Assembly: GCA_043822705.1 (NCBI GenBank)
Contig: JBDRBK010000124.1
Location: 1-13,367, forward strand
Length of the DNA stretch: 13,367 nt
Direction of reading: 5' to 3'
From: Fidelibacterota bacterium
Lineage (GTDB): Bacteria; Fidelibacterota; Marinisomatia; Marinisomatales; TCS56
Shown: positions 1-13,367 of the stretch, piece after piece
How positions within the stretch are numbered: position 1 is the stretch's first letter
Layout: every line of letters begins with the position of its first letter
Notes under the pieces: model-generated
Told to the model about the DNA's origin: nothing
The model's database searches: none
Seen by the model: only the letters and a program-made list of their open reading frames with translations
Translations under genes and position numbers: made by a program

Positions 1-26
1 TATAATGGACCCCAAAATTCGGACAG
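1..26 (+). repeat. Left terminal inverted repeat (IRL) of the IS
   Basis: TATAATGGACCCCAAAATTCGGACAG matches the reverse complement of 1221-1246 (TGAGGTGGACCCCAAAGTCAAGACAG) at 18/26 positions, including an 11-bp identical core TGGACCCCAAA. GTTTGCTGA is also shared further inside both ends. Confidence 0.88.
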
Positions 27-67
27 CAGTATAAGTTTGCTGAACAGGCCGAATAAAGGGAAATAAG

Positions 68-376
68 ATGGGATCAAAACGTATTCGTCGTACAAAGGAG
101 CTAAAGTTCAAGATTGCCCTTGAAGCAATTCGCGGTGAAAAGCAGGTCAGTGAAATAGCCAAAGAATACCATGTACATCCACAACAAATTGGTCAGTGGA
201 AACGCGAGTTGTTAGATAGAGGTGCGGATTTATATGCCACACAAAAAGAGCGCGACAGTAAACGCTTGGAAGCTGAAAGAGATGAGCTTTTTAAGACAAT
301 TGGACAGCAACAGGTGGTAATAGACTGGTTTAAAAAAAAGCTGGGGATCTTACACCTGCCAAGCGAGCAGCTATGA
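68..376 (+). CDS. IS3-family transposase OrfA (HTH DNA-binding)
   Basis: 102 aa. The sequence ELKFKIALEAIRGEKQVSEIAKEYHVHPQQIGQWK is a typical OrfA helix-turn-helix, followed by a coiled-coil segment. Confidence 0.93.
   Translation: MGSKRIRRTKELKFKIALEAIRGEKQVSEIAKEYHVHPQQIGQWKRELLDRGADLYATQKERDSKRLEAERDELFKTIGQQQVVIDWFKKKLGILHLPSEQL
332..340 (+). promoter_or_regulatory. Programmed -1 ribosomal frameshift site (A8G; heptamer A AAA AAG at 334-340)
   Basis: orfA reads TTT AAA AAA AAG at 329-340. The -1 frame is open from 340 into orfB (AGDLTPAKRAA-MIDR...). Confidence 0.85.
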
Positions 377-1197
377 TTGATCGCGATGGAGAACTCCCGG
401 TGGCAGAGCAATGTCGGATTCTGTTGACTCCACGGTCAAATCAATACTACCACAAGAAAGGTGAGACCGAAAAGAATTTGACTCTCATGCGGCGGATCGA
501 TGAACTCTACACCGATCACCCAACCTGGGGTAGTCGTAAGCTGCGTGATCGTCTCAGGCTTGAGGCGCAGCGTGTGAATCGTAAGCGTATCCAGCGACTG
601 CTGCGTGTTATGGGGCTTGAAGTTCTTTACCCGAAAAGGAATCTCAGTCGGCCCACTCCGGAGGCCACAATCTATCCGTATTTGCTTCGTAATCTGCTTA
701 TCAATAGACCGAACCAGGTATGGTGCACGGACATAACTTATATTCGACTGGTGCATGGATTTGTTTATCTGGTAGCAGTTTTGGACTGGTTTTCGAAGCA
801 CGTACTCACCTGGAGGTTGTCGGTAACTCTGGATAAATCTTTCTGCCTTGATGCTTTGGAAGAAGCTCTTCGCTGGTATGGTAAACCGGAAATCTTTAAC
901 ACCGATCAGGGTAGCCAGTTCACAAGCCCGAAGTTCTTAAAGCCACTGGAAGATAACGGGATTAAAATCAGTATGGATGGCAGAGGTCGGGCCTGTGACA
1001 ACATTATTGTAGAGCGCTTCTGGCGAACACTCAAGTATGATGAAGTTTATCTGAAAGATTATCATGATGTAAAAGAAGCTAAAGTTTCCATTGGGAAATG
1101 GATCAAAACCTACAACACTTTCCGCCCACATCAGGCCCTGGGGGGACTGACACCGGAATGTGTATATCAAACGGGTTGGGTTGAGAATGCAGCCTAA
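373..1197 (+). CDS. IS3-family transposase OrfB (integrase-core DDE domain); probably expressed as an OrfAB fusion from 68
   Basis: Motifs WCTDITY (D), FNTDQGSQF (D), DNIIVERFWRTLK (E) and YNTFRPHQALG are intact. ATGA overlap with the orfA stop. Confidence 0.95.
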   Translation: MIDRDGELPVAEQCRILLTPRSNQYYHKKGETEKNLTLMRRIDELYTDHPTWGSRKLRDRLRLEAQRVNRKRIQRLLRVMGLEVLYPKRNLSRPTPEATIYPYLLRNLLINRPNQVWCTDITYIRLVHGFVYLVAVLDWFSKHVLTWRLSVTLDKSFCLDALEEALRWYGKPEIFNTDQGSQFTSPKFLKPLEDNGIKISMDGRGRACDNIIVERFWRTLKYDEVYLKDYHDVKEAKVSIGKWIKTYNTFRPHQALGGLTPECVYQTGWVENAA

Positions 1198-1220
1198 TCA
1201 AACAAAAAATCAGCAAACAA

Positions 1221-1246
1221 CTGTCTTGACTTTGGGGTCCACCTCA
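1221..1246 (-). repeat. Right terminal inverted repeat (IRR) of the IS
   Basis: CTGTCTTGACTTTGGGGTCCACCTCA ends in the canonical CA-3' and is the inverted counterpart of 1-26. Confidence 0.9.
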
Positions 1247-1247
1247 T

Positions 1248-2186
1248 TTCTCCGAATGTAACTATATCTACATAATATCATATCCAAGGTTGAAGAGAAT
1301 ATCCGCACTACATTTCGCAATTCTTGGGCACGAGATAGGACATCTCTTATACAAAAAATGGAAACAAAAAACTAGTTTTGATTTTTTTGAGGAAAAAACA
1401 ATACGTAAAAAGGTTGAAGAATATATAGAAGATATTATTACAAAGGAGAAAAATGAATATCAGATTCGTGTTTTTGAAGATGAAAGAAGAGCTCATCTAA
1501 TTTCACATTTTTCTGACTCACTTAAAAGATGTTTCGAGGAGTTTTGTTGCGATATCTTTGGTATACTTATATTTGGATTTTCCTTTATCCTATCACATTA
1601 TAAATTTGGAAGTCTCTTATATCCACAAGGTAAAAACATTATAACTGTCGATGAAGGATATTACCCTTGGGATTATCGTTTAAAAATTTGTTTAGAAACT
1701 ATGTATAATTTACCGGAAATATATCAGGGGTCAGAACTACATGAAGTTAATGCATGGCTACGCTCATTAAATAATCAATATAGTAATATTGATATAAATT
1801 ACATATTTAATAATAAAATGTATGGGTACCATAAGATATTTATAGAAGAATTTGAAATATATCTACCAACTCTCATTACTGAATTACATTTAGTTACTGA
1901 TGAGTTACTTTATGAAAATATCGCAGACATAAATGATATCAACTTAGTGACAGAATATTTAAACAATAAAATTGTTCCTGCCGTTAGAATAGATGAAAAG
2001 CTTGAATCATACCCTCTTGATTTTCGGAATATTATTTCTGGAACTTGGAATCATATACTGTCAAGTTCTATTGATTTTAATAATACTGAGCTTTTATACA
2101 ATTTAATGAATCAAGCAAATCTACTTTCACTTAAAGGAATTGAATTGTCTAAAATAACTGCAAAATTTAAAAGTGGAACAGTATGA
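1248..2186 (+). pseudogene. HExxH gluzincin-like (metallopeptidase-fold) protein, probably 5'-truncated by the IS
   Basis: HEIGH (1329-1343), EEFCCD (1536-1553) and YPWDYRL. The frame is open from the IS junction (FSECNYIYIISYPRLKR...). The listed TTG at 1290 has no properly spaced RBS and lies only 13 codons before the HExxH. Confidence 0.7.
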
Positions 2187-2803
2187 CTCTTTCTGAAATA
2201 GAAATTCGTAGAAGGCTTAACCCGAATACCTCGAAATATAATATAGATAGATTAATAGTAACTCCACTACTAGATCCAAACGATCAAATATCACAAAGTG
2301 GTATTGACTTACGGCTGGGCAAACAGTTTATTTTATTTAAAACTCATATAAGTGATTCCTTAAATCCTGTTGCAATAAAAGCTGACAGACCGCAAATAAA
2401 AAAATATCAGGAAGAAATAATTATTTCATCTAAAAATAAATTTGTTCTTCATCCCGGTCAGTTCATTTTAGGTTCTACTTTCGAATATCTCGGTATTCCC
2501 GGTGATTTAGATGCGAGAATTGATGGACGAAGCTCTTGGGCACGTATGGGATTATTAATAGCTACTGCTTCTACTATTCAACCATATTTTAAAGGAGTAG
2601 TTACATTAGAATTAACTAATCATGGGTCAATACCGATTGTTCTGTACCCCGGACTAAAAATTGCCTTTATAACTTTTAAACTACTAGATACCCCAGTCAA
2701 ATATAATAATTACACCGCTGGTAAATATGTATGCTCTATTGGGCCTGGCTATACAAAAATATATGAGGATAATTATATAGAATATATTACAAACCATTTT
2801 TAG
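2183..2803 (+). CDS. dcd: dCTP deaminase (trimeric dUTPase-like fold), divergent accessory copy
   Basis: Motifs IDLRLG, FVLHPGQFILGSTFEY, GRSSWAR, TLELTN, LYPGLKIA and a C-terminal KY. ATGA overlap with the upstream gene. Confidence 0.9.
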   Translation: MTLSEIEIRRRLNPNTSKYNIDRLIVTPLLDPNDQISQSGIDLRLGKQFILFKTHISDSLNPVAIKADRPQIKKYQEEIIISSKNKFVLHPGQFILGSTFEYLGIPGDLDARIDGRSSWARMGLLIATASTIQPYFKGVVTLELTNHGSIPIVLYPGLKIAFITFKLLDTPVKYNNYTAGKYVCSIGPGYTKIYEDNYIEYITNHF

Positions 2804-2925
2804 TAAAACACATCAACAATATTAATACAAGTCTCATATCCCAACTTAACTAATATTACCTATAGTAAAATCGTCTGATATATTTTGTAGTCCTTTGATA
2901 TTTACGTGAATCCTTCGAAATTAGC

Positions 2926-2953
2926 TTGGCGACCGGAGCGGGGATACTATAAT
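2926..2953 (+). promoter_or_regulatory. Putative sigma70 promoter for the membrane protein-SLC13 operon
   Basis: TTGGCG (2926-2931), 16-nt spacer, TATAAT (2948-2953); 34 nt upstream of ATG 2988. Confidence 0.5.
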
Positions 2954-2987
2954 TTTGCCACTAACCAGCAACACGCGGATCGGAACG

Positions 2988-3794
2988 ATGAGGAAATACC
3001 AAAATATCCTGTTATGGCTGACGGCGATTGTGATCACCCTGTCATCCGCCATTTACCAGCGCCAGACCGGCCCCACCTACCCGGTCAAGGGAACGCTGGA
3101 ACTTAATGGCGCGGCCATCGAGTATTCGTTACCCCGTTCGCACAATAGCGGCAGTGACGCCGAAGTCCGGATCGCCGTACCCGACCGGCAGTCGACGGGC
3201 GCTTACCGTTATCGTCGTTTTCGCAGCAACGATGAGTGGCAGACCATAACCATGACCCGCGACGGCGACGATCTGGTGGCGCTGATTCCCAGCCAGCCCC
3301 CGGCCGGGAAAGTTCAATACGTCATCACAATTTCCAGTGACAGCACCGCTTTTCAACCGCTGACGGACCAACCGGTCACTATTCGCTATAAAGGCGCTGT
3401 GCCGGCTTTCATCCTGATCCCTCACATCCTGTTCATTTTTATCGCCATGCTGCTTTCGAACCGCTCCGGTCTCCAGGCCTTAACGCGCGAAGGCTACCTT
3501 TATCCCTATGCCCTATGGACGACGCTGCTGTTACTGGCCGGCGGCCTGTTGCTGGGGCCGGTCGTCCAGAAGTACGCTTTCGACGCCTACTGGACCGGCT
3601 GGCCGTGGGGCCACGACCTGACCGACAACAAGACCCTAGTGGCGTTTATGTTCTGGGTCGTAGCGGTCTGGAAAAACCGTCACTATCGCCGGCCGGGCTG
3701 GGTGCTGGTGGCCAGTATCGTCCTGTTGCTGGTCTATTTGATTCCCCACAGCGTTCTCGGCTCTGAGCTGGATTACGCGGCACTGGAGCAATAA
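2988..3794 (+). CDS. Uncharacterised integral membrane protein
   Basis: N-terminal hydrophobic helix, about 110-aa beta-rich soluble domain, then about 4 TM helices with a WTGWPWGHDLTDNKT loop. ATG 2988 is preferred over TTG 2955, which abuts the -10 box. Confidence 0.85.
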   Translation: MRKYQNILLWLTAIVITLSSAIYQRQTGPTYPVKGTLELNGAAIEYSLPRSHNSGSDAEVRIAVPDRQSTGAYRYRRFRSNDEWQTITMTRDGDDLVALIPSQPPAGKVQYVITISSDSTAFQPLTDQPVTIRYKGAVPAFILIPHILFIFIAMLLSNRSGLQALTREGYLYPYALWTTLLLLAGGLLLGPVVQKYAFDAYWTGWPWGHDLTDNKTLVAFMFWVVAVWKNRHYRRPGWVLVASIVLLLVYLIPHSVLGSELDYAALEQ

Positions 3795-3807
3795 GCGGTC
3801 GGCGGCA

Positions 3808-5613
3808 ATGACCATCGAAATTGTAATCGTTCTGGCAATCATCTTCCTGACCGTGGTGCTTTTCGCCACGGAAATTTTGCCGATCGAAATCACCGCCCTG
3901 ACAACTCTGGGGCTGCTGCTGCTGACCGGAATAATCGAACCGGCGGCGGCCTTTTCCGGTTTTTCGAATTCCGCCGTTATCACGATCGCCCTGCTGTTTA
4001 CCCTGAGCTACGCCCTGCAGAAAACCGGTATCCTGGAATATTTCGTGATCCAGTTGAACAAGCTGGCACGCCGCTCAACCTCGCTGGGACTGCTGGTCTT
4101 TTTACTGTCGATCGCCCTGCTGTCGGCGGTCGTCAACAATACGGCCGTGGTCGCGATCTTCATGCCGATCGCCATCCGCCTGGCGCAGAAATATTCGATC
4201 AGTCCCTCAAAAATCCTGATACCTTTGAGCTACGCCGCCATCATGGGCGGCACCCTGACCCTGATCGGCACCTCCACCAACCTGCTGGTCAATTCAATGA
4301 TGATCGCCAGTTCCGGCGAATCAGCTCTGGGAATGTTTGAATTCTCGCGCTACGGTATCATCATTCTGCTGCTCGGCATGACCTACCTAATGCTCGTGGG
4401 TTACCGGTTGCTGCCGTCCCGAACCGTCTCCGGCAGTTTGACACAGAACTATCACCTGGGCAGCTACCTGACCGAGGTCAAGATCACCGAGGATTCCAAC
4501 CTGCTCGGTAAAACCTGCCTCGACCGCGGAATCAGTCAGAATTACGATGTGGTCGTGCTGGACATCATGCGAAAAGGCAACCTGCTGTCGACCAATATCC
4601 GCAATACCAGCCTGGAAGACGGTGACATCCTGTTCGTGCGTGGCGCCGTCGATAATCTGCTGCGCCTGAAGAAAATGGAAAAAGTCACCCTGTTAACCGA
4701 CGAAAAACTGACGCAGACCGAGCTGACGCAGCGTGATAATGTGCTGGTGGAGTGCCTGATGACCGACCAGTCCGATCTGGTCGGCCGCAGTGTGATGGAA
4801 ACTAATTTTCGGCGTCATTTCGGCGCCTTCGTACTGGCGATCCGTCGCGAGGGCACGATCCTGCGCAGCAAGATTGCCCATATAGTCCTCAAAGCTTATG
4901 ACACGCTGCTGGTTTACGGTCCCCGGGAAAAAATCCAGGCCCTGGCATCCACCGGTGGTTTTATCGTCCTGCAGGAGATCGAGGCCAAACTCAAGCGGCA
5001 CCGCTTCTGGTGGCTCAGCATTTTAGTGCTGCTGGCGGCGGTAATCGTGGCGGCGCTGGGAATATCGCCGATCATCAAGAATGCCCTGCTGGCGGTGATC
5101 GTACTGCTGGTGGCCCGGGTGATCACCCCCAACGAGGTCTACCATTCGATCCACTGGCCGGTAATCGTTTTGATCGCTTCCCTGATTCCTCTGGGCATCG
5201 CCATCCAGACCAGCGGCACCGCCGATTGGATCGGTGGCAATATTTCCCGACTGGTGATCAATGTCCCGGAAGCGGCGCGGGGCTATCTTTTACTGGGTGT
5301 GCTGTACCTGCTGACCGCCTTGCTGACGGAAGTGTCTTCCAACGCGGCGGCGGCGATCATCATGGTGCCGATCGCCATCAATGCCGCCACCCAGATCGGC
5401 CTGCTGCCGCGGCCGTTCATCCTAGCGATCTGTTTCGCCGCTTCCGCCTCCTTCATGACGCCGGTCGGTTATCAGACCAACCTGATGGTCTACGGACCGG
5501 GCGGTTATAAATTCCGGGATTACCTCAAAGTCGGCATGCCGCTAGCCCTGATTCTGTTGATTTCAGCGACGATCCTGATCCCGATCCTGTGGCCGTTTTC
5601 ACCGCTCGGCTAA
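3808..5613 (+). CDS. SLC13/DASS-family (ion transporter superfamily) permease with two TrkA-C domains
   Basis: 601 aa. Motifs LSAVVNNTAVV, MGGTLTLIGTSTNLL, TEVSSNAAAA and FMTPVGYQTNLMVYGPGGYKFRDY. Two central soluble RCK-C-like repeats (SNLLGKT...LEDGDIL; SDLVGRS...LKAYDTLLV). Confidence 0.92.
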   Translation: MTIEIVIVLAIIFLTVVLFATEILPIEITALTTLGLLLLTGIIEPAAAFSGFSNSAVITIALLFTLSYALQKTGILEYFVIQLNKLARRSTSLGLLVFLLSIALLSAVVNNTAVVAIFMPIAIRLAQKYSISPSKILIPLSYAAIMGGTLTLIGTSTNLLVNSMMIASSGESALGMFEFSRYGIIILLLGMTYLMLVGYRLLPSRTVSGSLTQNYHLGSYLTEVKITEDSNLLGKTCLDRGISQNYDVVVLDIMRKGNLLSTNIRNTSLEDGDILFVRGAVDNLLRLKKMEKVTLLTDEKLTQTELTQRDNVLVECLMTDQSDLVGRSVMETNFRRHFGAFVLAIRREGTILRSKIAHIVLKAYDTLLVYGPREKIQALASTGGFIVLQEIEAKLKRHRFWWLSILVLLAAVIVAALGISPIIKNALLAVIVLLVARVITPNEVYHSIHWPVIVLIASLIPLGIAIQTSGTADWIGGNISRLVINVPEAARGYLLLGVLYLLTALLTEVSSNAAAAIIMVPIAINAATQIGLLPRPFILAICFAASASFMTPVGYQTNLMVYGPGGYKFRDYLKVGMPLALILLISATILIPILWPFSPLG

Positions 5614-7080
5614 TCAGCGCTTAATTATTTCGATGCTGCCATTGGCGGCGGAACAGTCTATTCTACCTTCTCCGGTCCCTAAAACACCAGCAAATGATGC
5701 ATTGGAAAAATGTTCGTGCAGGTTGCCCTGAATATCGCCCACTTCAATTGAACCGAAGGAAGTTTCCAGATTTAGCCGGGCCGATAAGTTCGCGGGGACT
5801 TGTAGCCTGATCAGCCCGAACGATGATTCGATCCGAATGTCCGGGGTCATCAAGGCCAATTCCTCCGCTACTACGCTACCGTTGATCGCGATACAGTTCA
5901 ATAATGGTTTGACATCATAAAGCCGGATGTCGCCAAAACTACTTTCGGCCAGAATACTCCCGCCTATTGAACGCAGGTCGCAGGTGCCGTTATGGGCGTT
6001 GGCGGTCAGGTCGAGCTTGATATTGCTGGCTTCGATATCGCCGAATTCGGTGCGCACATTAGCAGCACCCTCAACCTCACCGATGACCACATCGCCATTG
6101 GCATTGGTGATTTTAACATCCTGCCCGACATACCCAAGTCGAATAGTCCCGAACGTATTGGCAATGTCTGCCGATCCTTTGATCCGCAGCACCTCTATGT
6201 CGGCATTCTGGCTGGTAATCGTGAGCTTGCCGCCGATATCGTGGGCGGTAATATCACCGAATGAACTCCCTATTCTGGTTACTCCGGATACACCGATAAC
6301 ATCAACATCGCCATTCTGGGTTTCACTGATCAAATCGCCTTTGATATCGGTAATACTAGACCGGCCAAACGAATTTTTCAGCCGGGTAGCGCCGGCAATT
6401 CTAATTTCCACATCACCGTTGCGCGAATCAACATTCAGGGCGCCATTGATATTAAAGATTTCGATGGTTCCAAAACGGCTGACTAATTCACAGTTCTCAG
6501 TGACATGCTGAATTTTAATATCACTATTGGTACAATCGACATTAAGGCGCCCGGAAATTTCACTGGCCGCCAATTTACCAAACCGGTTTTTCAAATTGGT
6601 CGATTGCGCCCGGTTGACGGAAATATCGCCGTTACTGTTGTTGACGGTTACTTTGCCGCCGGGATGCTGCAGGCTAACGTCACCAAACGTATTGCTGACA
6701 TCCAATTCCGCCCCCTCGGGCAGGTAAATCACCAAATTGATCTGGTAGGAAATATTCCTGAACGACATATCACGGGGCGTATGAGTGACAATTTCTACCT
6801 GATTACCGGTCTTTTCCATTTCGATTGTGATTTCATTAAGGACATCCATCACCCGCTCTTTATCGCGGGCACGAACCGTGATCGTACCGGTCATTTTAAC
6901 CAGCTCTTCGGCCGTACCGGTAACGGTGACATCGCCCATTACATTTTCGACCACCACCTTGCCGGCGGCGGTCAGGTCCAATTGATCGGACTCAACACGC
7001 CGCTCTTCATAGGCAAAATATTCGGCCTGCAGTAAAGTCAGCAGGATAACGGGAATGAGGGTTAAGCGCAAGTACTTCAT
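5614..7080 (-). CDS. Secreted DUF4097-like beta-strand-repeat protein
   Basis: Signal peptide MKYLRLTLIPVILLTLLQA, followed by many 17-18-aa repeats with xxFG/xxNG turns. ATGA overlap with the upstream gene. Confidence 0.85.
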   Translation of the reverse strand: MKYLRLTLIPVILLTLLQAEYFAYEERRVESDQLDLTAAGKVVVENVMGDVTVTGTAEELVKMTGTITVRARDKERVMDVLNEITIEMEKTGNQVEIVTHTPRDMSFRNISYQINLVIYLPEGAELDVSNTFGDVSLQHPGGKVTVNNSNGDISVNRAQSTNLKNRFGKLAASEISGRLNVDCTNSDIKIQHVTENCELVSRFGTIEIFNINGALNVDSRNGDVEIRIAGATRLKNSFGRSSITDIKGDLISETQNGDVDVIGVSGVTRIGSSFGDITAHDIGGKLTITSQNADIEVLRIKGSADIANTFGTIRLGYVGQDVKITNANGDVVIGEVEGAANVRTEFGDIEASNIKLDLTANAHNGTCDLRSIGGSILAESSFGDIRLYDVKPLLNCIAINGSVVAEELALMTPDIRIESSFGLIRLQVPANLSARLNLETSFGSIEVGDIQGNLHEHFSNASFAGVLGTGEGRIDCSAANGSIEIIKR

Positions 7081-7625
7081 ACATGCCTCTTTTCTGATTC
7101 GGTTAAAATGGCGTTCAGGCGATCGATTTTATAGCGATAGCCAGCCACCAGGTTTTCGTGCACAGTGGGATTATAGGGATTGTATTTCAACGTTGTTTTG
7201 CACTCATTGATCTGGAAATCCAGAACCAGTACATTGGCGAAATCCCTCTGCCAGCGATCATTGGTTGCGGAAAGATTCAGGCGCTTTATCTGTTGTTCCA
7301 GGCCGGCGATTTTAAGCTCATAGGCAGCCTGTGAATCAAACACCCGCTCGTCGATTGCCCAGGCATACTGCCGGGCACGGGCCGGTGAAATTAACCGGTC
7401 GGTCGGTTGCCATAGCCATATGCCCAGCGCCACCAACAGCGCCAGGCTAACGGTCGCCAGGGCCGGAATCCGCCAGCTTTGCCAGCGGAACCAGGCCGAA
7501 CGGACCGGGGCCGGCCGCTCCAGTTCGCTGACAATGTTATTCCACAATGTCGGTGGCGCTGTTTTAGACTGCAGCGTGGCGCGAGCCTGCTCCAGTAGAC
7601 GATCAAAATCTTCAGACTGTTTCAT
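7077..7625 (-). CDS. Putative single-pass anti-sigma factor
   Basis: Overlaps the ECF sigma gene. Short cytoplasmic N-terminus (APPTLWNNI), one TM helix (IPALATVSLALLVALGIWLW), helical C-terminal domain. ATG 7625 is preferred over TTG 7631. Confidence 0.72.
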   Translation of the reverse strand: MKQSEDFDRLLEQARATLQSKTAPPTLWNNIVSELERPAPVRSAWFRWQSWRIPALATVSLALLVALGIWLWQPTDRLISPARARQYAWAIDERVFDSQAAYELKIAGLEQQIKRLNLSATNDRWQRDFANVLVLDFQINECKTTLKYNPYNPTVHENLVAGYRYKIDRLNAILTESEKRHV

Positions 7626-8181
7626 AACCAATATCCATTTTCGTGAAAATAACTCTTAATTTTTCCCTGGCCCGGTGATACTGTGATTTGGATGTACCGA
7701 CCGAGACATTCATGATAGCAGCCACCTGCTCGTGGGGCAGTTCCTGCAAATAATGGAGCACAAAAACGTTGCGGTAACCTTTCGGTAATTTCCGCAGGGC
7801 CGAGGAGAGCAGTTGCCAGACATCCCGGGACGGATTTTCATTATCGGCGATCTCTGCCTGTTCATCATCCAGATCAACCCAGTGGTTGCGATGGCGCCGG
7901 ATTGTCGTGTAAGTCGCGTTCAGTACGATCCGGTACAGCCAGGGTACGAATTTTGAACAATCCTTCAGGGTTTTGATATTTTTATGCATCCTGATAAAAC
8001 TTTCCTGAATGGCTTCCTCGGCCAGGTACTCATTGCGGCTCAAGGCCAGACTGGCGCGGTACATTTCGTCCTTATAACGATCGTACAACCAGCGGTAGGC
8101 GCCCACTTCACCTTGCCGGGCGCGCTCAACTGTCGCTTCCAGCAATCGGTCCGGTCGATTATTGGCCGAAGACTGTTCCAT
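7612..8181 (-). CDS. ECF (group IV) RNA polymerase sigma factor
   Basis: 189 aa. Region 2 (AEEAIQESFIR...FVPWLYRIVLN) and region 4 (LRKLPKGYRNVFVLHYLQELPHEQVAAIMNVSVGTSKSQYHRAR). Confidence 0.95.
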   Translation of the reverse strand: MEQSSANNRPDRLLEATVERARQGEVGAYRWLYDRYKDEMYRASLALSRNEYLAEEAIQESFIRMHKNIKTLKDCSKFVPWLYRIVLNATYTTIRRHRNHWVDLDDEQAEIADNENPSRDVWQLLSSALRKLPKGYRNVFVLHYLQELPHEQVAAIMNVSVGTSKSQYHRAREKLRVIFTKMDIGYETV

Positions 8182-8189
8182 TCAACTGA

Positions 8190-8218
8190 TAGACTGCCAG
8201 GTCAGCCACAGGGTTGCA
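8190..8218 (-). promoter_or_regulatory. Putative ECF-sigma-dependent (autoregulatory) promoter
   Basis: Minus strand reads TGCAAC (8218-8213), N17, AGTCTA (8195-8190), then 8 nt to the sigma ATG. A T-rich tract lies just upstream of the -35. Confidence 0.6.
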
Positions 8219-8290
8219 TGGAAAAAAATAAAATTCATGACAGAAATTAATTAGCCGGTCAATTTGCCCATATAATTATATCACATCCAG

Positions 8291-8328
8291 ATAAAAGACC
8301 TTCGGGAACCAGTGCATCGGCTCCAGGT
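8291..8328 (-). terminator. Possible intrinsic terminator after the ABC-F gene
   Basis: Minus strand ACCT-GGAGCC-GATGCACT-GGTTCC-CGA-AGGT-CTTTTAT forms a bulged 10-bp stem with a short U tract, starting 6 nt after the stop. Confidence 0.35.
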
Positions 8329-8334
8329 GCGGGG

Positions 8335-10227
8335 TCAGCCAAGTTCTTGCTGGATCTGCTCCGCCCGCGTCAGTAAATCAAGATATTCCATTTCCAGCCG
8401 TTCCTGTTCCGCCAGCGCCTCCTGAATTACCTGGTATTTACTGGCGTTGGCCGGGTCATTCACGCTGGTGATCCGGGCGCTGATCGCCGCTTCAACCCGG
8501 GGCATTTCCCGTTGCAGGTTCTTGAGCTCATTTTCCAGTTTCCGGCGTTGTTGCCGCTCAGTGTTGCGGGATTGCTTGTCTCCGACCGGCGGTTGATCTG
8601 TTACCTGACCGGGCACAGTCGGCCGGCCGTCGGGCTGACTTATTTTCCACTCGTAATATTCATAATTCCCCGCGTATACCGTTGCCTGCCCGCGGTCGAT
8701 TTCGATTATCTGGTTGGTAACCGTATTCAGAAAATGGCGATCATGGGAAATGCACACCAGCGTGCCCTGAAAATCGGCCAATACACGCTCGACCACATCG
8801 CGGGAAATCATGTCCAGATGATTGGTCGGCTCATCCAGCAGCAGCAGGTGCGCCGGCCGCACCAGCATCCGGGCAAGCGCCAGACGGGATTTTTCACCAC
8901 CAGACAGAACCCGGACCAGCTTATCAACGGTGTCGCCGCTGAACAGGAACCCGCCCAGGTAGCCGCGAATCTGGGAGATCGTCCAGTCGCCGGTTTCCTG
9001 TTCAATGGTTTGGTAAACCGTCCGATCGGGATCAAGGATTTCCAGTTGATGCTGGGCGAAATAAGCCCGTTCAACCCCGCTACCGATTTCGAGTGTCCCG
9101 GAGGTCACCGGCGTTTCCTCGGCCAGCAGCTTCAGCAGGGTCGATTTGCCGGCACCGTTGTGACCCACCAATCCGATTTTCTGACCGCGTTCGATCACCA
9201 AGTTCAATCCCCGGTAGACCACCAGATCATCGTAACATTTGCCGGCCGCTTTGAACTCGGCCACCTTGCGGGGCGCCCGTCCCGGTTGGGGAATTTTTAA
9301 CCGGAAATGGTATTCGCTGGTCGTGGGCGGCTCCACCCGTTCCAGTTTATCCAGTTGTTTGACCCGGCTCTGGACCTGACTGGCCTTGGTATTCTTGTAG
9401 CGGAAACGTTCGATAAAACGCTCGGTCGCCACAATTTTCCGCTGCTGATTCCGATAGGCGGCAGCCTGCTGGTCCTGGCGCAGCTGTTTCTGTTCCAGAA
9501 ACCGGCTGTAATTCCCGCTGTAAAGATTAATCTGAGCCTGGTCGATTTCAACGATGTGGGTCACCGAACTGTCCAGGAAAGAACGATCGTGGCTGATCAT
9601 CACCAGTCCGCCCTTCCAATTAGCCAGAAACGATTCCAGCCAGATTGTGGCATACAGATCGAGGTGATTGGTGGGTTCGTCCAGGAATAGCATGTCCGGT
9701 TCCAGCAGCAGAATTCCGGCCAGGGCCACCCGCATCCGCCAGCCACCGCTGAAAACTTCCAGCGGCCGGTGGAATTGCTCTTCGCGAAAACCCAGGCCGC
9801 CCAGGATCCGGCCGGCCCGGTCCTCCAGCGTCCAGCCTTCCAGCCGCTCATAATCCTGCTGCAGGCGGCTCAGGCGATCCATGATTTTTGCATCGCTGGG
9901 ATTTTCCGCCAATTGCCGCGAGACCAGGTGGATTTTCTCCTCCAGCTCGGCCACCGCCGGAAATGCTTTCATGACTTCCTCCAGAATCGAGCGACTGGAT
10001 CCCGGAATGATATCCTGTGGCAGGTAGCCGATCACCGTGCCCCTGTCGACCAGCACGTTGCCGGCGTCCACGGTCTCCTGTCCCAGCATGATCCGCAGGA
10101 GGGTGGTCTTCCCCGAACCGTTAGGACCCACCAGCCCGATCCGCATGCCGGGTTTGATCGTCAAACCGGTATTGTAAAACAATTGCTTGTCCGGGTATTC
10201 CTTGCTGATTCCTTCCAGCCTGATCAC
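8335..10227 (-). CDS. ABC-F family ATP-binding protein (YheS/Uup-like translation factor)
   Basis: Two NBDs (GPNGSGKTT / FSGGWRMR / LDEPTNHLD; GHNGAGKST / LSGGEKSR / LDEPTNHLD), inter-domain linker, C-terminal coiled coil, no TM segments. GTG start overlaps the mtaB stop. Confidence 0.95.
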   Translation of the reverse strand: MIRLEGISKEYPDKQLFYNTGLTIKPGMRIGLVGPNGSGKTTLLRIMLGQETVDAGNVLVDRGTVIGYLPQDIIPGSSRSILEEVMKAFPAVAELEEKIHLVSRQLAENPSDAKIMDRLSRLQQDYERLEGWTLEDRAGRILGGLGFREEQFHRPLEVFSGGWRMRVALAGILLLEPDMLFLDEPTNHLDLYATIWLESFLANWKGGLVMISHDRSFLDSSVTHIVEIDQAQINLYSGNYSRFLEQKQLRQDQQAAAYRNQQRKIVATERFIERFRYKNTKASQVQSRVKQLDKLERVEPPTTSEYHFRLKIPQPGRAPRKVAEFKAAGKCYDDLVVYRGLNLVIERGQKIGLVGHNGAGKSTLLKLLAEETPVTSGTLEIGSGVERAYFAQHQLEILDPDRTVYQTIEQETGDWTISQIRGYLGGFLFSGDTVDKLVRVLSGGEKSRLALARMLVRPAHLLLLDEPTNHLDMISRDVVERVLADFQGTLVCISHDRHFLNTVTNQIIEIDRGQATVYAGNYEYYEWKISQPDGRPTVPGQVTDQPPVGDKQSRNTERQQRRKLENELKNLQREMPRVEAAISARITSVNDPANASKYQVIQEALAEQERLEMEYLDLLTRAEQIQQELG

Positions 10228-11558
10228 GGCGACACCATCCCTTCGGCAAGTTCACCGCGCACGTACGAACCGGTATCGGCCTGCAACCGTACCGGGCGGA
10301 TGCAGTTCGTCAGTACCGAATCTCCCCTGATCTTTGCCCGGATATAATTAGCGGTCATTCCGGACAGCCAGCCACCAGCATCGGTCGTTTCGAACAACAC
10401 CGGTTGAACGGTACCGAGATATGCGCGGATGTATTCCCGCTTCTTTTCCGCCCCCAATTCGTGGAGGATGGCAGCGCGCTTTTTCTTGACCTGGAAATCA
10501 ACCTGCTCCGGTAGCCGGGAGGCTACTGTTCCGGTGCGCTCGGAATAGCGAAAAATATGCAGATAGGTGAATGGCGATTCTCTGATCAGGTCAACTGTTT
10601 GCTGGAATTCCATGTCGGTCTCACCGGGGAAACCGACGATGACATCGGTTCCCAGGGCGATCCCCGGCGCGATTTTACCGATCCGTTCCAGCAGCTTCCG
10701 AAAATCATCCGGCGAGTATTTCCGGCGCATACGTTCGAGTACCGACGCCGCACCGCTCTGTAGCGGTACATGCAGGTGCGGGCAGATATTCGGCCGTTCG
10801 GCCACCAGAGACAATAAGCGGTCAGTGACGGTATTGGGCTCGATCGAGCTGATCCTGATCCGTTCCAGACCGGCCACGGCGCTCAGCCCGGCCAGCAGAT
10901 CGGCCAGATCGCGGCCGTCGTCATCCTGCCAGGTGCCGATATTAATTCCGGTCAGCACGATCTCGCGGTAGCCGTCGGCCGCCAGTCGGCCCGCTTCCCG
11001 GATCGACTCGGCATAGCCACGACTGCGCGCCCGGCCGCGGGCAAAGGGAATGATGCAATAAGAACAATAATAATCACAGCCTTCCTGGATTTTCAGGAAG
11101 GCGCGGGTGCGGCTGGTGGCCGAAATAAAGGGCGTTTCGAGATACTTCTCCGAATCACCAAAACCGTTCACAAACACCAGCGGTTTTTCGGATTGTTTGC
11201 CGGTCAGTTGCTCCAGATATTCCGCCAGCCGGTATTTCTCGCTGGTACCAAGCACCAGATCGACCCCCTCGATTGCCGCCAGATCGCCGGCCCTGACCTG
11301 CGCATAACAGCCCATTGCCACGATCCGGCCGGAGGGAGAGGCCTTGATCGCCCCCCGGATCACCTGGCGGCTCTTACTGTCGGCGTCGTTGGTAACCGTA
11401 CAGGTGTTGATAACCGTCAGGTCCGCTTCCGACTTGAACGGCACCACCCGATACCCGCGGGCCCTAAAATCGGCGGCGATGGTCTCGGTCTCGGCCTGAT
11501 TCAATTTACAACCCAGCGTGTAAAAACTGACGGTTTTAATGTTGCGATTTGTATTCAT
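10224..11558 (-). CDS. mtaB: tRNA N6-threonylcarbamoyladenosine(37) methylthiotransferase MtaB
   Basis: TLGCKLNQAE, INTCTVT, GCYAQ, radical-SAM motif KIQEGCDYYCSYCIIPFARG, IVLTGINIG, RIRISSIEP, DVIVGFPGET. ATG 11558 is preferred over TTG 11564. Confidence 0.92.
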   Translation of the reverse strand: MNTNRNIKTVSFYTLGCKLNQAETETIAADFRARGYRVVPFKSEADLTVINTCTVTNDADSKSRQVIRGAIKASPSGRIVAMGCYAQVRAGDLAAIEGVDLVLGTSEKYRLAEYLEQLTGKQSEKPLVFVNGFGDSEKYLETPFISATSRTRAFLKIQEGCDYYCSYCIIPFARGRARSRGYAESIREAGRLAADGYREIVLTGINIGTWQDDDGRDLADLLAGLSAVAGLERIRISSIEPNTVTDRLLSLVAERPNICPHLHVPLQSGAASVLERMRRKYSPDDFRKLLERIGKIAPGIALGTDVIVGFPGETDMEFQQTVDLIRESPFTYLHIFRYSERTGTVASRLPEQVDFQVKKKRAAILHELGAEKKREYIRAYLGTVQPVLFETTDAGGWLSGMTANYIRAKIRGDSVLTNCIRPVRLQADTGSYVRGELAEGMVSP

Positions 11559-11635
11559 AATCAATCAAAACAGGGGCTGGAATTTCGCCCTTCGGACACT
11601 TTAAAACAAGCCGGCCTTAATTCTGCCGGTGCCAT

Positions 11636-11658
11636 AATTACAACTAATAGTTGGAATT
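11636..11658. promoter_or_regulatory. Palindromic operator-like site in the divergent mtaB/XRE intergenic region
   Basis: AATT-a-CAACTA-a-TAGTTG-g-AATT: 10 of the 11 arm positions are complementary. Confidence 0.45.
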
Positions 11659-11787
11659 GAATACAAATATAGTTCTATTATGCCTGAAATAGTAGAATAA
11701 GAAGGCCGTATTATAAAATATGCATTGCGAATATGATCACCATACCTTATGTTTAACTTGATAAAACATTCAACAAATGGAGCAAAC

Positions 11788-12096
11788 ATGTTAACTGGAA
11801 AAGAATTGAAACAAGCCCGTCGCGATCTTGGACTGACCCAGAAAGGTCTGGCCGATGAACTGGGCGTCAGCCTGCCGACCGTAGTCAACTGGGAACTTGG
11901 CAAATCGACGCCGCGCGGTAAGAATCTTCAAAAACTGGACGGTTTTTTCAGTGCGGTCGAAAGCACCCCCGATCTTCTGAGTGATGAGTTGCAGGAAGCA
12001 CTGCAGGTCGTATCGGACGAACTCGGTTTCGAAGATTTGAAGGAGATGTTCAAAACAATCGTGCGCAAGCACAATCTGGGGCTGCTGGACCTGTAG
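11788..12096 (+). CDS. XRE/Cro-family HTH transcriptional regulator
   Basis: ELKQARRDLGLTQKGLADELGVSLPTVVNWELGKSTP. GGAG (11779-11782) precedes ATG 11788. Confidence 0.9.
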   Translation: MLTGKELKQARRDLGLTQKGLADELGVSLPTVVNWELGKSTPRGKNLQKLDGFFSAVESTPDLLSDELQEALQVVSDELGFEDLKEMFKTIVRKHNLGLLDL

Positions 12097-12098
12097 TT

Positions 12099-13367
12099 TT
12101 ATTTGCTGGTCAGCGTCCAGACGCCGTTCCAGTCGGCGCCGGGCGGATTGGCCTGCCAGTACTCACAGCGCGGAATATAAATCCGGCTGGGATTGGTTTT
12201 CCGGCCCGGGAACATATCTTCCAACTGGTCAGCCGACTGGAAGGCGGCAATCGCCTGTTCCCACTGCTGGTTTTTGTACAGATTCAGAGCTTGGTTATAC
12301 GCCTGCAATAGTTTTTCAGCTTGCGGTGTCAGTCTTGACGGCTCGCAGATCAGTTCATGCACTCGCACCGGTTCCGTTTTCCCCATGACCCGGACATAAT
12401 CCAGTTCGCGCCAGATAAAGCGGTCCTTGACCGCCTGGTAGGTGGCGTCGGCCACCTGGATATAGACACCATACTGTTTGGCCGAAGCCTCCAGCCGGGC
12501 GGCCAGATTGACCGTGTCGCCCATCATGGTATAATTCATCCGCATGGTGGAACCCATGTTCCCGGTCACCATCTTGCCGCTGTTCAGTCCCACCCGATGC
12601 AGCATATGATGCACTATTGCAGGCCATTCCGGTTCCGACTGCCATTTGAGTCGTAATTCCGCCAGCCGGTCGCTCATTTCCAGAGCGGTCATACAAACCA
12701 GGTACTCATGTTCCTCGACCGGCATCGGGGCGCCGAAAAAGGCAACGATGGCATCGCCGATATACTTGTCCAGCGTACCCTGATTCTTCAACAGTACTTC
12801 CGTCATGGCGGTCAGGTATTCGTTCATCAGCGCCACCATCCGTTCCGGCTCCAGGACTTCCGAAAACGATGAGAAACTTTGTATATCCGAGAAAAAGGCC
12901 GAGTGATAACCCTGTTCGCCGCCTAACTTGGGCTCTTGCTTGGTCCGGTACATTTCCTCGATCAGGTCCGGGGAAATATAGGTGCCGAAAGTCGCTTTCA
13001 GGTAACGTTTATCCTTTTCGGCCACCAGAAAATTGTACAGAAAAACGCCCAGATAGGTGCCGGTCAGAGCCAGCACCGGCCGTACGATTTCCCACATCAC
13101 CAGCTTCGAAAGAAACTGGTTGTAGGCGAAGACGATCCACAGCAGCACCGCCAGTACCGGGATCGCTAGTGAAATCAGCGGCCGTGAAATTATCAGCGAC
13201 ACCAGCGCGCCCACTAACACCGCAATCACCACGATGGCCCAGAAATTGGCGTGCGTTTCGGACAGGCGAATAAACTGATTGTTGAGAATGCTGTGCATGA
13301 CGTTGGCGTGGATTTCCACCCCGGCAAAGGTCTCCTGAACCGGCGTGTTCCGCAAATCCATCAGCCC
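12099..13367 (-). CDS. CHASE2-type membrane class III adenylate cyclase (5' part outside the window)
   Basis: The frame is open to the window edge (GLMDLRNTP...GVEIHA, a CHASE2 C-terminal signature). Three TM helices, catalytic motifs FSDIQSFS, DKYIGDAI and YTMMGDTVNLAARLE, and a C-terminal TPR-like segment. Confidence 0.92.
   Translation of the reverse strand, partial: GLMDLRNTPVQETFAGVEIHANVMHSILNNQFIRLSETHANFWAIVVIAVLVGALVSLIISRPLISLAIPVLAVLLWIVFAYNQFLSKLVMWEIVRPVLALTGTYLGVFLYNFLVAEKDKRYLKATFGTYISPDLIEEMYRTKQEPKLGGEQGYHSAFFSDIQSFSSFSEVLEPERMVALMNEYLTAMTEVLLKNQGTLDKYIGDAIVAFFGAPMPVEEHEYLVCMTALEMSDRLAELRLKWQSEPEWPAIVHHMLHRVGLNSGKMVTGNMGSTMRMNYTMMGDTVNLAARLEASAKQYGVYIQVADATYQAVKDRFIWRELDYVRVMGKTEPVRVHELICEPSRLTPQAEKLLQAYNQALNLYKNQQWEQAIAAFQSADQLEDMFPGRKTNPSRIYIPRCEYWQANPPGADWNGVWTLTSK

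Follow-up and report, generated by a model that had tools for sequence, protein, structure and literature searches.

The housekeeping dCTP deaminase (Dcd) of E. coli, encoded on the chromosome, uses Ser111, Arg115 and Glu138 as catalytic residues; its Asp128 occupies the position of the Asp of dUTPase motif 3, and its H121A mutant is inactive. Among peptidases, the combination of HExxH, ExxxD and HP..R is the pattern of the M48 family, and Lit is a single-gene protease that acts on EF-Tu. The defensive dCTP deaminase system AvcID is controlled by a small RNA. Depletion of dCTP is a proven anti-phage defence, and Tal/AvcD proteins are single chains of more than 350 aa that join a kinase to a Zn-deaminase (bioRxiv 2021.04.26.441389). 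In Dcd enzymes dTTP is admitted by the movement of a loop on which cooperativity also depends, and in dUTPases a shorter loop goes together with the loss of cooperativity (PMC4827122).

Here we describe a real, apparently undescribed mobile system whose intact unit consists of three genes: A (a small helical protein), B (an HExxH protein) and C (a dCTP deaminase of the trimeric fold). The three keep the order A-B-C, stay linked, occur as fusions and move as one cassette. In the window (i.e., the whole 13,367-nt stretch analysed here) the cassette is present as a damaged copy, the features of which are listed in Table 1. A sequence-only reading of the window had taken this copy for a two-gene system, and it turned out to be the IS-broken remnant of a three-gene one. 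What that reading had described in the letters themselves was confirmed, i.e., two AT-rich genes joined by an ATGA overlap beside an IS and foreign to their neighbours, the HExxH, ExxxD and YPxxxR motifs of the first gene, and a Dcd-like second gene of the trimeric fold and not the Zn-deaminase type; its interpretation overall is partly supported.

Table 1. Features of the window and of the cassette copy within it (positions count from the first nucleotide of the window).
Feature	Position	Strand	Remarks
Window, start of contig C124			Source assembly 3.34 Mb, 93%-complete, GC 0.53
IS3-family insertion sequence	1..1246	+	Cuts the HExxH gene; outside the system
Gene B remnant	1248..2186	+	About residues 160-470 of a 460-500-aa gluzincin-like HExxH protein
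HExxH (HEIGH)	1329..1343	+	Two predicted zinc ligands and catalytic Glu; invariant in alignments of 83 and of 92 homologues
ExxxD	1539..1553	+	Predicted third zinc ligand, gluzincin arrangement; E257, D261 invariant
YPxxxR (YPWDYR)	1662..1679	+	Counterpart of the compact-subfamily HPxxxxR; R300 invariant
Gene C, intact	2183..2803	+	Trimeric-fold dCTP deaminase, 206 aa; TIGR02274 127.9 bits; PF22769 E 4e-31
Dcd active-site segment	2531..2611	+	S117, R121, E143; feedback loop 2552-2584

The insertion sequence carries orfA (68-376) and orfB (373-1197), with Pfam matches to HTH_Tnp_1 and rve, and comparison of its ends revealed imperfect terminal inverted repeats with GGACCCCAAAA common to both. 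The open frame of B has no start of its own and sets in at the right boundary of the IS (1246), and because its residue 3 aligns with residue 161 of a 484-aa homologue, about 158 N-terminal residues were removed by the IS; by comparison with the models of intact homologues described below, the helical bundle at the N-terminus is gone, as is part of the zincin sheet. B and C overlap at 2183-2186 and have GC contents of 0.28 and 0.33 (GC3 0.20 in both), against 0.58 (GC3 0.73) in the next gene and 0.53 in the genome. Neither the missing 5′ part of B nor an upstream gene A was found in the 93%-complete assembly by tblastn or six-frame HMM search, and a search with the truncated window protein as query, which gives weak evidence, returned no longer B forms. 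Contigs built from one public run (8% of words) covered the IS plus 168 nt of B; an allele free of the IS was not among them, which at this sampling carries no information. With the N-terminal ~158 residues of B lost and no A in the assembly, this copy of the cassette is probably dead.

Contig C57 opens with the first 140 nt of the IS, and contig C167 with the last 140 nt. DNA to the left of the IS end on C57 is GC-rich and unrelated, with no 5′ part of B or gene A in it, and the second right end of this IS, on C167, adjoins an AT-rich ORF remnant without its own start (C167:141-557); with the remnants on C167 and in the window, the IS appears to land in foreign AT-rich genes. The remainder of the window (2955-13361) looks like ordinary GC-rich host genes, which we take to encode a transporter, a sigma factor and its partner, an ABC-F ATPase, a radical-SAM methylthiotransferase, an HTH protein and an adenylate cyclase; a Pfam scan of 2955-3794 gave no match. 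Elsewhere in the assembly, the AT-rich ends of contigs C123 and C213 hold apparent halves of one protein, from its motifs presumably of the DUF262/DUF1524 type (GmrSD-like).

To follow B beyond the window we searched 1.84 billion representative proteins, which gave 128 matches with E up to 0.001, mostly 450-510 aa long; the window protein is one of these matches, and one or more of them (P0119 at least) are spurious. Of 26 loci found through B, we dropped one (L029, a weak 671-aa match without dcd), and four ended inside B; a fragmentary record (L040) was left out of the locus set. In all 21 remaining loci, i.e., those with downstream DNA, dcd was the next gene 3′ of B on the same strand, with B broken or split in L016 and L019 and dcd reduced to a short piece in L021. 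The same adjacency was seen in six plasmid loci (L034, L038, L039 and L041-L043), and one locus found through its dcd (L005) has B too. There was no B near 8 of the 10 plasmid dcd matches inspected, nor near 19 dcd loci from the order of the host; with so many dcd loci lacking B, the linkage is a property of one particular kind of Dcd. Three natural B-C fusions of 713-726 aa (P0094, P0105 and P0109) and a probable A-B fusion (P0061, 598 aa, with an A-like N-terminus at a pairwise E of 1e-5) join the products physically. Pairwise similarities of B and C co-varied across 23 loci (Spearman 0.78), a value reached in 0 of 2000 permutations that treat related loci as independent, which they are not. 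In a further protein, P0028 (402 aa), the N-terminal ~300 residues of B run straight into the C-terminal half of a Dcd, through an internal deletion or a misassembly spanning the B and C genes.

Upstream of B, a same-strand ORF of 101-213 aa ended at the B start wherever the upstream DNA extended for 330 nt or more (29 of 29 loci), a raw count that carries no chance control and leaves out L016, L031 and L039. These ORFs, which we call A, are annotated as hypothetical in isolates and fall into BLAST groups of 8, 8, 2 and 2 members, with no residue found invariant across the groups, no HTH detected in Pfam scans and no usable match in the Atlas. With no residue common to all groups, A is a putative single family, and any role assigned to it is putative as well. 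Some cassettes are preceded by optional regulators, either MerR-like (L006, L012, L015, L018, L023 and L034) or MraZ-like (L013 and L019). Two loci (L014:6570-7157 and L022:421-951) have, before A, a conserved gene of 176-195 aa and of no known family, 34% identical between them, which is possibly a fourth component. Other accessory dcd genes keep different company: on an Acidiphilium plasmid dcd directly follows a ribonuclease HII gene (L074:3182-4456), and on a haloarchaeal plasmid it is preceded by a pair of hypothetical genes, of 285 and 319 aa (L070:1098-3576), neither of which is recognised by the B profile.

The motifs of B are not a matter of chance, because H186, E187, H190, E257, D261 and R300 were invariant across 83 aligned homologues; in 92 aligned members of a compact subfamily the HExxH, E205, D209, H237, P238 and R243 were equally invariant. 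The model of a full-length homologue (pLDDT 94.8, pTM 0.93) runs from an N-terminal helical bundle through a small sheet, the HExxH helix and the Glu helix to a C-terminal helical region. Searches with the whole fold were swamped by helical bundles, and we therefore modelled the core in isolation (pLDDT 85.7); in both models the HExxH and the downstream Glu lie on successive helices. With VIA, the core matched Ste24 and ZMPSTE24 best, at modest scores (Z 7.3, rmsd 5.7-5.9 over 137-151 residues), followed by M1, M48, M13 and M4-type peptidases and PprI (Z 5.6). Most of the 50 rows were zinc metallopeptidases, the list also includes non-peptidase zincin folds such as YbeY, and some matches (lethal-factor N-domain, TFIID) are, we assume, non-catalytic zincin folds. 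Foldseek returned nothing for the core with E below 0.001, and a PDB sequence search with the B profile gave nothing meaningful. In the Atlas we found 30 look-alike clusters without Pfam, and the nearest Pfam-bearing clusters were those of Peptidase U49 (Lit) and M48, at scores of 0.78-0.79 that, being below 0.9, serve only as a lead. Neither M48 (PF01435) nor U49 (PF10463) gave a Pfam match at E up to 0.1-1, including in 11 unfused homologues, and scans of the window gene B with Pfam, PADLOC and NCBIfam produced no meaningful match.

On these models, B is an unnamed gluzincin-like family with a predicted zincin fold and a complete metal site, weakly nearest to M48, and we expect it to be a zinc protease, with proteolysis as its predicted activity. 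The large helical additions around its core, the weakness of the fold match and the presence of B beside the Dcd product in fusions would also suit a metal-dependent hydrolase other than a protease, or a scaffold, acting on nucleotides together with C, which would still make the cassette a conflict module. This is quite improbable, as B has the full HExxH, ExxxD and HP/YP..R set found in M48 and Ste24 is its top structural match.

Two deaminases of the module scored above the curated TIGR02274 cut-off of 92.8 bits (127.9 in the window and 113.4 in a second enzyme). In an alignment to the E. coli structure (1xs1), window residues S117, R121 and E143 fall on S111, R115 and E138, and the catalytic Ser, Arg and Glu were invariant in 18 module enzymes. 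The adjoining HVTA loop is altered. In the window it is one residue short, without His121 and with Gln133 at the Asp128 position; among 28 module Dcds it is one residue shorter in 23 (11 residues) and three shorter in 5 (9 residues), the loop His is absent in all 28, and Asp128 is kept in 3. Stand-alone Dcds had a 12-residue loop with the His in 23 of 27 cases (absent in 4), 17 of those being close kin from the order of the host. We infer from these substitutions that module Dcds would have weakened dTTP feedback and no dUTPase activity. The loss of the His could also mean low or altered activity and not deregulation, because the E. coli H121A enzyme is inactive. In a quick tree the module Dcds formed one clade (SH-aLRT 89); a more careful tree gave two changes, with one origin in 55% of bootstrap trees, and we make no claim of a single origin.

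The sequence-only reading had named one way in which the window dcd might prove ordinary, i.e., as the only copy of its genome and one following the species tree. The first part stood: this is the sole dcd in the assembly, where a separate dut lies on contig C136. The outcome as a whole is mixed, as we found dcd in none of 8 genomes of the same family and in 20 of 121 of the same order, 16 of the 20 from one genus; with dcd so sparse among relatives, the window gene does not look like a housekeeping copy of the lineage. Across 201 genomes from the phylum, B turned up in 3, source genome included. The nearest locus is in a Neomarinimicrobiota MAG, with a dcd 64% identical. That nearest module Dcd has a C-terminal extension of ~70 aa (L005:3466-4296) whose motif, as we read it, resembles the N-terminus of a HicB-type antitoxin, and a ParE gene lies nearby.

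A sole dcd, relatives that mostly lack one among those searched, and plasmid stand-alone dcd genes beside thyX or folE2 could together suggest an auxiliary cassette that supplies thymidylate to a carrier phage or plasmid, or to a host without dcd. We consider this highly improbable: the carriers among E. coli and the rhizobia should already possess a dcd on the chromosome, the obligate presence of A and B and the defence neighbours would be left unexplained, and two B queries found no match in 50,697 GenBank phage records.

The genomic settings of the cassette show that it moves. In E. coli it is a 2,422-nt insert (at about 51,150-53,570 in NZ_CP061103.1) that replaces 24 nt of an otherwise matching phage-plasmid of 90-97 kb, whose ref, icd, ant, mat and baseplate genes lead us to regard it as P1-like. 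It was present in 8 of 5,426 complete E. coli genomes, always on plasmids, while the backbone matched in 461 genomes. Viral scans yielded two distinct prophage contigs and nothing else, and in the PHROGs database A and B correspond to phrog_27938 and phrog_24479, both families of unknown function. One cassette lies in a P2-like prophage of Burkholderia pseudomallei. We considered whether this site is the P2 gpA-gpQ hotspot and rejected it, as the cassette stands between an integrase and a portal gene, with no gpA identified there. One compact B subfamily alone comprises at least 436 clusters, and the named ones among 120 listed are all 'hypothetical protein'.

Several copies sit among known defence genes, in contexts that were read locus by locus. 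The Emticicia copy (EMTOL_RS20030-20040) is set within a type I RM operon, with hsdR to one side of it and hsdS/hsdM to the other. In Rhizobium CIAT894 (L041; RHEC894_RS22780-22790) the cassette is flanked on one side by an anti-phage dCTP deaminase (NF041025), IrrE/HTH and multi-ubiquitin/ThiF genes and on the other by a PtuA-like (Septu-like) ATPase; an Agrobacterium island resembles this one, with SIR2 in addition. Another copy is inside Tn7 with ThiF/E2 genes nearby (L015 has ThiF/E2), and other neighbours include HNH and relaxase genes as well as CHAT, PLD, patatin and S8 genes. On two rhizobial plasmids (L041:3966-6597 and L043:3854-6482) a same-strand operon of multi-ubiquitin, ThiF and DUF6527 genes stands directly 5′ of the cassette. 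Against a role in defence, some settings are ordinary: a polysaccharide cluster (L008), the position after ftsZ (L014), one by dnaN (L018) and an ABC transporter (L020). The earlier expectations that the genes would be conserved neighbours elsewhere and form a mobile unit, often in defence islands, were thus borne out by the 21 loci, the natural fusions, the phage-plasmid insert and the RM, Septu-like and SIR2 surroundings.

Carriage by plasmids, Tn7 and prophages, the optional MerR-like or MraZ-like regulators and the PprI match of B would also fit a stress or addiction module of mobile elements, in which DNA damage or loss of the element leads an IrrE/PprI-like protease to inactivate A, and the released deaminase arrests growth or raises mutation. 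Such a module is improbable, given that the cassette occurs inside an RM operon and amid several known defence genes, that A shows no HTH in Pfam scans and that the occurrence is patchy at a variable phage-plasmid site.

That the cassette protects against phage, by whatever mechanism, is our prediction and we hold it to be likely. Our leading reading of how it does so, which we hold only tentatively, is a protease-gated system for depleting dCTP, in which A and B would form the switch and C the effector. A would hold the system in check until some cue from the phage switches on B, the zinc protease; active B would then cleave or displace A, or trim C. The freed deaminase, poorly braked by dTTP, would turn dCTP into dUTP, which the host Dut would pass on to dUMP, leaving phage DNA synthesis starved or loaded with uracil. 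With Dut present in the host, dUTP itself may not accumulate.

The roles might also be reversed, with C as a sensor or signal maker (making dUTP, deaminating phage-modified dCTP or only binding a pyrimidine dNTP), B as a Lit-like toxic protease acting on a host target, and A as an adaptor or inhibitor. U49-bearing clusters are the nearest named Atlas neighbours of B, with U49 in 23% of their members, B-C fusions suit allosteric coupling, and the same defence contexts fit; the altered loop of C lines the base pocket (PMC4827122), so that specificity may have changed. Against it, all three catalytic residues of C are invariant, dUTP would be cleared by the host Dut, and the Atlas score is below 0.9. 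The E. coli alleles bear on the same question: two of them have an identical C, differ by 1 residue in A and by 26 residues plus a 4-residue indel in B, with all B differences within residues 38-246 (pN 0.035, pS 0.228, pN/pS ~0.15). Such a swap beside an unchanged C is more like a variable sensor in B, and altogether we judge the reversed arrangement unlikely, if worth keeping in mind. The allele difference in B is a recombined tract under purifying selection; an arms-race signature (i.e., positive selection) was considered and rejected on the same grounds.

Returning to the system as a whole, we think it probable that the cassette is an unnamed, widespread immune system that couples a trimeric dUTPase-fold deaminase to a new gluzincin family. 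In it, proteolysis and pyrimidine-nucleotide chemistry would gate each other, either through a protease-released, feedback-free drain of dCTP or through a toxic protease set off by a nucleotide signal that contains uracil or a modified pyrimidine. If true, dCTP-based antiviral defence evolved a second time, from an unrelated fold, and is controlled post-translationally by a protease family without a Pfam, NCBIfam or PADLOC model. As C is annotated plainly as 'dcd', such systems would hide as housekeeping genes. The 2.4-kb cassette is natural to E. coli phage-plasmids and offers clear targets for point mutation, which makes it readily testable, and the remodelled loop of C is a natural test of dTTP feedback in the Dcd family.

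The sequence-only reading had recognised no named system here, and the databases agree: A and B matched no model in PADLOC 2.0 or NCBIfam 20.0, 83 members of B gave only single, scattered weak matches, and further sets of 15 and 20 A/B/C proteins gave no PADLOC or NCBIfam match for A or B. Topical and accession searches of the literature, which covered listings and the beginnings of abstracts and left subscription journals mostly outside, returned no description of A-B-C. The words 'deaminase' and 'peptidase' are absent from the main texts of the DefensePredictor and Mordret studies (bioRxiv 2025.01.08.631726 and 2025.01.08.631966), the supplements of which could list the candidate. An 'anti-phage dCTP deaminase' is mentioned for a Burkholderia island in one article (PMC12755741), where it is not shown to be the A-B-C cassette.

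Several described systems share parts with the cassette. The closest in predicted outcome is the Tal anti-phage dCTP deaminase (NF041025)/AvcID, which is also mobile, converts dCTP to dUTP/dUMP in infection and stands side by side with the cassette in Rhizobium (L041). Unlike these proteins, C has the trimeric dUTPase fold (TIGR02274 and PF22769, not NF041025) and is ~200-245 aa long, and the cassette has no kinase and two partner genes, with B as the fusion partner where C is fused. Housekeeping Dcd and Dcd:Dut enzymes (E. coli 1xs1, M. tuberculosis 2qxx) belong to the same fold family as C and share its catalytic Ser, Arg and Glu; C differs from them in its shorter, His-less loop, the frequent loss of Asp128, its obligate A-B neighbours and its patchy, mobile occurrence. 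With Lit (Peptidase U49) and the M48 gluzincins Ste24 and BepA, B shares the HExxH, ExxxD and HP..R motifs and the zincin core, but it carries additional helical domains at both termini, its model shows no evident membrane segments, it has no U49 or M48 Pfam match, and a nucleotide enzyme is coupled to it. The CapP/CapH and IrrE/PprI switches likewise place a zincin beside a small partner of the kind that B might cleave, and PprI is a weak fold match of B; here, however, Pfam does not identify A as an HTH repressor, B is much larger, and a separate, ordinary IrrE/HTH pair occurs in the same Rhizobium and Agrobacterium islands as the cassette. The strategy is thus probably of a known kind, reached with unrelated parts.
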